DNA from: a virus
IMG/VR virus record: IMGVR_UViG_3300009678_000004
Coordinates: 630 to 64,629 of that record
Direction: 5' to 3' (one strand)
Length of the DNA: 64,000 nucleotides
Notes under the pieces: model-generated
The model's database searches: none
Told to the model about the DNA's origin: nothing
Seen by the model: only the letters and a program-made list of their open reading frames with translations
Made by a program: the position numbers and the translations under genes
Part shown: in pieces, positions 1-64,000 of the stretch
Layout: the number at the start of each line of letters is the position of its first letter
Numbering within the stretch: position 1 is the stretch's first letter

Positions 1-103
1 ATGAGTAGGGATCGACCTCGCGGCGAATGGTGATCGGCGTGTCGGTGAACAGGTCGATGACCAGGGTCGCCGAGTCGCGGAACAGCTGATCGAAGTTGCC
101 CAT
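1..103 (-). CDS. Probable head-closure protein, 5' part (runs off window start)
   Basis: ATG at 103 just after the adaptor stop; reads MGNFDQLFRDSATLVIDLFTDTPITIRREVDPYS; position in head-tail joining order. Confidence 0.55.
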   Translation of the reverse strand, partial: MGNFDQLFRDSATLVIDLFTDTPITIRREVDPYS

Positions 104-105
104 CG

Positions 106-633
106 TCAGGTCCTCAGCAACCGGACTTGCCGCGCGCCGCCGATGATCGCGGACGGCTTGAGCGAGCCAAAGGGCGACAGGAGGGAAATGACCTGTTGCG
201 GGATCAGCTCGATCAACGCCTGCATGTCGGCGTCGATCTCGAGCACGTCGAGCCGGATGTGACTCACGCCCTTGCCCAGCACCGAGGGGAGCTTGGTCGG
301 ATCTTGCGTGAGCAGGTAGAGCGCCAGCTCAGCGGTGGCGCGCTCGAGCTGCACCGGGATCGTGTGATAGTCGACGTTGTTGCCGTCCTCGTCGACCAGC
401 CCGGAGCGTGGGAAGCGCAGCGCCTGCTCGAGCGTGGTCTTGTTGCCGTAGAAGTCGAAGCTGGCATCGATCAGGTTGGTGGCCCAGATCAGCGCGTTCT
501 CGCGCGTCTCCGTATCGGCCGCCGTCCACGCGTCGAAGTACAGGCGATAGGTCGTGAGGTAGGTGTTGGCGTCCGCCTCGGTGACGTAGGCGTTGGCGTT
601 ACTCGCCTCAGGCGTGGCAATCAGGTGCGACAC
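106..633 (-). CDS. Head-tail adaptor (DnaT-like family)
   Basis: ANAYVTEADANTY, QALRFPR and IPVQLERATAELAL motifs; downstream of the capsid gene. Confidence 0.75.
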   Translation of the reverse strand: MSHLIATPEASNANAYVTEADANTYLTTYRLYFDAWTAADTETRENALIWATNLIDASFDFYGNKTTLEQALRFPRSGLVDEDGNNVDYHTIPVQLERATAELALYLLTQDPTKLPSVLGKGVSHIRLDVLEIDADMQALIELIPQQVISLLSPFGSLKPSAIIGGARQVRLLRT

Positions 634-653
634 GGGGGACGGGTTCTCCTACC

Positions 654-986
654 TCAGTTCGAGCCCTCGTCGGAGATCGCTTTGCTGAGCCGCGCGCGGG
701 CTGAAAGAAGCTTGTCGACGATCTCGCCTTTGGTGCCGCGGAAGTCGATCAACTTGGCTTCGGGCAGTTCCTTCAGCTTGTCGAGCGACATGACCGACAT
801 CTCTTCGCGCGTGTGGTGCGAGATGCTGATCTCGGGCTCGGCTTTGGAGCCGGGCGCCGTCGGGTTGCCCTTGGCCTCGATGCGCAGGTGCTTCGCGTCC
901 TTGAAGTCCTTGACGTTGATCACGCACTCCATGCCCGAGTGCCTGAGCTTCACGCGCATCGTCGGGAGTTCGCCGGCAGCAGCCAT
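654..986 (-). CDS. Small capsid-adjacent protein with a possible Rho-N/HeH-like C-terminal helical domain
   Basis: MSLDKLKEL...GTKGEIVDKLL pattern; AAAGG upstream of ATG 986. Confidence 0.5.
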   Translation of the reverse strand: MAAAGELPTMRVKLRHSGMECVINVKDFKDAKHLRIEAKGNPTAPGSKAEPEISISHHTREEMSVMSLDKLKELPEAKLIDFRGTKGEIVDKLLSARARLSKAISDEGSN

Positions 987-1006
987 GGCGTTCGCCTTTC
1001 GCAACT

Positions 1007-1053
1007 TGGCATCCCGGGAACGCCCCTTTTCAGAGCGCCCCCAGGATGACCAG
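1007..1053 (-). terminator. Long stem-loop after the capsid gene (attenuator, processing or stability hairpin)
   Basis: Minus strand TGGTCATCCTGGGGGCGCTCT-GAAA-AGGGGCGTTCCCGGGATGCCA; G-U-compatible stem with GAAA loop; no U-tract. Confidence 0.5.
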
Positions 1054-1062
1054 GAGAAGGAA

Positions 1063-2205
1063 TCAACCAGCCAAGCGGGCGCCGAGCTCCGGCCGCACCA
1101 CCTTGGCGCCGTACAGGATGTCGAACGAGTACCGCGTGCGCTTGTGCTCGCGGCTGACCTCGAGACGCAGCGTCAGACCCGAGATCGGATCGACCGCGCT
1201 CGACATCACCGAGCCAAGCCCGTCGGTCTGCTGCAGAGGGCGCGTCGCGAACGCGATCGCGTCACGCTGCCAGGCGAGGTTGACGACGTGCGTGTCCTGG
1301 AACGTGACCACGACACCGTCGCCGACGTTGACGCGCAGCGCCGGCGCGAACGTCACCGCCGCGATCGCGTTGCCGGCCGCAGTCGAGAGATTGGTCGCGA
1401 CGTAGGTCTGCGTGTGACCGGCGAAGGTGAAGATGTCGCCCACCACCACCGTGCCGGTGAGCGTCGCCGAGTCGATCGCCATCGTCGTCACACCGGCCAA
1501 CAGGGCGCCGTTGGTCAGCGCCTGGTGATCGGTGCCGTCCGACAGCGTGCCGGCGGTGTGCGTGGGGATGTTTTGATCCATCCACCAGTTGAAGCCGAGC
1601 CTCTCATTCAGCCGACCGTTGATGATCGCCTCGAACGTGCCGGACCAAGAGGCGTCCTGGAACGCGCGCAGGTTGAGCGCGTTGGCTTCCGCATCGGGGT
1701 CGATGATGAAGTGGCGGTCGTTGAGCGGCGCCAGCTCCTTGTTGAGCAGCTTGCGCGTGGTGGTGGCGTCCGCAGTGCTCGAGCCGAACGGCGTCGTGCC
1801 GGGCGTGCCCGAGAACGAGTAGAACGACGGGTAGAGGCCGAGGATGAACCGATCGACGTTGTTGGCGAGCGCCTTGATCGCCGCCGACGCCTGCATCGGG
1901 ATCGTGCCTTCCATGACCTCGAGCAGGTCCTTGTCGGTGAGCTCGAACGGCGCCTCGTACCACTGGTCGAGCGGCACGGCGACGAACGTCGGCGCGATGT
2001 CGGCGGTGGATGGCGGCACCGCGGCGGGTGAAACCACCTGCGCCACGATCGCGGAGGGAATCGGCACGTCGATCGCCGAGCCCCTCTGGCCAGCGAGCGA
2101 TTCGTAGCTGCGATTCACGAGACGCGGCGTGATCGAATTCTCGCGCAGCGCCATGAGCCCCTGAGCGAGCAACCTAGGAATGACGGCCGTGAGAATATTG
2201 GCCAT
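1063..2205 (-). CDS. Major capsid protein, P22 coat-like
   Basis: MANILTAVIPRLLAQGLMALRENSITPRLVNRSY...FDILYGAKVVRPELGARLAG; GGAGG upstream of ATG 2205. Confidence 0.9.
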   Translation of the reverse strand: MANILTAVIPRLLAQGLMALRENSITPRLVNRSYESLAGQRGSAIDVPIPSAIVAQVVSPAAVPPSTADIAPTFVAVPLDQWYEAPFELTDKDLLEVMEGTIPMQASAAIKALANNVDRFILGLYPSFYSFSGTPGTTPFGSSTADATTTRKLLNKELAPLNDRHFIIDPDAEANALNLRAFQDASWSGTFEAIINGRLNERLGFNWWMDQNIPTHTAGTLSDGTDHQALTNGALLAGVTTMAIDSATLTGTVVVGDIFTFAGHTQTYVATNLSTAAGNAIAAVTFAPALRVNVGDGVVVTFQDTHVVNLAWQRDAIAFATRPLQQTDGLGSVMSSAVDPISGLTLRLEVSREHKRTRYSFDILYGAKVVRPELGARLAG

Positions 2206-2239
2206 CGGGGGAGAACCTCCGCGGGAAGGGTGAGGGGGA

Positions 2240-2355
2240 AGCTCGGGTCCTCGCTTCGGGGGACGAGCTCGGTTTCGAACTCGATCCCCCTCGGGGGGAC
2301 GCGGCATTCCGCCTCGGGCGGAGGTCGCTGGTCGCGGCGCCACCTCGGGCAGCGC
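2240..2355 (-). promoter_or_regulatory. Structured 5' leader of the capsid gene; three hairpins with the same C-CGA-G loop
   Basis: Hairpins at 2285-2299, 2308-2322 and 2337-2355; the last pairs fully only on the minus strand, using G-U. Confidence 0.55.
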
Positions 2356-2466
2356 GTGCGAACTGGGAGCGTATCTTACCGACCTACTTCGCGGCGCAAA
2401 GCCTTTTGTGCGGCAAAGTTAGAGCGCGCGGCCGAGTCTCTCAAGCGCCGCGCGCTCGCTCGGATA

Positions 2467-2712
2467 TTAGCGTTGTGCTGGTGTGCCGCTGAACAGGAGC
2501 GGCGCCGGCACGCCGTCCACCATGAGGGAGCCGTCGGGCGGCGGCGGGTCGGCGGCGGCGGCGATCTGCTTCTCGAGCGCGGTGAGCTTGCGCGTCGCCT
2601 CATCGATCTCGCGCTGTGCGTTCGCCTGCACGCGCGACAGATCGTAGATGCGCGCCTTGAGCGCGATCACGGCCAGCGCCGGCTGCGCGGGCGGCATCTT
2701 CTCGTCGCTCAT
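2467..2712 (-). CDS. Hypothetical coiled-coil protein
   Basis: Heptad pattern; start overlaps upstream stop. Confidence 0.55.
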   Translation of the reverse strand: MSDEKMPPAQPALAVIALKARIYDLSRVQANAQREIDEATRKLTALEKQIAAAADPPPPDGSLMVDGVPAPLLFSGTPAQR

Positions 2713-3014
2713 CGCACGCGCTCCTTCATGAGTTCTTCCTGCGAGGCGAGTGCGCCGTCCGCTCCGGGCGTTGCCTTCTGCGGCTCGGCGGGTTCGATGC
2801 CTTCGACGCTCACCTGCTCGGCCGGCACGATCGGCGGCTGCTGGCTCAGCTGCTGCGCGAACTTGGCAATCGTCGCGCGCTTGTCGTCGATCGCCAGTCG
2901 TAACGCGCGCGCATACTCCTCGAGATCGAAGACCTCGATCTTGAGCTGCGCCTGCACGCGCCGGACTTGCTCGATCTGCTCGGGCTTCATCTGCTGCGGT
3001 TGCTCGGGCTTCAT
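2709..3014 (-). CDS. Hypothetical coiled-coil protein
   Basis: AAAGGA RBS; coupled to neighbour. Confidence 0.55.
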   Translation of the reverse strand: MKPEQPQQMKPEQIEQVRRVQAQLKIEVFDLEEYARALRLAIDDKRATIAKFAQQLSQQPPIVPAEQVSVEGIEPAEPQKATPGADGALASQEELMKERVR

Positions 3015-3030
3015 GCTTGGGGGATCCTTT

Positions 3031-3255
3031 CTAGTAGGCAGCGACCCTCACCTTGAGGGCCGCCTTCATCGCGTCGTACTTGGCGAGCAGCGCGTCCCGC
3101 TGCTGGGTGGTGAGGTCGACCTCGTTCCAGACCGGCGGCGCGTCCTCGATGATTTCGGTCACCTCGCCAAGAAATAGGAGGATGGACTTCACGTCGCCGC
3201 CGATGGCGCGTGCGGCGAGGATCTCGGCCGGAACTTGGGCTGCAGTGATCGCCAT
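3031..3255 (-). CDS. Hypothetical protein
   Basis: ATG immediately after the upstream stop. Confidence 0.5.
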   Translation of the reverse strand: MAITAAQVPAEILAARAIGGDVKSILLFLGEVTEIIEDAPPVWNEVDLTTQQRDALLAKYDAMKAALKVRVAAY

Positions 3256-3256
3256 A

Positions 3257-3796
3257 TCAGTCGAGGCTCCCAAAAAGATCAGGGCTCACGGTCGTGGCAT
3301 CCACGAAGGCAACCAGCACGCCGGCAAAAGTCGAGTTGCCGGAAAAGGTACCGGCGGCCGCGAGTCGCAGCAGGTTACCTGAAGACCAGTCGCGCGCCAG
3401 CGCGCTGAACGTGCCGGAGGTGGTGGCGTTGATGCGGATGCCGGCCCACAGATGCACCGGCACTGTCAATGCCGTGGTAAAGGCCGAGCTGTTGCGCTTC
3501 AGGCCAGTGCCGGTCCCCGTGAACGCTCCAGAGACGATCTTGGTCAGCGTCTGGTTCGCTCGGTTCGGTGGGGCCGGGGTGGAGAAGAAACCCATCTCGG
3601 CGGTGGTGACGGTCGCGCTCGCGAACGTCTGTGAGGTATTCACGAATGCTGGCGTCACCAGCTCCGCGCACCAGCCGAGATAGACGAAATAAGCGGTCTG
3701 CGAGACTGTCGCAAACGTGCCGCCACGCAGGCACATCGTGTTGTTGGCGATCCTGCAATCCTCCCCGTACGGGCCTTTACCAAGAGCGATGTACAT
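3257..3796 (-). CDS. Stand-alone fibre tip / receptor-binding-like domain, paralogue of the C-terminus of the 48275-49603 tail fibre
   Basis: Shared TAEM..STP..PNRA.QTLT, H.WAG.R and DWS.G.LL motifs. Confidence 0.65.
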   Translation of the reverse strand: MYIALGKGPYGEDCRIANNTMCLRGGTFATVSQTAYFVYLGWCAELVTPAFVNTSQTFASATVTTAEMGFFSTPAPPNRANQTLTKIVSGAFTGTGTGLKRNSSAFTTALTVPVHLWAGIRINATTSGTFSALARDWSSGNLLRLAAAGTFSGNSTFAGVLVAFVDATTVSPDLFGSLD

Positions 3797-3800
3797 GTCG

Positions 3801-6800
3801 TTAGCTCGTCTTGCTCGAATAGAGGGGCGTGAACATCACGGTCCCGGCGATGTTCTTTTTCTCCCAGGCGGTCACGACGCCCATGGACACCTTGGTGGTG
3901 CCGGCGTCGAGCGCCTTGTGCGTGCCGGCCGCCGCGTCGAACCACATCGAGCACGCGTCGGTGACCACTGCCGAGGCGGCAACGGAGACGTTCTCGAGCT
4001 TCAGGTAGTTGTGTCTGGTGACGGTGAACGCGCCCGTGTAGCCCGGGTCGAGCGTGATCATCGCTGCCACGCCGTCGCCAAGACCAGCGCCGAGCGTGGT
4101 CACGTCCTCGAGTTCGAGCATCGAGCCCGGCGCTGCGGTGCCAAGACCGATCCGGTTCGCGCCTGCATCGAGGAAGAACATGTTCGGCTGCGCATCCGAC
4201 TCGATGCGGAAGTCGGTATCGAGACCGCTCTCGTTGAACACGATCGCAGTGGTCGCGAGCAGCACGTCGAAGATCCAGCTACCGCCGTCGTAGACGATCG
4301 AGCAGTCCTCGCTGGTGCCGAAGAAGAAGATCGCGTTGTCGACGATCCACGAGTCGTCGAGCAGCTTGATCGAATAGTGGCGCGTCCCGCCCGGGAAGCC
4401 CGTGGGCGCCGCGTCAGTCAGGATGTCATAGAGCGTATGAGTACCGCCCGAGACATTGGCGCCGGCGTTCGCCGCGTTGACGCTGATCCCGTGGTAAGTG
4501 TAGGGGCCACCGCCGGTGATGGTGGCGCCGGTCTGCACGCCGTAGTTCGCGACCCGTATCGCGTGCAGCGCGTAGCTGCCAGAGGGTTGGTTGGCGTTGA
4601 GGCGGTTGTAGCGGGTGTCGGACGCGATGCCGATTACCGAGGTCAACGCCGAGGCCGCCGCCGCCTCGTCCTTGAACACGAAGTTCATCGAGGTCGCGGC
4701 GATGCCGGTCGTCGGCTGCACGGTCAAGTCCAGGTTGATCGCGTTGATGATCGTCGCGCTGGTGACCGTCGCAGTGAAGATCGTGTTCGCTAGCGGCGCC
4801 GTGCCCCATCCAATGGTCCCATCGAAGCGCGATTGTCCCTCGACCTCGAGATCGCCGGAGATCGCGACATCGCCGGCGCCGGTGGCCAGCGTGAAGGTAC
4901 CGCCGGTGCCGACCGCCAACAGACCGGCCAGGTTAAGGCCGCCGCCCGCGGTGAAGTCGGTGCCCGCGTCGCCGATGTTGACGATCAGGTTATTGGCGAG
5001 GTCCAGGGTTCCGCCAAGCGCGCGGGCGCCTGAGGCGAGCAGGTACTGGGACAGATCGACATTGGCTTCGCCCGCGGGGGACGACGTGACGATGGTCGCC
5101 AAGGGCTCGGTGAAATCCAGCGTCGCGACCGCGGTATCGACGTTGGTGTCGTCCTCCTGGACGATCAGCGCCGAGCCCGCGCTGGGCGCGATCCAGCTCA
5201 GCACGCCCGCCGTCGTCGACGACAGGATGTAGCCGTTCACCGCCGCCGGTGCGATCGGCCATGTGTAATTGATGTCCGCTCCCTGCGCGCCGGCCACGAA
5301 GGTCGTCTGGAACGTGTCGGCGGGATTGCGGAAGCGCAGCGTCTGCGAGGCGTCCATCTGGAGCCCGAGCAGCGAGCGGACTAGGCCGGCGTTGGTAATT
5401 CGCATCGCCTCGGCTGGCGCCGCGGTGCCGTCGAGTGATGTCGAGAACGACAGGCGGCCGGGCATGTCGCCAGCACCCACCGAGCCGTCCACCGTGCACG
5501 CGATCTCGGCGGCAATCTCGTAATCGGTGCCATCGTGGCCAGCGAACTGGACGGCTCCCAGGAGGTCGCCGCTCGAGACCACGGTTTCCGAAGCCTCGCT
5601 CCCGCGCGATCGCGCAAAGATGCTCCGACCCGCAGCGCTCGCCGTCCCGGAGTGATGGTGCGCACCATAAAGATACTCGCTCGACTGGTCATGCACCGAC
5701 AGTCGGACCGTCTCGCTACCGCCATCGATCGTGATCGTGTCCTCGGTGCTGCCGATCGTGAGCGTCTTCAGCGTGTCATTCCAGAAAAACTGCGTGTTAT
5801 CCTGCGCGACCGCCGCACTCGCGCCAATGAACAGGACCGAGCCGGTGGTGAAGCCGGTCAGCGTGAGCGTGCTCGCGAGCGTCAGGCCACCTCCGGCAAC
5901 GAAATCCGTTCCAGCCGCGCCGATATTGAGCACCAGGTTGCTGGCCAGATCCAGATTGCCGGACAGCGCCCGCGCACCGCTCGCGAGCAAGTAGGCTGCG
6001 AGGTTGACGTTCGCCTCGCCCGCGGGAGAACTGCTCACGACGGTCGCGAGCGGTTCGGTAAAGTCGATCGTCGTCACTGCCGTGTCGACGTCAACGTCAT
6101 CCTCCTGCACCGTGAGCGAGCCGCCGGACATGGCGATCCAGCTCATCACCCCGGCCGTGGTGGCGGAGAGGACGTGGCCGGTGACGGCTGGCGCGGCGGT
6201 CGGCAGCGTATAGGTGACGTCGGTGGTTTGATTGCCAGCCTGGAAGGCGCTGAAGTTGCTCGAGTCGCTATCGTCGAAGCGCAGCAGTTTTCCTGCGGCC
6301 AGCTTCAGTTGTTCGGCCAGATTCAAACCACCGCCGGCCGTGAAGTCGGTCCCGGCCGCACCGATGTTCACGGCGAGGTTATTGGCAAAGTCCAGATTGC
6401 CAGCGAGAGCGCGCGCGCCACTGGCGAGCAGATAGGCCGCCAAGTTGATGTTGGCCTCTCCGGCCGGCGAACTCGAGACGATGGTTGCGAGGGGCTCGGT
6501 AAAGTCGATCGTGCCGGCCGCGGCGTCGACCGTCGCATCATCTTCCTGCACGATGATCGTCGAGCCGCCGCCGGTCATCGGCGACCAGCTGAGCACGCCG
6601 AGCGTGGTCGACGTCAGCACGTACCCATCGACGGCGGCGGGCGCATCGGGAAGCGTGTAGTCGATATCGACCAGCTGATCGCCGGCGGTGAACGTGGTCT
6701 CGTGGCTGTCGTCGGAGTCGCGGAAGGCGAGCACCGCGCCCGCGATCAGCGCTCGCTGACCGTCGGCGCGCAGGTATTGCGTGAGCAGGATGTTCGCCTC

Positions 6801-6920
6801 GCCGCTCGGCGACTCGGTGACCAGGGTGCCGAGCGGGTCCGTAAAGTCGAGCGTGAACGCCGGCAGCACGACAACGACGTTGTTCTCTTTGACGGTCAGG
6901 GCGGGCAGTTGGAGTGGCAT
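3801..6920 (-). CDS. 1039-aa modular fibre-like structural protein with four QEDD..DFTEPLAT..SP.GEAN modules
   Basis: Internal repeats visible in translation; G/A/T/S-rich; YTLP..AP...G.VL..TT.GV.SW fibre motifs. Confidence 0.7.
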   Translation of the reverse strand: MPLQLPALTVKENNVVVVLPAFTLDFTDPLGTLVTESPSGEANILLTQYLRADGQRALIAGAVLAFRDSDDSHETTFTAGDQLVDIDYTLPDAPAAVDGYVLTSTTLGVLSWSPMTGGGSTIIVQEDDATVDAAAGTIDFTEPLATIVSSSPAGEANINLAAYLLASGARALAGNLDFANNLAVNIGAAGTDFTAGGGLNLAEQLKLAAGKLLRFDDSDSSNFSAFQAGNQTTDVTYTLPTAAPAVTGHVLSATTAGVMSWIAMSGGSLTVQEDDVDVDTAVTTIDFTEPLATVVSSSPAGEANVNLAAYLLASGARALSGNLDLASNLVLNIGAAGTDFVAGGGLTLASTLTLTGFTTGSVLFIGASAAVAQDNTQFFWNDTLKTLTIGSTEDTITIDGGSETVRLSVHDQSSEYLYGAHHHSGTASAAGRSIFARSRGSEASETVVSSGDLLGAVQFAGHDGTDYEIAAEIACTVDGSVGAGDMPGRLSFSTSLDGTAAPAEAMRITNAGLVRSLLGLQMDASQTLRFRNPADTFQTTFVAGAQGADINYTWPIAPAAVNGYILSSTTAGVLSWIAPSAGSALIVQEDDTNVDTAVATLDFTEPLATIVTSSPAGEANVDLSQYLLASGARALGGTLDLANNLIVNIGDAGTDFTAGGGLNLAGLLAVGTGGTFTLATGAGDVAISGDLEVEGQSRFDGTIGWGTAPLANTIFTATVTSATIINAINLDLTVQPTTGIAATSMNFVFKDEAAAASALTSVIGIASDTRYNRLNANQPSGSYALHAIRVANYGVQTGATITGGGPYTYHGISVNAANAGANVSGGTHTLYDILTDAAPTGFPGGTRHYSIKLLDDSWIVDNAIFFFGTSEDCSIVYDGGSWIFDVLLATTAIVFNESGLDTDFRIESDAQPNMFFLDAGANRIGLGTAAPGSMLELEDVTTLGAGLGDGVAAMITLDPGYTGAFTVTRHNYLKLENVSVAASAVVTDACSMWFDAAAGTHKALDAGTTKVSMGVVTAWEKKNIAGTVMFTPLYSSKTS

Positions 6921-6922
6921 AG

Positions 6923-8341
6923 CTACGTCATCTCAGTTATCCGGACTGCCCCGACGGCCGCGTCCCAGATGCCATCGATGCGTCCGGTGAACACCGGCGC
7001 CGGGATCTCATAGAGCGCCTGCGGGTAGAGCTTGGTCGTGAAGCTCGAGCTGGACGCCGTGGTGCCGTACTTCAGGTAGAGGATCGAGCTCGAATCGTTG
7101 TAGAAGCTGGCGCCGATGCGCGCCGCGTTCAGCGCCAGGAGCGTCACCGAGCTGACCGAGCCGCCGACGTTGGTGAGCGCCGCCGCCGCCGAGCGCTGCG
7201 GGTTGTTGACCACCGTCGGCGTGCCGGCGAGCGTGAACGTGCCCGAGACCGGCAGCGGATTGGCGCCGTCATGCGCCACGCCGGTCGGATCGACCAGGAG
7301 CGCGCGCCGTGCCAGCGCAGTCACGTCGCGGTCCGGCGGGATCACGGCGCCGGTGGAATCCACCTCGAGGAATCGCCGCGCGGTCGCCACCGCGTCACGA
7401 TCGATCGGCACCACGGCGCCCGTCGAGTCGACTTGCAGGTAGCGCTTGGCGCTGGCGCCCGAGTCGCGATCGGGCGGGATCGTCACGCCAGCCGCGTCGA
7501 CCTCGATCACCTTCCTGGCACTGGCCACGGCGTCGCGATCGATCGGCACGATCACGCCCGCGCCATCGACCTGCACCGCGCGCTTGGCGGTCGCGGCGGC
7601 CTCACGATCGAGCGGCACGGGATTGCCCGAACTATCGACCACCAGCACTTTTCTCGCGCTGGCGCCCGCGTCGCGGTCCACGGGTACGATCGTTCCGGTA
7701 CCGTCGACCTGTACCACGCGCTTGGCGAGCGCCGCCGCCTCGCGGTCATCGGGAACCGGGGTCCCCACGGTGTCGACGATCAGGACCTTTCTCGCACCGG
7801 CGCCGGCGTCCCGATCGATGGGCACCACCGCACCGGAGGAGTCGACCTGCAGCACGCGCTTGGCGGACGCGCCGTTGTCCCGGTCGGCCGGGATGATGGT
7901 CCCGGCGCTATCGACCTCGATCACGCGCCGTGCGGTGGCGACGGCCTCCCGGTCAGCCGGAATGATCGAGCCCGCAGAGTCGACCTCGATGATCCGGCGG
8001 GCGGTGGCGGCCGGCTCCCGATCGGGCGGGATGATGGACCCAACCGAGTCCACCTCGATCATGCGCTTCGCCGACGCCGCCCCCTCGCGATCCAAGGGTA
8101 CCGGCGTGCCGGCGGTATCAACGATCAACGACCGCTTGGCAGTCGCGGTCGCGTCACGATCGAGGGGAACGGGCGTGCCCGCCGTGTCGACGGCGAGCAC
8201 GCGCTTGGCATTCGACGGACCATCATGCTCGTCGGCGTCGGTGGTATCGTCCCCGCCGGAGCCGGCGACGATCTTGACGCGCTTCGCCTTGATGTCGAAG
8301 TCGTGCTCGTCAACCTCGATCCTGGGATGGACTGAGGACAT
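6923..8341 (-). CDS. Fibre-like protein with 13 full tandem 23-aa repeats and a C-terminal globular beta domain
   Basis: Repeat A[KR][RK]xxxVDxxGxxxPxDR[DE]xxAx; C-terminal SFYNDSSSILYLKYG...FTGRIDGIW domain. Confidence 0.7.
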   Translation of the reverse strand: MSSVHPRIEVDEHDFDIKAKRVKIVAGSGGDDTTDADEHDGPSNAKRVLAVDTAGTPVPLDRDATATAKRSLIVDTAGTPVPLDREGAASAKRMIEVDSVGSIIPPDREPAATARRIIEVDSAGSIIPADREAVATARRVIEVDSAGTIIPADRDNGASAKRVLQVDSSGAVVPIDRDAGAGARKVLIVDTVGTPVPDDREAAALAKRVVQVDGTGTIVPVDRDAGASARKVLVVDSSGNPVPLDREAAATAKRAVQVDGAGVIVPIDRDAVASARKVIEVDAAGVTIPPDRDSGASAKRYLQVDSTGAVVPIDRDAVATARRFLEVDSTGAVIPPDRDVTALARRALLVDPTGVAHDGANPLPVSGTFTLAGTPTVVNNPQRSAAAALTNVGGSVSSVTLLALNAARIGASFYNDSSSILYLKYGTTASSSSFTTKLYPQALYEIPAPVFTGRIDGIWDAAVGAVRITEMT

Positions 8342-8349
8342 TCAGCTCC

Positions 8350-8667
8350 TCAGTGCACGGGTTCCGAGAACGGCTTCTCGAGCGGGTTCTCAAGCGGCGC
8401 CGGAGCCGCGCCCTGATCCGCCGCGCTCAGAATGCTCGCGGCCAAGCTGTTGAGTCCGGCAAGTAAGGTCGCCTCCTTCTCGGGCGCCAAGCCCATCGCC
8501 GTAATCTGCTCCTTTAACTTGGCCATGGTCTGCACGGCGCTGACCAGCGCGGTCGCCATGCGATTGGCGGCGGTCAGCGCGGTCGACATGCGCGCCGCGG
8601 ACTCTTTCAGGGCGACCACAGTCGCATCGAAGTTGTCGACCTTCTCGATCGTCGGTTGCTTGGGCAT
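8350..8667 (-). CDS. Hypothetical helical protein
   Basis: GAGGA RBS; in head operon. Confidence 0.55.
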   Translation of the reverse strand: MPKQPTIEKVDNFDATVVALKESAARMSTALTAANRMATALVSAVQTMAKLKEQITAMGLAPEKEATLLAGLNSLAASILSAADQGAAPAPLENPLEKPFSEPVH

Positions 8668-8696
8668 CGGTTCCTCGTGGGTTTAGAGAGTAAGCG

Positions 8697-9476
8697 TCAG
8701 CGAACGACCATCTTGCCTTCAGCGATTTCCTTGGCGTACTTGCCCATGGCGACCGGATCACGCCCGTCGACCACGCGAGCGGACTCGCCATCGCCACGAC
8801 GTCCGCCAGTCGCGCCGCCGCCGGTGCTCGGCCGGAAGAGGTACGGCGCTTCCTGCAGGATGCCGTTGGCCCACTCCTCCATCTTCAGCGGCTCGCCGGA
8901 CTTGCCGAACATCACCTGCCCGTCCTTGCGGGGCACGACCTCGCCCTTCTCGTCGAGCTGCCAGGTGCCGCGCGCGCGCTCGAGCACGAACGCCAACCCG
9001 CCCGGCTGCAACTCGCCAATCTTCGAGATCGTGTCCTGCACTTGCCGATCGATGGTGTGCGAAGAGTACTTGGTCTTATAGAGGTCGCGTTCCGCGGTGA
9101 CTTCCTGCAGCGCCTTGGTCTTGGCCGAGACCTGTGCGTCGAAGTCGCGCTTCATCGCCTCGGTGCGCTTGGAGAGCACCTCGTCGAGCTTGCCGTCGGC
9201 AATGAGCCGCGCTTCCTCGCTCTGCTCGAGCTTGTCGTAGGCGGTGATCGCCTTCTGGTACTTCTCCGGGTCGATGCCCTCGAACTTCTTCAGCTGCGCC
9301 TCGTAGTCGGCCTGCTTCTTCTTCAGCTCGCGGTTGTTGCTGCGGAACTCTTCCAGGTGCGTCTTGTAATCCTTGTCCTCGACCGCGAGCACGTAGCCGT
9401 CGTCGGTCTTCTCGTAGAGATCGTGAAACGCCGCGTCGAGATCCTTCAGATCCTTCAAGTGTGCTTTCAACTTCAC
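8697..9476 (-). CDS. Capsid scaffolding protein
   Basis: LYEKTDDGYVL, K/E-rich coiled coil, GIDPEKY, APYLFRPSTGGGA; GTG start at 9476. Confidence 0.8.
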   Translation of the reverse strand: MKLKAHLKDLKDLDAAFHDLYEKTDDGYVLAVEDKDYKTHLEEFRSNNRELKKKQADYEAQLKKFEGIDPEKYQKAITAYDKLEQSEEARLIADGKLDEVLSKRTEAMKRDFDAQVSAKTKALQEVTAERDLYKTKYSSHTIDRQVQDTISKIGELQPGGLAFVLERARGTWQLDEKGEVVPRKDGQVMFGKSGEPLKMEEWANGILQEAPYLFRPSTGGGATGGRRGDGESARVVDGRDPVAMGKYAKEIAEGKMVVR

Positions 9477-9691
9477 GTCTGACGACCCTCCTGGTTGGCA
9501 GCATCCCAGCCCAAGAGCCACTGGAGATCCTGCGTGATGTCGCGTTCCTTGCCTTCGCGATGCGCGCGCTGTCCGTCGCGATAATCCGCGGAATCCGGCA
9601 GCACCACGATCGTCGACGAGACGATGCGGTCCTCTTCCACGCGCCGCCATGGAGGGCGGTCGCTGAAGCGCTCTTCGGCTTGTGGTGCCAT
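9473..9691 (-). CDS. Small protein downstream of MuF-ADPRT; Rmf-like motif; candidate immunity protein
   Basis: YRDGQRAHREG...QWLLGWDAA; tightly coupled to both neighbours. Confidence 0.5.
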   Translation of the reverse strand: MAPQAEERFSDRPPWRRVEEDRIVSSTIVVLPDSADYRDGQRAHREGKERDITQDLQWLLGWDAANQEGRQT

Positions 9692-9694
9692 GCC

Positions 9695-11428
9695 TCACAT
9701 CTCCGGCGAGAGGTACTCCAGTTGATAGATGGGTCGTTCCACGATCACGCCGTCCGGCAATCGGTAGCTGAGCGTCTTTTGCGCGATGACGCGGAACTTG
9801 CTCTCGTGCGGCAGCAGATACTCGAACTGCTCCGGGTTGAACCCGGTCAGGATGCCACGCGATCCCGCCGGCAAGAGAATCTCGAAGCCGGCCGACGCGT
9901 CGCTGAGGAACCCGGTCAGCGGCACCGAGGACGTCGATGTGAAGCCCTTGAGCGTGATCACCTCGCCCGCCGTCGGCGCCCTCATGCCAGAGCCGAAGAA
10001 CCGATAGACGATCGTGTCGCGTTCGAGCGGCGGCTGCTTCAAGAGCAGACGCTGGAGCAAGTCCTCGCGCTGGCCACTCGGCAACGGCGCGCCGGCCTTG
10101 AGCGAGCGCAGCAGGGCATTGATGTCCTGATAGTCGCCGCTCTGGTAGCTCCGGATCGCGGCGTTCTCGGCCGCGCTGATCTGCGCCTTCATCCTGGCGA
10201 AGGCGTCATAGAGCGCCTTTTCGCGTGCACGTGTCGTCTTGTACAGCGGATCGCTGCGCTGGAAGAGCCGGAGCGCTTGGCGGACCTCGTCGTCGGGCGC
10301 GAAGGAGAGTGCACTCCGCTTGCCTGCCCGCTGCAGTTCCGCAAGCGTGAGCGGGTTTCCGGATTGATCGAGCATCTGCGACAGCGTGATCTTGCCGTCC
10401 TGCCAGAGCTGCCACTTGCCTGGGCCGAGCAACGCCTTCTGCTCGGCGACACTGCGCCGGCCGAGCCACTGCTCGAACGTCAGTCCTTGCACCGGCTCGC
10501 CGTCGATCGCTTGGCGATCCTTGTCCGAGAGATCCGCGAGCGCTCGGCGCTGCTCTGCAGTGCCGTCGGTCTCGATCTCGTCGGCGTCCTTCAGCACCAC
10601 CGACAGCGTCGATCGACAGTTGAAGTGAGCCGGCGGTTGCCCGGTCGGAAAGCTTTCCTGGTTCTGCTGACCCGGGAAGGGGTTGCCGTCGAGGTCCCAC
10701 GCCGACAGATGACGCGAGCGGCAGATCGCGCTGGTCACGTTGTCCATGACCGAGATCCATTGCACCCCGCGCACGAGTTCCGCGTTGTCCTGCGCCGCAC
10801 GCATCAGGGCGGCGTTGGCGATGGCATTGGTCGCGGTGCGCACCAGGGCGGTCGCATCCCGGCGCGCGCTCTCCATGGCGCCACCGATCCGCTCGCTACC
10901 GATGCGGGCGCCGATCACGCGCTCGATCAGCTCGCGGTCGGTCTCACCCGCAGCCACGCCCATGCGGATCTGATTCGATACGTTACGCGCGAGATCGGTC
11001 GACTGCTTGGCCCACCAGTCCTTGACCTTGCCGCCGTAGACCACCGTGTCGTTCACCAGCCCGCGCATCTCGCGCCGGGTGAGATTGAAGCTGAAGATGT
11101 CGGCTCCCACGGCCTCGTTCAGAACGCGCGCCACGACGGCCCCTTGCGCGCGCCCGAGATCGATCATCTGATCGGTGAGGATGACGCCCGCCTCGCGGAA
11201 CTTCTCCTTGATGATGCCGCGGATCTCGCCCAGCATCCGCTCGACGCGCTGGAACTTGAAGCTCTGGCGCACCACGCCCTCGACGTTCAATCGGTCGATC
11301 GTGTCGGCGAGCTGGTCCTGGAGTTCGAACAGCACCTCGTACACGTTGCGGCGCGCCGTCTCGGCGAAGCGCTGCACGTTGAACGCGCGCTCGATCAGCT
11401 CGTCGGTGATCTCGTCCGCGATCGCCAT
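9695..11428 (-). CDS. MuF (gp7-like) minor head protein with C-terminal VIP2/C3-like ADP-ribosyltransferase domain
   Basis: MuF motifs QWISVMDNVTSAIC and PPAHFNCRS; ART motifs YQDINALLR, VYR, FTSTS, QFEYLLP. Confidence 0.85.
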   Translation of the reverse strand: MAIADEITDELIERAFNVQRFAETARRNVYEVLFELQDQLADTIDRLNVEGVVRQSFKFQRVERMLGEIRGIIKEKFREAGVILTDQMIDLGRAQGAVVARVLNEAVGADIFSFNLTRREMRGLVNDTVVYGGKVKDWWAKQSTDLARNVSNQIRMGVAAGETDRELIERVIGARIGSERIGGAMESARRDATALVRTATNAIANAALMRAAQDNAELVRGVQWISVMDNVTSAICRSRHLSAWDLDGNPFPGQQNQESFPTGQPPAHFNCRSTLSVVLKDADEIETDGTAEQRRALADLSDKDRQAIDGEPVQGLTFEQWLGRRSVAEQKALLGPGKWQLWQDGKITLSQMLDQSGNPLTLAELQRAGKRSALSFAPDDEVRQALRLFQRSDPLYKTTRAREKALYDAFARMKAQISAAENAAIRSYQSGDYQDINALLRSLKAGAPLPSGQREDLLQRLLLKQPPLERDTIVYRFFGSGMRAPTAGEVITLKGFTSTSSVPLTGFLSDASAGFEILLPAGSRGILTGFNPEQFEYLLPHESKFRVIAQKTLSYRLPDGVIVERPIYQLEYLSPEM

Positions 11429-12972
11429 CAGGCCGCCGCCTCCTTGCCGTCGTCCTCAGGCTCCGCGTCGTCCTTTGCGTCCTCGTCCGGCTCCTCGTCC
11501 TGCGCCTCGTCCTGCGCCGGTTGCTCGTTCTTCTGGTTCTGGCTGGTCGGCAAAACGCCCATCGGCGGGCCCGCAGCAATCAGCGCCGCCTCGTCCTCGG
11601 CGGTGACGTTGTCGGGGATCAGCTCGCCGCGCTGGATGTTGTAGAACCAGGTATTCCATGACAGCATCCCGGACTGCACGGCGAGCATGAGCTGCGTCAC
11701 CATCGCCGGCTCGATGCCGAGCAGGTTGAAGTCGCGGTTCAACTTGAACGCGATCTCGCCGCCGAGCGCCAGCCACTGGGCTACCAGCTCCAGCGCATGC
11801 TCGATACCCTCCGAGCAGCTGCCGGCGATCTTGGCCAGCACCGATTGCTCGCCCGACTGGCGCAGACGCAGCGTCTCGGCCGCCTCCGCTTCGCGCTTCT
11901 GCTCTTCGAGTAAGCGCGCGCCGAGCGCTGCCATCTCGGATTTCTTCTCCTGCATCGCCTCTTTGATTGCGCCGAGCCCCGCGCCGGTGAACTCGAGGAA
12001 CCCACAATGTGCCGCGGGCTCATTCGTCACCCAGGCGATCACCGAGCCCACCTTCAGCTCGTCGCCCTTGAGATCGAAGCCCGCCGCCCATGCCGTTGGT
12101 AGCGCGCTCATGTGCAGGCCGTGCTCGAGGTCGGCGGAGTTGCGGTAGTGCGCCAGGTTGACGTTCGCCAGATCGAGCGTCGGACTCTTCTCGACCTCGG
12201 GCTCCTGGCTGCTCGGGCCGATGAAGATGAACGGAATTTCGTCGAGCGCTTTTCCGCCGCGCATGCGGGGGACGGTGGTCTTCTCGATGAACCAGCTTTC
12301 CTTCTCGGAGGATGTGGCCTCGACCTTGGCCCAGACCTCGACGAAGTAGGTGAGCGCATCGGACGCCACCGTGGGCTCCACTTCCGCGCCGTCCGTGCCG
12401 GATGCCTGGCCGAGCCGCAGCACGCGATACTTGGTCACCGGCTTGAACGCGAACGGGTCCTTGGGGTCCGGTGTCTGCGTCATCTCGCGCAGCACCACGC
12501 GCGTCAGCACCTGACGCCCAGCGATCAGCTGGCTGTTCCAGCTGACGATGTCCTCGGCGTAGTAGATCGACAGGAACGGCTCGCCGTTCTCGACGTCGTC
12601 GGGCGCATCGACCAGGAGGCCGACACGGCCCATGCCGATCACCTCGTCGAGCGTGGTGTGCGTCAGTTGCTCGAGCGATTGGCCTGCGTTGCCGAGATGA
12701 TCGAGCAGATCCTCCATCGCCGCCGGAACGGTCAGCTCCGGCTCTTTCCGGAAGATTGCGCCTGCCAAGCCTTGACGCGTGCGGGAAGAAGCGGCGAAGA
12801 ACATGGCGCGCGTCTTGTAGCTCTCGTAATCGCGCGCACTCTGACCCTCGAGCGCTGGCAGGTACAGGATGCCGGCCGCCTTGACCGCCCGTTCGCCGTC
12901 GAGCACGTCGCGGCACCGGCGCCAGTCGTCCTCGGCCTGCTTGTACTGCGGGTGTTTCGTGTCGACCGGCAT
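11428..12972 (-). CDS. Portal protein (DUF4055-like)
   Basis: HPQY..W, YLPAL, YKTRAMF, IPFIFIG, NLAHYRNSADLEHGLH; follows terminase. Confidence 0.9.
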   Translation of the reverse strand: MPVDTKHPQYKQAEDDWRRCRDVLDGERAVKAAGILYLPALEGQSARDYESYKTRAMFFAASSRTRQGLAGAIFRKEPELTVPAAMEDLLDHLGNAGQSLEQLTHTTLDEVIGMGRVGLLVDAPDDVENGEPFLSIYYAEDIVSWNSQLIAGRQVLTRVVLREMTQTPDPKDPFAFKPVTKYRVLRLGQASGTDGAEVEPTVASDALTYFVEVWAKVEATSSEKESWFIEKTTVPRMRGGKALDEIPFIFIGPSSQEPEVEKSPTLDLANVNLAHYRNSADLEHGLHMSALPTAWAAGFDLKGDELKVGSVIAWVTNEPAAHCGFLEFTGAGLGAIKEAMQEKKSEMAALGARLLEEQKREAEAAETLRLRQSGEQSVLAKIAGSCSEGIEHALELVAQWLALGGEIAFKLNRDFNLLGIEPAMVTQLMLAVQSGMLSWNTWFYNIQRGELIPDNVTAEDEAALIAAGPPMGVLPTSQNQKNEQPAQDEAQDEEPDEDAKDDAEPEDDGKEAAA

Positions 12973-12975
12973 GAA

Positions 12976-14349
12976 TCAGAAACCCCTGAGCTTGTGCACG
13001 CCGACGGTCGGACGATGCAGGCCGAACAGATGCGCGACGGGATAGCTCATTGCGTCGCATAAATGTGAGAGCGCCTTCTGCGCGTCGGTGTTGATGATCT
13101 CGTGCGCGTAGGCTTGTAGGTAGCGGCGTAGCCTCACGCACGCTGGCGCGATGGTGAGCGTGACACGGCCATCTTTCGCGCGGAACTTACCGTTCACCGC
13201 GTTGAAGCGGTCCTTGCGGAGAGGATTCGCGCGCGGCGCCTCGATCTCGAACCCGTGCCCCTTGATGGTCTGGAAGTCGCTCTTGCCGGAGTTGGTGTGT
13301 GCGAGCGCGCCCGACGCGTCCGGATAGACCATCACCAGGCGCTGGCCGAAGCGCTCGCGCAGCGTGATGCACATCGAGTCCGTGTCGGAGTTCGGTAGCT
13401 CGATCTCGTGGAAGAAGTGCATCCGGTCGCCGAGGCGCCAGAACACCGCTGCCGCCATCGGGTTGTTGTTGAAGTCCATGCCGACGCCGAGCTCGGCCTC
13501 CATCGGCACTGGCAGATCCACCACGTTCTCGGCCGGGTCGAACGCGTAATAGACCAGCCCCTCGGACAGATTGACGAACTCGCCCTCGATGTAGGCCTGC
13601 GCGGCCTTCGCCGTCAGCGAGGCTTCGAGGTTGCGCACGTAGGACGCCGGCAGCGCCAGGTTCTGCCGCGTCGACGCTTGCACGATGCCGACGTCGAGCT
13701 TTTGCTTCAGGTCGCCGATGCAGAGGTCGTAACCCCAGTTCAGCTGCTCCGGCGTGCACGTCAGGTTGATCTCGCGATGCCTGGCACCGGGCGCGCGCAC
13801 GCGGGCGATCATGGCGTCGAACACCGCCTGATCTTGCAGGAACGCCTCATCGATCCAGGCCGCGGCGAGGTTGTCACCGCGCAGGGAAAGAGGGTTGTCG
13901 CCGGAGAGGATGCCGATCGTCGCCCGTCGCCCGTGGTAGTTGATGTAAAACGCGTTGTTGAGCCCGTGGTAGTGCCAGCGGAAGCGACGCCGACCAAGGA
14001 GGCGCTCCTTGCCGTCGAGCAGCATCTGCAGGGCGGTGATGCTAGTGCGCCGCGCCATGGCGAAGGTTGGCGACACGGCGCCCACCGGGATCGGCGCGTT
14101 CTGCAGCGCGAGCGCGATGATGCGCTTGGCGCCGATCTGCGTCTTCCCCGACCCGTAGCCGGCGACCAATGCCTTGATGAACGTCGGCAGCTCCCACCAA
14201 CGGCGTTGATGCAGCCACATGCCGCCCTTGAGGACGGCGTTGTTCACCGGGTCGAGCACCGGCTCTTCCTTGCGCCAGAAACTCGTTTCCCCCGCGGCAG
14301 GCGTGGGAGCTTGCTCGATCTCGAGTTCGCCGGCGGCGAGAAGACTCAT
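12976..14349 (-). CDS. terL: Terminase large subunit
   Basis: Walker A AGYGSGKT, LRGDNL..WIDEA Walker B, GMDFN nuclease motif, HLCDAMSY. Confidence 0.95.
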   Translation of the reverse strand: MSLLAAGELEIEQAPTPAAGETSFWRKEEPVLDPVNNAVLKGGMWLHQRRWWELPTFIKALVAGYGSGKTQIGAKRIIALALQNAPIPVGAVSPTFAMARRTSITALQMLLDGKERLLGRRRFRWHYHGLNNAFYINYHGRRATIGILSGDNPLSLRGDNLAAAWIDEAFLQDQAVFDAMIARVRAPGARHREINLTCTPEQLNWGYDLCIGDLKQKLDVGIVQASTRQNLALPASYVRNLEASLTAKAAQAYIEGEFVNLSEGLVYYAFDPAENVVDLPVPMEAELGVGMDFNNNPMAAAVFWRLGDRMHFFHEIELPNSDTDSMCITLRERFGQRLVMVYPDASGALAHTNSGKSDFQTIKGHGFEIEAPRANPLRKDRFNAVNGKFRAKDGRVTLTIAPACVRLRRYLQAYAHEIINTDAQKALSHLCDAMSYPVAHLFGLHRPTVGVHKLRGF

Positions 14350-14711
14350 AGGAACGTCTCCTCGGGATTGACCGGGTCATCGCCGCCGCTCGCGGGGTCC
14401 GGCTGACGCACGAAGTACTTCGGGAAGCGACGCTCGAGATGCCACGCGCGCGCGCGCCAGTCCTCATGCTGGCGGATGGTCTGCAGGCTGTCGTCGACGT
14501 AGGTCGCTTCCGCCTTCTTCACCGCGTCGTGGAACTCGCGAAACATCGCCGGCGCGTCGGGCTTCTCGCCCTTGATCATGTAACGCGCGAGCGTGTCGGG
14601 ATCGATGCCGGCGTAGCGCGCGGCGAAGTTGTGGAAGTGGCCACGCTCGAGCGCCTCGACAATGCGCCGCTGCACCAGCGGAGTCAGCTTGATTGGTCGG
14701 CCTTTGGGCAT
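14346..14711 (-). CDS. terS: Terminase small subunit
   Basis: GRPIKLT HTH, AARYAGI, DWRARAWHLERRFP; directly upstream of terL. Confidence 0.8.
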   Translation of the reverse strand: MPKGRPIKLTPLVQRRIVEALERGHFHNFAARYAGIDPDTLARYMIKGEKPDAPAMFREFHDAVKKAEATYVDDSLQTIRQHEDWRARAWHLERRFPKYFVRQPDPASGGDDPVNPEETFL

Positions 14712-14839
14712 CAGACGAACAGGCGAGCCGCCACCATCAGAAGAAACGAGAGACCGAACGAGAGCACCATCACCGCCGCCAGCGCACCTAACAGCGGCAG
14801 GTCATCGCGCAGGTAGAGCGCGAGAGTGCGTCGGCTCAT
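14711..14839 (-). CDS. Small membrane protein
   Basis: Single hydrophobic helix; coupled to terS. Confidence 0.45.
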   Translation of the reverse strand: MSRRTLALYLRDDLPLLGALAAVMVLSFGLSFLLMVAARLFV

Positions 14840-14971
14840 GCCATGCCTCCCCGGAGTTTGCGCCAGCATCGGGCGCAGAGCCAGTAAGGGCCACGCGTAC
14901 CGCGCATCGCCACCAGCACGGGGCCGGTGCTGCCGCACAGACAGCGCGCGCCAAGGATCCGTGCTTCGGTG

Positions 14972-15406
14972 TCACCCATCGAGGACCTCTGGCTCCGTGG
15001 GATGACCGAGCAGCAACGCAAGCTGCTCGAGGATCAGGTCGCTGATCATGTCGCCCGGCGTGCAGCGCAGCACGCGCCAGCCGCAGATCAGCGCCAGATT
15101 GCACTTCTCCACGTCGCGCAGAAAACACGCGCGACCCGGCACCACTTCCAGCGCGATCTTCGGTGTGGGCCAAGCCCATTCGAGTCGGCACTTCCGGCGC
15201 GGGTGAAACCGATACTCGGCCTCGGGCTCCGGCAGGCCGCGGCGCACCAGCGCATCGAGAAACGCCTGGTGGATGATCGTCTTGACGTGCGTGTGCCGCT
15301 CCTGGGCGGAGCGCTGAGGATGAACCCGGCTCGTCGCTCCCGCACCTGCCACAGATCGATGAGGGCATGAAGGAGAGTTATCGGCGAGAGGGCGAGCCGG
15401 GTCCAT
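14972..15406 (-). CDS. DUF559/Vsr-like PD-(D/E)XK nuclease, degenerate active site
   Basis: EYRFHPRRKCRLEWAWP..KIALEV and GWRVLR. Confidence 0.6.
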   Translation of the reverse strand: MDPARPLADNSPSCPHRSVAGAGATSRVHPQRSAQERHTHVKTIIHQAFLDALVRRGLPEPEAEYRFHPRRKCRLEWAWPTPKIALEVVPGRACFLRDVEKCNLALICGWRVLRCTPGDMISDLILEQLALLLGHPTEPEVLDG

Positions 15407-15419
15407 TTTGGGGATCCTG

Positions 15420-15896
15420 TCAGATGAGAACCGTGAGCGCGTTGATCAGCATCTGCGCCGCGGCCGGGCTCAACTTGGTGCCCGCCAATCGCAGCAGCGC
15501 CGCCTCGCGGCCACGCTCCGAGGTGATCTGACTGAGCGTCCTGGCGCTCGCGGTCAGCACCGCGTGCAGTTCCGCCGGCGAGAGCCCGCGATAGAGCACC
15601 AGCAGTTCCGCCTCGGTGGTGCCGACGAACCGCGACTGCAGGATGCCGAGCAGCTGGCCGAGCGACATGGCGGCGATCGCGTTGCGGTACTCGAGCCACC
15701 ACGCCTGCACGTTCTTGGCGTCCGAGTTCTCGAGATTGAGGTCGCTCAGCTTCTGCGCGACGCCGTCCAGCAGATCGGGAACCTCGGCGGCCTTGCGGCT
15801 CAGATCGCCGGAGGCCTTGGTGGCAGCGACCGACTTGGCCGTGGTCACCAGCGGTTTCTTGGCCGGCGTGTCGTCCGGGATCTGGGTCTCGTCCAT
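15420..15896 (-). CDS. Hypothetical protein
   Basis: GAGG RBS; helical ORF in operon. Confidence 0.55.
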   Translation of the reverse strand: MDETQIPDDTPAKKPLVTTAKSVAATKASGDLSRKAAEVPDLLDGVAQKLSDLNLENSDAKNVQAWWLEYRNAIAAMSLGQLLGILQSRFVGTTEAELLVLYRGLSPAELHAVLTASARTLSQITSERGREAALLRLAGTKLSPAAAQMLINALTVLI

Positions 15897-15909
15897 GGGC
15901 TCCGGCTCC

Positions 15910-16323
15910 TTAGGAGGTTTGGTGTGATAGGTGATTCAGAACGATCTGCCCGACCAGCATGATCACGCGCACCTTCTCGGCGCGCTCTTCATCGAGCACG
16001 CCGTCCTGGACCATCTGATCGAACGACACGCGCGCGGCGATCACCGAGTTGCGAAAGGCGTCGGCGGTGGTCTCGCTCGCCGCGTACGCGCGCGCCTGCG
16101 TGGACAGCGTGGTGAGCACGACTTTCGCGCTGGTGATCACGCGCAACACCTTCACGTCGCCCGGGAACGCCGCGGCGATGGAGTCGAGGTCGGCGACCAC
16201 CAGGTCGAGCTCGCCCGCCACCACGCGCGCCACCTCGTGCGGGTCGGTGGGTTCGCTGCCGCCGCCGGTGGACAGGCACGACGGGAGCAGCGCGAGCACG
16301 ATGGCGGGGAGAAGCTGACGCAT
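15910..16323 (-). CDS. Lipoprotein
   Basis: MRQLLPAIVLALLPSC lipobox-like signal. Confidence 0.65.
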   Translation of the reverse strand: MRQLLPAIVLALLPSCLSTGGGSEPTDPHEVARVVAGELDLVVADLDSIAAAFPGDVKVLRVITSAKVVLTTLSTQARAYAASETTADAFRNSVIAARVSFDQMVQDGVLDEERAEKVRVIMLVGQIVLNHLSHQTS

Positions 16324-16335
16324 GGGGGTCTCCGG

Positions 16336-16743
16336 TTAGTCGATGAACGCGAGGCTGATCTGGAACAGGATCTCGACCGTGTAGGTCACGCCACCGACGA
16401 CCACGCTGCCAATGCCCGCGTAGCCGCTCGGCAGATCGATCACGTTCTGCGAGGACGCCGACTGGATGTGCAGCGAGGAGCGCACGCTCTCGGAGTTGGC
16501 GACGTCGTTCGCGGTGAAGCCGAACGCCTGGTACACCTTCACGTAGAACTCGGCGTCCATGGAATTGGTTGTGGTGTAGACGTAGTGCCCCTGGAGGCTG
16601 CCGTTGCCGACGGTGCCGGCCACGGTCCATCGGTATCCGGGGTTGAGCGTGATCAGCGCCGGCGAAGGTGACGGTGCCGCCGCGGGGGACATGGCGCAGG
16701 CGACGAACAGCAGGCCGATCAGGCTGAAGAGTTTCGATCTCAT
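16336..16743 (-). CDS. Exported protein or lipoprotein
   Basis: MRSKLFSLIGLLFVAC signal. Confidence 0.6.
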   Translation of the reverse strand: MRSKLFSLIGLLFVACAMSPAAAPSPSPALITLNPGYRWTVAGTVGNGSLQGHYVYTTTNSMDAEFYVKVYQAFGFTANDVANSESVRSSLHIQSASSQNVIDLPSGYAGIGSVVVGGVTYTVEILFQISLAFID

Positions 16744-16768
16744 GACATCACTCTTTTCGTTGGGGGGT

Positions 16769-17119
16769 TCACACAAGCGGGCCAAGGGTTCCGGTTTGCC
16801 CGGCAAAGTCGAGCCAAGGGCCACCGTCCGACTGTTTGCGTTGCATGGTCCAGTTCCAGCGGATGCAGACATCGAAAACCGATTCGACACAGGTCAGCAG
16901 CATGCGTTGCTTGGGCTGGTTGGGCGGCGCGGGATAGCCTGGGTAGTAGCCGTGATCGGACTCGGTGGGCCCGCCGATCCAGGTGAACCAGTCCCACGTA
17001 CCATCGTCCAAGTCGATGCGTAGCCCGCCGGGTCCTTGGCTGGTCACCGTGCCGACTGTGTCGCCGTCCGCGTTTTTGAACGGGCCCGAGCCAATGCCCG
17101 GCAGCTGCTTGTCGTGCAT
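16769..17119 (-). CDS. Trp-rich CxRWxW-motif protein (paralogue 1)
   Basis: CVESVFDVCIRWNW; GAGGTG RBS. Confidence 0.6.
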   Translation of the reverse strand: MHDKQLPGIGSGPFKNADGDTVGTVTSQGPGGLRIDLDDGTWDWFTWIGGPTESDHGYYPGYPAPPNQPKQRMLLTCVESVFDVCIRWNWTMQRKQSDGGPWLDFAGQTGTLGPLV

Positions 17120-17232
17120 CGATACTCACCTCGAGGGAGATCGGGAGTCGGCGAAATGGCGGCGATAATCGACCGCCGTGGGAGTCAGTCACGGCCCACC
17201 CCGCCAGATGTTTTCGCCGACCCTCGAAGCCT

Positions 17233-17670
17233 TCAGAGCGAGCCTCCCGGATCCGGGGCGCCACCGACCACGCGCTCGACGGTCAGTTCGAACTCCCACC
17301 ACTCGCCATTCGTGGAGAGGATGTCCATGTGGCCGCGCGTACCATGCCATGTGATGGTGCCGACGATCCACGGCTCGAGCGGGTGGATCACAAGGCACTG
17401 ATGCCAGCCGTCGGCATCGGTGAACGGCCCGTGCCACCAGGAATCGAAGCCAGCGAGCGGCCAGAACTTGTCTTGCCCATCGATGTACATCGCGCCGTGA
17501 CCATCGGTCCCGACCTCGGTGTCGATGTAACCCTCGATCGCCATCGGCCAGTTGGTCACCCGGAACACGTACACATCGGCCCACAGCGCTTGCAGCGGCA
17601 AGAGCACCAGGGCGAGCAGGAACGCGAGAGTCAAAAGCGCGGGACGCCGCAGAGCGCGAGCGATCAGCAT
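17233..17670 (-). CDS. Secreted Trp-rich protein
   Basis: Signal peptide ending LQALWA; AAAGGA RBS. Confidence 0.6.
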   Translation of the reverse strand: MLIARALRRPALLTLAFLLALVLLPLQALWADVYVFRVTNWPMAIEGYIDTEVGTDGHGAMYIDGQDKFWPLAGFDSWWHGPFTDADGWHQCLVIHPLEPWIVGTITWHGTRGHMDILSTNGEWWEFELTVERVVGGAPDPGGSL

Positions 17671-17706
17671 CCGTGCACATCCTTTTGACTCCTGAGAAGG
17701 AAACGG

Positions 17707-17928
17707 TCACATCTTGATCGACGACAGATACTCCCACGCGCCGAAGGCTTTCATCAGCCAGACGATCAGCACGATCACGACCACGACGTTCAGGATCGTC
17801 TTGATCTTCTGGTCCATGGGCACATAGCGGTTCACGACCAGCAGTGCGACGCCGCAGATGACGATCGCCACCGCCACCTCGAGCAGCGACGTGGCGAGCA
17901 GCGGCAACACAAACAGGCTCAGGCTCAT
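17707..17928 (-). CDS. Two-TM membrane protein (Thivi_2564-like), holin candidate
   Basis: GVALLVVNRYVPMDQKIKTILNVVVVIVLIVWL. Confidence 0.65.
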   Translation of the reverse strand: MSLSLFVLPLLATSLLEVAVAIVICGVALLVVNRYVPMDQKIKTILNVVVVIVLIVWLMKAFGAWEYLSSIKM

Positions 17929-18101
17929 CGGATCCTCCCGGCTTTGCGCGGCGTGAGGTTGCGGCGCAGGATGTCGAGCACGTCGTGCTCATTGATCAGC
18001 GGGCCCTTCTCCGGCTCGGCGTTGATGGTGGTGACGATCTCGGGAACGGTCATGCCGTCCCGGGACATGGCCGCGATCTTCCGCTTCATGCGATGGCTCA
18101 T
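17925..18101 (-). CDS. Small HTH-like protein
   Basis: MSRDGMTVPEIVTTIN pattern. Confidence 0.4.
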   Translation of the reverse strand: MSHRMKRKIAAMSRDGMTVPEIVTTINAEPEKGPLINEHDVLDILRRNLTPRKAGRIR

Positions 18102-18409
18102 CAGACGATCGATCCTCTGGCGATCAGCCCGCCGTTCTCGTCGCGCAGGTACCACTCCCAGCGCAGGCAGTGATGCCCGATGTCCCACTGGAGGCAATCA
18201 AACTCGAGGTAGTCGCCGACCGGCACGTGGCTCTGCCGGTACTTGTCGCCGAAGATCAACCCGATGCCGTAGAACCAGTCGGCCCCGCTGTCGAGCGGCG
18301 GATCGCAGTCGAACACCAGCGTGTTGCCGCCGTCCGGCGAGGTCACGCCACCGATCGCCTGGCCGGCCTCGTTGAACACTGCGCCGCTCGGCTTGGTGAA
18401 CTTGCTCAT
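18101..18409 (-). CDS. Trp-rich CxRWxW-motif protein (paralogue 2)
   Basis: CLQWDIGHHCLRWEW. Confidence 0.6.
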   Translation of the reverse strand: MSKFTKPSGAVFNEAGQAIGGVTSPDGGNTLVFDCDPPLDSGADWFYGIGLIFGDKYRQSHVPVGDYLEFDCLQWDIGHHCLRWEWYLRDENGGLIARGSIV

Positions 18410-18738
18410 CAGAACGGCACCACCACGCCGCGGTTGTTGGGGCCGGCCACGTCCATCCATGGCGAGTTCACGTTCACGCGATACTGGTACTTCCACTCCC
18501 AGCGGTTGCAGCCGCCGTCGCCGCTCGGCAGGACGCACCAGAAGCTGAACCGCCCGAGCTGGTCGGCGGGACCGTTGCTCACCCAGTAGGTTCCGTCGCT
18601 GTGCCAGAGCGCGCCCGTTTCAGTCTCGTTCATCGTCACGACGATCGCGTCCTCGCCCTCGACCACGTCGAGCGTGCCGATCTCGGCCGGTGGGTTGGCG
18701 CTATTCCAGATCGTCCCGTCCTTGGTGATCTTGCTCAT
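18409..18738 (-). CDS. Trp-rich CxRWxW-motif protein (paralogue 3)
   Basis: CVLPSGDGGCNRWEW. Confidence 0.6.
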   Translation of the reverse strand: MSKITKDGTIWNSANPPAEIGTLDVVEGEDAIVVTMNETETGALWHSDGTYWVSNGPADQLGRFSFWCVLPSGDGGCNRWEWKYQYRVNVNSPWMDVAGPNNRGVVVPF

Positions 18739-20783
18739 GCCTTGGGCCATCCGAAAACGTCGGCGGCCTTCGCCTGTTCTCTGTGCATCTGCCAGATGTT
18801 GCCGAGGTTCGGCGACAGGAAGCTCTGCCCGCCCTGGACCCTCTGCGCGAGCTGCTTCAGGTAGATCAGCTTCGCGAACGCCTCGACTTTCCTGTCTTGC
18901 AGCACCAGCGCGGCGCCGGCCATCGCCGGACCGAGCCAGCCCTCATCCGAGATCCAGCCGCGGCTCTGATGGGGGGCGGCGCGCATCTCGAGGCCGATCG
19001 GGATCGACGGCTTTCCGGTCGCTGCATCGATCGGCGCCGCAGGATCGGGCCCGATCACCGGGTAGCTATCGAGGATGCCTCTCTCGGCGTCGACGACACC
19101 CGGCTGCATCGCGCAGTCGGCGCAGTAGCGGACCAGCGTGAGATAGAGATTGCGCCAGAAGCCGTCGGGCTCCATGCGCGAGCTCTGCACAAAGTTGAGC
19201 GTCGCGATCGCGAGCTGGAAGCTGCCCTCGAGGATGCCCGCGTAACGCGGGTCGTAGCCGAGCGCCTCGTCGATCTCGTACGAGCGCGGGTAGGGCTTCA
19301 GGTACTCATAGCCGCGCGTCAAGAGCGCCCGGTACGGCGTCTCGCTGAGCTTGTGCGTCCAGGTCCAGCGCGCGGCATCGCGGGCATCGCCGGCGTAGCG
19401 ACGCGCGTCTGCATCCCAGGCGGTGTTCGCCATCGCAAACGCGGCGAGCTGCTCATCGTTCGGGCGCCAGCCGCAGGTCGAGCGTGAGCTGTGCGCCTGC
19501 AGCGCCACGGTGACGTGTCCCTCCGCCGTGTGACGCACACGCCGCAGCGCCAGCGGGTCGCCGTAGAGGGTCCACGCGGCGCAATCGCTGACGAGCCAAC
19601 CGCCGTGCTCGAACTCCTGGTGCCCGTTCGCGGTGCCGTACTGTCCGCCGAATTGCGAGGTCCTGGCCTGAAGCTCGTTCATGCCGAGGTCGTGCGGGTC
19701 GAGCTGGTCGCGGCCGAAACACTCGGTGAACTGCCACATCCCGCCGATCTCGACCCGGCCCTCGTGCAGGATGAACGGGCGCACCGCGTCGGTATCCACC
19801 TTGGTCAGCTTGTAGCGCACGCCGCGCGTCGGCTGATCGCCCTGCGCGTTGATCGTCAGGTACTGCGGACGACCGCTGATCCACTTCGGCGGGCCGAGCT
19901 TCGGCGAGAAGGCTCCGGTCTGGACTTGGCTGTTCTGATGCAGCGCGCGCAGGATCTCCTGCGCCTTGGTCTTGTCGCCGAGCTTGGTGGCGTTGAGCCA
20001 CGCCTCGAAGTGCATCGAGCACTGCTGGGTGATGTAGTGACTGTGGGTCTGGCGTGGGTACACGCGCCGCAGCGGCAGATCGCCGACGATCTGCGCGATG
20101 TTGGGGTTGCTGCGACCGTCGCCGAAGTAGCGCGCGTCGGCGCTGCGATCTTGCGGGTCGTAGTCCCACTGCCACTGCCCACCGGCGAAGTCGGGCGCCT
20201 CGATCGGCGCGAAGTTGAGTGCACTCGGTACCGCTTGCGGCGATCTCTGGAACCACCATTTCATCTTCTCGGTGTGCGGCCACGGCTTCGGCTCGAACCA
20301 ACCGAAGCACGCGCCCATCTGATCCGGGATCTCGATGCCGTCGATGAAGGCGTCGTTCTTGGCTGGCCAGAATCCGTTCCACTGGCCGCCGTTCAGCTTC
20401 GCTTGACCCTTGCCTTCGATACGTCCAACCGGCGGCGTCGACTCGGAAAGGATCGCGCCGGCGATCCACTCGCTGCCGTCCTTGTAGGTGATCTCCCACC
20501 ACAGCACGCGCAGGGTCTTCGGGCTTGGCCACGGGCCCTGCATTTCGCCGTACCAGCAGTGACCGCTCGCGGTGTTCGGGTCGCGGCCGGCGAGGTACTC
20601 GTCCTTGAGGATCAGCGTCGCGGTCTTCGAGTCGAACGTGAACGCCATCGCGGCATAGTGCTCGTTCGGGATGCGCCGGTAGCTCTCTTGCGTTGCCTCG
20701 AAGCGCAGCGTCAGGTGATGTTTCGGCGCGACGAGGAGCGAAGCTGGTGCGCTCGGTACGGTGGGGGCGGCGGTGTCAGCCAT
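18735..20783 (-). CDS. Large hypothetical protein (~680 aa), aromatic-rich, possibly a glycan-acting enzyme
   Basis: Long ORF, GGGAG RBS; W/Y-rich with helical C-terminal half; no family recognised. Confidence 0.6.
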   Translation of the reverse strand: MADTAAPTVPSAPASLLVAPKHHLTLRFEATQESYRRIPNEHYAAMAFTFDSKTATLILKDEYLAGRDPNTASGHCWYGEMQGPWPSPKTLRVLWWEITYKDGSEWIAGAILSESTPPVGRIEGKGQAKLNGGQWNGFWPAKNDAFIDGIEIPDQMGACFGWFEPKPWPHTEKMKWWFQRSPQAVPSALNFAPIEAPDFAGGQWQWDYDPQDRSADARYFGDGRSNPNIAQIVGDLPLRRVYPRQTHSHYITQQCSMHFEAWLNATKLGDKTKAQEILRALHQNSQVQTGAFSPKLGPPKWISGRPQYLTINAQGDQPTRGVRYKLTKVDTDAVRPFILHEGRVEIGGMWQFTECFGRDQLDPHDLGMNELQARTSQFGGQYGTANGHQEFEHGGWLVSDCAAWTLYGDPLALRRVRHTAEGHVTVALQAHSSRSTCGWRPNDEQLAAFAMANTAWDADARRYAGDARDAARWTWTHKLSETPYRALLTRGYEYLKPYPRSYEIDEALGYDPRYAGILEGSFQLAIATLNFVQSSRMEPDGFWRNLYLTLVRYCADCAMQPGVVDAERGILDSYPVIGPDPAAPIDAATGKPSIPIGLEMRAAPHQSRGWISDEGWLGPAMAGAALVLQDRKVEAFAKLIYLKQLAQRVQGGQSFLSPNLGNIWQMHREQAKAADVFGWPKA

Positions 20784-20865
20784 GCGGTGATGCGCTCCCG
20801 GAGCTGAGGTGGTTGCGGCCGCCCCCCGCAGGAGGAAAGGGCGAGGAGCGGCCGCGTGAGCAGTG

Positions 20866-21228
20866 TTAGAAGCTGCCGGCGGCCGGCACGTCGGCCTTCT
20901 CGATCGGCTCCGCGGCGGTGAACGCCGGGGCGCCTGCGGCATCGGGCTCGGTCGCGGTCAAACCGACGGTGACGGCCTCATGCGCGCTGCCGTCGACGTC
21001 GGTGCAGGTGACGGTGAAGCCGGTGGCCTCGACCGCGTCGCCAGTCACGAGATACGCCTTCATGCCGTCGTTGCTCGGCACCACGGTGGCCGTGCCACCG
21101 GCGCCGTCGTTGGCCCACACGACCGTTCCGTACTTGGTCGGGCGGCCCATACGATCCTTCGGCTGGTCCAAGGAGACGAGGACGGCCTGGCCGGTGTCGC
21201 ACGTGAACGAGTAGTTAAATTCCGCCAT
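20866..21228 (-). CDS. Ig-like beta-rich protein
   Basis: PKDRMGRPT..VVW..TATVVPSNDG pattern; AAGGA RBS. Confidence 0.55.
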   Translation of the reverse strand: MAEFNYSFTCDTGQAVLVSLDQPKDRMGRPTKYGTVVWANDGAGGTATVVPSNDGMKAYLVTGDAVEATGFTVTCTDVDGSAHEAVTVGLTATEPDAAGAPAFTAAEPIEKADVPAAGSF

Positions 21229-21229
21229 G

Positions 21230-21478
21230 TCAGTGTTCCTTGTTGATGAGGGGAATGAGCTGCGGGAGCAGCTCTTTCGGAACTTTCATCACCTCGGAAA
21301 CGATGACCGTGCGGTCGCGTCCCGGGTGAGTCAGCTCGTCCACCGAGCGCGTGGCGAGCAGCATTGAGTTGACGATCTGGAGAATGGAGGCCGTGACGGT
21401 CACGGCGCACTGGCCGGCGGTGAGTCGAATTTCGATGGAGTCGGGCTCGGGGTCACAGTGCATCGAGTCATCGATCAT
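21230..21478 (-). CDS. Hypothetical protein
   Basis: GGAG RBS; coupled to the downstream gene. Confidence 0.45.
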   Translation of the reverse strand: MIDDSMHCDPEPDSIEIRLTAGQCAVTVTASILQIVNSMLLATRSVDELTHPGRDRTVIVSEVMKVPKELLPQLIPLINKEH

Positions 21479-21800
21479 GGATCGTGATCTCCGCACTGGC
21501 GTCCGAGCGCGAAGCGTTTCCATCCCGCGGCTACACCAGTGCAAGGCGAGAACCACGAAACGGAAGCGCTTCGACGAAAGTGCAGGCGGTTGGCCGACCA
21601 CCATGCACGCCCGGTCAGGGACGATGATCGCCGAGCAGCGCGACGCCGTCAAGCGTGTAGCTTTGTCACGCGAAGTACATTGCCGAGCAAAGCGCGCGCG
21701 TAATATCCGAGCGGTGTGAACTGGTCGCGAGCACGGTCAAATCGGTGGGCTATGATTGGTTTGAGCGATCAAACCTTTTCCCGATCAAAGGAGCTTCCCC

Positions 21801-21944
21801 ATGACCGACCGACCGAATCCTGGCACCGGCGAGCCGAACCCCGAGCGCAGCAAGCCCGAGCCGCGCGTGAATCCGTACGCGCCGCCGAACAAGCCGAACC
21901 CGACGCCCAAGCCGCACGTCCCGAACGAGCCCAAGCCCAAGTAA
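21801..21944 (+). CDS. 47-aa proline-rich peptide (not in the ORF track)
   Basis: AAAGGAG RBS; MTDRPNPGTGEPNPERSKPEPRVNPYAPPNKPNPTPKPHVPNEPKPK*; TATGAT upstream. Confidence 0.6.
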   Translation: MTDRPNPGTGEPNPERSKPEPRVNPYAPPNKPNPTPKPHVPNEPKPK

Positions 21945-22009
21945 CTTCCCCGTTTCGAGCTTGGCAGCGCGCCTGTCGCACGTGATCGCGCGACGGGCGC
22001 GTTTCGCGT

Positions 22010-22402
22010 TCACATCTCGCTGGATTCGGCGATCTGCCAGCGCGCCATGCTCTGGAACGCGTCGCTGCGGACCACGTATTCGATCATAGGGACGATCGCT
22101 TGCGCGCGCGTGCCGGGGTGCACGTCGGCGATCGCATGCAGCAGCTTCGCTGCGCCGACCGAGGAGAGCGGATGGGCGCACGAGATGATCGGCTCGTAGT
22201 GGTTGCCGATGCGGAAGGCGATGTCGCAGATCGCGGTAAGGCGGTAGTGCTCATGCCCGCCCCGGCCTTCGTCCTCGTCGGGATTCAGGAACCAGAGGTT
22301 GACCGCGAAGCCGTTGGGAAATTGAAAACCGATGGCGGTACCCGTCGGATCTTCTCGCCGACGGAGCGCGCGGAAGCCTTCACGGTTGGTGGTGCCGTCC
22401 AT
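22010..22402 (-). CDS. Hypothetical protein
   Basis: ORF with globular-like composition. Confidence 0.45.
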   Translation of the reverse strand: MDGTTNREGFRALRRREDPTGTAIGFQFPNGFAVNLWFLNPDEDEGRGGHEHYRLTAICDIAFRIGNHYEPIISCAHPLSSVGAAKLLHAIADVHPGTRAQAIVPMIEYVVRSDAFQSMARWQIAESSEM

Positions 22403-22435
22403 CCGGGAGGCAATGGTAGCACGACGGGCCAGGGA

Positions 22436-22816
22436 TCAGCGCTTGAACCTCAGTCCGTACTCGTCTAGTCGTGCGCTCAATTCCTTCACGATTTTGACGC
22501 CGACTCCGCTCATCTGATAAAGTTCGGTCTCTGTGAACCGAGCCAGATCCCCGATTGTTTTGATCTGTTCTCTTCGATCCGATCCGCTGCGGCGATAGTA
22601 GTTTATTCGGCTGACCACGGCCCGCGCTCGGCCGCTCAGGCCGTCGAGTGCATCCCTAATCGGGACGTCGCCACGCCTCGCGCCTTCCACATCGAGCAAC
22701 GTGCCACACTCTGGGCAGTACGTGATCTGCGCTGTCTCTTCGCCGAGCACGAGAAAGTAGGCACCGAGCGCGCTCTTGAAGACGATGGCCGGATCTCCGC
22801 ACTTGGTGCAGCTCAT
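22436..22816 (-). CDS. Zinc ribbon fused to an RNA polymerase alpha-CTD-like domain
   Basis: CxxC...CxxC then LSGRARAVV...IKTIGDLARFTETELYQMSGVGVKIVKEL..L..YGL. Confidence 0.75.
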   Translation of the reverse strand: MSCTKCGDPAIVFKSALGAYFLVLGEETAQITYCPECGTLLDVEGARRGDVPIRDALDGLSGRARAVVSRINYYRRSGSDRREQIKTIGDLARFTETELYQMSGVGVKIVKELSARLDEYGLRFKR

Positions 22817-23769
22817 GTCGCCGCTCCGAAAACCTGGACCGACTCGTAATGGCTGCCCCAGGCCATCGGGCTCGCCTCGCTGAGCAGCAGAACGCCTTGC
22901 GCGTCCGCCACCTTGCGCTGCCAGATGTTGATGGTCTTGGCCACGTCGTAGCAGCGCGTCGTCGGCTCGGCGCCAGCGATCGCCGCTCCCAGCAGCCCCG
23001 GCCCGTTCTCGTCGGGCGTCCAGGTCGCGTCGTTGCTCACCGCGCCAAACTGGTCGTAGGTCGACGGGATGCCTTGGTCGGTGATTAGCCCGTTCTGCTT
23101 GACCATGTCGCAGAGGTACCCGCAACGCTGCTTGAACTTGGCGCCCCACTCGGTGAACCCGCCCTCCGAGCGCGCGCCGACGGTGAGCCCGTAGATCGCC
23201 ACCGCGACGCCGACCAGCGACTCGACGCCGTCGATCGGCATGAACACCTTGGCCGGGTGCTGGCTGCCGATGTTCTGCTGCTCGGCGGCAAAGACGCAGA
23301 GCGCGCGCGCCGCGGTTCGGTAGCGCTCGTCTTTGATGCACCAGAACCCCCACCAGAGGCGCGTCATCATGTTGCCGAACTCGAGCGACGACGTCGGCCG
23401 GTGCGCGCTGGTGACGATCGCCTCGCAGCGCATGCCGAGTTTGCCCCGCGCGCGCTCATCCGAGAGCAGCGCCCAGCCGGCGACGAGGTCGCAGTCGGGT
23501 AGGCCGGCAGCGTCGAGGCGCGCGCTCAGACTGTTGAGCATGGTCCCGATCTCGGCGCCCATGCCGCGCTCGGCGTAGGACCAAAGCGTGGTCTCGTAGG
23601 CCGAGCGGAACGGCGAATGGCCGACGGCCGATGGCGCGAGCGTGTAGATCCCGGGCGGCGCCTTGAGGCCCGCGCGCTTATCCTTCGCGAGCAAGGACAA
23701 GATCGACCAGTCGATCTTCGGCTGCAGGCCGGCGGATTCGAGGACGGCGTGGAGCTGGGAATGGATCAT
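22813..23769 (-). CDS. Hypothetical protein
   Basis: 318-aa ORF, GAGGAG RBS. Confidence 0.6.
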   Translation of the reverse strand: MIHSQLHAVLESAGLQPKIDWSILSLLAKDKRAGLKAPPGIYTLAPSAVGHSPFRSAYETTLWSYAERGMGAEIGTMLNSLSARLDAAGLPDCDLVAGWALLSDERARGKLGMRCEAIVTSAHRPTSSLEFGNMMTRLWWGFWCIKDERYRTAARALCVFAAEQQNIGSQHPAKVFMPIDGVESLVGVAVAIYGLTVGARSEGGFTEWGAKFKQRCGYLCDMVKQNGLITDQGIPSTYDQFGAVSNDATWTPDENGPGLLGAAIAGAEPTTRCYDVAKTINIWQRKVADAQGVLLLSEASPMAWGSHYESVQVFGAAT

Positions 23770-24247
23770 GGGGTCTCCTCAGGCAGCAGGTGTGCTTTCT
23801 GCACATGGGTCTCGTAGTAGATCCGTGCGCATCTGCGGCACGCGCGGCCCCTGCCGTCACGCCGATGGAGCGTGTTGGTATCATCGAAAGGATGGCCGTA
23901 CTTGCATGCGACCTTGCGCTTATTGACGGCGCTCGTTCCGATCCCGCGCGCGATGTTCTCGGAGTTAGTGACCACTTCAAGGTGGGTCGGGTTCACACAC
24001 AGTCGATTGCGGCAGAGGGAATCTTCGTCTTGTTGTGCAGCTCGTAGGCGACGCGGTGCGGCTTGCACCGTCGGCCACCGATCACGATCTGGCCGTAGCC
24101 GTCGGCGTCGGATGCCCCAGCCCCTGTCCACACCCAGCATCCGTTCGGGTCCTTGCGGATCTTCGACCACACTCGCTCAGCAAGGTGCTCGGCTAGATAC
24201 CGTCGTCGTGACTCGGACAGTTTCCGGCGTTGTTCGAGGGTCATCAT
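23766..24247 (-). pseudogene. Frameshifted HNH homing endonuclease
   Basis: GCWVWTG..GYG..HRVAYEL in one frame, LCRNRLCVNPTHLE..CKYGH..CRRC in another; the DH before LCRN is missing near 24018. Confidence 0.8.
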
Positions 24248-24435
24248 GGAGTGACATCCTGAGTCCGTCCTGGCCCGTACCAGATCCCGAGCGGCGTCAC
24301 CGAGTAAGTGCCGCCGGGCTCGAGGCGGATATCGAAACCGGCGACGTCGCGATCGAGCAGCATCAGCGCCACTTCCTCGGAGACCTCGTCGCGCGGGACG
24401 CCGGTCTTGGGCCGCGGGAGGGATGGGTTTCTCAT
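24244..24435 (-). CDS. Hypothetical protein
   Basis: Overlapping start/stop coupling. Confidence 0.45.
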   Translation of the reverse strand: MRNPSLPRPKTGVPRDEVSEEVALMLLDRDVAGFDIRLEPGGTYSVTPLGIWYGPGRTQDVTP

Positions 24436-24659
24436 GGATTGCCCTTGGCGATCGCACGCTCGGCGATCCATGTGCTCGCCATGTGACTCCGGCGCGCGCC
24501 TTCGAGCCAGATCGCCAAGCTGACCAGTGGCTCGCTCTTGCCGCCCTCGCGCTGCTTGATCCAGTGGCGCATCAGGTGGTTGTCGAGTTCGGCCGCAAGC
24601 GCACGTCGCTCGAGATCGATGAACGTCTTGGCGACGTCGGTGATCGGTGTGTCGGTCAC
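24432..24659 (-). CDS. Hypothetical protein
   Basis: GGAGG RBS; coupled. Confidence 0.5.
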   Translation of the reverse strand: MTDTPITDVAKTFIDLERRALAAELDNHLMRHWIKQREGGKSEPLVSLAIWLEGARRSHMASTWIAERAIAKGNP

Positions 24660-25192
24660 TCAACCCTCCTGGCCCGCCGCTCATACTCGGGGAAGCTGGC
24701 GCGCGCGCCCCACACCAGGATCGCGCAGTCGGCGAGCGTCTTGCGCCACACGCGATAGAACCCGGCCAAGCGCTGGCCGTCGGTCTCGTTCAGCGCCGAC
24801 ACCGCATCCCGCACTTGCTCGTCCGTCAGTTCGCCTTCGGGCAAGCGGCCGACCGACGTGATGAGCGTCTCGTAGGCCGAGAGTAGCACCTCGGCGGTCG
24901 CCGCGAACGAGCGTATTTCCTCGTCGGTGGCGTCGGCGGGGAAGGGGCTTTTCGGCCCGGTCGGCATCATCTCGAACACCGGCAGCCACTGTCGCGCGTA
25001 GGCAACGGCGGGATCGTCGTGAGACAGTCGGTCCCAGCGACGGACGGACGCGAGCGCGATGGGGTCTGCGCTCGCCTCGGGGGTCTGTGCAGACGCCGCA
25101 ACGCGCGCGGGGGAGACGGTCGGCGTTGGTGTCTCGGTGGCGGGGATGCAGCCGAGGATGAAGAGCAGGGCAAGGGTTGGTCTCACGGTCAC
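24656..25192 (-). CDS. Probable lipoprotein
   Basis: VRPTLALLFILGC lipobox followed by a P/T linker. Confidence 0.55.
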   Translation of the reverse strand: MTVRPTLALLFILGCIPATETPTPTVSPARVAASAQTPEASADPIALASVRRWDRLSHDDPAVAYARQWLPVFEMMPTGPKSPFPADATDEEIRSFAATAEVLLSAYETLITSVGRLPEGELTDEQVRDAVSALNETDGQRLAGFYRVWRKTLADCAILVWGARASFPEYERRARRVE

Positions 25193-25419
25193 GGTTTTCT
25201 CCTCGGAATCGGCTGAGTGGTGCTCATGAACATTTTCCGACGGTGTCGCAAGATCAAGCCAGGATTGCCGCGAGCCCTTTCGCCGAGATCCTCCATGGCT
25301 GCGTCCAGTTGAGCGCCTTCCATAGGTGGATAGCGACGGCACACGTACTCATAGCCGCCGATCGTCTCGCCATGCCACTCGCACCCCTGGCATGATCTGC
25401 CGCGCCTGTAGTCGGTCAT
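25189..25419 (-). CDS. Small Cys protein (CxxC..CRRYPP)
   Basis: Motif also seen in 25990-26196. Confidence 0.5.
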   Translation of the reverse strand: MTDYRRGRSCQGCEWHGETIGGYEYVCRRYPPMEGAQLDAAMEDLGERARGNPGLILRHRRKMFMSTTQPIPRRKP

Positions 25420-25763
25420 GGGTTGGCCTCGGGCTGCTGCTGCTCGGCTCGCTTCGCTTTCTCGGCAATCCAGATCGCCTCGACCTCTTGCTCGATCTCG
25501 AGCCCCCATGCCGGATCGAGTAGTTCGACGGCGGCCATGAATCCCTCCCAGGACATCAGCTCCATCGCCTCATCCTGATCGAGTCCGGTCCTGCCATAAG
25601 GACCGTCGCCGCCGCCGATGCAACCCCAGCCTCTCACGCGCATGCTGCCCGCGTTGACGGCGATCAGCTCCGCTAATCGCTCGATCCGGCGCATCGAAGC
25701 GGACGAGTTCCAGCGCTGGATCGTCACCCCGGTATCCAGCCATGCGCGAAGTTGTGGGGTCAT
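25416..25763 (-). CDS. Hypothetical protein
   Basis: Coupled ORF. Confidence 0.5.
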   Translation of the reverse strand: MTPQLRAWLDTGVTIQRWNSSASMRRIERLAELIAVNAGSMRVRGWGCIGGGDGPYGRTGLDQDEAMELMSWEGFMAAVELLDPAWGLEIEQEVEAIWIAEKAKRAEQQQPEANP

Positions 25764-25993
25764 GCTTCCTCGCTCGTGACGTCGGGAAGGGCGCGGATAG
25801 CCGCGATGTCACGGTCATGGCACTTGTCGGCTCCGCACTTCTGGCCTTCGCATGCGTCGATGCACCGCTCGCGTTCGGCCCGGCGTTCCGCGCGGATGAG
25901 GATAAGAATCTTCGCGCGCATATCCGCAACGGTGTTCCCGCGAAATGACAGGATCTCCATCAGCGTCTCGCGGCGCGGCTTCTCTTCGCTCAT
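25760..25993 (-). CDS. Hypothetical protein (AERERC motif)
   Basis: Common phage small-ORF motif AERERC..AAIRAL. Confidence 0.5.
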   Translation of the reverse strand: MSEEKPRRETLMEILSFRGNTVADMRAKILILIRAERRAERERCIDACEGQKCGADKCHDRDIAAIRALPDVTSEEA

Positions 25994-26196
25994 GGTTGTT
26001 TGCCCTCGGGCTGCTGCTGCTCGGCCCAGTCGCCGCACCAGTCGTGCGGCTCGGTAAACGGCCAGCGCCCGAAGTGGACGCCGAGCGTTGATCGCCGCGC
26101 CGATTCAACGGGCGCGCGGCGACGACACTGTGAGGCGCGATAGTCGCCACGATCCCAATAGCGGCAAGTGCTACATTCCCGTTTAGGTTCAGGCAT
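25990..26196 (-). CDS. Small Cys/metal-binding protein
   Basis: CSTCRYW..CRRRAP..WP.T...DWCGDW. Confidence 0.6.
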   Translation of the reverse strand: MPEPKRECSTCRYWDRGDYRASQCRRRAPVESARRSTLGVHFGRWPFTEPHDWCGDWAEQQQPEGKQP

Positions 26197-26371
26197 TGGG
26201 CTTGGCCTCGGGCTTCTGCTCTGTCCAGAACGATTCTTTGTATTCGTTGCAGTACCACTCAACGAGGATGTCGCCGTGACCATCGGGCGCGGTCGCCGTC
26301 CAGAGATCTCGACCGCCGGCAAACGTTCGGTTCTCACACCACGGGCAGCCCTCAGGTTGGTTCACTGGCAT
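26189..26371 (-). CDS. Small zinc-ribbon protein
   Basis: CPWC..WYC. Confidence 0.45.
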   Translation of the reverse strand: MPVNQPEGCPWCENRTFAGGRDLWTATAPDGHGDILVEWYCNEYKESFWTEQKPEAKPNA

Positions 26372-26389
26372 TGGTTCTGATAACCTCAG

Positions 26390-26605
26390 TTATGTTGATC
26401 TGCGGCGCTTCCACCAGCGCACCAAACAGCCAAGCGTCCCGACGATCAGGCGCTTCGAGCACACGCCATCGAAGACGAAGTGGTCTTCGGTGACGCGCGA
26501 GCCGCGGCAGCGCGTGCAAGTCTTCGGCACCATGACGTACAGGTTCACCACCGAGTTGCTCGTGGTGGCAATCGCCGGGAGTTTCGGCACGCCGATATCG
26601 CTCAC
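26390..26605 (-). CDS. Small hypothetical Cys protein
   Basis: CTRC motif. Confidence 0.4.
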   Translation of the reverse strand: MSDIGVPKLPAIATTSNSVVNLYVMVPKTCTRCRGSRVTEDHFVFDGVCSKRLIVGTLGCLVRWWKRRRST

Positions 26606-26735
26606 GTTGCCTCGCCTTCTTCGGCCAGCAGCGCGCGGAGCCTCTTACGGCACCTGATCAGCGCCTCGGAATCGCGATAGCTGATGCCGATGTCCCGCGT
26701 TATGAGGTCCAGCTTGGCCAGGATCGGATCGGGCG

Positions 26736-27446
26736 TCACGGCTTCTCCACCACCCAAAAGTAAGTGTCTCCGTTCGGCTTCACGGCTGCGAGGATCGCGA
26801 ACTTCGAGTCGTCCTCCCAGAACCGCGTACCGATCGTGATCTTCTCATCGCGGAAAACCTCGACGCGGCCGTGCCCAGCCTCGACAAACGAGAGCATTTC
26901 ACGCGTCGTCTCGTCGTATTTCACCCACTCAGCATCGGTACTCACGTGCCGGTCGCGGCGTTCCCCCGCCCGCACCTCCTCCAGCGTTCTCGCGACCTTG
27001 GTCTGTGCGATGTAGTGGCAGTGGCACCCGGTATCGTTGAGCAGGGTCTCGTCCGTCTTCCACCACGCGTCCTGCGTCGCCGCACTCCAGCGCAACATGA
27101 TCGTGCATCCGGTCGGCGGCGTGATGGTGGTCGGTACGCCGAGAGCGAGCGCCGCGGCGATGTCCGCGCGGTTGATCGAAAACGCGTTATCCGAGATCTT
27201 GCGAATGACCTTTTGCTTGAGCCCGCCCGTGTTGCTGCCGGGGATGATGGGCTCCACCGGCCCTAGCTCGTACTGCTCGGTCGTGAACCAGGCACCGTCA
27301 AGCTCGACCTTCGGCTTGTCGATCAAGAGGACTTGCGTCCACTCCGCGGTCGGCGCGCTCGCCTGCGTCGTGTTGCTGATGATTGCAATCCAGACGGCAA
27401 CGGTCATCAGCGCCATCGGTGCGAGCAACATCAGAAACTTTCTCAT
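26736..27446 (-). CDS. Exported protein
   Basis: MRKFLMLLAPMALMTVAVWIAII signal/anchor; AAAGGA RBS. Confidence 0.6.
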   Translation of the reverse strand: MRKFLMLLAPMALMTVAVWIAIISNTTQASAPTAEWTQVLLIDKPKVELDGAWFTTEQYELGPVEPIIPGSNTGGLKQKVIRKISDNAFSINRADIAAALALGVPTTITPPTGCTIMLRWSAATQDAWWKTDETLLNDTGCHCHYIAQTKVARTLEEVRAGERRDRHVSTDAEWVKYDETTREMLSFVEAGHGRVEVFRDEKITIGTRFWEDDSKFAILAAVKPNGDTYFWVVEKP

Positions 27447-27469
27447 GCGTCTTTCCTTTCGCTTTGCGG

Positions 27470-27904
27470 TTACATGTCGCAGCAGGGTCCACACGTGTAA
27501 CCCCAGACACCCGGAATCACTTCGACTTGATGTGGGTTGCAGCAGAAAGTGCAGATAAAAAAGCCGCTATTGCCTTTGCACTTAATCGCCCAGTATCCAG
27601 GCTCGGTTTCGGTGGCAGGCACCCAGACTAATTGCAGCACGCACCTCCCCACGGCGATGCAGCCCTCGCAGCACCAGCACTTGACAAACCACGGCGAGGC
27701 GAACTTGTTGCACGAACACGGCTCGGCATCGTTGCACAGGTTCCCCATGAAAGAAGAGCAGCCGTTCGGGTAGCAGAAGAACCCGTCCGGGCCACCGTCG
27801 CCAATGACGTACCCGTTGCATTGGGTAGGGCCGGCTTGCCCGTAGGCGCGGTCAGACAGCGCAGCGAACCCGAGCACGATCAGAATCACAGCGAATCGTT
27901 TCAC
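27470..27904 (-). CDS. Secreted cysteine-rich protein (18 Cys)
   Basis: Signal VKRFAVILIVLGFAALSDRAYG; AGGGAG RBS. Confidence 0.7.
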   Translation of the reverse strand: MKRFAVILIVLGFAALSDRAYGQAGPTQCNGYVIGDGGPDGFFCYPNGCSSFMGNLCNDAEPCSCNKFASPWFVKCWCCEGCIAVGRCVLQLVWVPATETEPGYWAIKCKGNSGFFICTFCCNPHQVEVIPGVWGYTCGPCCDM

Positions 27905-27949
27905 GAGAGTCTCCCTTTGCCTTCGCTTCCTTGTCGTCACAGAACACGC

Positions 27950-28174
27950 TCATGGTTGGTTCCTCTTGTAGCTCGGCAGGCGCCCGGCCTTGATGTCCTC
28001 CGGTGTGAGCATGATGATCTTGATCTCCGGGTCGCAATCGCAACGCCCCGCGCCTGTGCTGTAGAGCGTGCACTCGTCGTCGTGCATCACGGCGCAATCG
28101 TAGAGCGCGCCCGGTGGTAGGCCGCGGGCCGCCTCCAGCACCTTGGGCACGTAGTTGTGATCGAGAGCGTCCAT
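27950..28174 (-). CDS. Small metal-binding hypothetical protein
   Basis: HDDEC..CDCDPEI; AAGGAG RBS. Confidence 0.55.
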   Translation of the reverse strand: MDALDHNYVPKVLEAARGLPPGALYDCAVMHDDECTLYSTGAGRCDCDPEIKIIMLTPEDIKAGRLPSYKRNQP

Positions 28175-28247
28175 CTTGGTCTCCTTGCAAAATAAGGTGC
28201 TCGTCTCTCCGAGCCGTCACGCCTGAACGCCGGCGTTCGCATTAGAT

Positions 28248-28818
28248 TGCGGCCGTGCCCCGACCGGCCTTGGCTGGACTGGCCGTTGTTCGACCAACCA
28301 CTGCGGCCCTATCAGGACCCGACAAGCCCGACGTTTTCGCGTCGCGACTCATCGAGACTATGCGGCCTTGCCTCGACATAGCAGACCGGACCTCACCATG
28401 CGTGACCTGGACGCGCCAATGCGCTCCAGACGATTGCGGCCACAACATTACACGCCCTGCCAACGCAGTCCTTACGCAACGATCCAGACTAGCCATTGCG
28501 GCCATGCCGCGAGTTGACAAGCCCGACCCGGGCTTGCCATCCCATGACCGAACAGACCATTGCGGCCTTGACACTCCTAGCCAGACCGTTACACGTCCTG
28601 GCGTATCGCACCCTTGCGGCCATGACACGACCTAACGGACCGTGCCCGGACAATCCGAGCCACGGACTGACATGACCGTACTGACCAATGCGGCCATGAC
28701 TCGCCATGACACAACGCAACAGAGCCAGACTAAGCGCTCCAATGCGTACCGAGCCGTTGCGGCCATGGCTCGACGTGCCATTCCGTAACGGAACTTTACA
28801 AGGCATTCCATTCCGGCC
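28248..28818 (-). ncRNA. Pentamer-periodic repeat array, putative guide-RNA array (9 units)
   Basis: TGCGGCC on + at 28248, 28302, 28361, 28435, 28497, 28561, 28615, 28689, 28758 and a variant at 28812; G every fifth base on the minus strand. Confidence 0.8.
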
Positions 28819-28840
28819 ATGTAAGGAGTCGACGTCACGC

Positions 28841-29368
28841 TCAGCCCGTCTTTTGGACGCGCTGAAACGCGAACGTCTTCGCCAACCGGAACAAACTCGG
28901 CAGCCGTTTCTCGAGCGCGTGATAGCGGCCAAGCCATTCCGTAAGATCCTGGCGCGCCCGGATCATCACCTTCTCGGAAAGCGAATCATCGGTCGCGACC
29001 AGGTCGATTTCTTGATAACCCACGAGTGGCTCCTCCACATGCACAAGGACCCGCTCCTCGACCTCCTCTCCCTCCTCATTCTCGACGATCACCCGGAGCG
29101 AGTTGCAGAGATTGCGCGCCAGATGCAGGCGCCACTGATGCCCGGCGATCTTATCGTCCCAAGGGAACACGTTGTGGATTGGCGACGCTTTCGGCTTGGC
29201 CGCCTCCACCACGTTCTCGGGCATCGCCACGCCATCCCGATCGCGGATCATGATGATCAGCTCGGCCGCCGCGTTGTGGTCCTTGATCCTGCTGGCAATG
29301 ACGGGGCTCGAGAAACCGTACCTCGGCCCGGACTTGGTGGCCGTAGCTTTAGCTCGCCTTTTGGGCAC
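28841..29368 (-). CDS. Accessory protein of the RAMP/array locus
   Basis: PENVVEAAKPKASPIHNVFPWDD..AG..WR...AR motif; overlaps the RAMP-like gene and abuts the array. Confidence 0.7.
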   Translation of the reverse strand: MPKRRAKATATKSGPRYGFSSPVIASRIKDHNAAAELIIMIRDRDGVAMPENVVEAAKPKASPIHNVFPWDDKIAGHQWRLHLARNLCNSLRVIVENEEGEEVEERVLVHVEEPLVGYQEIDLVATDDSLSEKVMIRARQDLTEWLGRYHALEKRLPSLFRLAKTFAFQRVQKTG

Positions 29369-30152
29369 GGCGGCCTCCCTTCTTGCGTCCCCTGGATGCT
29401 TGGAACTGTTGCTCGGTCATGACCTCGGCGCAGCCCCAGTCACCGCCCTTCTCGGCACGCTGTTCACAGAAGCCGATCAGCTCGCAGGCGTAGCTGAGCA
29501 GCGTCATGACCTGCTCGGCCGAGATGAAGTTGCTGACGAAGCGGACCACGATCGGCACCGACCAGCCGGTGTATTGCGGGCGATAGCGCAGATCGGCGCG
29601 CCCGGTGCCTGGCCCACGGCCGCCGACGCGCACGGCGTCCTCGCGCATCGTGGGCTGCGCGGCGTCATGCTCCAGCGGCGAGAACTCGTTGCCCGGGTTG
29701 ATCCTGACGACGCTACGCACGAGCGTCTTCGAGAGACCCTGCACGAACCCGCAGGCACTGACCATGGCTTTTTTAATCGCCATGGTGGGAATACAGTCTT
29801 TGCCGCGCACGACATAGCGCGCTTGGTTGAACTCCTGTTTTGGGTTGCGCTTCGGCCGCGCGCTCTTGGCCTTCTTGCCGTGCTTGTCGCGCAGCTCCTG
29901 CTTCGCCTTCTCGGTGAATCGATGCACCACGAGCACGTCGACGCCGACGATGCGCAGCTGCACCCGACTAAATATGAGCTTCGGGATCACCACGTGTTCG
30001 GCGGGCACGATCTTCTTGCCGATCTCCGCCTTGGCAGTCTCGGGTTCGAGATCCGCTTCCGGCTCCTCGATCTGCGCTGGGTCGAACTCCAGCTCCGCCA
30101 CCTCGGCGCCGTTGTCGCCCGTAGTGGGTGGTGTTAAGCGTCTCCGTGTCAT
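29349..30152 (-). CDS. Cas7/RAMP-like RNA-binding protein
   Basis: LRIVGVDVLVVH strand, IPTMAIKKAM helix, MRED.VR.G..DLRYRP..W thumb, C-terminal G-rich loop IGFCEQRAEKGGDWG; AAAGGAG RBS. Confidence 0.75.
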   Translation of the reverse strand: MTRRRLTPPTTGDNGAEVAELEFDPAQIEEPEADLEPETAKAEIGKKIVPAEHVVIPKLIFSRVQLRIVGVDVLVVHRFTEKAKQELRDKHGKKAKSARPKRNPKQEFNQARYVVRGKDCIPTMAIKKAMVSACGFVQGLSKTLVRSVVRINPGNEFSPLEHDAAQPTMREDAVRVGGRGPGTGRADLRYRPQYTGWSVPIVVRFVSNFISAEQVMTLLSYACELIGFCEQRAEKGGDWGCAEVMTEQQFQASRGRKKGGRRAQKAS

Positions 30153-30175
30153 GGTCTGACTCCTTTTGGGGTTAA

Positions 30176-30607
30176 CTAAGAAACCACCTCTGCGCCCTCA
30201 TAATGGATCTCGATTCGCGCGCCGGGCACGCCCCAGTCTTTCTCCACCTCGAGCCGGATCACCTGCGCGTCATCGCACCAGATGACCCCCGTTAAGGCAT
30301 CGAGGAGACTTCGCCCTAGTTTGTCCACATCTCCGGACCTGGCGCCGATCGGCCACGTGCGCCGCTTCTTCGGCGCGCTCGCTGGCTTCAGCAGACCGAA
30401 CCAGACGCGCACGATCACCGGCCCTTCGATCAGCGGTCCCGAGTAGACGCGGCGCGCCTCGGTCGCGATCGCATGACGCCACGCCTGCAGCTTGCTCCCG
30501 TTGTTGGCGGTGACGCGCGCGCGCCCAGCGATGACGAACGCCTTCATCGAGCCTTGCGTGATTGGCAGGCCGGCGACGAAGAAGGAGAGGGTTTGCAGAG
30601 CGGTCAT
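30176..30607 (-). CDS. rusA: Holliday junction resolvase RusA
   Basis: G.PITQGSMK, GDVDKLGRSLLDALTG..WCDDAQV. Confidence 0.9.
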   Translation of the reverse strand: MTALQTLSFFVAGLPITQGSMKAFVIAGRARVTANNGSKLQAWRHAIATEARRVYSGPLIEGPVIVRVWFGLLKPASAPKKRRTWPIGARSGDVDKLGRSLLDALTGVIWCDDAQVIRLEVEKDWGVPGARIEIHYEGAEVVS

Positions 30608-31989
30608 GGTGCCCCCGGTCGTTTGGCGAACAGCGGCCCCACGGCGTCACGCAACCGATGCGCGGCGATCTCGGCGTAATCGGTTTCGCGCTCGATGCCG
30701 ATAAACGAGAAGCCCTCGTGCGTCGCCGCCACTGCGGTCGAGCCCGAACCCATGAAGCAATCAAGGACGGTGCCCTTGGGCGGCGTGATGAGGCGTACTA
30801 ACCATGACATTAGTGACGTCGGCTTTACGCAGGGGTGATGGTTTCGAACGGTGCTGGCCGTCCGGCCAGCACCGGCACGAGGGTTATTGAGCCCCGCCGA
30901 TCCCTCTTTGCGCTCGACCGCTTCCGCACCGCTCCGGCCGGCAAGATGGTCAAGGCCATCCTCCCGTTCCCCCCTACTCGCCTTGGCCGTGTAGAACCAC
31001 GGCACACCCGCGAACTGCGGAAAGAACCGGGAGGCGCCGCCCGAGTCGCCGGGACCGATTGCCCTGCGCTCCTTGATTCCACTCGTGAAGCCGCGTGGAT
31101 TCGGATTGCGATGGCCGCCGCCATGCGTTTCCAGCTCCCCGCTCTGCTCGTCGAGCGCGCGCACCGGGCAGCCCTCGGCGCAAGTGTCCTCGGTGCAGTC
31201 GGCGTGATGGGAAAGGAGGAGGTTCGCGGGCCAGCGGCCGGCGGGGTGAACATTGACCGTCCGCGCCTCTGGGACGTTCTGCACCGCGCTAACATGAGTC
31301 TGCCCAGCGGTGTTCGGTCGCGCCGTTTTGATTATGAACGCGGCATCCTCGTCGCTCATTCCCACCCGGCACGCGTCGACATTGAGCGCGCCCGTGCCGA
31401 ACGCAAGCACGTTCTCGACCACGGTCGAGCGGAACGGCTTGCGCACCAACCACCAGCACTCCACCGCCGGCTTGAGCGCCGTTCCCCAGCCCTGCCAAGC
31501 AGCAGCAGCAGTAGTGACCGGGTCGCCCTTCGGGGTGCGCTCGTACTCGGTTCCCTTCGCGGCCTGCGTCTCGATCGTGATGGCACCGGCGCGTCCGCGC
31601 CAAATCCCCGCGCCCTTATCGAGGGCTTTGCTGACATCCAGACTTTTCGGGAAGCCCGAGCCGAACAGGTGCTGCAGGCAGTCACGCACCTCGAACCCCG
31701 CGTCCTCGAGCGCGCACGCGGTCCAATGCGAGGTCCGCGGCAGCGCCCAGACCAGCCCGTGCGCGCCGGGCTTCAGCACGCGCAGGCACTCGGCGAAGAT
31801 CTTCCCCATCGCTGCGACCCATCCCGCGCGGCCGCCGTGATCGCCGTCCCACGTCTTGCCCATGAACGAGATGCCCGCTGGCGGGTCGCAAACCAGCGCG
31901 TCGATCGAGTCCGGCTCGAACGAGGAAAGCACATCGAGCGCATCGCCCAGGTACAGCCGCGCCGACTTGGTCTGGTAGTAGGGCGTCAT
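30604..31989 (-). CDS. N4/N6 DNA methyltransferase (beta class)
   Basis: CDPPA, FGSGFPKS, GWGTALKPA, HPCVKP, VLDCFMGSGST. Confidence 0.9.
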   Translation of the reverse strand: MTPYYQTKSARLYLGDALDVLSSFEPDSIDALVCDPPAGISFMGKTWDGDHGGRAGWVAAMGKIFAECLRVLKPGAHGLVWALPRTSHWTACALEDAGFEVRDCLQHLFGSGFPKSLDVSKALDKGAGIWRGRAGAITIETQAAKGTEYERTPKGDPVTTAAAAWQGWGTALKPAVECWWLVRKPFRSTVVENVLAFGTGALNVDACRVGMSDEDAAFIIKTARPNTAGQTHVSAVQNVPEARTVNVHPAGRWPANLLLSHHADCTEDTCAEGCPVRALDEQSGELETHGGGHRNPNPRGFTSGIKERRAIGPGDSGGASRFFPQFAGVPWFYTAKASRGEREDGLDHLAGRSGAEAVERKEGSAGLNNPRAGAGRTASTVRNHHPCVKPTSLMSWLVRLITPPKGTVLDCFMGSGSTAVAATHEGFSFIGIERETDYAEIAAHRLRDAVGPLFAKRPGAP

Positions 31990-32219
31990 CCGGCCTTGCC
32001 TCGCTGTGACGCGATCCAGCGCTGCGCATCCTGCGCCGCTCGGACATACTCGGGCGTGACCTTGCTATGGTCCTCCTCTTGGCCAGGCCGATAGGCCTTC
32101 CAGATTGCATGCCGGATGTCATACGGCAGCGCGAACCAGTGCGCTCGACAGCCCCAATTCAGCTTTGGCACCCGCTTGCCGCACCCTGGCCAATGGCACA
32201 CATGCGCGATGTCACTCAC
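31986..32219 (-). CDS. Small phage Cys/His protein
   Basis: CHWPGC..WGC..HW..LP..IW..YRPGQE. Confidence 0.6.
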   Translation of the reverse strand: MSDIAHVCHWPGCGKRVPKLNWGCRAHWFALPYDIRHAIWKAYRPGQEEDHSKVTPEYVRAAQDAQRWIASQRGKAG

Positions 32220-32554
32220 TCCCCCACCGCCTTCCGCAGCCGATACGGCCCGCGCGTGGTCGCGAGCGAGCGCGCCATCAGCAACAGCTGCCTTCGCAGC
32301 GCGCGCAGCTCCTGCTCGTGCGCGACGTACGGGCTCACCATCACCGGCGACATGATTCCCTCGGCGCGCGACAGCAGCACGGACTCCCCGGGTGCCAGCG
32401 CGATCTCGATGGTCGTGAAGCGATCGCCGCACGAGCACAGCCGGCGGCGGCGCACATAGGCACCGGTGCGGCAGCGCGAATCGATCACGCGATTGCTGTC
32501 CCTCTTGCAGTTCGGGCAGGTCACGCGGCCGTGGAGGTCGAGGGGGTCGGTCAT
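32216..32554 (-). CDS. NrdR-like zinc-ribbon protein lacking the ATP cone
   Basis: CPNC..RVIDSR..VRRRRLCSCGDRFTTIE. Confidence 0.75.
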   Translation of the reverse strand: MTDPLDLHGRVTCPNCKRDSNRVIDSRCRTGAYVRRRRLCSCGDRFTTIEIALAPGESVLLSRAEGIMSPVMVSPYVAHEQELRALRRQLLLMARSLATTRGPYRLRKAVGE

Positions 32555-33312
32555 CGGGCCACCTCTTCGCCGACCAGTCGCGCGCGGATGTCCTGCGCAA
32601 TCCGCTCGGCATCGCGCGCCACGCGCTCAAGCCGCTCGCGATAAGCGCCGCCGTCATTCGTGCGGACCAGCTTCACCGCTTCGGCGATGTTGCCGAGATC
32701 CCATGCGCGCAGCTCGACACCGGCAGCATGTTGGAAGTCCGCGATCGTCTTCTTCAGCGTCTGTAACTCCCACGTGAGGCTGGATACCTGACTGCTCACG
32801 TTGAGTCGATCGCGTTCGAGCTTGTCCTTGACGCGCTTCTGTACTTCGGCGTCGACGTGGTCGGTGGGGACCACGCCCTCGGTGGCACGTCGGAGGATCG
32901 CGGCCAGAAACGGGCGCGTCATGGGCTGCGACTCGGCGAGCACCGGCTCCTTCGCCGCCACGAGCTTGCTGCCACGCACGACAAGATGACCCCAGCCGTG
33001 CGGCAACTCACCGGCCTCAATGACGTCGGTGGGTGTGACGATCCACCAGAAATCGCAGCGCTTGGCGATCTCATCCGCCTTCTCGGGATCCTTCAGCTCG
33101 CGCAGCCAGTCGTTGCGGTTGACCTTGATCTCGAACCCGTGTAAGTGCAGGCCCCGCGATGGCCATAACCCCATAGCGAGACCGTCGGCGGTGCGCACTG
33201 TGCGCGCGAAGCCCGTCGAGTTGCGTACTCCCGGCAGGAACGCGAAGGACGGCGCTGCGTACCGACTGCGCAGCATGCCGACCAGATCCGTTTCGGTGAG
33301 CGCCTCACCCAT
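32551..33312 (-). CDS. PD-(D/E)XK nuclease-like protein (MmcB-like)
   Basis: RTADGLAMGLWPSRG..GFEIKV.R.DWLREL. Confidence 0.7.
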   Translation of the reverse strand: MGEALTETDLVGMLRSRYAAPSFAFLPGVRNSTGFARTVRTADGLAMGLWPSRGLHLHGFEIKVNRNDWLRELKDPEKADEIAKRCDFWWIVTPTDVIEAGELPHGWGHLVVRGSKLVAAKEPVLAESQPMTRPFLAAILRRATEGVVPTDHVDAEVQKRVKDKLERDRLNVSSQVSSLTWELQTLKKTIADFQHAAGVELRAWDLGNIAEAVKLVRTNDGGAYRERLERVARDAERIAQDIRARLVGEEVAR

Positions 33313-34012
33313 CGAGCAGCCCCTTCCGCTCCTGGTCATACTCGCGGTCCGTGATGTCGCCGGCGAGGTTGCGCGTCACGAGGGCACCGAGCGCCGTCTC
33401 GATCCGACCGCGCTGGTCGATCGTCCAGCGTTTTCCCGCGCGGATCTCATGCGTGCGCACCTCGTACTGCACGGCCGAGATCTGGCCCATGGCCTCGAGG
33501 TGGTCGAGCTCGGCCAGTCTTTCCGTCGGCGTCATCGCTGATTTGGGCGGCTTGGGTGGAATGCGCGGGGCCTGCGCGCCAGGTCCGGCAACGGGCCCGT
33601 GCTCAGTGCCCGCGGCTTTCTCCGCCAGCAGCTTCTTGAGTTCCTCCTGCAGGCTCCTTCCCGCGATCACCTCGCCCGAGGCAATGGCATCTTGGCGCGC
33701 CTCGCCCGAGCGCTGGCGTTCGAGGTCGTGCCAGGTCATCTGCGGATCGGGCGAGCCCTTCTGGTCGGCGTAGACCTTGCGCGTGAGGAGATCCTCCTCG
33801 GTGAGCGAGGCGTCGCGGAGGATCTGGGCGCGCTTGCGGTCGTACTCCTCGAGCGTGATCAACGGCTCGGTCTTGGCGTTGCCGTGCTGGTCGCGGATCA
33901 CCTTGCGCAGGTCGTTCAGCTCGATCAGCGCCAGCTCGGCCTGGCGGACGACCTTCTCCCGCGCGTCACGCGCCAGCTCCAGCTCGGTCTTTGGCTTCTT
34001 GCTGTCAGGCAT
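33305..34012 (-). CDS. Protein with three SHOCT-like motifs
   Basis: LITLEEYDRKRAQIL, GQISAVQYEVRTHEI, GDITDREYDQERKGLL. Confidence 0.6.
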   Translation of the reverse strand: MPDSKKPKTELELARDAREKVVRQAELALIELNDLRKVIRDQHGNAKTEPLITLEEYDRKRAQILRDASLTEEDLLTRKVYADQKGSPDPQMTWHDLERQRSGEARQDAIASGEVIAGRSLQEELKKLLAEKAAGTEHGPVAGPGAQAPRIPPKPPKSAMTPTERLAELDHLEAMGQISAVQYEVRTHEIRAGKRWTIDQRGRIETALGALVTRNLAGDITDREYDQERKGLLDG

Positions 34013-34784
34013 CGGCGGCCTTGCCTTCCGTGGCCGCGGAGCCCTTGAGCTTGGCGATGATCTCCGCCCGCCGACGCTCGCGCTCGGCATCGGACAGCGG
34101 CACATAGACCGTTTCGCCCACTCTCACGCCTCGCGCCGCGCTACCCTGGATCGCGCGGACCTTGTCGCGCCAGGCCTGCATTTCCCTGACGTACTCCCCT
34201 GGAATGACTGGCTTGTCAGGGATCGGCGGCGGCAGGGGTTCGAGCTTGGGAGGTGGTTCGAGGCGCGGCGGTTCTGGTGGTGGTAGTGCCCCGGTCTTGG
34301 CCTTCGCCCGATCAACCAGCCGGCGCACGTCCTCGGCAGTCTCTTGCTCGAGACGCTCATGTGCCAGTAATTCGCCGTAACGCTGTGTGAACGCGTGCCG
34401 GTGCTGGGTCAGCTCGTAGGCCGTCGCGTTGTCGATCTGCCAGCGACTCGTCACGTCCTCGAACGCCTGCTCGATCAGGTCGCACGCCGGGTGATCGCGG
34501 TGCTTTTTGTCGCGGACCAGCCCCCATGCCTCGGTCGGCGAAGGAAGTCCATCGCCGCCCATGAGATCACGCACGGTGCGCTTGATCTCCGAGATCGCCG
34601 GCAGCCAAGTCCCGGTGTCGATGAGCTGCAGCACCGCCGCCTCGATCAGGTCGAGGTTGATGCCCTGCAGGCGCTCGGCGTAGATCTCAAGCATGGCCGG
34701 CGTCATCTCGCCGCGTGGCGAGGAAGCCCCCAGGCGCGTCAGGATCCGTTCCAGCCTCTCGCTGTTCGCGTTCTTCACGTTCAC
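34005..34784 (-). CDS. Replicative helicase loader/inhibitor (G39P/P-like)
   Basis: WLPAISEI and PSPTEAWGLV; follows the initiator. Confidence 0.7.
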   Translation of the reverse strand: MNVKNANSERLERILTRLGASSPRGEMTPAMLEIYAERLQGINLDLIEAAVLQLIDTGTWLPAISEIKRTVRDLMGGDGLPSPTEAWGLVRDKKHRDHPACDLIEQAFEDVTSRWQIDNATAYELTQHRHAFTQRYGELLAHERLEQETAEDVRRLVDRAKAKTGALPPPEPPRLEPPPKLEPLPPPIPDKPVIPGEYVREMQAWRDKVRAIQGSAARGVRVGETVYVPLSDAERERRRAEIIAKLKGSAATEGKAADA

Positions 34785-35625
34785 GACGTTCTCTCCTCAT
34801 GCGCAGCCATTCCTCGGCGTGCTCTTGGTTGGACTTGCGACGCGGTGCTTGGAGCGGCGGGCGGGGTGCAGGCCGGGGCCTCACCTCGTCGAGCCAGCGC
34901 TTGTCGTTGAGCCAGGTTTTCGGGTGCGGGATGAAGCGCGCCTCGTCACCGGCCCAGAGGTGCTCGAGTTGCTGGGCGAGCGTGGCAAGCATCTGGTCGA
35001 CCACGGCATCGTCCGGGTCGTAGCGCGCCCAGATCGTCTCACAGGCGCCGCGCTTGTACTTGAGCGGGTAGGCTGCCCAGAAGCGCTCGAAGCCCGGTTC
35101 CTGCGCCTTGGTCAGGACCGTGAGCCGTTTGGCCCGCTTGGGCTTGGCCGGAGGCGAGCGGTCAGCCAGCGGCTGACCATTAGAGACAGGTACTCCTGTC
35201 TCTCTTCTCTTCTCTTCAGGGGTACCAACTATTATGCCGTGGGGAGAGGATGACGGTATGACACCCGTCATACTTGTCATCCGTTTGGTAACGACGGGTA
35301 GGGACCCGTCATTACCGTTTGGTAACGACGGTATGAGACCCGTCATACCGTCATCCCCCACTCGTCCCCTCAGGATCTCGAGCAGTTGGACCTCGGCGAG
35401 ATCACTCAAGCCGACCTCCTTGGCGAAGGCGCGCATGTCCTCGACCACCCGCCGAGCGCTCCGGAGCTTGAGGGTGAGATTCCCTCGGTCCCGCGCGGCT
35501 TTCTGGCTGTCGCGCTTGGCGCAGTTCACGCACTTGTCGCCCTCCCGTAACGGCGCCATACCGCATGGCGCCCCGTCCGCACGCACGCCGGTGCACTGCC
35601 GGCGTGCCCCCTTCGCTGTGGCCAT
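34687..35625 (-). CDS. Replication initiator (O-like) with N-terminal Cys finger
   Basis: FERFWAAYP.K..IPHPKTWLNDKRWLDE; contains iterons. Confidence 0.75.
   Translation of the reverse strand: MATAKGARRQCTGVRADGAPCGMAPLREGDKCVNCAKRDSQKAARDRGNLTLKLRSARRVVEDMRAFAKEVGLSDLAEVQLLEILRGRVGDDGMTGLIPSLPNGNDGSLPVVTKRMTSMTGVIPSSSPHGIIVGTPEEKRRETGVPVSNGQPLADRSPPAKPKRAKRLTVLTKAQEPGFERFWAAYPLKYKRGACETIWARYDPDDAVVDQMLATLAQQLEHLWAGDEARFIPHPKTWLNDKRWLDEVRPRPAPRPPLQAPRRKSNQEHAEEWLRMRRERREREEREQREAGTDPDAPGGFLATRRDDAGHA
35248..35356. repeat. Putative replication origin iterons
   Basis: 14-bp inverted repeat GGATGACGGTATGA/TCATACCGTCATCC enclosing two copies of CCGTTTGGTAACGACGG (35281, 35315) and three GACGG..ACCCGTCAT units. 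Confidence 0.7.
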
Positions 35626-35842
35626 CCCCTCCCCGGATCTCTCTTCCTCCTGCCTCGCTGTGGCGCTCCCCGGACCCATCCCGTGCGGGCGAGTACCTGG
35701 GGGAGAGCGGTAAGTCCTTTTACGGACTTGACTTCATGAGCGTACGCGGCTGGCATTCTGACGTAACTCATGTGATAGTAAGAAGTTGTGCATGCGATCG
35801 CGTGTCCGCGCGTGCAGGCGCGTGTTGAGTCGCATTGGTAAG

Positions 35843-36169
35843 TCATTGCTCCGCCTCATCTTCCATCGTTTGGCGGAGCGAGTCTTCGGCCCAGCGGATG
35901 TCGGTGCTGGTGCCCTGGCTGGGCGGCTCCGGCGGCACGGTCCACGGGGCGTCGAGCACGTTGACGACCAGGGACGCGAGCAGGGTGAGCGAGGCCTTGG
36001 CTTGCGGGCGCTTGGCTGGCTCGACGAGGGAGTCGACGAGCACCATGCAGGCGTTGGTGATGACGCGGAGCCGGAGCCTCATGCAGGGCTCGCAGTGGCG
36101 CAGGTGCTCCGCGGCGCCGTTGGTGCAGCGCTGTCCGTTGCCGCGTGTGGATGCGCACTGCTGCTTCAT
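35843..36169 (-). CDS. Cys-finger hypothetical protein
   Basis: QCASTRGNGQRC..HCEPC, similar to the initiator N-terminus. Confidence 0.5.
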   Translation of the reverse strand: MKQQCASTRGNGQRCTNGAAEHLRHCEPCMRLRLRVITNACMVLVDSLVEPAKRPQAKASLTLLASLVVNVLDAPWTVPPEPPSQGTSTDIRWAEDSLRQTMEDEAEQ

Positions 36170-36260
36170 CGGGCGGAGGTCTTTCCGGGGCGAAGAACTT
36201 GGGCGCGCCAAGGGCTTTCCCGAACCGAGAATCGACGCGGATGTGAAAACGTGTCCGAGG

Positions 36261-36611
36261 TCATGTTTGTGGTTTGGATTGATCCTTGGTCGGCTCCGCC
36301 TCACCATTTGGGGAGCCGGCATCTCGTCGTTCACGGAAGGCCGCGAGTTGTTTGCGGGCGCGGTCGGCGCGTTCCGGAGAGAGCTTGCGCTTGTCGCGTC
36401 GCTTGCGGGTCGAGACCTGCGAGACGTGGCCGCGGAAGCGGTAGAACGTCGGCTCGTTGGGATGTCGCTCTTCGGCGATCATCTCGAACCCGTCGCGGAT
36501 GTAGCGCATGGCGCGGTGGTGGACGTTGGTGTCGATCATGACCACCTCCGTGTCCTCGTCCATGGTCATCGCGCTCTCGTGGATGACGCTCGGCAGCTTG
36601 GCGGCGCTCAT
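36261..36611 (-). CDS. Hypothetical protein
   Basis: Coupled ORF. Confidence 0.5.
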   Translation of the reverse strand: MSAAKLPSVIHESAMTMDEDTEVVMIDTNVHHRAMRYIRDGFEMIAEERHPNEPTFYRFRGHVSQVSTRKRRDKRKLSPERADRARKQLAAFRERRDAGSPNGEAEPTKDQSKPQT

Positions 36612-36853
36612 GCCTCACCGGCCGCTGCGCGGGCCCGCTTCACGACCTCGGGCCCCGGCGTCGGCTTGGGCTCATGGAACAGTGTGCCCTGTCCGTCGCG
36701 GATCTCGCGGCGCAGGCGTTCGACGCGCAGCCTGGCGCCCTTGATCTGGAACGCGAAGTCGGCGTTGCTCATCGCCTTGGCTTCCTCGAGCCGGTCGATC
36801 TCTTCCAGCGCCTCGAGAAGCTCGGCGGTCATGGCGTTCGGTGTCTCGGTCAT
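36608..36853 (-). CDS. Hypothetical coiled-coil protein
   Basis: AAGGAGG RBS. Confidence 0.55.
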   Translation of the reverse strand: MTETPNAMTAELLEALEEIDRLEEAKAMSNADFAFQIKGARLRVERLRREIRDGQGTLFHEPKPTPGPEVVKRARAAAGEA

Positions 36854-37045
36854 GGTCCCCTCCTTGGGGGTGAAAGGGGCGCGGCAATCGGCTTGGTCGG
36901 CCCGATGACAAACCGACCAACAGCGCGAACGGGATCCGCGCTGCCGGAGCTGGCGGTTCCGACCGCCGCGTCCATCGGAAAACGAGCGACGGCTGGTGCT
37001 GGCCCCACGCCAGCGTGCTCCGTCCTCCCAGCCGCCGCCCGAATG

Positions 37046-37225
37046 TCATGCGTCCTCTCCCTCGGGTTGCTCTTCGAGCGGGAGGATCTGCAGGTAAAAG
37101 CCCATCGACTCCGCGACCGCGCGCGCCTTCTCCACGTGCTGCTCGCAGATGCCCGACTCGTTCTTGCCGGGCCATGTGTAGCGATAGGCCGCGGGGTTCT
37201 CGCAGCCGACCTGATGGCACTTCAT
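37046..37225 (-). CDS. Small zinc-finger protein
   Basis: CHQVGC..YTWPG..CEQH. Confidence 0.55.
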   Translation of the reverse strand: MKCHQVGCENPAAYRYTWPGKNESGICEQHVEKARAVAESMGFYLQILPLEEQPEGEDA

Positions 37226-37481
37226 GGGGATGACCTCAGCGAAGGGCGGCGCCGCCACGGAGCCCGCAACGCTGGGAGTCGCGGTCCCTCCGTCGTCGTC
37301 CCTCGCCTCGGTCTCGTCCGCCGATTGCCAGGAGGAGCAGCAAGCAGCGGGCGCTGTTCGGTGGTAGAGTGAGGCCAGCGAGAGAACGCGGCCCGTCTCA
37401 GCGGATTGGTGTTGAACATGCTACGCCTCCGAAAACCGGGTTCTCGTGTGGGTTGCTGAGCACGGGCCGCCACGATTCGCA

Positions 37482-37793
37482 TCACCCCTCCCTGAGTCCG
37501 AGATCGACCAGTAGCTCCATGCGTCGCCGGTCGCGCGCTTGCTCGGCCGCGGCGCAGGCGTCGAGCGCCATTGCCTGCTGTCGGCGGTGGTCGGTGCTGC
37601 GCGAGCCGCGGAGCTTCTGCAGCCGACCACCGAGCCTCGCACACTCCGCCTGCAGGCGCTGGTATTCCTGGTCGTTCTTCAGGACGTCGTCGGTGAGCAG
37701 CAGCTCACGCGGCGGCGGCGCCTCGACGGCGACCATCGTTTGCTGGCACCACGGGCACAGGTCGGACATCGCTCCTCGCTTCCTCCGGGTCAT
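37482..37793 (-). CDS. Hypothetical protein
   Basis: CPWC plus coiled coil. Confidence 0.45.
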   Translation of the reverse strand: MTRRKRGAMSDLCPWCQQTMVAVEAPPPRELLLTDDVLKNDQEYQRLQAECARLGGRLQKLRGSRSTDHRRQQAMALDACAAAEQARDRRRMELLVDLGLREG

Positions 37794-38671
37794 GCCTTGA
37801 CGGCCCTCGGCTTGGCCGCTGCCTTGAGGCTCTCGAGTCCTTGGCGCAGGTCGGCCGGCGGCATCCGCTCGACCTTCAGCCAGCTGCGGTCGCCGAAGTG
37901 TCGCTCGAGCAGGTTCTTTCGCGCCTCGCCGGCGGCGCTGCCAGGTCCTGGCGCGCGCTCCTTGAGCAAGGCCGTGATCTGCTCGCAGAGAACGATGCGC
38001 TCGCCGGCGTCCGGAGAGACGACGATCACCTCGTGGGTCGGCGCCGGGGGCTCGGTCGTCTCCGTCACGATCATCGTTGGCGCCGCGTGCGTGACCATCG
38101 GCGCCCAGCCGGATCGCTTGCCGTGGTAGACCCTGAGGCACGCGTCCCAGTACTCGAAGTCGGCGAGATTGGTGTAGGCCTCGGACAGCGCGTACTTGCC
38201 GTCGGGCTTGAGCTGCAGACCGAAGCGCTTCTCGACCAGCGCGCCCTCGCAGTGTTGAAGGGCCTGCGCATAGGCGGCAGTCTGCAGCCGGCACCATTTG
38301 GGAACCGCGCCGCTCTTGCCGTCGATCAACACAGCCGCGCCGTGCATGACGCCGTACCAATCGAGCGTGCCGGCATGGTTGATCCCGTGCACCTTGTGCT
38401 CGATGAACTTCGCCTTGAAGCCGGTCTCGGTGAGGAAGCGCTTGAAGGCAGCGATGTAGCCCTTGAGTCCGGGTGAGAGCGAGTCCTCGTCTAGGTCATC
38501 CTCGAGCAAGAGCCGGCACGCGCGATGCACGATCTGCCCGCGGCGTCGCGCCTCCGGTGTGAACCAAGTCGTGTCGACCGCGCCCACGTCGGTCAGCACG
38601 GCCGTCACGCCCGGCAGCGTGCGACCGTCGAGCGTGTAGGTGTGCGTCGTCTTGTCGAGTTGCAGGGGCAT
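37790..38671 (-). CDS. PD-(D/E)XK exonuclease (RecE-like partner of RecT)
   Basis: PGVTAVL, RGQIVH, AGTLD, LIDGKSG, QTAAYA. Confidence 0.8.
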   Translation of the reverse strand: MPLQLDKTTHTYTLDGRTLPGVTAVLTDVGAVDTTWFTPEARRRGQIVHRACRLLLEDDLDEDSLSPGLKGYIAAFKRFLTETGFKAKFIEHKVHGINHAGTLDWYGVMHGAAVLIDGKSGAVPKWCRLQTAAYAQALQHCEGALVEKRFGLQLKPDGKYALSEAYTNLADFEYWDACLRVYHGKRSGWAPMVTHAAPTMIVTETTEPPAPTHEVIVVSPDAGERIVLCEQITALLKERAPGPGSAAGEARKNLLERHFGDRSWLKVERMPPADLRQGLESLKAAAKPRAVKA

Positions 38672-39564
38672 CAGATCACCGGCTCGCTCTCGGCCATCTC
38701 GATCGGCGCCGTGTTTCCGTTCGCCTTCTTGGCGCTCTTGCGCTGCGGCTCCTCAAGGATCACCGCGTCATCCGTCTCGGGATTGGCGAGCTGCTGCAAG
38801 GCCTCGCCATCCGGAATGCTCTCGAAGATGTTGGCTTCGCTCAACGCCTCGTCGCTGGTTGAGATGCCGTTGATCCGGTTGTCGAGTTCGAGTGCCTGCG
38901 CCATCTCAGTCGACTGCGGCGCGCGCTTGAGCAAACGCTTGAGCGGCGTCTTCTTCCACATCTCCTCGTCCGGGCCCTTGCGGTTCCACGGGCTGTCCTT
39001 TCCCGTGTTCTTCGAGACCGACTTGACCTGCAAGATCTGTGCAGCCGACATCCACTCGAAGTCCTTCTCGCCGCTCGCGAGTTGGAAAACGGCATAGGCA
39101 CCGACCGCCTCGCCCGGATCTTCCTCGAGAGACGGCTTGTGGATCATGCGGCGATCGAGACCGAGGTCGATGTCGAACTCGTCGCGCTGATGCACGACGT
39201 GGGCATAGATGATCTTCAGCTCGCCCGTGTTGCGCGCGATCTTGATCAAGCCGCGATACATCGGCTGGAACGTCGCCACAGTCCCATAGGGAATGATCGC
39301 CGCCTCTTGCAGTGGCGTGTTGGGCTCGAGTCCGAGCATTGCACTCTGCAGCACCGCACCGACAAAGCTCGAGAACGTGCAGTCGGCGAGCGCCTTGGTG
39401 CGCTGCAGGGAGTTGATCGACACGCGGATGATGCGATCGGCCGAGACCTGTTTCGGGAGCGCTCTCACGATCTCGTCACGGTGTTGCTCGAGATACTCTC
39501 GGATCTTGGTTGGCACGGCGTTGGCCGGCCATTTCGCGACATCGGTTGCCATCGTTGCCTCCAT
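38671..39564 (-). CDS. recT: RecT ssDNA-annealing recombinase
   Basis: LGLEPNTPL.EAAIIPYG, YRGLIKIAR, EEMWKKT.LKRL.K. Confidence 0.9.
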   Translation of the reverse strand: MEATMATDVAKWPANAVPTKIREYLEQHRDEIVRALPKQVSADRIIRVSINSLQRTKALADCTFSSFVGAVLQSAMLGLEPNTPLQEAAIIPYGTVATFQPMYRGLIKIARNTGELKIIYAHVVHQRDEFDIDLGLDRRMIHKPSLEEDPGEAVGAYAVFQLASGEKDFEWMSAAQILQVKSVSKNTGKDSPWNRKGPDEEMWKKTPLKRLLKRAPQSTEMAQALELDNRINGISTSDEALSEANIFESIPDGEALQQLANPETDDAVILEEPQRKSAKKANGNTAPIEMAESEPVI

Positions 39565-39565
39565 G

Positions 39566-39961
39566 TCAGAACGGAAGTTCTGCGTCTGTCGTTTCGGTCT
39601 TGTTTGCCTCGGCGCCGCCGCCGCCCTTCTTGGCGCCGTCGATAAACTCGAAGTTCTCGACCGTAACGCCCATCTTGGTGCGCTTCTGGCCGGTGGTCTT
39701 GTCGGTCCACTCCTGTCCGGTGAGGCGACCTTCGAGCAAGATCGGCGAGCCCTTGGCGAAGTGCTCCTTGATCACCTTCCCGCGCGCGCCCCACATCGCG
39801 CAGTCGATGAACGTCACCTCGTCCTGCCACTCCTCGCCCTTCTTGTAGCGGCGGTTGACGGCCAGCCCGAACGAGCAGACCTCGCCACCGTTCGGCGTGA
39901 ACCGGATCTCCGGATCGCGCGTCATCTTGCCCATCAAGATCACTTTGTTCATGCCACCCAT
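39566..39961 (-). CDS. ssb: Single-stranded DNA-binding protein
   Basis: NKVILMG..TRDPEIR, acidic LPF tail. Confidence 0.95.
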   Translation of the reverse strand: MGGMNKVILMGKMTRDPEIRFTPNGGEVCSFGLAVNRRYKKGEEWQDEVTFIDCAMWGARGKVIKEHFAKGSPILLEGRLTGQEWTDKTTGQKRTKMGVTVENFEFIDGAKKGGGGAEANKTETTDAELPF

Positions 39962-40015
39962 CTCATAGTCCTTTCGTGTGGGGTTATGTCCTAACCTCTA
40001 AGTATACCCCGCATA

Positions 40016-40786
40016 CTATCTGTGTGCCGTGCTCTCCTTGGTGCGTACCGTGATGCCGCGGATCCGCAGTTCGCCCTTCTGCGAACGTGCCAATCGGTTG
40101 CACTCGGGCTGGTTCGCGGCGAGCACGACGAGCGCCATGTCGATCGACGTCTCGCCAGAGGCCACGCCCTCGATCAACTCGCGCAGATCGACCTCTGCGT
40201 ACCAGGTCTCGCGCACGCTCGCACCAGCGACCACCGGCACGTTCGGCGGCAGGATCACTTCGATCTCCGGTATGACCGGCAACGACTCGGGCGGTGTCGG
40301 CGGTGCATTGGCGATGATGTCCAGGCCGACCTCGGGCATCCCGTCGTTCGCCCACTTCTCCGCTGCGGCAAGCCGGCGGTCTTCCTCGGCCTTGCGCTCG
40401 GCATCGGCCCGCGCCTTGGCGGCGATGCGCTCGGCCTCCTGCTTGGCACGGATCTGCGCCTCGAGCCGCTGCTTCTCGGCCAGCTGGGCGGCCCGCTGCT
40501 CGTTGCGCCAGTTGACGGCCTTCACGCCGAACAGGCGGTCGGCGTCGAGCGCCGGTGTGAGCGCCGCCTTCTCGGCCGCGCAGATCGCGGCATGGCGCTG
40601 GCTCGCGTCGCGCTTGACCTCGGCGAACATGAACTCGATGCGCTTGCGCAGATTGCGTGCGGTGCCCTGGCCGTTCATGGCGGCGACGTAGCTCTGCTCG
40701 TCCTTCACGACGAGCGCGTTCGCGTTCTCCGTGATCGTCGCCAGTTCGGCGGCGATCCTGGTGGTGTCGGGTAGCTGGGGCGTCAC
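40016..40786 (-). CDS. Coiled-coil phage protein associated with the recombination module
   Basis: Long A/E/R coiled coil; C-terminal RETW..IRGI. Confidence 0.6.
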   Translation of the reverse strand: MTPQLPDTTRIAAELATITENANALVVKDEQSYVAAMNGQGTARNLRKRIEFMFAEVKRDASQRHAAICAAEKAALTPALDADRLFGVKAVNWRNEQRAAQLAEKQRLEAQIRAKQEAERIAAKARADAERKAEEDRRLAAAEKWANDGMPEVGLDIIANAPPTPPESLPVIPEIEVILPPNVPVVAGASVRETWYAEVDLRELIEGVASGETSIDMALVVLAANQPECNRLARSQKGELRIRGITVRTKESTAHR

Positions 40787-41127
40787 GCTGCACCATCCTT
40801 CCGCTCGCTCGCGACCCTTTCCTCGAGCGCGGCGAGTTCGGCCTTGAGCTCCGGAATGTGTCGATCCTCCGCACCCTGGAGCCACAGCTTGACGCCGCAG
40901 ATCCCGCAGAAGGGCAGATCGCCACCGACCGAACGCGGCTCCTCCTCGGGGTTGAACCGGCGGTCACAGCGGCTGCACGTGCGCATGTTCGGGCACTTCT
41001 CGCCGAGGCCCTCGCACGTCGCGCAGATGCCGTCCTTGCACTCGCCGCAGTCGGTCACGTGCTCGAGGTCGGTACCGCCGCCGCAGTGCGCGCAGGTGAT
41101 GCGGCTATCGTTGGCTTCGATGCTCAT
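40783..41127 (-). CDS. Multi-CxxC zinc-finger protein
   Basis: Five CxxC motifs. Confidence 0.55.
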   Translation of the reverse strand: MSIEANDSRITCAHCGGGTDLEHVTDCGECKDGICATCEGLGEKCPNMRTCSRCDRRFNPEEEPRSVGGDLPFCGICGVKLWLQGAEDRHIPELKAELAALEERVASERKDGAA

Positions 41128-41390
41128 CGGGCACCGCCATTCATGCGCGCCATCACGAGGCGCATCACCTCCGCGCAGCTCAATTCCGTGCCGGCCGCAA
41201 TGACCTCAATGGCCACGTTCATCATCGCCGCGGCACCAGCACCGGCACTTGTGCCCTGATGCTCGCGGTACGCATGGGCGTGGTGCACCGCCACCGAGAG
41301 CATCCGCTCGCCCTGCAAAGTGAGCACGCGCGCGGGCACCGGCGTCGTGTGCTGGTCGAACAGCCGAAGCGCATCCTTGATTGATCTCAT
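41124..41390 (-). CDS. Hypothetical protein
   Basis: Coupled ORF. Confidence 0.45.
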   Translation of the reverse strand: MRSIKDALRLFDQHTTPVPARVLTLQGERMLSVAVHHAHAYREHQGTSAGAGAAAMMNVAIEVIAAGTELSCAEVMRLVMARMNGGAR

Positions 41391-41794
41391 CGCGCCCCCC
41401 GATCTGCCTGGACGTCCTTCAGGTCGGCCGTCAGCTGGTCGATCTGCTCGTCGCGCGCCTCGATCCCGTCCCGCTGCTGCTCGATCACCCTGGCGGCGTT
41501 CAGGATTAGCGCGTCCTTCTGCTCGCTCGACAGGTGCTCCAGCACCGCGGCGCGGTTGGCCGTGGCGAAGTGCGACAGCTCTTCGATGTCGCCGCCGTGC
41601 ACGAGCGCGACCGCCGGCTCGAGGATCTCGATCGAGACTTCGACCTTGCCGAAGCCCCGTTCCTCGTGCGCCTTGCCGTCGGCAATCTGCTGGCGAGCGA
41701 AGCGCCTTGCCAACTCTTCCGAGAGCGGGACGCTGCGATCCTCGCGCAGCTCGCCCGCCACCATCGTCCTGGTCACCACGATCGCGTTGCGCAT
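41387..41794 (-). CDS. Hypothetical protein
   Basis: GGAGGG RBS; coiled coil. Confidence 0.5.
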   Translation of the reverse strand: MRNAIVVTRTMVAGELREDRSVPLSEELARRFARQQIADGKAHEERGFGKVEVSIEILEPAVALVHGGDIEELSHFATANRAAVLEHLSSEQKDALILNAARVIEQQRDGIEARDEQIDQLTADLKDVQADRGAR

Positions 41795-41796
41795 GC

Positions 41797-42069
41797 TCAC
41801 GACACCCTCCGATCCATCCCGCTCTTGGGGGCCATGGTGAGTTGCTCGCCAACCGTCGCCCACTCGCCGCGCGGCTGGCAGAGCAGCGTACTGACCACGC
41901 CGGCGTTCATGTGGACGGCCTTGAAGGCGAAGCCCGTCCCGCTCGTCGGGTAGGCCTCGAGGCAGATCGTCATCTTGCCGGAACCGCCATCCTCCACCGG
42001 TCGCAGGGCCTGCGCCCATGCCCTGAAGGTCAAGGCCCATCGCTTGTTCTTGAGTTCATCGTGGCTCAT
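41797..42069 (-). CDS. Hypothetical protein
   Basis: GAGGAG RBS. Confidence 0.5.
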   Translation of the reverse strand: MSHDELKNKRWALTFRAWAQALRPVEDGGSGKMTICLEAYPTSGTGFAFKAVHMNAGVVSTLLCQPRGEWATVGEQLTMAPKSGMDRRVS

Positions 42070-42084
42070 GTCATCGCTCCTCGT

Positions 42085-42270
42085 TCAGCTCTTCACCGAG
42101 ATCAGTCGCAGCGTCGTCACTTGCGGGGGCATGTTGCGCGCGGCCGCCGAAGCCTGCGCGGCTTTCAGCGCGTCGAGGTCATTGCGCGCCAGAACCGTCA
42201 CCTGGTCCCACTGTCCGAGCATGTTCGCGCTGAAGGTGTAGACGCTCATGGTGTTCCCCTTGGTGCTCAT
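42085..42270 (-). CDS. Small early hypothetical protein
   Basis: In the early gene run. Confidence 0.45.
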   Translation of the reverse strand: MSTKGNTMSVYTFSANMLGQWDQVTVLARNDLDALKAAQASAAARNMPPQVTTLRLISVKS

Positions 42271-42281
42271 CGTTCGGTCAG

Positions 42282-42485
42282 TCAATCCAGCCCGTTCGCC
42301 TTGAGGTTGCTGATCATCGCCTTGCCCAGCTCCAGCGCGCGGCGGTAGTCCTCGAGCTTCAGCTTCGCGTCCTCGATCAGGGCCGCGTCCTTCACACCGT
42401 TCTGCGCCATGACCAGGGCCGCCTTCATCGCAACCTTCGCGCTCAGCTTCGCCCTCTGGATCTCGTTCATGATCTGCGTAGCCAT
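42282..42485 (-). CDS. Small early hypothetical protein
   Basis: AAGGAG RBS. Confidence 0.55.
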   Translation of the reverse strand: MATQIMNEIQRAKLSAKVAMKAALVMAQNGVKDAALIEDAKLKLEDYRRALELGKAMISNLKANGLD

Positions 42486-42512
42486 GGTCGTCTCCTTGGT
42501 GCTCGTCTCGCC

Positions 42513-42773
42513 TCAGAAACCGAAGTCGCCGCGATAGGTCGCGAAGCCGTCGGCGTCGACACCCTCGAAGCTCACAATCACCTCGAGTTCGCGCGCCAGG
42601 AAGGTCCGCAGCTCGCCGGTCGGGCTGATCCGCACCTTCACGTTCCCGGCGAAGATTCCGCTCGTCTCGACTGCGACCACCGTGCCCGTCACGGCCTCGT
42701 AAGTCGCGCTGCAGGTCGTGTTCACGTAGGAGACCCGGTCGTTGATCTTCGGGCTGTTGGTCGTGGTCCTCAT
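42513..42773 (-). CDS. Small SH3-like early protein
   Basis: KINDRVSY..GTVVAV..VKVRI; AAGGAG RBS. Confidence 0.55.
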   Translation of the reverse strand: MRTTTNSPKINDRVSYVNTTCSATYEAVTGTVVAVETSGIFAGNVKVRISPTGELRTFLARELEVIVSFEGVDADGFATYRGDFGF

Positions 42774-43231
42774 GGTCGTCGGCTCCTTGTCCTGCGTCCT
42801 TTGTCCTTGCCACTGTAATTATCGTCAAACTGTGCGTGTGTGCTGACTAGAAAACCGTGTGGACATGGAAATGGGTGCGCTCTCAGAAGAAGACGGCACG
42901 GACCACAGCGACGAGCACCGCCGAGCCAAAGACGCCGGCAAGGATCAGCGTCACTCCGGCCGATCCCTCGCAGTCAGGATGGATCAGCGGACCGCCCGAG
43001 ATGAGACAGGAGGTGCAGATGGGAAACGCGCCAAACGGTGTGTGGGCTTGGAGCCCGGCGCGGGAATCAGTGGAGCCATGAGGCGTGACGAGAAAGCCGC
43101 ATTTGGCGCAGTAGGTGGCCAACGATCCCCCCTTCTCGGGGGATCAACGCGAGCGATTTCAGGCGAAGGCGTTCCGGTCAAGCGCGCGGCGGCAATGCAC
43201 TACCGTCAAGCTCCGCCAGCAAATGACCCTA

Positions 43232-43275
43232 GACTGAAAATCAAGGTGTCGGCGGTTCAACTCCGCCCCTGCCCA
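43232..43275 (+). other. attP core: 3' half of tRNA-Phe(GAA)
   Basis: GACTGAAAATC anticodon loop, GGCGG-TTCAACT-CCGCC T-arm, CCTGCCCA acceptor strand; 5' half absent; about 400 bp from the integrase. Confidence 0.85.
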
Positions 43276-43418
43276 TCGCCAAAGCGTCGCGCGATCCCCA
43301 TTCGTCCTAGTCAAAAACCCGATGGAACAAGGGGATTATCGGGAACTGTGCCTTTGTGTACAGGGAAAAACTTTGTGTGTGAGCGACCGTGTGTTAAGGT
43401 AGGCGGAGCATGGGACCT

Positions 43419-43670
43419 ATGACTAAACGGAAGCCGACCCCCGCAGAGATCAAAGAGGCCATCACCAGGCCGCCCGGCACGATTCCGATCGCCGAGGCCG
43501 CCAAGCGGATCGGCTTGGACCGGGCCACCGTCTGGAAGATGTTCATGGCCGGCGAGATCAGGGGCTGGCGCAAGGTGAGCAACCGCCGCGTCTGGATCTA
43601 CGAGACGGCGTGCGACGAGTACATCGCCAACGCGATTGCCGCCGACCCGACGCGGAAGCCTCCCCGCTAG
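43419..43670 (+). CDS. Excisionase-like HTH_17/MerR-fold protein
   Basis: IAEAAKRIGLDRATVWKMFMAGEIRG. Confidence 0.75.
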   Translation: MTKRKPTPAEIKEAITRPPGTIPIAEAAKRIGLDRATVWKMFMAGEIRGWRKVSNRRVWIYETACDEYIANAIAADPTRKPPR

Positions 43671-44620
43671 GATTGTGGCAACCACGGTACCGGCAACGAG
43701 TTGACTGCGGCCTCCGCCTCCTTGGTGTCGACGTGCGTGTAGACGCTCATGGTCAAAACGATCGTCGAGTGTCGCGCGAGCATCTGCGCCGTGCGCGGGT
43801 GGACGCCCGCGCGGGTGAGGTTGGTCAAGAACGTGTGCCGGAGCGCGTGGAAGTCGGCAAACCTTCCCGTCGCGTCCAGGTAGGCGATGCCCACCGCCTC
43901 GATATCCCGTTTGAACATCTGCGCCGCGCGGTCCCACCAGCGGCCGGGCCAGATGCGCCCGAATCCACGGCCCGCGATCCAGATCCTCAGCTCGTTCACC
44001 AGCTTGGCGTTCAGCGGCAGCCTGTCGTCGCGGCGGTTCTTGCTGATGGTCGCACGCACGCGCAGCATCGCCGGCACGCTCGCCAGATCAAGATCGATGC
44101 GCGTCAAGAGCGCCAGCTCTTTGGCGCGCAGCCCGGTCAGCACCGCGAACAGGTAGAGCATGGCGCGATCGCGGCCGGTGAGCCCGTACGTGTCGCGGCT
44201 GGTGCTGGTCGCGTGGATGACCTGCGCCATTTGCTCGTCGGAAAGTGGGCGGCGCAAGCGACGCCGGTCGGTTCTTTCGTTCGCGCGCTGCAAGCCCAGC
44301 AGCGGGTTGCGCGCCAGCAGTCCCTCGCGTACGAGCCAGGCGGCGAACGAGCGCACCGCGCCCGCTCGATAGTTCAGCGTGCGCGCGCTCGTCCCCTCGC
44401 TCTTGCGTGAATCGTGCAGCCATGCCCGAATGCGATCGACGCGCTCGATGTCGGCCTCGGCGTCCAGCTTGCACGCGATGATGCACCGAAGGATGGTCCG
44501 CACAGTGGTCCGGATGTGTTCTTCGCAGTCATCCTTCTGTCGGAGGTAGGTCTCGTAGTTCTCAAGGAGCCTGAGAATGGGACGCGTGGCATTTGCAAGG
44601 TAGGCAACGGGACGCAGCAT
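43667..44620 (-). CDS. int: Tyrosine integrase
   Basis: TGLRAKEL, ADFHALRHTF, LARHS..LTMSVYTH catalytic motifs. Confidence 0.9.
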   Translation of the reverse strand: MLRPVAYLANATRPILRLLENYETYLRQKDDCEEHIRTTVRTILRCIIACKLDAEADIERVDRIRAWLHDSRKSEGTSARTLNYRAGAVRSFAAWLVREGLLARNPLLGLQRANERTDRRRLRRPLSDEQMAQVIHATSTSRDTYGLTGRDRAMLYLFAVLTGLRAKELALLTRIDLDLASVPAMLRVRATISKNRRDDRLPLNAKLVNELRIWIAGRGFGRIWPGRWWDRAAQMFKRDIEAVGIAYLDATGRFADFHALRHTFLTNLTRAGVHPRTAQMLARHSTIVLTMSVYTHVDTKEAEAAVNSLPVPWLPQS

Positions 44621-44832
44621 CGACTCAACCGCCTGACCCCCGCCCCAACCGCCAAGTTGGATCGGGGCGGCAATTGAAACGCCCACAGTCGTTCTAAGTC
44701 AACGTTCCATAGCGGGATGTCCCTTGACTAAGTACACGTTGACTAGCGACTTGCGCGCGTTTCACTCGAACTGTTCACGCCAAGGAATGCGCGCGTCAAT
44801 CCGATACGGAAGACCTTGCGCGATTCGCAAGA

Positions 44833-45429
44833 TCAGAAGAAGACGCTGAACCCGATCGCGACGCGGAACAAGTCGAGGTCGCCGCCAAGCTCGTCGTCGA
44901 CGGCAAAGAACCTGTATTGCGCCGCGAGGTCGACCGCGATGTCCTTGCTGAGGAACGCGCGCAGCCCGGCGCCGACCATGAACATGAACGCCGTGTCGCT
45001 CTCGCTCTCGCCGCCGAGGTCGGCGCTCACGTAACAGAGCCCGGGCCCGGCCTCGACGTAGGGGATGACCGCGCCGGCCGCGCGCTTGGCGGGCAGGTTC
45101 AGGCGCACGATCGGCGCGAAGCCGACCAACGCCACCTTGGCCGTGTCGTCGTCGCTGCCGCTCACGCTCTCGTCGGGATCGAGCTTCTGATGCTGGCCGA
45201 ACAGGTTGGCGCCGACCTGGACCACCTCGTTCTTGGTGACGTGGCGCAGCACGGTCACGTCGGCGGCGGCAACGTCGAGATCGGCCCCGTCGTTGGACGC
45301 CCGGTCGTAGGAGATCGTGCTCTCGGCCTCGGTGATCTTGGTCGCGCAGCCGGTAGCGAGGAGTAGGCCAAAGAGTAGACCGCCACTAATTCGGCCTGAT
45401 CTGTCGCGGAAAATCCGAATGGTGCGCAT
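44833..45429 (-). CDS. Outer-membrane beta-barrel protein (Lom/OmpW-like moron)
   Basis: IPYVEAGPG, VGAGLRAFL, amphipathic strands, C-terminal IGFSVFF; LLATGC lipobox-like. Confidence 0.8.
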   Translation of the reverse strand: MRTIRIFRDRSGRISGGLLFGLLLATGCATKITEAESTISYDRASNDGADLDVAAADVTVLRHVTKNEVVQVGANLFGQHQKLDPDESVSGSDDDTAKVALVGFAPIVRLNLPAKRAAGAVIPYVEAGPGLCYVSADLGGESESDTAFMFMVGAGLRAFLSKDIAVDLAAQYRFFAVDDELGGDLDLFRVAIGFSVFF

Positions 45430-45550
45430 GGGGAACCCCTTTCGTTTTGAGACGGGGTCCCCATCGACCGGCGGGCGGGGTGGACTTGAGGGGCGCTGGC
45501 TCGCCCCCTCGGCCGTTTGCTTTTCGCCTGCTGCTCGGTACGCTTCACTG

Positions 45551-45844
45551 ATGGTCGACGCCGAGTGCGAACTCAGGACTCTGGATCCGGGAATCAGGCG
45601 ATTCGTCGAAGCGCTGCGCGAGGAGGGCGTCGAGACGTTCGAATCCTGCGAGGGTGGTCCGGGCCACGCCTATCCCGAGCCCACCGTGAGATTCCACGGC
45701 GAGCGCGCAGAGGGCTTCCGCGCGCTCGCCGTGGCCTTGACCAGGGCCCTGCCCGTCTACGCATTGCGGCGTGTCTGGCCCATGCAAGACGGTGAGCCAA
45801 CGGGTCCCTACTGGGAGATGACGTTCACTTTCCCTGGCCGTTGA
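45551..45844 (+). CDS. Hypothetical protein (T.ESCEG..H family)
   Basis: LDPGIRRFVEALREEGVETFESCEGG.GH. Confidence 0.55.
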   Translation: MVDAECELRTLDPGIRRFVEALREEGVETFESCEGGPGHAYPEPTVRFHGERAEGFRALAVALTRALPVYALRRVWPMQDGEPTGPYWEMTFTFPGR

Positions 45845-45983
45845 GTCGAGCGCAATGCTCACAGAGCGGCTTGTTGCCGGTGCCGGAGCGCCGATTCTCC
45901 TTCTCGATGTTGTTGCCCTCGGTGCACTTGGTGTTGTTGTGGTGCCGGTTCTCCTTGATCGAATGCCACGGGCTCGTCTGCAT
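45825..45983 (-). CDS. Small His/Cys metal-binding protein
   Basis: HNNTKCTEGNNI..GTG..LCEHC; AAAGGA RBS. Confidence 0.6.
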   Translation of the reverse strand: MQTSPWHSIKENRHHNNTKCTEGNNIEKENRRSGTGNKPLCEHCARLNGQGK

Positions 45984-46012
45984 GGAATGGGGTCCTTTCG
46001 TCGTTGATTGGT

Positions 46013-46050
46013 GAAAGAAGAAAGAGCGCCCCGGCGGTCCACGCCGGAGG
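46013..46050 (-). terminator. Probable intrinsic terminator
   Basis: CCGGCG-TGGAC-CGCCGG hairpin followed by a T-rich tract on the minus strand. Confidence 0.45.
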
Positions 46051-46090
46051 CGAGGGGAATGTAGAGAGTGGCGCTGGCTCGCCCCTCGTC

Positions 46091-46297
46091 TCACGGCTTC
46101 GGCTGCTCGCTCGCGTACCGCCGGCGCAGCACCCAGAACAGGAGCAGCAGGCCGGCTACGTCGAGCGCGGCAATCTGCCAGATCGATCGCGTCCGCCACT
46201 CGTGACCGGTGACGAGCGTCATCGCCGGCATCACGAGGGCGACCAGCACGGCGGCGGCGAGCGTGCGCCACGCCGCCCTCTTGGTGGCAGTGCTCAT
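46091..46297 (-). CDS. Two-TM protein, candidate immunity protein
   Basis: Two hydrophobic helices; overlaps upstream stop. Confidence 0.6.
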   Translation of the reverse strand: MSTATKRAAWRTLAAAVLVALVMPAMTLVTGHEWRTRSIWQIAALDVAGLLLLFWVLRRRYASEQPKP

Positions 46298-47328
46298 GGT
46301 TTCCTCTTGGGTTCGGGGCCATTGCGTTTGGTCGGCGGCTTGCCGCCCGGATCCGGCGGGCAGTCCTCGCAGCAGTCGCCGAGCGAATCGTCGAAGTCCT
46401 CGCGCGCGTCCGCGATCGAGTTGTCGCGCTTGTTGCGGGCCTTGTCCTTCTCGAGCTCATAGGCGGCGTCGGCGTTGTTCTGGCAGACGTCGAGCGCCAC
46501 CGTCGTCGTCAGCGCCCCCACCACGGCCGGGATGCCGGCGAGGACGAAGCTCAGAAGGAGCGAGCCCGTGTACCCGACTGCCGCGAGCTTGAAACAACTC
46601 TCGATGTCGCTCGACCACTTGGCCGAGGCCGAGGTCATCGCCTGATCGTAGTCCCGCCAAGCGCGCTCGCACGTGCGCGTGAACTGCTTCTGTTTCCGGG
46701 CCCCGCAGACGCTGTCCAGGTACTGCAGCGCCCCGCTCTCGCAGTCCGGCAACGCATCGCACAGACCATCCGGGATCGGCGGCGGCGCGCAGTCGCCGTG
46801 ATCGAAATCGGCGCCCTCATCAAGCGGTGTGTAGAGGTGCGCGGGGATGTACCTCGCGTCCACCACGCCGCTCTCCCGGCGCTCGGCCACGATCCCCATC
46901 GTCGCGATCGTCGCGAGCGGCGTCTCGATCGCCACCACTGCGCCCCACATGCGAAGGATGCCAGTCCGCGGGCGGCCGAGCTCCCGGTCGACCAAGTCGG
47001 AGAAGCGGCCGGCGCGTCCCAGGTCGAGCACCTCGAGTACGTGCAGCGTGTAGGCGTGACCGTACTGGTTCTGCCCGTGATAGTCCGCGGGATCCAAATC
47101 GAGCGGCGCGTTCAGCGGGTAGCACCAGAACGTCCACACGTCGAAACGCGCACCGAAGAGCGCCTCGAACGTCGCCGGCCAGATGGTCTTTGCGAGGAGG
47201 CTGTCGAACGTTGCGCGATCACCGACGTTCGGCGGTGGCGAGGGCGGTTGCTGTTGAGCGAGGGCGGCGGGGTTGCCAAACGCGAGGGCGGCCGCCGCCA
47301 ACAGGGCGGGGAATGCGGTCATCCGCAT
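46294..47328 (-). CDS. Secreted protein with a Cys-braced hydrophobic hairpin (toxin-like)
   Basis: Signal peptide; C-terminal Cys-rich helices flanking LAAVGYTGSLLLSFVLAGIPAVVGAL. Confidence 0.6.
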   Translation of the reverse strand: MRMTAFPALLAAAALAFGNPAALAQQQPPSPPPNVGDRATFDSLLAKTIWPATFEALFGARFDVWTFWCYPLNAPLDLDPADYHGQNQYGHAYTLHVLEVLDLGRAGRFSDLVDRELGRPRTGILRMWGAVVAIETPLATIATMGIVAERRESGVVDARYIPAHLYTPLDEGADFDHGDCAPPPIPDGLCDALPDCESGALQYLDSVCGARKQKQFTRTCERAWRDYDQAMTSASAKWSSDIESCFKLAAVGYTGSLLLSFVLAGIPAVVGALTTTVALDVCQNNADAAYELEKDKARNKRDNSIADAREDFDDSLGDCCEDCPPDPGGKPPTKRNGPEPKRKP

Positions 47329-47426
47329 GGGCTGACTCCTTGAGGGGAAGGCCGCCGCTCAACACCGACGGATATTGTGAGGGCGCCCCGCGGACTCTGG
47401 CAATAGCCCAGAGCGAGACTCCTTCC

Positions 47427-47813
47427 CTAGTTCTTGTCGGGCTTCTTGACCGGCTCCTTCGGCCGCGCCTTCTCCTCGGCCTTGGTAGCAGCTTCGGCCT
47501 TCTCCGCCTCGGCCGCTGCCTTATCCTCCTGAAAGCCGATCAGGAGCTTGCTGAGATCCTCGATCCGCTGATTCGCCATGGCCAGGTCCGCCTTGACCGA
47601 GGTGAGATTCGAGTTGACCATGACGTGAATCTCGTCAGTCTTCTTCTCCTGGCGCATGGCCACAATCAACGCCCCCGTCGCGGCAATTGTTGGCGGCAGG
47701 GCGACCAGCACGGCAAGCGCCACGCTGGTCAGAAGTTTCACCCGCACGGTCTCAGTGCTTTCGGCTTTCGTGATCACGTTCGCTGTTCCTCCGGCCCACT
47801 GGCTGTTGAGCAT
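47427..47813 (-). CDS. TM plus coiled-coil protein (holin or i-spanin candidate)
   Basis: Hydrophobic stretch then coiled coil; at the end of the tail operon. Confidence 0.5.
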   Translation of the reverse strand: MLNSQWAGGTANVITKAESTETVRVKLLTSVALAVLVALPPTIAATGALIVAMRQEKKTDEIHVMVNSNLTSVKADLAMANQRIEDLSKLLIGFQEDKAAAEAEKAEAATKAEEKARPKEPVKKPDKN

Positions 47814-47907
47814 GAGAAAGACAGAGCGCCAGGTCGGCGCTCACAAGAAGTGAGCATGGCGCACAGCACTGACATTGCCGTGCATCATGCAAGCGGACTG
47901 TCGAAAT

Positions 47908-48240
47908 CTAGCGACCCGACGCCTGCCACGACACGAGTTTGCTGAACGTGGTCGCGGCCACCGGCGTCGCGTTGCCGCTGGCCGTCGGCATCCAGCTCTT
48001 GATCAGGATCGAGCCAGCGGCCGGCGTGCCGGCCTGGTCGCCGATCACGGCGGTCGCGCGGTCGCAGGTCAGCACCGGCGCACTCTCGAGCGAGGCGACG
48101 GCGGATGTCACCACCGAGAGACCGGTGACGATGGTGTCCGTCGCGGCGACGGTGGTGTGAACACCGCTCACCGTGCGCGTGCCGCCAGCACCCGAGATCG
48201 CGAAGCTTGCATTGGTTCCGAGTTGTCCTTCACCGGACAT
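47908..48240 (-). CDS. Small tail-fibre-associated beta protein (H-lectin/gp53-like)
   Basis: C-terminal VSWQASGR; T/A-rich. Confidence 0.55.
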   Translation of the reverse strand: MSGEGQLGTNASFAISGAGGTRTVSGVHTTVAATDTIVTGLSVVTSAVASLESAPVLTCDRATAVIGDQAGTPAAGSILIKSWMPTASGNATPVAATTFSKLVSWQASGR

Positions 48241-48274
48241 GGTTTCCCTTGCCTTTCGTTGATGATGATCACGG

Positions 48275-49603
48275 TCAGTCGATCGTGATGCGGAGATAGG
48301 GCTGAATCGCAGGCGCGAGCCCGCTACCAAGCCCGGGAACGGTTCCTGAATACGTGGTGGTGGTCAGCACGCCGGGAGTTGCGGTCTGCAGCAACGTTCC
48401 GTCGCTCCAATCCCAGACGCAGGCCGCGAGATTCGGCTGGGTCGTGGCCATGGCGAAACGACAGCCGGCCCAAATGTGCGTGTTGGCGGTGAGCGCGTAC
48501 GCGAGCCCGCTCGAGTTGCGGCGCACGGTGCCCGAGGTGCCAGCGCCAAAGCTATCGAGCGATCCGGTGACGGCGAGCACGGTCAACGTCTGGCCCGCTC
48601 GGTTCGGCGCCGAGGGGGTTGAGGCGATCGCCATCTCGGCAGTTTGGGTGCCCGATCCTGCGGCCTGGTTCCAGCACTCGACGAAGTTGAGCACCATCCC
48701 GAGCGGCAGATAGCCGATGTAGCACCAGTAAGCGGTGTTCGTGACCGTGAGGAACGAGGTCGACGTGATGAACGGCGCCGCCGGATGGAAGATGCGTTGC
48801 TGGGAGTTGCCGGCGTCGGGCGACGTCCCGCTCCAGCTCAGCACGCCCGCCGTGGTGCAGGCGAGAACTTGACCGTTGGCTCCGGGCGCTGCCGTGGGCA
48901 GCGTGTACGTCACATCCGTCGATTGGTTGCCGGCTTGGAACGCCGAGAAGTTCGAGCTGTCGGAGTCATCGAAGCGGAGCAGCTTGGTTGCCGCGATCTT
49001 CAGCTGCTCGGCGAGGTTGAGTCCTCCACCCGCCGTGAAATCGGTGCCAGCTGCTCCCAAGTTCAGCGCGAGGTTGTTCGCGAAGTCGAGGTTGCCGGTC
49101 AGAGCACGGGCGCCACTCGCAAGGAGGTAGGCGGCCAAGTTCACGTTCGCTTCCCCGCTCGGGCTCTCGGTGACGATCGTCGCCAAGGGCTCCGTGAAGT
49201 CGATAACGCTCGCGGTGGCGGACACCGTCACGTCATCTTCCTGCACCATGATCGACGAGCTGCCGGCAGAGATCGAGATGTAGGTCGCCCCATCCCACAG
49301 CAGGAGAAGATTCTCGTCCTCGATCCAGACCATCCAGCCTTCTTTGATCTCGAAAAAGCGCCAAGCGAGGTTCAGCCAGACGGCCAGGTCGCCGTCATGA
49401 CCGAGCCAGTCGCCGGTGCCGCCGGTGGCGACGATGTAGCGATCGCCGGTGACCGGCGAACCGGGCGGCGCCGTGAGATCGCGATCGATGACCGCGAGCT
49501 GGATCACGGCGTCGAACGCCTGGAAGCCTTCGTTGACGTCGATCTCGGCCTGGTTCTGACCGTCGACCAGTTCTTCGACGTCGAGTTGCGCGGTGGTACT
49601 CAT
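48275..49603 (-). CDS. Tail fibre, DUF2793 N-terminus
   Basis: GQNQAEIDVNEG..D, TAPPGSPVTGDRYIV..TGDW.GHDG; then QEDD module and tip domain. Confidence 0.85.
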   Translation of the reverse strand: MSTTAQLDVEELVDGQNQAEIDVNEGFQAFDAVIQLAVIDRDLTAPPGSPVTGDRYIVATGGTGDWLGHDGDLAVWLNLAWRFFEIKEGWMVWIEDENLLLLWDGATYISISAGSSSIMVQEDDVTVSATASVIDFTEPLATIVTESPSGEANVNLAAYLLASGARALTGNLDFANNLALNLGAAGTDFTAGGGLNLAEQLKIAATKLLRFDDSDSSNFSAFQAGNQSTDVTYTLPTAAPGANGQVLACTTAGVLSWSGTSPDAGNSQQRIFHPAAPFITSTSFLTVTNTAYWCYIGYLPLGMVLNFVECWNQAAGSGTQTAEMAIASTPSAPNRAGQTLTVLAVTGSLDSFGAGTSGTVRRNSSGLAYALTANTHIWAGCRFAMATTQPNLAACVWDWSDGTLLQTATPGVLTTTTYSGTVPGLGSGLAPAIQPYLRITID

Positions 49604-52332
49604 CAGACGTCAATCCTGAATGTGCGCCCACGCCCGAGCGTCGGCGAGATTTGGTAAATGGCGATGTTCACGGGGTCCTGCGGGCTACCGAAGTCGGTCG
49701 TCTGATCGGTCGCGGAGTACGTGGCGAGAGGCGTGCTGACGGCGATCGTGCGCACCACGTCGTCGCCGTCGTAGATGTCGACCTCGTACGATTCGGGCAC
49801 GTCGAGCAGCGGCGCCGCCGCCGGACCTAAGATCGTCGCCAGCGAGCGCGAGCGCCGAACCCAGGTGATTGTGAGATTGTCCGACAGGTCGCGCGTGCCC
49901 TCGATGTGTGCCGCGCTCCAGGGCAGCATCGAGCCGCCGCGCAGCGTCACCTTCTTCGACGGCGCATCGGCCACCACGCCACCGGCCGGCACCGCCTTGA
50001 ACCAGCGGTCGAGGCCGATCGTGTTGGCGTTGATGTTCTGGGTGAGGAGGCCGCCGCCGTTCAGGTACACGAATCGCTCGTTCACCAGGTGACGATCCAT
50101 GAACCGCTCGGTGTTTCGGAGCCCGCGCAGCAAGGTCGAGAGCCGGTAGCGGTTGGCGCCGATCAGCGTGGCGTCGGCGAAGGCGATGCACTCCTGGCCC
50201 AGCACCGCATGATTCAATCCCGAGAGCACTTGCGCCTCGGTGGCCGACGACAGTGACCCATGCACCAGCTGCACGTCGACGGTATGCGCGCGATCCCAGA
50301 CCCCGGAATCGAGCGGCTCCGGCAGTACGTCGACGCCGTTGCCCACCGTCGCCTCGATCGCGATCGGCCTGAGCGACGTGAACGTGATGTTGTCGGTGCT
50401 GACGAAAATCGTCCCGCCGGCCCAGTGCGCGTCGGGATTGAGCGCGGCGGCGGCGAAGTAGATCACGAGGCGCATCTCGTCCTGCGTCGCCAGCGGCGCG
50501 AAGTCCAAGATCTCGAGCTGCAGCTCCGACGGTGGGCTGATCTCGCCGTCGCGGAAGCCGTCCGAGCCCTCGGTCTCGCTCGACTGCACCGAGATCTCCG
50601 GCACTTCGCTGAGCGCCTCGACGTTGATCTGCAAGTTGCTGCCGCGGTCGACCTTGGCGCAGATCGCCGTGCGGGCTTCGCCGAACGCGGTGAAGTGCAG
50701 GCGGTCGTACTCGCGCACGGTGAGCAAGGACGGCGGCAGCGGGATCTCGAACGCGCTGCGGTTCGCCTGCTGCACCCACAGCACGCGGCGCGCGATCACG
50801 GTGGCATCGTCGTTGGTCATCGACAGCGGGAACTCGATGATCATCGGCAGGTCGACCGAGTACGCCTGATTGCGGTAGGACTGCGAGCCGCCCTGGTAGT
50901 TGCGGTCGGCGTCCATGAACTTCACGGTGCATTCTCTCGGCGCCGAGTCGTCCGGCTGATCCTTCTCGATCACCGGCTCGCCGCTCGGCTGCGTGTTGCC
51001 GCTGAAGGCGCCGAGCGCATCGTCGGGAAGATCGATGTCCGGGAGGTCAGAGCGGTAGAGGAACGTCGTCACGCCGTCGCGGTCCTGCACGACGATGTCA
51101 TAGGCCATCATCAGCTGCGTCAAGAGCTGCGAGGTGGCCTGCGCGCCCTTGAACGCGAAGCCGCGGAGAAGGGCGCCGCCCGGGTCGAACGTCAGGCCAT
51201 CGCCGGCGAGATAGGCGAACTGGATCGCCTGTGACACACCGTTGTTGAACAGCCCGCAGAACTGGCCGCCGTTGCTCGGGTAGTTCGGCAGCTCATCCGC
51301 GAGCGGGTAGGGCTGGCAGGCGGTGCCGAAGCGCGCCTGGGTCGACGTGCCGCCGAAGTCGATCACCTCCTTCGACCACGCGCCCTCGTCGTTGCGCGCG
51401 AAGTAGGCGGTGTCGTTGTCGCGCGTGAAGTAGGCGTACACGCGACCGTTCAGGTCCTGGCTCGTGCCATGGTTCGAGGTGGCATCGGTGCTCGAGGCGG
51501 TGTACGTCGCATCGATATTTTCGGCCGACCACGACGCCCCGTCCCAGGTGAGCAGCCACGGACGCACCAGCGTACTCACGGCGCCGGCATAGAACGCGAA
51601 GTAGATGTGCTCGCGGTCGACGCCCAGGACCGGCGAGGTGAAGTCACCCAAGTGCACTGCCTGCGCGGCGAAGATTTCTCCTGGCGCCGTCCACACGCCG
51701 GCAATGCGCATCGTGTGTTTGTAGCGCTCGTCGGTGCCGTCGTAGTAGATCACGTGCGGCAGGTCGAAGCGGTCGAGGATCAGCACCGGCTTCGACGAAT
51801 TGGTGATCGAGGCGCCGGCCACCACCTGCTCGTTCACCACGCCGGTCCAGGCCGTGCCGGTATTGTCCTCGTCGGCGTCATCCTGACGCCAGTAGCGGAT
51901 CTCCCCCACCGTTTGCGGCACCACCACCACGTGGCCGACGGCGTTGGTGTCGCGCGCGAAGAACGCGTGAATCAGCGCGGTCGCGGTGCTGGTCGCGACA
52001 AAGCGCGAGGTGAACGCGCCCGGGCCAGTGCGGTGCACATAGTGCGCGCCGTTGCCGCTGGTCTTGGTGTCTGAGCAGATCGTGATGCGCTGATTGTTGT
52101 CGCACAGCACTTGGCGCATGTTGCCGGTGCCGAGCGTGCTGTCGAGTGTGCCGTCGACCGACCATGTGACGCCGTCGGTGTCGGAGCGATAGACCTTGGT
52201 GTCCGGCGTGGGGTCGTTATTGCGGATCGCGGCGATCATCGAGCCATCGAGCAAGCGGCAGACGTGCGGCTGCCCGCCGGCGTTGCCGATCAGGAGCGTG
52301 CTCTCTTCGATGGTGTAGAAGACCGACGCCAC
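49603..52332 (-). CDS. Tail hub / host-specificity protein, C-terminal part, with N-terminal propeller-like domain
   Basis: YRLSTLLRGLRNTE, LTITWVRRSR, YEVDIY, YQISPTLGRG GTA-type motifs; N-terminal YRSDTDGVTWS Asp-box-like motif. Confidence 0.8.
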   Translation of the reverse strand: MASVFYTIEESTLLIGNAGGQPHVCRLLDGSMIAAIRNNDPTPDTKVYRSDTDGVTWSVDGTLDSTLGTGNMRQVLCDNNQRITICSDTKTSGNGAHYVHRTGPGAFTSRFVATSTATALIHAFFARDTNAVGHVVVVPQTVGEIRYWRQDDADEDNTGTAWTGVVNEQVVAGASITNSSKPVLILDRFDLPHVIYYDGTDERYKHTMRIAGVWTAPGEIFAAQAVHLGDFTSPVLGVDREHIYFAFYAGAVSTLVRPWLLTWDGASWSAENIDATYTASSTDATSNHGTSQDLNGRVYAYFTRDNDTAYFARNDEGAWSKEVIDFGGTSTQARFGTACQPYPLADELPNYPSNGGQFCGLFNNGVSQAIQFAYLAGDGLTFDPGGALLRGFAFKGAQATSQLLTQLMMAYDIVVQDRDGVTTFLYRSDLPDIDLPDDALGAFSGNTQPSGEPVIEKDQPDDSAPRECTVKFMDADRNYQGGSQSYRNQAYSVDLPMIIEFPLSMTNDDATVIARRVLWVQQANRSAFEIPLPPSLLTVREYDRLHFTAFGEARTAICAKVDRGSNLQINVEALSEVPEISVQSSETEGSDGFRDGEISPPSELQLEILDFAPLATQDEMRLVIYFAAAALNPDAHWAGGTIFVSTDNITFTSLRPIAIEATVGNGVDVLPEPLDSGVWDRAHTVDVQLVHGSLSSATEAQVLSGLNHAVLGQECIAFADATLIGANRYRLSTLLRGLRNTERFMDRHLVNERFVYLNGGGLLTQNINANTIGLDRWFKAVPAGGVVADAPSKKVTLRGGSMLPWSAAHIEGTRDLSDNLTITWVRRSRSLATILGPAAAPLLDVPESYEVDIYDGDDVVRTIAVSTPLATYSATDQTTDFGSPQDPVNIAIYQISPTLGRGRTFRIDV

Positions 52333-53603
52333 TAGAACGCCCCCAGCCCGGTGACGTCGTACTCGGTGCGCTTGTAACCGGCGCGCTCGAGCAGCGTGGA
52401 GAACACGTCCTTCAATTGCCGCTGGCCGTTCTCGCGGATGATCGCCTCGAAGTTCGGCACGCGATTGCCGAAGTCGCCGAGCTTGAGTCTGGTCACCACG
52501 ACGTACGCCGTGCCGCGGTAGCCCGGCACATCGCCGACGCCCTCGAACGATTCGATCAGCGGATCCGGCAGCTGGTCCTGCGTGCCGTAGTAGAGCGTGA
52601 TGTCATCGGCCAGACCGGACCAAAACGCCGGGTTCTCCTGCACCAGGCGCGCGCTGTCATCGGTCTGCGGTCGCGCGCCATCGTTGCGGAGTTTGATGAA
52701 CGTGTCACCGCTCGGCCCGTTGCCGGACTGCACGCAGCGGAACACGCCGTTGTTCTCAGCCAAGGAGAAGCCGGTCACGGTCACATCCGCGCCGCTCTTG
52801 AACACGGTCAGATCCGGCGCACCGAGCCCGGTGTGCGAGACGATCGACTCGTGCGTGTCGGAGACGGTCTGGCCGCTGAAGTTGACGAAATCGTTATCGG
52901 CCCAGAGCTGGACCATGGGCGGCCGGAAGGTCAGCGTGCCCGTGCCGCCGCCCAAGTCGACATAGCTCACCACCACGTAGCCGTTCGGGTCGCCGGCGAC
53001 CTGGAAGAACTCGTCGACCTCCGGCGTGCGATCGACGCTGTCCAGATCGACCGTCGAGTTGCCGACCGTCAATGACGCGTCATCGATCTGCGCCGTGAAG
53101 TCGAGGAAGTTCCCCGAGCCGTCGAGCTCATAGAGGACGTTCACCTCGAAGTCGGTAGACGGGTCAGGGCTGAGATAGTCGATGATCGTGTCATCGACGC
53201 GGCCCCAGACCTTCTTGCCGTCGGCGAACAGGAAGTCGAAGTTCTCGACCTCGTTCATGCAGAACCCGACCGCCACGTCGACAAAATAGTCATAGGTGAT
53301 GACCGTCTGGCCGCCGCCGCCCTTTCCCCCGGCGTCCTCCTCGTGCTTCTCCTGGATCAAGGGGCCGAGGTAGATCACCGTGCCGGCGACGCGTGTGATG
53401 CCGAACGTCACCGCGGACGGGTCGCCTTCGCTGGCGCTCGAGAACTTGAGGTCCGAAAGCCGCGGGCCCTGGACGGGGTCTTGCGGGAACAGCGCCGGCA
53501 TCAGGTAGTTTTGATCGATGTACGAGCCGATCGCGGCGCCGGCCATGCCGCCAAGCGGGCCGAGGAAGATGGTGCCGACGGTCTGTAGCGCGATGGTCGC
53601 CAT
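52332..53603 (-). CDS. Tail hub / host-specificity protein, N-terminal part
   Basis: GPRLSDL..SASEG, GGKGGG, QLPDPLIE..VPGYRGTAY..FGNRVPN. Confidence 0.85.
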   Translation of the reverse strand: MATIALQTVGTIFLGPLGGMAGAAIGSYIDQNYLMPALFPQDPVQGPRLSDLKFSSASEGDPSAVTFGITRVAGTVIYLGPLIQEKHEEDAGGKGGGGQTVITYDYFVDVAVGFCMNEVENFDFLFADGKKVWGRVDDTIIDYLSPDPSTDFEVNVLYELDGSGNFLDFTAQIDDASLTVGNSTVDLDSVDRTPEVDEFFQVAGDPNGYVVVSYVDLGGGTGTLTFRPPMVQLWADNDFVNFSGQTVSDTHESIVSHTGLGAPDLTVFKSGADVTVTGFSLAENNGVFRCVQSGNGPSGDTFIKLRNDGARPQTDDSARLVQENPAFWSGLADDITLYYGTQDQLPDPLIESFEGVGDVPGYRGTAYVVVTRLKLGDFGNRVPNFEAIIRENGQRQLKDVFSTLLERAGYKRTEYDVTGLGAF

Positions 53604-53788
53604 CAGCGGCCCTCCTTGACCTTGAGGTACCGATCGCGCACCTCGCACATCAGGTTGAACGCGGCGAACTGGAGCGACGCCACCATCTCGCGCACCGTCG
53701 GCTGATGCTCGCCGGCTTTCTCGACCCAGCGCTGCAGCAGCCGATCGAGATCTTCGGAGAACTTGTCGATCGGGCGCTCGCCGCTCAT
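53603..53788 (-). CDS. Small hypothetical protein inserted in the tail operon
   Basis: Coupled on both sides. Confidence 0.5.
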   Translation of the reverse strand: MSGERPIDKFSEDLDRLLQRWVEKAGEHQPTVREMVASLQFAAFNLMCEVRDRYLKVKEGR

Positions 53789-54225
53789 GCGACCCCCCGC
53801 AGCCGCCAGGCGCTCGCGGTGACCGCGCGCCAGTGCTCGTCGATGCGGTGCTCGGTGACGCGGCCGATCACGTCATAGGCGTGCAGCATGCCGCGGTCGG
53901 TCTTGATCGCCACGTGCGGCGCCCGTGCGTTGGGAATGTCGAACACCAGGATCGAGCCAGCGCGTGCGGCCGGATCGGGATCCGAGACGGCGGCGAGCGC
54001 ACGGGCGAACAGCTCCTTCTGGCCATCGCGCGCGTAGCGGGCGAAGTCGTTCTTGTCGAAGCCCGCTGCGCGCAGCATCGCCAGCATGTCGATCCTGAGT
54101 TCCTGCGCGACGCAGATCACCAGGCCGATGCAATCGACGCCGGCATTTCGCCGGCGACCCTGATGACGAAATGGCGTGTTCAGGAACTCGCGGGCCTTGG
54201 CGATGAACGCGCGCGGAGAAATCAT
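53785..54225 (-). CDS. NlpC/P60 tail peptidase
   Basis: TPFRHQGR..GVDCIGLV, HVAI, MLHAY. Confidence 0.9.
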   Translation of the reverse strand: MISPRAFIAKAREFLNTPFRHQGRRRNAGVDCIGLVICVAQELRIDMLAMLRAAGFDKNDFARYARDGQKELFARALAAVSDPDPAARAGSILVFDIPNARAPHVAIKTDRGMLHAYDVIGRVTEHRIDEHWRAVTASAWRLRGVA

Positions 54226-56243
54226 GGTGCTGGCGCGCCTCCGCTTTCGCGCGGGGTCTCGAGCGCGCCGTCGCCGCCCGGCATATAAGAAAACCCGCCG
54301 TGGTTGATGACGTTGTCGAATTTGTCGTGACAGTCGCCCTCCTTCAACCAGTTGCAGCCGGGCTCCGCGTCGAACAAGTCATCGACGGCGATGTCGAACG
54401 GTGCCGGCAGCTGCGTCTCGAACCGCCGCGTGTCGGTGCCGTACTGCTTCACGTTGAACGCCAGCCCCTGGTTCAAGCCGGTGCGCCAGCGGATGACGCC
54501 GTGGCGGAAGTATTCCTCGGGCCGGAGCCCGTGAATGTCCGCGGTGTTCGCCGTGAAAATGCGCCGATCGGTGACCGTTGCCACGCGCACGCCGCGGTAG
54601 GTGAGTGCGTGCAGCTGCACCTTGCAACCTTTGTCGCCGAGGTTGTGCCGGCACGGGCGCGCGTAGACGTCACCGATCGCGTGCCGCAAGAGCGAGGGCA
54701 GCCCCGCGAGCTGCGCCGTGTAGCTGGCGCCGTTCCACGAACACTCCTGCACCACGTAGACGCTGGTCTGTACCGACCCGCCCCAGGGAAAGCGCCAGTC
54801 GACCAGGTGCTCCGTCAGGCGAGCCGAGCGAAAGCGGCCGGCGCGCAGATCGTCCGTCGTGATCTTGTCGCTGGTGATGATGCCGCCGATCTCGAGGTTG
54901 GGCTCCTTCAGCGCCGCTTCACGCCGGCGCGCGGTGGCATCGAAGCCGCCGACGCTCTCGTACACGTCGCCCTGGAAGCTGAGGCTCGCGTTGTGATCGG
55001 TGAAGAAGAACTGCCGGCCGTCTTCGCGCTCGAGCTTGAGCAACGTCGCGAGCGCGTGCCCGGAACTCTGCAGCCCGGCCTTGGCGGCGTCGGTCGCCGG
55101 GTTCTCGGGCGTCGTCAGCGGCCCGTCGGTGTAGAGCACCACGAACACGCCCTGCGTCACCCGGTCCTCGAACGAGCCGACCGGCACCTCGACCAGCTCG
55201 AGCCCGAGCTCGGCGTCGTTGATCTCGTTGCGCGTCCAGTCCTCGAAGGTCTTCGGGCTCTTCTCCCAGACTTGGCTCTTGAACGCGTAGTCGGTATCGG
55301 CGAGCTCACCCTCGCCGGCGTGGTAGATGGCTCCGCTGTAGGCCAGGAACTGGCGCAGGTCGCGAAACAGCGAGGTGTTGTAGAACAGCATGACCGTCGT
55401 GCCGAGCGCGTAGATTTTCGTCGGCAGGACGGTCAGGTTGCGCATGATCCAGGATTCTTTCGCACCGATCTCGAGCGTCTCGTCGGCGAACACATAGGAC
55501 GTGTTGCCGTCGGCCTGGATCTCGTCGACCTCGAGATGGTGATCGCCATCGGCGGCGCCGAGGAAGTCGTTCAGATCAACGCTCGAATCATTGGTCGGGA
55601 ACAGCGTCACGAACTTCGGGTTGCCGAGCGTGTCGGAGAGGAAGTCGGTGCGGCGTAGCCCGTTGTTGCCGACCCGCACGTGGAAATCGTCGTACTGGCC
55701 GTCCGGGTTGGTGAAGATGATCCGGTGCACTCTTTCGCTGCTGGTCGCCTGGGTGAAGGCATCACGGATGCGGAGCGAGACGTCCTCCAGGCCGTCGATC
55801 AACACGCGCACCTCGCCGGTGCCGGCCTCGAACGAGCAGCCGAACTCGATCGCGTAGGTGGTGGACACGGTCAGCGGCGCGCCGGTCGACGTCACGGTCT
55901 GCGTGGCATCGGTCTGCGCGATATCGACTTGCAGCAGCCCGGCGGCGGTGATCTGCAGCGTGACCACGCCCGAGTGATCGGCGAGGCCGAAGCGCAGGAT
56001 GTCGCGCGTCGTGGTGAGCGCTAGCGCCGAGTAGAGCACCCGGCAGACGACGACATCCCAGCCGCGGCCGAACTCATAGGCGAGGTTCGCCGGATCCTCG
56101 ATCCCCTGACCGATGCCGGAGAGACCGGGCGTGATGATGGTGAGCGTCGACAGGGGATTGGCGTCGAAGTTCGGCAGCTTTTTAACGCCGCCGTTCGCCA
56201 TGTGATCGAACGAGGTGAAGCCGTGCAGGAGCGTGGTCGGCAT
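54222..56243 (-). CDS. DUF2163/BR0599-like tail protein with a ~390-aa N-terminal extra domain
   Basis: REDG..FFFTDHN, CRHNLGDKGC, GCNW..C..KFDN..NHGGF..PG. Confidence 0.85.
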   Translation of the reverse strand: MPTTLLHGFTSFDHMANGGVKKLPNFDANPLSTLTIITPGLSGIGQGIEDPANLAYEFGRGWDVVVCRVLYSALALTTTRDILRFGLADHSGVVTLQITAAGLLQVDIAQTDATQTVTSTGAPLTVSTTYAIEFGCSFEAGTGEVRVLIDGLEDVSLRIRDAFTQATSSERVHRIIFTNPDGQYDDFHVRVGNNGLRRTDFLSDTLGNPKFVTLFPTNDSSVDLNDFLGAADGDHHLEVDEIQADGNTSYVFADETLEIGAKESWIMRNLTVLPTKIYALGTTVMLFYNTSLFRDLRQFLAYSGAIYHAGEGELADTDYAFKSQVWEKSPKTFEDWTRNEINDAELGLELVEVPVGSFEDRVTQGVFVVLYTDGPLTTPENPATDAAKAGLQSSGHALATLLKLEREDGRQFFFTDHNASLSFQGDVYESVGGFDATARRREAALKEPNLEIGGIITSDKITTDDLRAGRFRSARLTEHLVDWRFPWGGSVQTSVYVVQECSWNGASYTAQLAGLPSLLRHAIGDVYARPCRHNLGDKGCKVQLHALTYRGVRVATVTDRRIFTANTADIHGLRPEEYFRHGVIRWRTGLNQGLAFNVKQYGTDTRRFETQLPAPFDIAVDDLFDAEPGCNWLKEGDCHDKFDNVINHGGFSYMPGGDGALETPRESGGAPAP

Positions 56244-56253
56244 CGCCAGTTTG

Positions 56254-56439
56254 TCAGCCTTCGAGGAATCGCGCCGTGAACCGCGGCGCGTAGTTAGAGC
56301 CGTCCTTCACCAGATCCGTCGCCTGTCGCCGCAGCCATGCTGCGAGTTCACGGCGGCGTTCGGGATCGACCTCGTCGGCACGATGAATGGTCAACGTCGC
56401 TCGCGCGAAATCGCCGCTCGTCGCCTTGCTCTTCTTCAT
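56254..56439 (-). CDS. Small hypothetical protein
   Basis: Coupled ORF. Confidence 0.5.
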   Translation of the reverse strand: MKKSKATSGDFARATLTIHRADEVDPERRRELAAWLRRQATDLVKDGSNYAPRFTARFLEG

Positions 56440-56768
56440 GTCAACCTCGTTCTGATGTAACCCGCCCAGAGTCCGTCACTGGTCGTGTTGTCGCGTAGCA
56501 GAATCTTGCCCACCTTGCCCGCCGCCACCGCCACCACCGTCACCGTGCCCGAGTGATCCTTGATCGTGAACGTCTGCGCGCCCAGGTTCGCGACCCAGGC
56601 GATCGGCCCGCCGGTGTGTGGGAAGCGCCGTGCGTCCGGCAGCAGTCCGACGAGTGCGGCCGCGCCGGGCGTCACCAGCACCAGGCGCCCGACCTGCGGC
56701 ACGATGTCGAAGTCGACCACCGGCGCGAGCTCCTGCGAGCCGCCAAAGAACGCAGCCTCGGTGATCAC
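56436..56768 (-). CDS. Tail protein, paralogue of the DUF2460 C-terminal extension
   Basis: FFGGSQE..GR..LPD..TGGP..VAN matches YFYGGSEE..GGR..LPD..NGGP..LVN. Confidence 0.6.
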   Translation of the reverse strand: MITEAAFFGGSQELAPVVDFDIVPQVGRLVLVTPGAAALVGLLPDARRFPHTGGPIAWVANLGAQTFTIKDHSGTVTVVAVAAGKVGKILLRDNTTSDGLWAGYIRTRLT

Positions 56769-56917
56769 TGCGGACGGCGCTCGAGGAAGATGTTGAAGAA
56801 CTCCTGACGCGCGGCTCGCGGCAGCACCTCGCGCCATTTGTCGAGCCACTCTTTCAGCTTCTCGACCGTCTCCGGATCGGCGATCGTGACCGTGATCGTG
56901 TTGGGATCGTTTGCCAT
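56765..56917 (-). CDS. 50-aa hypothetical protein
   Basis: AAAGGAG RBS; MANDPNTITVTIADPETVEKLKEW... Confidence 0.5.
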   Translation of the reverse strand: MANDPNTITVTIADPETVEKLKEWLDKWREVLPRAARQEFFNIFLERRPQ

Positions 56918-56932
56918 GGGAGAAACTCCTTT

Positions 56933-57913
56933 CTAGGCTCCATACCAGATCCTGAGGCCGCCGACGGTGGCGAGCAGCACCTCCGCCGCGTCGTTGCCGG
57001 GCAGCGTGAACTGTGTGAGGCCGGCGCGATTCTTCACCAGCACCGAGTTGCTGGTGATGTTGACCAGGTAGAACCACGGCCCACCGTTCGGCATCTCGGT
57101 GGTGTCGGGCAGTGTGACGGACAGCCCGGTCGTGGACGGGGCCAGGATCTTCACGCGGCCACCGCCCGGCGTGATCGAGATCGGCGCCGAGAACGTCAGG
57201 AACTCTTCCGAGCCACCGTAGAAGTATTCATCCGGGACAATGCCGGCCTGCGCCACCTCGACGATCGGGATCGACGGCAGATCGCCGGCGCCAAACGAGG
57301 TTAGCTCGACGAACAGGCCATCGTCGAGCGACTCGTCGAAGTGCACCGGGACGTCGAACTCGTAACCCGCGGTCACGTCCTCGCCGAGCGCCGGCGCGGC
57401 GGCGAACGTGATCAGCCCGCTGGTGGTGTCGACGGTCCAGTCGGCGCCCTCGGTCTTCTGCACGCCGTTCACGGCGACCAGCACCGTGCCGGCCTTCGGC
57501 TTGTAGATGTTGCGCACGCGCGTGATGACCAGGTCGCTGTACTTCTTCACCAGTTGGAACACCGTGGTCACCCCATCGCCGACGGCGATCACCACGTCCG
57601 AGAACGTCGGCGTCGATCCTTCAAGGTAGGTGCTGGGGTAGGACGCATCGGCGGCGGTGGTGAAGTCCAAGGGATCGCGGAACCGGAACCCGGTCGCTGG
57701 GCCCAGGCGCGCGATGAAGAACGCCTGGACCGAGCGTAGGTCGTCGTAGTTACGCACGCCGTAGCGCACGTCGAATCGATGCAGCGGGTAGGACCAGCGC
57801 GCCACGTACTCGGCGGCGCCCGAACGCTTGCGCACGACGGACGTGGAGAAGCCCGGACCGCTGCGCGAGCGGTAAGCAATTCCTGTGGGGAACCTCAGTT
57901 CATGGAAGCTGAT
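56933..57913 (-). CDS. Distal tail protein DUF2460 (TIGR02217-like), apparent ATC start
   Basis: (I)SFHELRFP..GPGFST; FF.AR.G...GFRFRDP.DF; GDGVTTVFQLVKKY; AGYEFDVPVHFD. Confidence 0.85.
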   Translation of the reverse strand: MSFHELRFPTGIAYRSRSGPGFSTSVVRKRSGAAEYVARWSYPLHRFDVRYGVRNYDDLRSVQAFFIARLGPATGFRFRDPLDFTTAADASYPSTYLEGSTPTFSDVVIAVGDGVTTVFQLVKKYSDLVITRVRNIYKPKAGTVLVAVNGVQKTEGADWTVDTTSGLITFAAAPALGEDVTAGYEFDVPVHFDESLDDGLFVELTSFGAGDLPSIPIVEVAQAGIVPDEYFYGGSEEFLTFSAPISITPGGGRVKILAPSTTGLSVTLPDTTEMPNGGPWFYLVNITSNSVLVKNRAGLTQFTLPGNDAAEVLLATVGGLRIWYGA

Positions 57914-57922
57914 GGCGGTCCT

Positions 57923-60900
57923 CTATCTGATCTGGCTCACCCGGTGGCGGAGATCGGCCGCGATCTGACGCTCGCTCTTCTTGAAGCCGGCGACGTCGGG
58001 CGTCGAGACGTTCATGGTGATGTTGACCATGGTCGATTTTCCCCCGCCCGAGGTCTCGACGCCGAGCTTGCCTTCGCCGGTGCGCACCAGCGGCACGATC
58101 GCTTCGTCGCCGGCTTCGCCGGCCAATCCCGAGCGCCCCCCGCGGAGCGGGAACATGGTCGGTTGCGTGATGAGATCGGGCAGTCCGCCGCGCGCAAACG
58201 GCACCAGCGTCTGCGACGAGAAGACGTTGCCCTTGGCGGATTGGACTGGTCCGATGAAATCGAAGTCGCCGGGAACCGGGCTTGCGCCCCCACCACCACC
58301 GAACAGGCCAGCGAACAGACCCGCGAGCCCGCCACCACCGCCGCCACCAGCTTGGCCGCCCAACAACTCGGCGAAGATCGCCTTGAACCCGGCCTTGAGG
58401 CCTTGGTCGAGTGCCTCGCGCTGCAGGTCCTCGAAGACCTTCTTCAGCGCATCCTTGAACGAGATCGCCCCGTCCAGGATCTCGGAGAACGCGTCGGCGA
58501 ACGTGGCGGCGAGGTCCTCGGCGACGCGGTTGATCTCCGCCATGCGCTGCAGCTTCTTCAGCTCCTCGTCGTACTGCTTGAGCAGATCGGCGCTGATCAC
58601 GACCTGATTCTCGGCCGCCTCCTTCTGCAGCTGCCGGAGAGCAATCTCGCGCTCGCGCTCGTCGTTGGTCTTGCCGATCAACGTCTGCTCGAACTGCAGA
58701 TCCTCGATGCGCTTGCGGATATCGGTCTCGAGTTCCTGCTTGGTGGCGGCGCGGAAGCGCTCCTCGTAGGCGCGTGCCACGTCCTCGACGGTGTCGCCCT
58801 CGATGCCGAGCTGGCGCGCGATCTCGGCGATCTTGTCCGCTTGCGAATCGCGCAGCTTGAGGTTGATCTCGAGCAGGTCGTTCTGCAGCTGGCGCTCGCG
58901 GTTGCCTTGACCGAGCGCCTTCGACTCCGCCTCGAGCGCAGCGAAGGTCTTCAGGACCGACTCTTCCGGCTTGTCGAGACTCACGTTGCGGCCGAAGCCC
59001 GGGGGCGCCTTGGGGCCTTGCGGCTCGAACGGGCGAGAGGGATCGACGAACCCCGCGGGCAGCTCGGGGCCTTGGGTGAGTTTCCCAGCCCTGGCGTCTT
59101 CGAGGAACTTCGCGAACGCTCGCTCGGATGCGCGCTTGTTGATGTTCTCGAGCGTCTTCTCGAACGTATCCTCGAGGAACGCGCCGGTGATCTGGAATCC
59201 CTTCACCAGCTCGCCAACGAAATCCCGGTTGGCCGACTTGGTCCAGTTGTCGCCCAGCTCCTTGAAGAAGTCGGTGGGCGACAGCGCATCGCCGAGCCCT
59301 TGCTTGAGCGCCTTCGCCGATTCGATCGGACTCGAGAAATCGAAGTCGGCGATCACGAACACCGCCTGCGCGAGCTTCTTGATCACCAGACCGAGCGCGT
59401 CGGCCATGATCTTGAACGTGGCGATGATCGCGTTGGCGATGATCTTGGCGCTCTGGAGCAGGCCGTCCATGCTCTTGCTCCAGTCGGCGTTGAGTCCGCG
59501 GCCGATGCCCTGGAAGGAGCCGATCAGCGGCTCGCCCAGCGCCTCCACGCCGCCGATGATCGACTCCCAGGCGGCGCTCGCGAGGTCAGGGATGAGCTCA
59601 AAGAAGAGCTTGATGTTCTGGACGACCGTGTCCCAGACGCCCATCACGATGTCGCCGACGGTCGCCGTGGTCTCGCCGATCGACACCACCTCGTCCTGGA
59701 AGATGATGAACGCGGCCACTGCAGCGCCGACCGCCGTCACCAGCAGACCGATCGGGTTGGCCGTGACCGCCACGTTGAACCCCAGCATCGCCGCGGTGGC
59801 GCGCACGATGGTCGCCGCTAGGCCGAGGAAGAACTCGGCCGCCTGCACCGCCTTCAGCGTCACGAACGCGGCGGCAGCGCCAGCGAGCGCCCCCTCAAGC
59901 AGCTTGACCGCCGTGGCGCTGGTGCGGAACGGCACATCGAGCCCAGCGAGCGCGTTGACCGCGTCGGTGATCAAGTCGAGCGCGAACTTGAGCGCGCCGC
60001 CAAACCCGGCCTCGCCGGTCGAGAGCGCCAATCCCGCGAAGGCGTTCTTCGCATGGTCGATGGCGCCGCCAAGGGTCTCGTCCAGGGCCCCGGACAGCTC
60101 ATCGAGCGTGCCCTTCACCTTCCTGAGCTTGTCGGTGTCGGCGTCAATCTCTTTGGTCGCTTGCGTGACCGCCAGCGCCGCGTCTTCGCCACGCTTGCCA
60201 AAGAGCTGGAACGCTTGGCCGGCGGTCAGTCCCGCCGCCCCGAGTTTGCGGAACGCCTCGATCGGGCTCACCAGCGCCGGATCGATGTCCTTGAACTTGA
60301 GATCCAGTTCCTTCAGCACTCTGGTGAGCTTGGGCGTGTCGTCGGTGAGATCGAGCAGGATACCGCGCAGCGCGGTACCGCCACGCTCGCCCTTGAGGCC
60401 GCCCTGGGCCAGCGCCTCGAGCAGGGCGGCGGTCTCCTCGATCGACAGGCCTAGGTTGGCCGCAGTGCGGCCGACATAGCTGAACGCGGTCGCCATCTCC
60501 GAGACGTTAGTCGTCGAGTCGTTGGCCGACTTGGCGATCACGTCCAGCACGTGCACCACGTCCTCGGAGCCGAGCGAGAACTGGTTCAACGTGTTGACGG
60601 TCTGTTCCGCCGCTTGGCCGACGCCGATCACGCCGGCCTGCGCAAACTTCAGCACGGTCGGCAGTTCTTTGATGATGTCGGTCGCCGACACGCCGGCGCG
60701 CGCGAGCTCGAGCATGCCCTCCGCCGCCTCGGCGGCGCCAAAGCGCGTCGTGGCGCCGATCGTCCGCGCGGCTTCGCCGAGCGCCTGGAACTGGCGCTGC
60801 TGCTCTTCGATCGTGGCGGTGGCGTCCTTGGTGATCGCGCCGACCTGCGCCATGATGTCGCCGAACTCGGCGATCGTGCTCACCGCACGGCGGGCGGCGA

Positions 60901-61189
60901 TGATGCCGCCGAACACGCCGACCAAGCGCCCCATGGTGCTCGCGAGCGACCCGGTACTGAGTCCCGCCCGGGAAGCGGCGCGGTCGATCGAGCCAATCCC
61001 GGCGGCGGTTTGCTGGGCGGAGGCGGCCAGCTTCCGGTTCTCGTTCTCCAGCCTGACGTTCCGCTCGATCAGCGCGTTGACCGACAGGCCGAGCTTCCTG
61101 GTGTTCTCGCCGAGGGCGCCCAGATTGCGATTCGCGGCCTCAGCCCCGATCGTGTTGATCTCGATCTGCAGCGTCGCCAGGTCGGGCAT
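57923..61189 (-). CDS. Tape measure protein (TP901-type)
   Basis: AR.IGATTRF.A.EAAEG..LARAG; C-terminal AKGNVF..FARGG..AGEAG.EAIVPL. Confidence 0.95.
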   Translation of the reverse strand: MPDLATLQIEINTIGAEAANRNLGALGENTRKLGLSVNALIERNVRLENENRKLAASAQQTAAGIGSIDRAASRAGLSTGSLASTMGRLVGVFGGIIAARRAVSTIAEFGDIMAQVGAITKDATATIEEQQRQFQALGEAARTIGATTRFGAAEAAEGMLELARAGVSATDIIKELPTVLKFAQAGVIGVGQAAEQTVNTLNQFSLGSEDVVHVLDVIAKSANDSTTNVSEMATAFSYVGRTAANLGLSIEETAALLEALAQGGLKGERGGTALRGILLDLTDDTPKLTRVLKELDLKFKDIDPALVSPIEAFRKLGAAGLTAGQAFQLFGKRGEDAALAVTQATKEIDADTDKLRKVKGTLDELSGALDETLGGAIDHAKNAFAGLALSTGEAGFGGALKFALDLITDAVNALAGLDVPFRTSATAVKLLEGALAGAAAAFVTLKAVQAAEFFLGLAATIVRATAAMLGFNVAVTANPIGLLVTAVGAAVAAFIIFQDEVVSIGETTATVGDIVMGVWDTVVQNIKLFFELIPDLASAAWESIIGGVEALGEPLIGSFQGIGRGLNADWSKSMDGLLQSAKIIANAIIATFKIMADALGLVIKKLAQAVFVIADFDFSSPIESAKALKQGLGDALSPTDFFKELGDNWTKSANRDFVGELVKGFQITGAFLEDTFEKTLENINKRASERAFAKFLEDARAGKLTQGPELPAGFVDPSRPFEPQGPKAPPGFGRNVSLDKPEESVLKTFAALEAESKALGQGNRERQLQNDLLEINLKLRDSQADKIAEIARQLGIEGDTVEDVARAYEERFRAATKQELETDIRKRIEDLQFEQTLIGKTNDEREREIALRQLQKEAAENQVVISADLLKQYDEELKKLQRMAEINRVAEDLAATFADAFSEILDGAISFKDALKKVFEDLQREALDQGLKAGFKAIFAELLGGQAGGGGGGGLAGLFAGLFGGGGGASPVPGDFDFIGPVQSAKGNVFSSQTLVPFARGGLPDLITQPTMFPLRGGRSGLAGEAGDEAIVPLVRTGEGKLGVETSGGGKSTMVNITMNVSTPDVAGFKKSERQIAADLRHRVSQIR

Positions 61190-61553
61190 TCATCACCCCA
61201 AGGAAGGCGCGATCGAGGAGATCGATCGCGCGGAGCTCCCACGGCTCGAGCAGAACTTGGTAAAGCTCAGACCACGCACGCGTCGCTTCCCAGGTGATCG
61301 GCAACAGCCCGCCCATGGTCGCGCCACGCCGCACCGAGAGATCGACGAACGCCTTCCAGACAAAGTCGGCGCCGTCCGGGAGCTCGTCGTGCTGGTCATG
61401 GTCGGGGAAGTACTCGGCGACGACTTCCTCGATCGGCACCTTCTTGGTCGTCGCGATCTGCTCCAAGTGGTCGGAGATCGCCGCGCCGCGCACCTCTTTC
61501 TTGAGCGCGAAATGGTGATCGGCATAGGCGACGAGCTCCGCGATCAGTTTCCC
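61140..61553 (-). CDS. Tail assembly chaperone, -1 frameshifted extension (gpGT-like)
   Basis: G GGA AAC slippery heptamer at 61553-61547 shifts into ..PITWEATRAWSEL..PWELRAIDLLD. Confidence 0.75.
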   Translation of the reverse strand, partial: GKLIAELVAYADHHFALKKEVRGAAISDHLEQIATTKKVPIEEVVAEYFPDHDQHDELPDGADFVWKAFVDLSVRRGATMGGLLPITWEATRAWSELYQVLLEPWELRAIDLLDRAFLGVMNARPGDAADRDQHDRG

Positions 61554-61954
61554 AGGAAGTGCTCGCGGTCCGAGACGAAGCTGTCGACCTGCTCGCGGAT
61601 CCACGGGAAGCGCGTGTAGAGCGCCACCACGTTGTCGCGCGTGCACGGCATCTCGACGCCGTCCACGATCACGTGCTTCCAGCTCTTGGTGCAGGCGGCG
61701 AGCAGCCGAAGCGAGTTCTCCTCGAGATCCTCGGCGGTGAAGCGGCTGGCGCCGTTACGCGCGTTCATGCGCTTCCGGAGCCGATTGTTCTGCAGCTCGC
61801 GCGTCTCGGCGATGCAGTCCTTCGAGTCCGTGCCGACCAAGGAGATCGACACGTTCTCGCCGCTCGCCTCATCGATCAACGGATCGCCGGTCACCGGATG
61901 GTGCAGCACCAGCTCGGTCGCGGTGGTCTTCAGTCCTAGTGTGCTCAGGTCCAT
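61544..61954 (-). CDS. Tail assembly chaperone (gpG-like)
   Basis: HPVTGDPL, LVGTDS, LYTRFPWIREQVD. Confidence 0.85.
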   Translation of the reverse strand: MDLSTLGLKTTATELVLHHPVTGDPLIDEASGENVSISLVGTDSKDCIAETRELQNNRLRKRMNARNGASRFTAEDLEENSLRLLAACTKSWKHVIVDGVEMPCTRDNVVALYTRFPWIREQVDSFVSDREHFLGN

Positions 61955-61956
61955 GC

Positions 61957-63117
61957 TTAGACGTTGCTCCTCTGGATATAGATGGGCACCGCATAGGTGG
62001 CGTGTTCGAGCGCCTCGAACGGCATCACGAGCGGCACGGGGCCGCGCTGCGGAGGGTCCATCGAGCCGCCGGTGTACTTCACGCGCGGGAAGACAAAGAC
62101 CATGAAGTCGGTGAGGTTGGGCGCCAAGAGCTTCAGCCAGATCGAGCTCTCGGTCTCGTTCACGAACTTGTTGAACATGGTCGCGTTCTCGAAGAACACG
62201 GTCATGGTGCCGGTGACGATCGCGTCGCCCTCGAACACGTCCGGCGAGAAGCGCGAGCCGATCACGCCTTCGAGCGAACGGTTGTTGTTGACCGTGAACT
62301 CGATCGACGTCACCACGGCATTCAGGATGCCGTTCTCGTAGAGCCCGCCTTCGAACGCGGCGAACGGTGTGTTGGTCGACGGCGCGGTCGGTGGCGAGCC
62401 GGACACCGAGACGACGTCCATGGCGCCGGCCGACATGCCGAGCAAGGTGAAGCTGCCGCCGGCGATCGCCTTCGGCGTGACCGAGATCTGGGTCTGGTTG
62501 ATCGCTACACCGCGGAACGGCTGGAACTGCGTCACGTCCTGGAACTGGCGCTCGAGCGTGATCGTGGTCAGCGTCTGCCCGGCGTTGAGCCGCTTGCCCT
62601 GTACGAGGATCAGCTCGTCGCCGGTGCCGGCCTCGGTCACCAGCGTGACGGCGCTCACGGTGATCGACAGGGCGGCCACCGTGAGGACCAGGAAGAGCCC
62701 GTTGTTGGCGCCGGCGACGAAGCCCGAGACCGTGATCCAGTCGCCCGGCCGGAAGCCGTCGGTGATGAAGCTGCCGGCGGCGCGCGAGAAGGTGCTGGGG
62801 GCGGTGGCGTCGAGGGTCGTCACGCCGGTCGTGACCGACACCCAGCCCGAAGAACCAAGCCCGTACTGGAGGAAGTCGTCATAGTCGACGAGCGACAGCT
62901 GGAACCCGGGGTTGCCGGCCACCGAGTTGAAGCCATGCCTCACGTCGGCGCGGAAGCGCGTCGATCGCACCTCCTGCGACACCAGGATCTCCTTCTCGAG
63001 GTTGACGTTCCTCGAGGTGGTCCGCAGCGTCTTCAAGATTGGCGCGGCGGGCGTGACGCCGTGCGTCACTTCCTCGACGTAGCCGAGCACAACGCGCGCG
63101 CCGGATGCGATGGTCAT
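61957..63117 (-). CDS. Major tail tube protein
   Basis: YVEEVTHGVTPAAP, SQEVRS.R, VTGTMTVFFEN. Confidence 0.85.
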   Translation of the reverse strand: MTIASGARVVLGYVEEVTHGVTPAAPILKTLRTTSRNVNLEKEILVSQEVRSTRFRADVRHGFNSVAGNPGFQLSLVDYDDFLQYGLGSSGWVSVTTGVTTLDATAPSTFSRAAGSFITDGFRPGDWITVSGFVAGANNGLFLVLTVAALSITVSAVTLVTEAGTGDELILVQGKRLNAGQTLTTITLERQFQDVTQFQPFRGVAINQTQISVTPKAIAGGSFTLLGMSAGAMDVVSVSGSPPTAPSTNTPFAAFEGGLYENGILNAVVTSIEFTVNNNRSLEGVIGSRFSPDVFEGDAIVTGTMTVFFENATMFNKFVNETESSIWLKLLAPNLTDFMVFVFPRVKYTGGSMDPPQRGPVPLVMPFEALEHATYAVPIYIQRSNV

Positions 63118-63135
63118 GGACGGAAAACCTTCCTG

Positions 63136-63564
63136 TTAGGGGACGAACGCGAAGCTGCGCCACGCGACGTTGACCGGAACGAACCACCAAGCCGGGTCGA
63201 ACTGCCGGCCGCTGCCGCGCTCGACCCGATCGATCACGAGCTCGACGCCTTCATCGCTGAGCCCGTTCGCCGCCTCGAAGCTGTCCGCGATCGCCGTGGA
63301 GAGATCCTCGGCGAACTCGGTGCCCATGCCCTGCGGCGTGATCACGTCGTACTGCACGCGCCCGCGCGACTCGACCGCGCCGGTGCTCACGCGTCCCTCG
63401 CCAGCGATCAGCAGCGTCTCGCGGATCCACGGCGCCGGTGGTTCGGGCGGGGTGAACGGCCGATTCTGCGGCGCGATTCTTTCCTCGGGCACGATGCCGG
63501 TCACGGTCAGGAGTCGGTTCCTGAGCGCCTGGCGGATGCCTCGGAGATCGACGGCAGCAACCAT
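63136..63564 (-). CDS. Tail terminator (DUF4128-like)
   Basis: N..FTPP..PWIR, G.VQYDV..P.G.G. Confidence 0.75.
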   Translation of the reverse strand: MVAAVDLRGIRQALRNRLLTVTGIVPEERIAPQNRPFTPPEPPAPWIRETLLIAGEGRVSTGAVESRGRVQYDVITPQGMGTEFAEDLSTAIADSFEAANGLSDEGVELVIDRVERGSGRQFDPAWWFVPVNVAWRSFAFVP

Positions 63565-64000
63565 CAGGGCAACTCCGCGATCACCTTGGCCACGATCGCG
63601 TCGATGTTGGCGAGCGTCTCATCAAGCGAGAGCTGGAGAACACCGGCCGGCGCCTGCCCGGAATGGCCCTGCTCAAGCTCGTGCGCATAAGGAACGTTGT
63701 TCGAGATGATGATCGTTTCGCCGGCAAGCGCGTTCTGCAGCACGTCCTCGGCGTAAGCCTGTTCCTCGGCCGTGATCGGTTCTTGCGGCACGAAGAGATC
63801 TGAGACTTGCTGGCTGGCGGCCAGTCGATCGCGGCCGAGTGGTCTGAGATCCGGCAATGCGTCCAGATCAATCTGACCGATGCCGATCCGCCAGCTGCCA
63901 CGAAAGCGGCCGGTATCGACCGGCGAGCGCGTCACGCATTGCGTGTAGGTGAACTCCGCGATGCGGCGCGTCGCCACCACGGCGCGCAGGCTCGCCTTGC
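63564..64000 (-). CDS. HK97 gp10-like neck protein (5' end outside window)
   Basis: SPVDTGRFRGSW, NNVPYAHELEQGHSGQAPAG. Confidence 0.85.
   Translation of the reverse strand, partial: KASLRAVVATRRIAEFTYTQCVTRSPVDTGRFRGSWRIGIGQIDLDALPDLRPLGRDRLAASQQVSDLFVPQEPITAEEQAYAEDVLQNALAGETIIISNNVPYAHELEQGHSGQAPAGVLQLSLDETLANIDAIVAKVIAELP

Follow-up and report, generated by a model that had tools for sequence, protein, structure and literature searches.

The locus and its genome

Virus record IMGVR_UViG_3300009678_000004 is 64,629 bases long, has terminal repeats and is complete. The window, which is the whole stretch of DNA analyzed here (64,000 nucleotides, positions 630 to 64,629 of the record), covers nearly all of it. 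The G+C content of the phage is 65%, and almost every gene lies on the minus strand. In the window, PHROGs identified genes for head, tail, terminase, integrase, RecT, SSB, RusA and methyltransferase functions, and the phage is therefore a siphophage of temperate habit. It is an uncultured high-G+C phage from groundwater with a genome of 64.6 kb. The best phage relatives of its portal protein are just 36% identical, and matches to its major capsid protein at E <= 1e-40 occur in 5 of 401 genomes of one class, with a top identity of 45%. No tRNA gene was found in a search of the phage. Among sequencing runs that contain DNA of the phage, no RNA run was listed; three other DNA runs have contigs with short pieces of it that are identical or nearly so.

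The array region is flanked by a 175-aa gene and a 74-aa gene (27950-28174, minus strand), and the ~670 bp between them contain no credible gene. The locus reads, in one direction on the minus strand, as vipr, a vap-like gene and the array. PHROGs names its neighbors as RusA and methyltransferase genes, and a recombination/replication module adjoins the array. The features below are named after the VIPR (Viral Interference Programmable Repeat) system, whose guide RNAs are called vrRNAs.

29349..30152, minus strand: vipr, predicted to encode a 267-aa Cas7-like RAMP protein with a disordered N-terminal stretch of ~55 residues and a core of ~190 residues
28841..29368, minus strand: vap-like accessory gene, 175 aa, with a match to phrog_15946
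28810..28818, minus strand: leading boundary motif GGCCGGAAT, 22 nt past the vap stop codon
28756..28809, minus strand: unit 1, 54 nt, 9 body pentamers and boundary motif
28687..28755, minus strand: unit 2, 69 nt, 12 body pentamers, all with G first, and boundary motif
28613..28686, minus strand: unit 3, 74 nt, 13 body pentamers and boundary motif
28559..28612, minus strand: unit 4, 54 nt, 9 body pentamers and boundary motif
28495..28558, minus strand: unit 5, 64 nt, 11 body pentamers and boundary motif
28433..28494, minus strand: unit 6, 62 nt, the sole unit that is not 5n+4 in length, with a register slip inside
28359..28432, minus strand: unit 7, 74 nt, 13 body pentamers and boundary motif
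28300..28358, minus strand: unit 8, 59 nt, 10 body pentamers, whose NN pairs with 1-base skips decode in frame to a helix-turn-helix-like peptide
28246..28299, minus strand: unit 9, 54 nt, 9 body pentamers and final boundary motif
28189..28214, minus strand: terminator-like hairpin with a T run, ~30 nt past the array, a match to the consensus only

Two genes downstream of the array (27470-27940, minus strand), a 156-aa cysteine-rich protein with a hydrophobic N-terminus is encoded, and it has no PHROGs or Pfam match. The block that separates the array from the terminase region (18735-28174) comprises some fourteen minus-strand genes without a match in either database. Several uncalled gaps of 400-660 bp occur there (e.g. 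23769-24432 and 25763-26390), and a pentamer array is present in none of them.

Anatomy of the array

Array anatomy was computed directly from the letters. The boundary motif is 9 nt long and consists of GGCCGCAAT and one-letter variants of it. Its ten copies on the minus strand have their first bases at 28818, 28764, 28695, 28621, 28567, 28503, 28441, 28367, 28308 and 28254, and they divide the array into nine head-to-tail units of 54, 69, 74, 54, 64, 62, 74, 59 and 54 nt, eight of which are 5n+4 in length. With the register anchored on the boundary motif, G stands first in 86 of 96 body pentamers. The control was a set of 5000 first-order Markov shuffles with the best register allowed for each, and these gave a mean of 51.7 (sd 3.3) and a maximum of 64. 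Over the 96 pentamers, the counts at position 2 are 43 G, 33 T, 13 C and 7 A, and those at position 3 are 48 C, 29 T, 15 A and 4 G. Base use at positions 4 and 5 is near even. An earlier note, made from the sequence without database searches, had proposed a pentamer of G-(G/T/C)-(C/T/A)-N-N with the variability concentrated in the NN pair, and these counts bear it out. The minus-strand NN strings that it gave for units 2, 4, 7 and 9 were reproduced letter for letter, the first pair of each being derived from the GCAAN of the preceding boundary motif. Its observation that the units differ holds for all nine, which are mutually different. The array does lie where the note put it, at 28255-28811, with a true span on the minus strand that is slightly wider (28818-28246).

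Tandem Repeats Finder reported nothing at the array because the units are not copies of one another, and no repeat family beyond the 9-nt motif was found in the array region. A blastn search of the array against 50,697 phage records returned no match. When IMG/VR was scanned with a 14-mer that includes the boundary motif, 119 single, unrelated matches were obtained, none with an array beside it. No second array emerged when the whole window was scanned for pentamers on both strands. The stretch after the last unit folds no better than its shuffles (z -0.26), and there is no structured 3' tail of ~40 nt; between units stands just the 9-nt boundary motif. A scan of 2.4 kb gave three terminator-like sites, where shuffles predict 1.6.

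Two further observations concern single units. A 12-nt stretch recurs in units 5 and 8 (28516-28527 and 28321-28332, minus strand) at an identical pentamer register, and two consecutive NN pairs are therefore common to both guides. At position 28334, one low-depth contig from another sample has C in place of T, a single observation that is possibly an error; on the minus strand this is the fifth (variable) pentamer position of a unit 8 pentamer.

Three open reading frames of 126-147 aa cross the array. They were rejected as high-G+C artefacts, since the period of the array is 5, not 3, and codon periodicity is lacking. Type III toxin-antitoxin RNAs of the ToxI kind are tandem repeats, nearly identical to one another, that precede a gene for an endoribonuclease toxin. 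This identity was also rejected: the units all differ, the array region has no Rfam match at E <= 1, and the 74-aa gene downstream has no family match in PHROGs or Pfam.

The vipr gene and its product

A large protein collection holds 47 homologues of the 267-aa protein, and their alignment displays a conserved arginine-rich motif and a conserved glycine-rich C-terminal motif. When a profile of this alignment was compared with the PDB, the top match was chain 36pp_D, 'SUSP1 Vipr protein' (E 6.3e-12), and the next chain stood at 0.12. The single sequence had the same top match at E 0.43, which is not significant alone. An AF2 model built from the alignment (pLDDT 85.8) was searched against the PDB with Foldseek; all of the matches listed were Csm3, Cas7, Cmr or Cas7-11 chains, with a best E of 1.8e-5 and 58 at E <= 1e-3. 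Matches of the model in BFVD include a phage protein named Cas-associated RAMP. By tblastn against phages, actinophage relatives only were recovered, and there is no BLAST-level similarity to SUSP1. On the strength of its aligned sequence, we identify the 267-aa gene as a Vipr homologue.

In the alignment with SUSP1, Arg191, Glu230 and Arg232 face R138, D177 and R179, which the accessible text of the structural preprint describes as the contacts of the fixed bases G1, G2 and Y3 (bioRxiv 10.64898/2026.04.26.720927). Gln231 faces W178, and the same text has Trp178 stacking on G2 (bioRxiv 10.64898/2026.04.26.720927).

The accessory gene

BLASTP aligned the 175-aa protein with the ORF that follows vipr in two other loci, namely L177 (29% over 139 aa, E 8e-16) and L131 (38% over 96 aa, E 2e-15), and the gene is therefore the accessory gene of the clade. 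A scan of IMG/VR with the protein found no relatives, a word-based protein search found only the protein itself, and Pfam gave nothing. Its single-sequence fold (pLDDT 40.9) was too poor for use.

Linkage of vipr and array in relatives

By tblastn, vipr and the accessory gene were found to occur together in Mycobacterium phages (27 records) and in Gordonia phages. IMG/VR was scanned with the 12 closest vipr relatives, which yielded at least 544 encoding stretches, and 80 loci were kept. Of these 80 loci, 74 carry on the vipr strand a G-phased pentamer array 60 nt or more in length, and the same test applied to control loci, fetched for an unrelated 14-mer, was positive in 0 of 119. The array mostly lies a few hundred bases downstream of vipr, past the accessory gene. 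Several of the six loci without an array stop just after the vipr gene. The genome collection contributed 28 further loci, in Alphaproteobacteria, Clostridia, Actinobacteria and other groups.

Guides of the clade were extracted by a dynamic-programming parse of 110 loci, which gave 378 guides from 101 loci. Their pentamer consensus is G (98%), G (83%), C/T (92%), N, N. The clade boundary motif is GGCA followed by GGC, and 205 of 304 spacings between its copies equal 4 mod 5, a one-base shift of register per unit that the phage array shares. The NN pairs vary across the clade, as the earlier note had expected of related phages; a close relative with a homologous array, in which such variation could be followed, was not found.

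Two cultured phages show how the module is placed and annotated. In Mycobacterium phage Pippy, a G-phased pentamer tract lies directly upstream of gene 48, the vipr homologue, and under annotated gene 47. This CDS 47, a hypothetical protein (KY965064 34458-34710; locus L129 2458-2710), sits on a tract of GGC-NN pentamers and probably represents vrRNA sequence annotated as a gene in error. In Gordonia phage ODay (MW534375) the tract runs between genes 19 and 20. The vipr-array-vap module of ODay (locus L130 2637-3902), together with two HTH genes, stands between the tail assembly chaperone and tape measure genes, an odd placement that suggests a mobile cassette.

This linkage bears on whether the array acts as DNA or as RNA. 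A set of replication-origin iterons, or else a packaging site, with a phage protein bound to the GGCCGCAAT motifs would account for a 600-bp non-coding stretch with ten spaced 9-bp motifs beside a recombination/replication module. However, iterons are not known to show so strict a 5-nt phase, with its G specific to one strand, and the spacings of 54-74 bp are out of helical phase. The terminase genes are 14 kb from the array, and the array accompanies vipr on its strand in 74 of the 80 relatives, whatever the neighboring genes. We regard a DNA-level element as very improbable.

The gapped code in the clade

A set of 364 unique clade guides was searched against 1.52 Mb of collected loci with arrays masked, at skips of 0-3 bases between NN pairs, with shuffles for each. 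Outliers appeared at a skip of 1 only, where 3 of the 364 guides had E < 0.01. A guide of locus L235 matches at 20 of 20 positions in the vipr gene of L190, at the most conserved motif of the family; a guide of L174 matches at 23 of 24 in the accessory gene of L177; and a guide of L236 matches at 20 of 22 in L160, at a site homologous to the L177 match. All three matches are in frame, with the skipped base at the wobble position, and lie in the vipr or accessory genes of rivals. The lowest E at a skip of 1 was 4.5e-6, compared with 0.0088, 0.052 and 0.0088 at skips of 0, 2 and 3, and it was 0.0016 in 4368 shuffled guide searches. The published 1-nt-skip rule therefore holds in a distant clade, and the systems of this clade target one another. 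According to the available text of a further preprint, which deals with competition against satellites, guides of Enterobacteriaceae phages are predicted to aim at the VIPR systems of rivals (bioRxiv 10.64898/2026.10.15.759431).

The earlier note had suggested a non-contiguous target of the form NN-x-NN-x, which could skip codon wobble positions, and had called for a search at gaps of 0-3 against shuffled controls. The suggestion coincides with the published mechanism of VIPR vrRNAs, and the 1-nt-gap outliers among the clade guides, all in frame, agree with it. As for the search, clade guides gave outliers at a gap of 1 only, and the phage's own nine guides gave no target.

The protein TRAP binds triplets spaced in a 5-nt register. 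The register of the array resembles that of TRAP on the trp leader, and the RNA might accordingly wrap a ring or filament protein for regulation, with no guiding to DNA. Against such a scaffold, the protein encoded next to the array is a RAMP homologous to SUSP1 Vipr and not a TRAP-like ring, and the in-frame matches of clade NN pairs to rival genes at a 1-nt skip would be unexpected of a pure scaffold. This reading is exceedingly improbable in our judgement. The TRAP-like scaffold, the replication origin and the packaging site were all dropped on the RAMP homology and the array-vipr linkage.

Searches for targets of the nine guides

None of the nine guides has a match of >= 80% of NN positions in its own genome at skips of 0-2, and none rises above shuffles of NN order. 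The best self-matches at a skip of 1 are, for units 1 to 9, 13/18, 15/24, 16/26, 13/18, 14/22, 14/20, 17/26, 15/20 and 14/18. A skip of 3 trivially finds the array itself. When all nine guides were compared with ~0.7 Mb of collected loci, mismatches counted, nothing exceeded the shuffles.

Public collections were scanned with units 2, 3, 5, 7 and 8, and exact patterns were used in every scan except the search of 401 genomes, so that imperfect targets could escape. Pairs 1-10 of unit 2 had no exact match in IMG/VR. Four 8-pair scans of IMG/VR gave 13 matches for unit 7 (pairs 2-9; best extension 22/26), 14 for unit 2 (pairs 4-11; best 22/24, in contigs of 33% G+C), 2 for unit 3 and 5 for unit 5 (best 20/22). 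These yields of 2-14 matches are consistent with a rough chance estimate. The best extensions (22/26, 22/24 and 20/22) fall in contigs of 33-55% G+C, against 65% for the phage, and no second guide converges on them within 10 kb. Eleven pairs of unit 7 had no exact match in the genome collection, and its 13 pairs had none with <= 3 mismatches in 401 genomes of one class.

The 10 pairs of unit 8 have three exact 20/20 matches in metagenomes, all in frame within ORFs. The guide decodes to S-[DE]-A-A-[KN]-R-[FL]-G-L-[SR], a helix-turn-helix-like peptide, and one matched ORF is a Fis-type HTH protein. The three matches are in unrelated genes on contigs of 51-54% G+C, and the motif is common; they are probably not the real targets of guide 8, and we read them as a sign of the kind of gene for which the guide is built. 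The best self-site of guide 8 (15/20) is in frame in the HTH stretch of an excisionase-like gene at 43410-43670 on the plus strand. This gene encodes 86 aa, lies beside the integrase, is one of the few plus-strand genes and matches phrog_66, with Pfam HTH_17 below the cut-off. A mismatched copy of its own excisionase-like gene fits a guide 8 aimed at the same gene in rivals. Across the searches of the phage's own genome, the collected loci and the public collections, no natural target was found for the nine guides.

Features that set the locus apart

Of all the loci compared, this one has the loosest fixed part in its pentamers. G occupies position 2 in 45-53% of pentamers, the lowest value of 66 loci; under a common parser it stands at 0.53, whereas the other 65 have a median of 0.83 and go no lower than 0.56. 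The boundary motif is GGCCGCAAT rather than the GGCA/GGC of relatives. At the G-loop position of the Vipr protein where Trp is found in 86 of 101 loci and Phe in 5, the phage studied here has Gln. Loci that carry the Trp also reach down to 0.56 for G at position 2, and the link between Gln231 and a relaxed position 2 is for that reason a lead and not a finding. Locus L214, from a Polyangiaceae MAG, encodes a Vipr with the G-loop GLCERRP, in which Arg holds the Trp position, and has A at position 3 in 73% of 22 pentamers (GGA-NN). It is a possible second case of protein and scaffold changing together.

The looseness could reflect an array that is decaying, or one that serves as a decoy, with guides that no longer silence since the fixed part has drifted from GGY to G-(G/T)-(C/T/A). 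The low position-2 G, the register slip in unit 6 and the outcome of the target searches would all suit such a history, and standalone vrRNAs are described, in the available text of one preprint, as redirecting the silencing machinery to decoy sites (bioRxiv 10.64898/2026.10.15.759431). Against it, 86 of 96 pentamers retain their first-position G and 8 of 9 units an exact 5n+4 length, which argues for selection, and vipr and vap are intact open frames. Moreover, the looser repeat types NNNGG, YNNNG and NNNNG are already on record in the accessible text of the VIPR preprint (bioRxiv 10.64898/2026.04.26.720920). We see only a slight chance that the array has decayed or acts as a decoy.

A more speculative reading, to which we give a modest chance at best, is that the phage Vipr is a natural specificity variant with positions 2 and 3 unlocked, which would use a denser or different gapped code and which, with a tail-less array cut at the 9-nt motif, would form a distinct sub-type. 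It builds on Gln231, found where SUSP1 Vipr has the Trp that stacks on the second guanine, and on guides relaxed from GGY to G-(G/T)-(C/T/A). If these positions are not locked, the bases there could be free to vary or even join in target reading. The sub-type would then have processing and decoding rules of its own, beyond the published rule of two bases in five.

Identity of the system and proposed mechanism

In the accessible text of bioRxiv 10.64898/2026.04.26.720920, VIPR is built from three parts: Vipr, a small protein of the RAMP kind; the accessory gene vap; and vrRNAs with 9-16 pentamers of the form GGY/NN. Double-stranded DNA is reported there to be recognized by the NN pairs with one base skipped per pair, mostly at wobble positions, and the systems to silence rival phages, prophages and satellites (bioRxiv 10.64898/2026.04.26.720920). 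Seven types are distinguished, with looser repeats (NNNGG, YNNNG and NNNNG) and with staggered and ribozyme-spaced arrays (bioRxiv 10.64898/2026.04.26.720920).

The locus described here agrees with this definition in its main components. Vipr proteins are small RAMPs with an RRM core, a glycine-rich loop and a thumb; a homologue is indicated here by the PDB profile match, the RAMP matches in Foldseek and the conserved glycine-rich C-terminal motif. The units hold 9-13 body pentamers with a variable NN pair and a fixed part looser than GGY. The array lies beside vipr on the same strand, with a vap gene and without cas genes or CRISPR repeats, and no self-target reaches 80% of NN. The invariant structured 3' tail of type II is absent, a feature that defines type II and not the whole family. 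We therefore hold with high confidence that the region is the guide-RNA array, with nine vrRNAs, of a VIPR system in a temperate siphophage. The reading of the array as a gapped code is supported, but the kind of system to which it belongs has already been published (bioRxiv 10.64898/2026.04.26.720920).

Transcription, processing and filament formation are predicted here by analogy with published type II systems, and hits by the phage's own guides are likewise a prediction. The transcript of the array would be cleaved at the GGCCGCAAT boundaries or close to them, and one Vipr protomer would settle on each pentamer to build a helical filament. The three fixed bases that open each pentamer would be flipped out and held by the protein, with the two variable bases offered for pairing. 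Such a filament would bind double-stranded DNA that matches NN-x-NN-x. The skipped base would usually be a third codon position, so that synonymous mutations would not help a target to escape. Binding would silence transcription of genes in a rival phage, prophage or satellite.

The VIPR family thereby gains a complete temperate, high-G+C groundwater phage, and the general picture of VIPR is unchanged. The gapped code proved recognizable from raw sequence alone. The clade searches test the 1-nt skip rule by computation in a group of Viprs distant from SUSP1, and the guides there match rival vipr and accessory genes at their most conserved motifs. Since the same module is present in cultured Mycobacterium and Gordonia phages, bench testing would be easy. 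A relaxed scaffold that occurs with a substitution at a guide-contact residue could inform scaffold engineering.

Comparison with known systems

VIPR type II, known from Escherichia phage SUSP1 and a Pseudomonas fulva prophage (bioRxiv 10.64898/2026.04.26.720920 and 10.64898/2026.04.26.720927), is like the present system phage-borne, with a small RAMP protein and a second small gene, which in type II is vap1. Published type II guides have 9-16 pentamers and those described here 9-14, both with a fixed 3-base part and a variable pair. Type II and the clade studied here both use a 1-nt skip in frame, and neither SUSP1-type systems nor the present phage have self-targets. The fixed part is GGY in type II, whereas here it is G-(G/T)-(C/T/A). 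Type II guides end in a pseudoknotted 3' tail of ~40 nt, whereas the units here abut with only a 9-nt motif. The G-loop residue is Trp178 in SUSP1 Vipr and Gln231 here.

Staggered vrRNA arrays offer a closer parallel in layout. The legend of fig. S18 describes guides without spacers and with a one-base register shift per boundary, as here, a match that rests on the wording of that legend (bioRxiv 10.64898/2026.04.26.720920).

Class 1 CRISPR-Cas was rejected as the identity of the locus, which has no direct repeats beyond the 9-nt motif. No cas gene was named in the window by PHROGs or Pfam, vipr is the sole RAMP, and the locus is without CRISPR repeats, cas1/cas2 or other cas genes. The RAMP fold is nevertheless common to Vipr and to the class 1 backbones, in which Cas7 or Csm3 lies along the crRNA. 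By the accessible text of both preprints (bioRxiv 10.64898/2026.04.26.720927 and 10.64898/2026.04.26.720920), each system places one protomer on every fixed step of the guide, and thumb-induced base flipping interrupts pairing periodically. The step is 6 nt with 5 paired in class 1 CRISPR, whereas in VIPR it is 5 nt with 2 paired, and the double-stranded DNA target is read with a gap.
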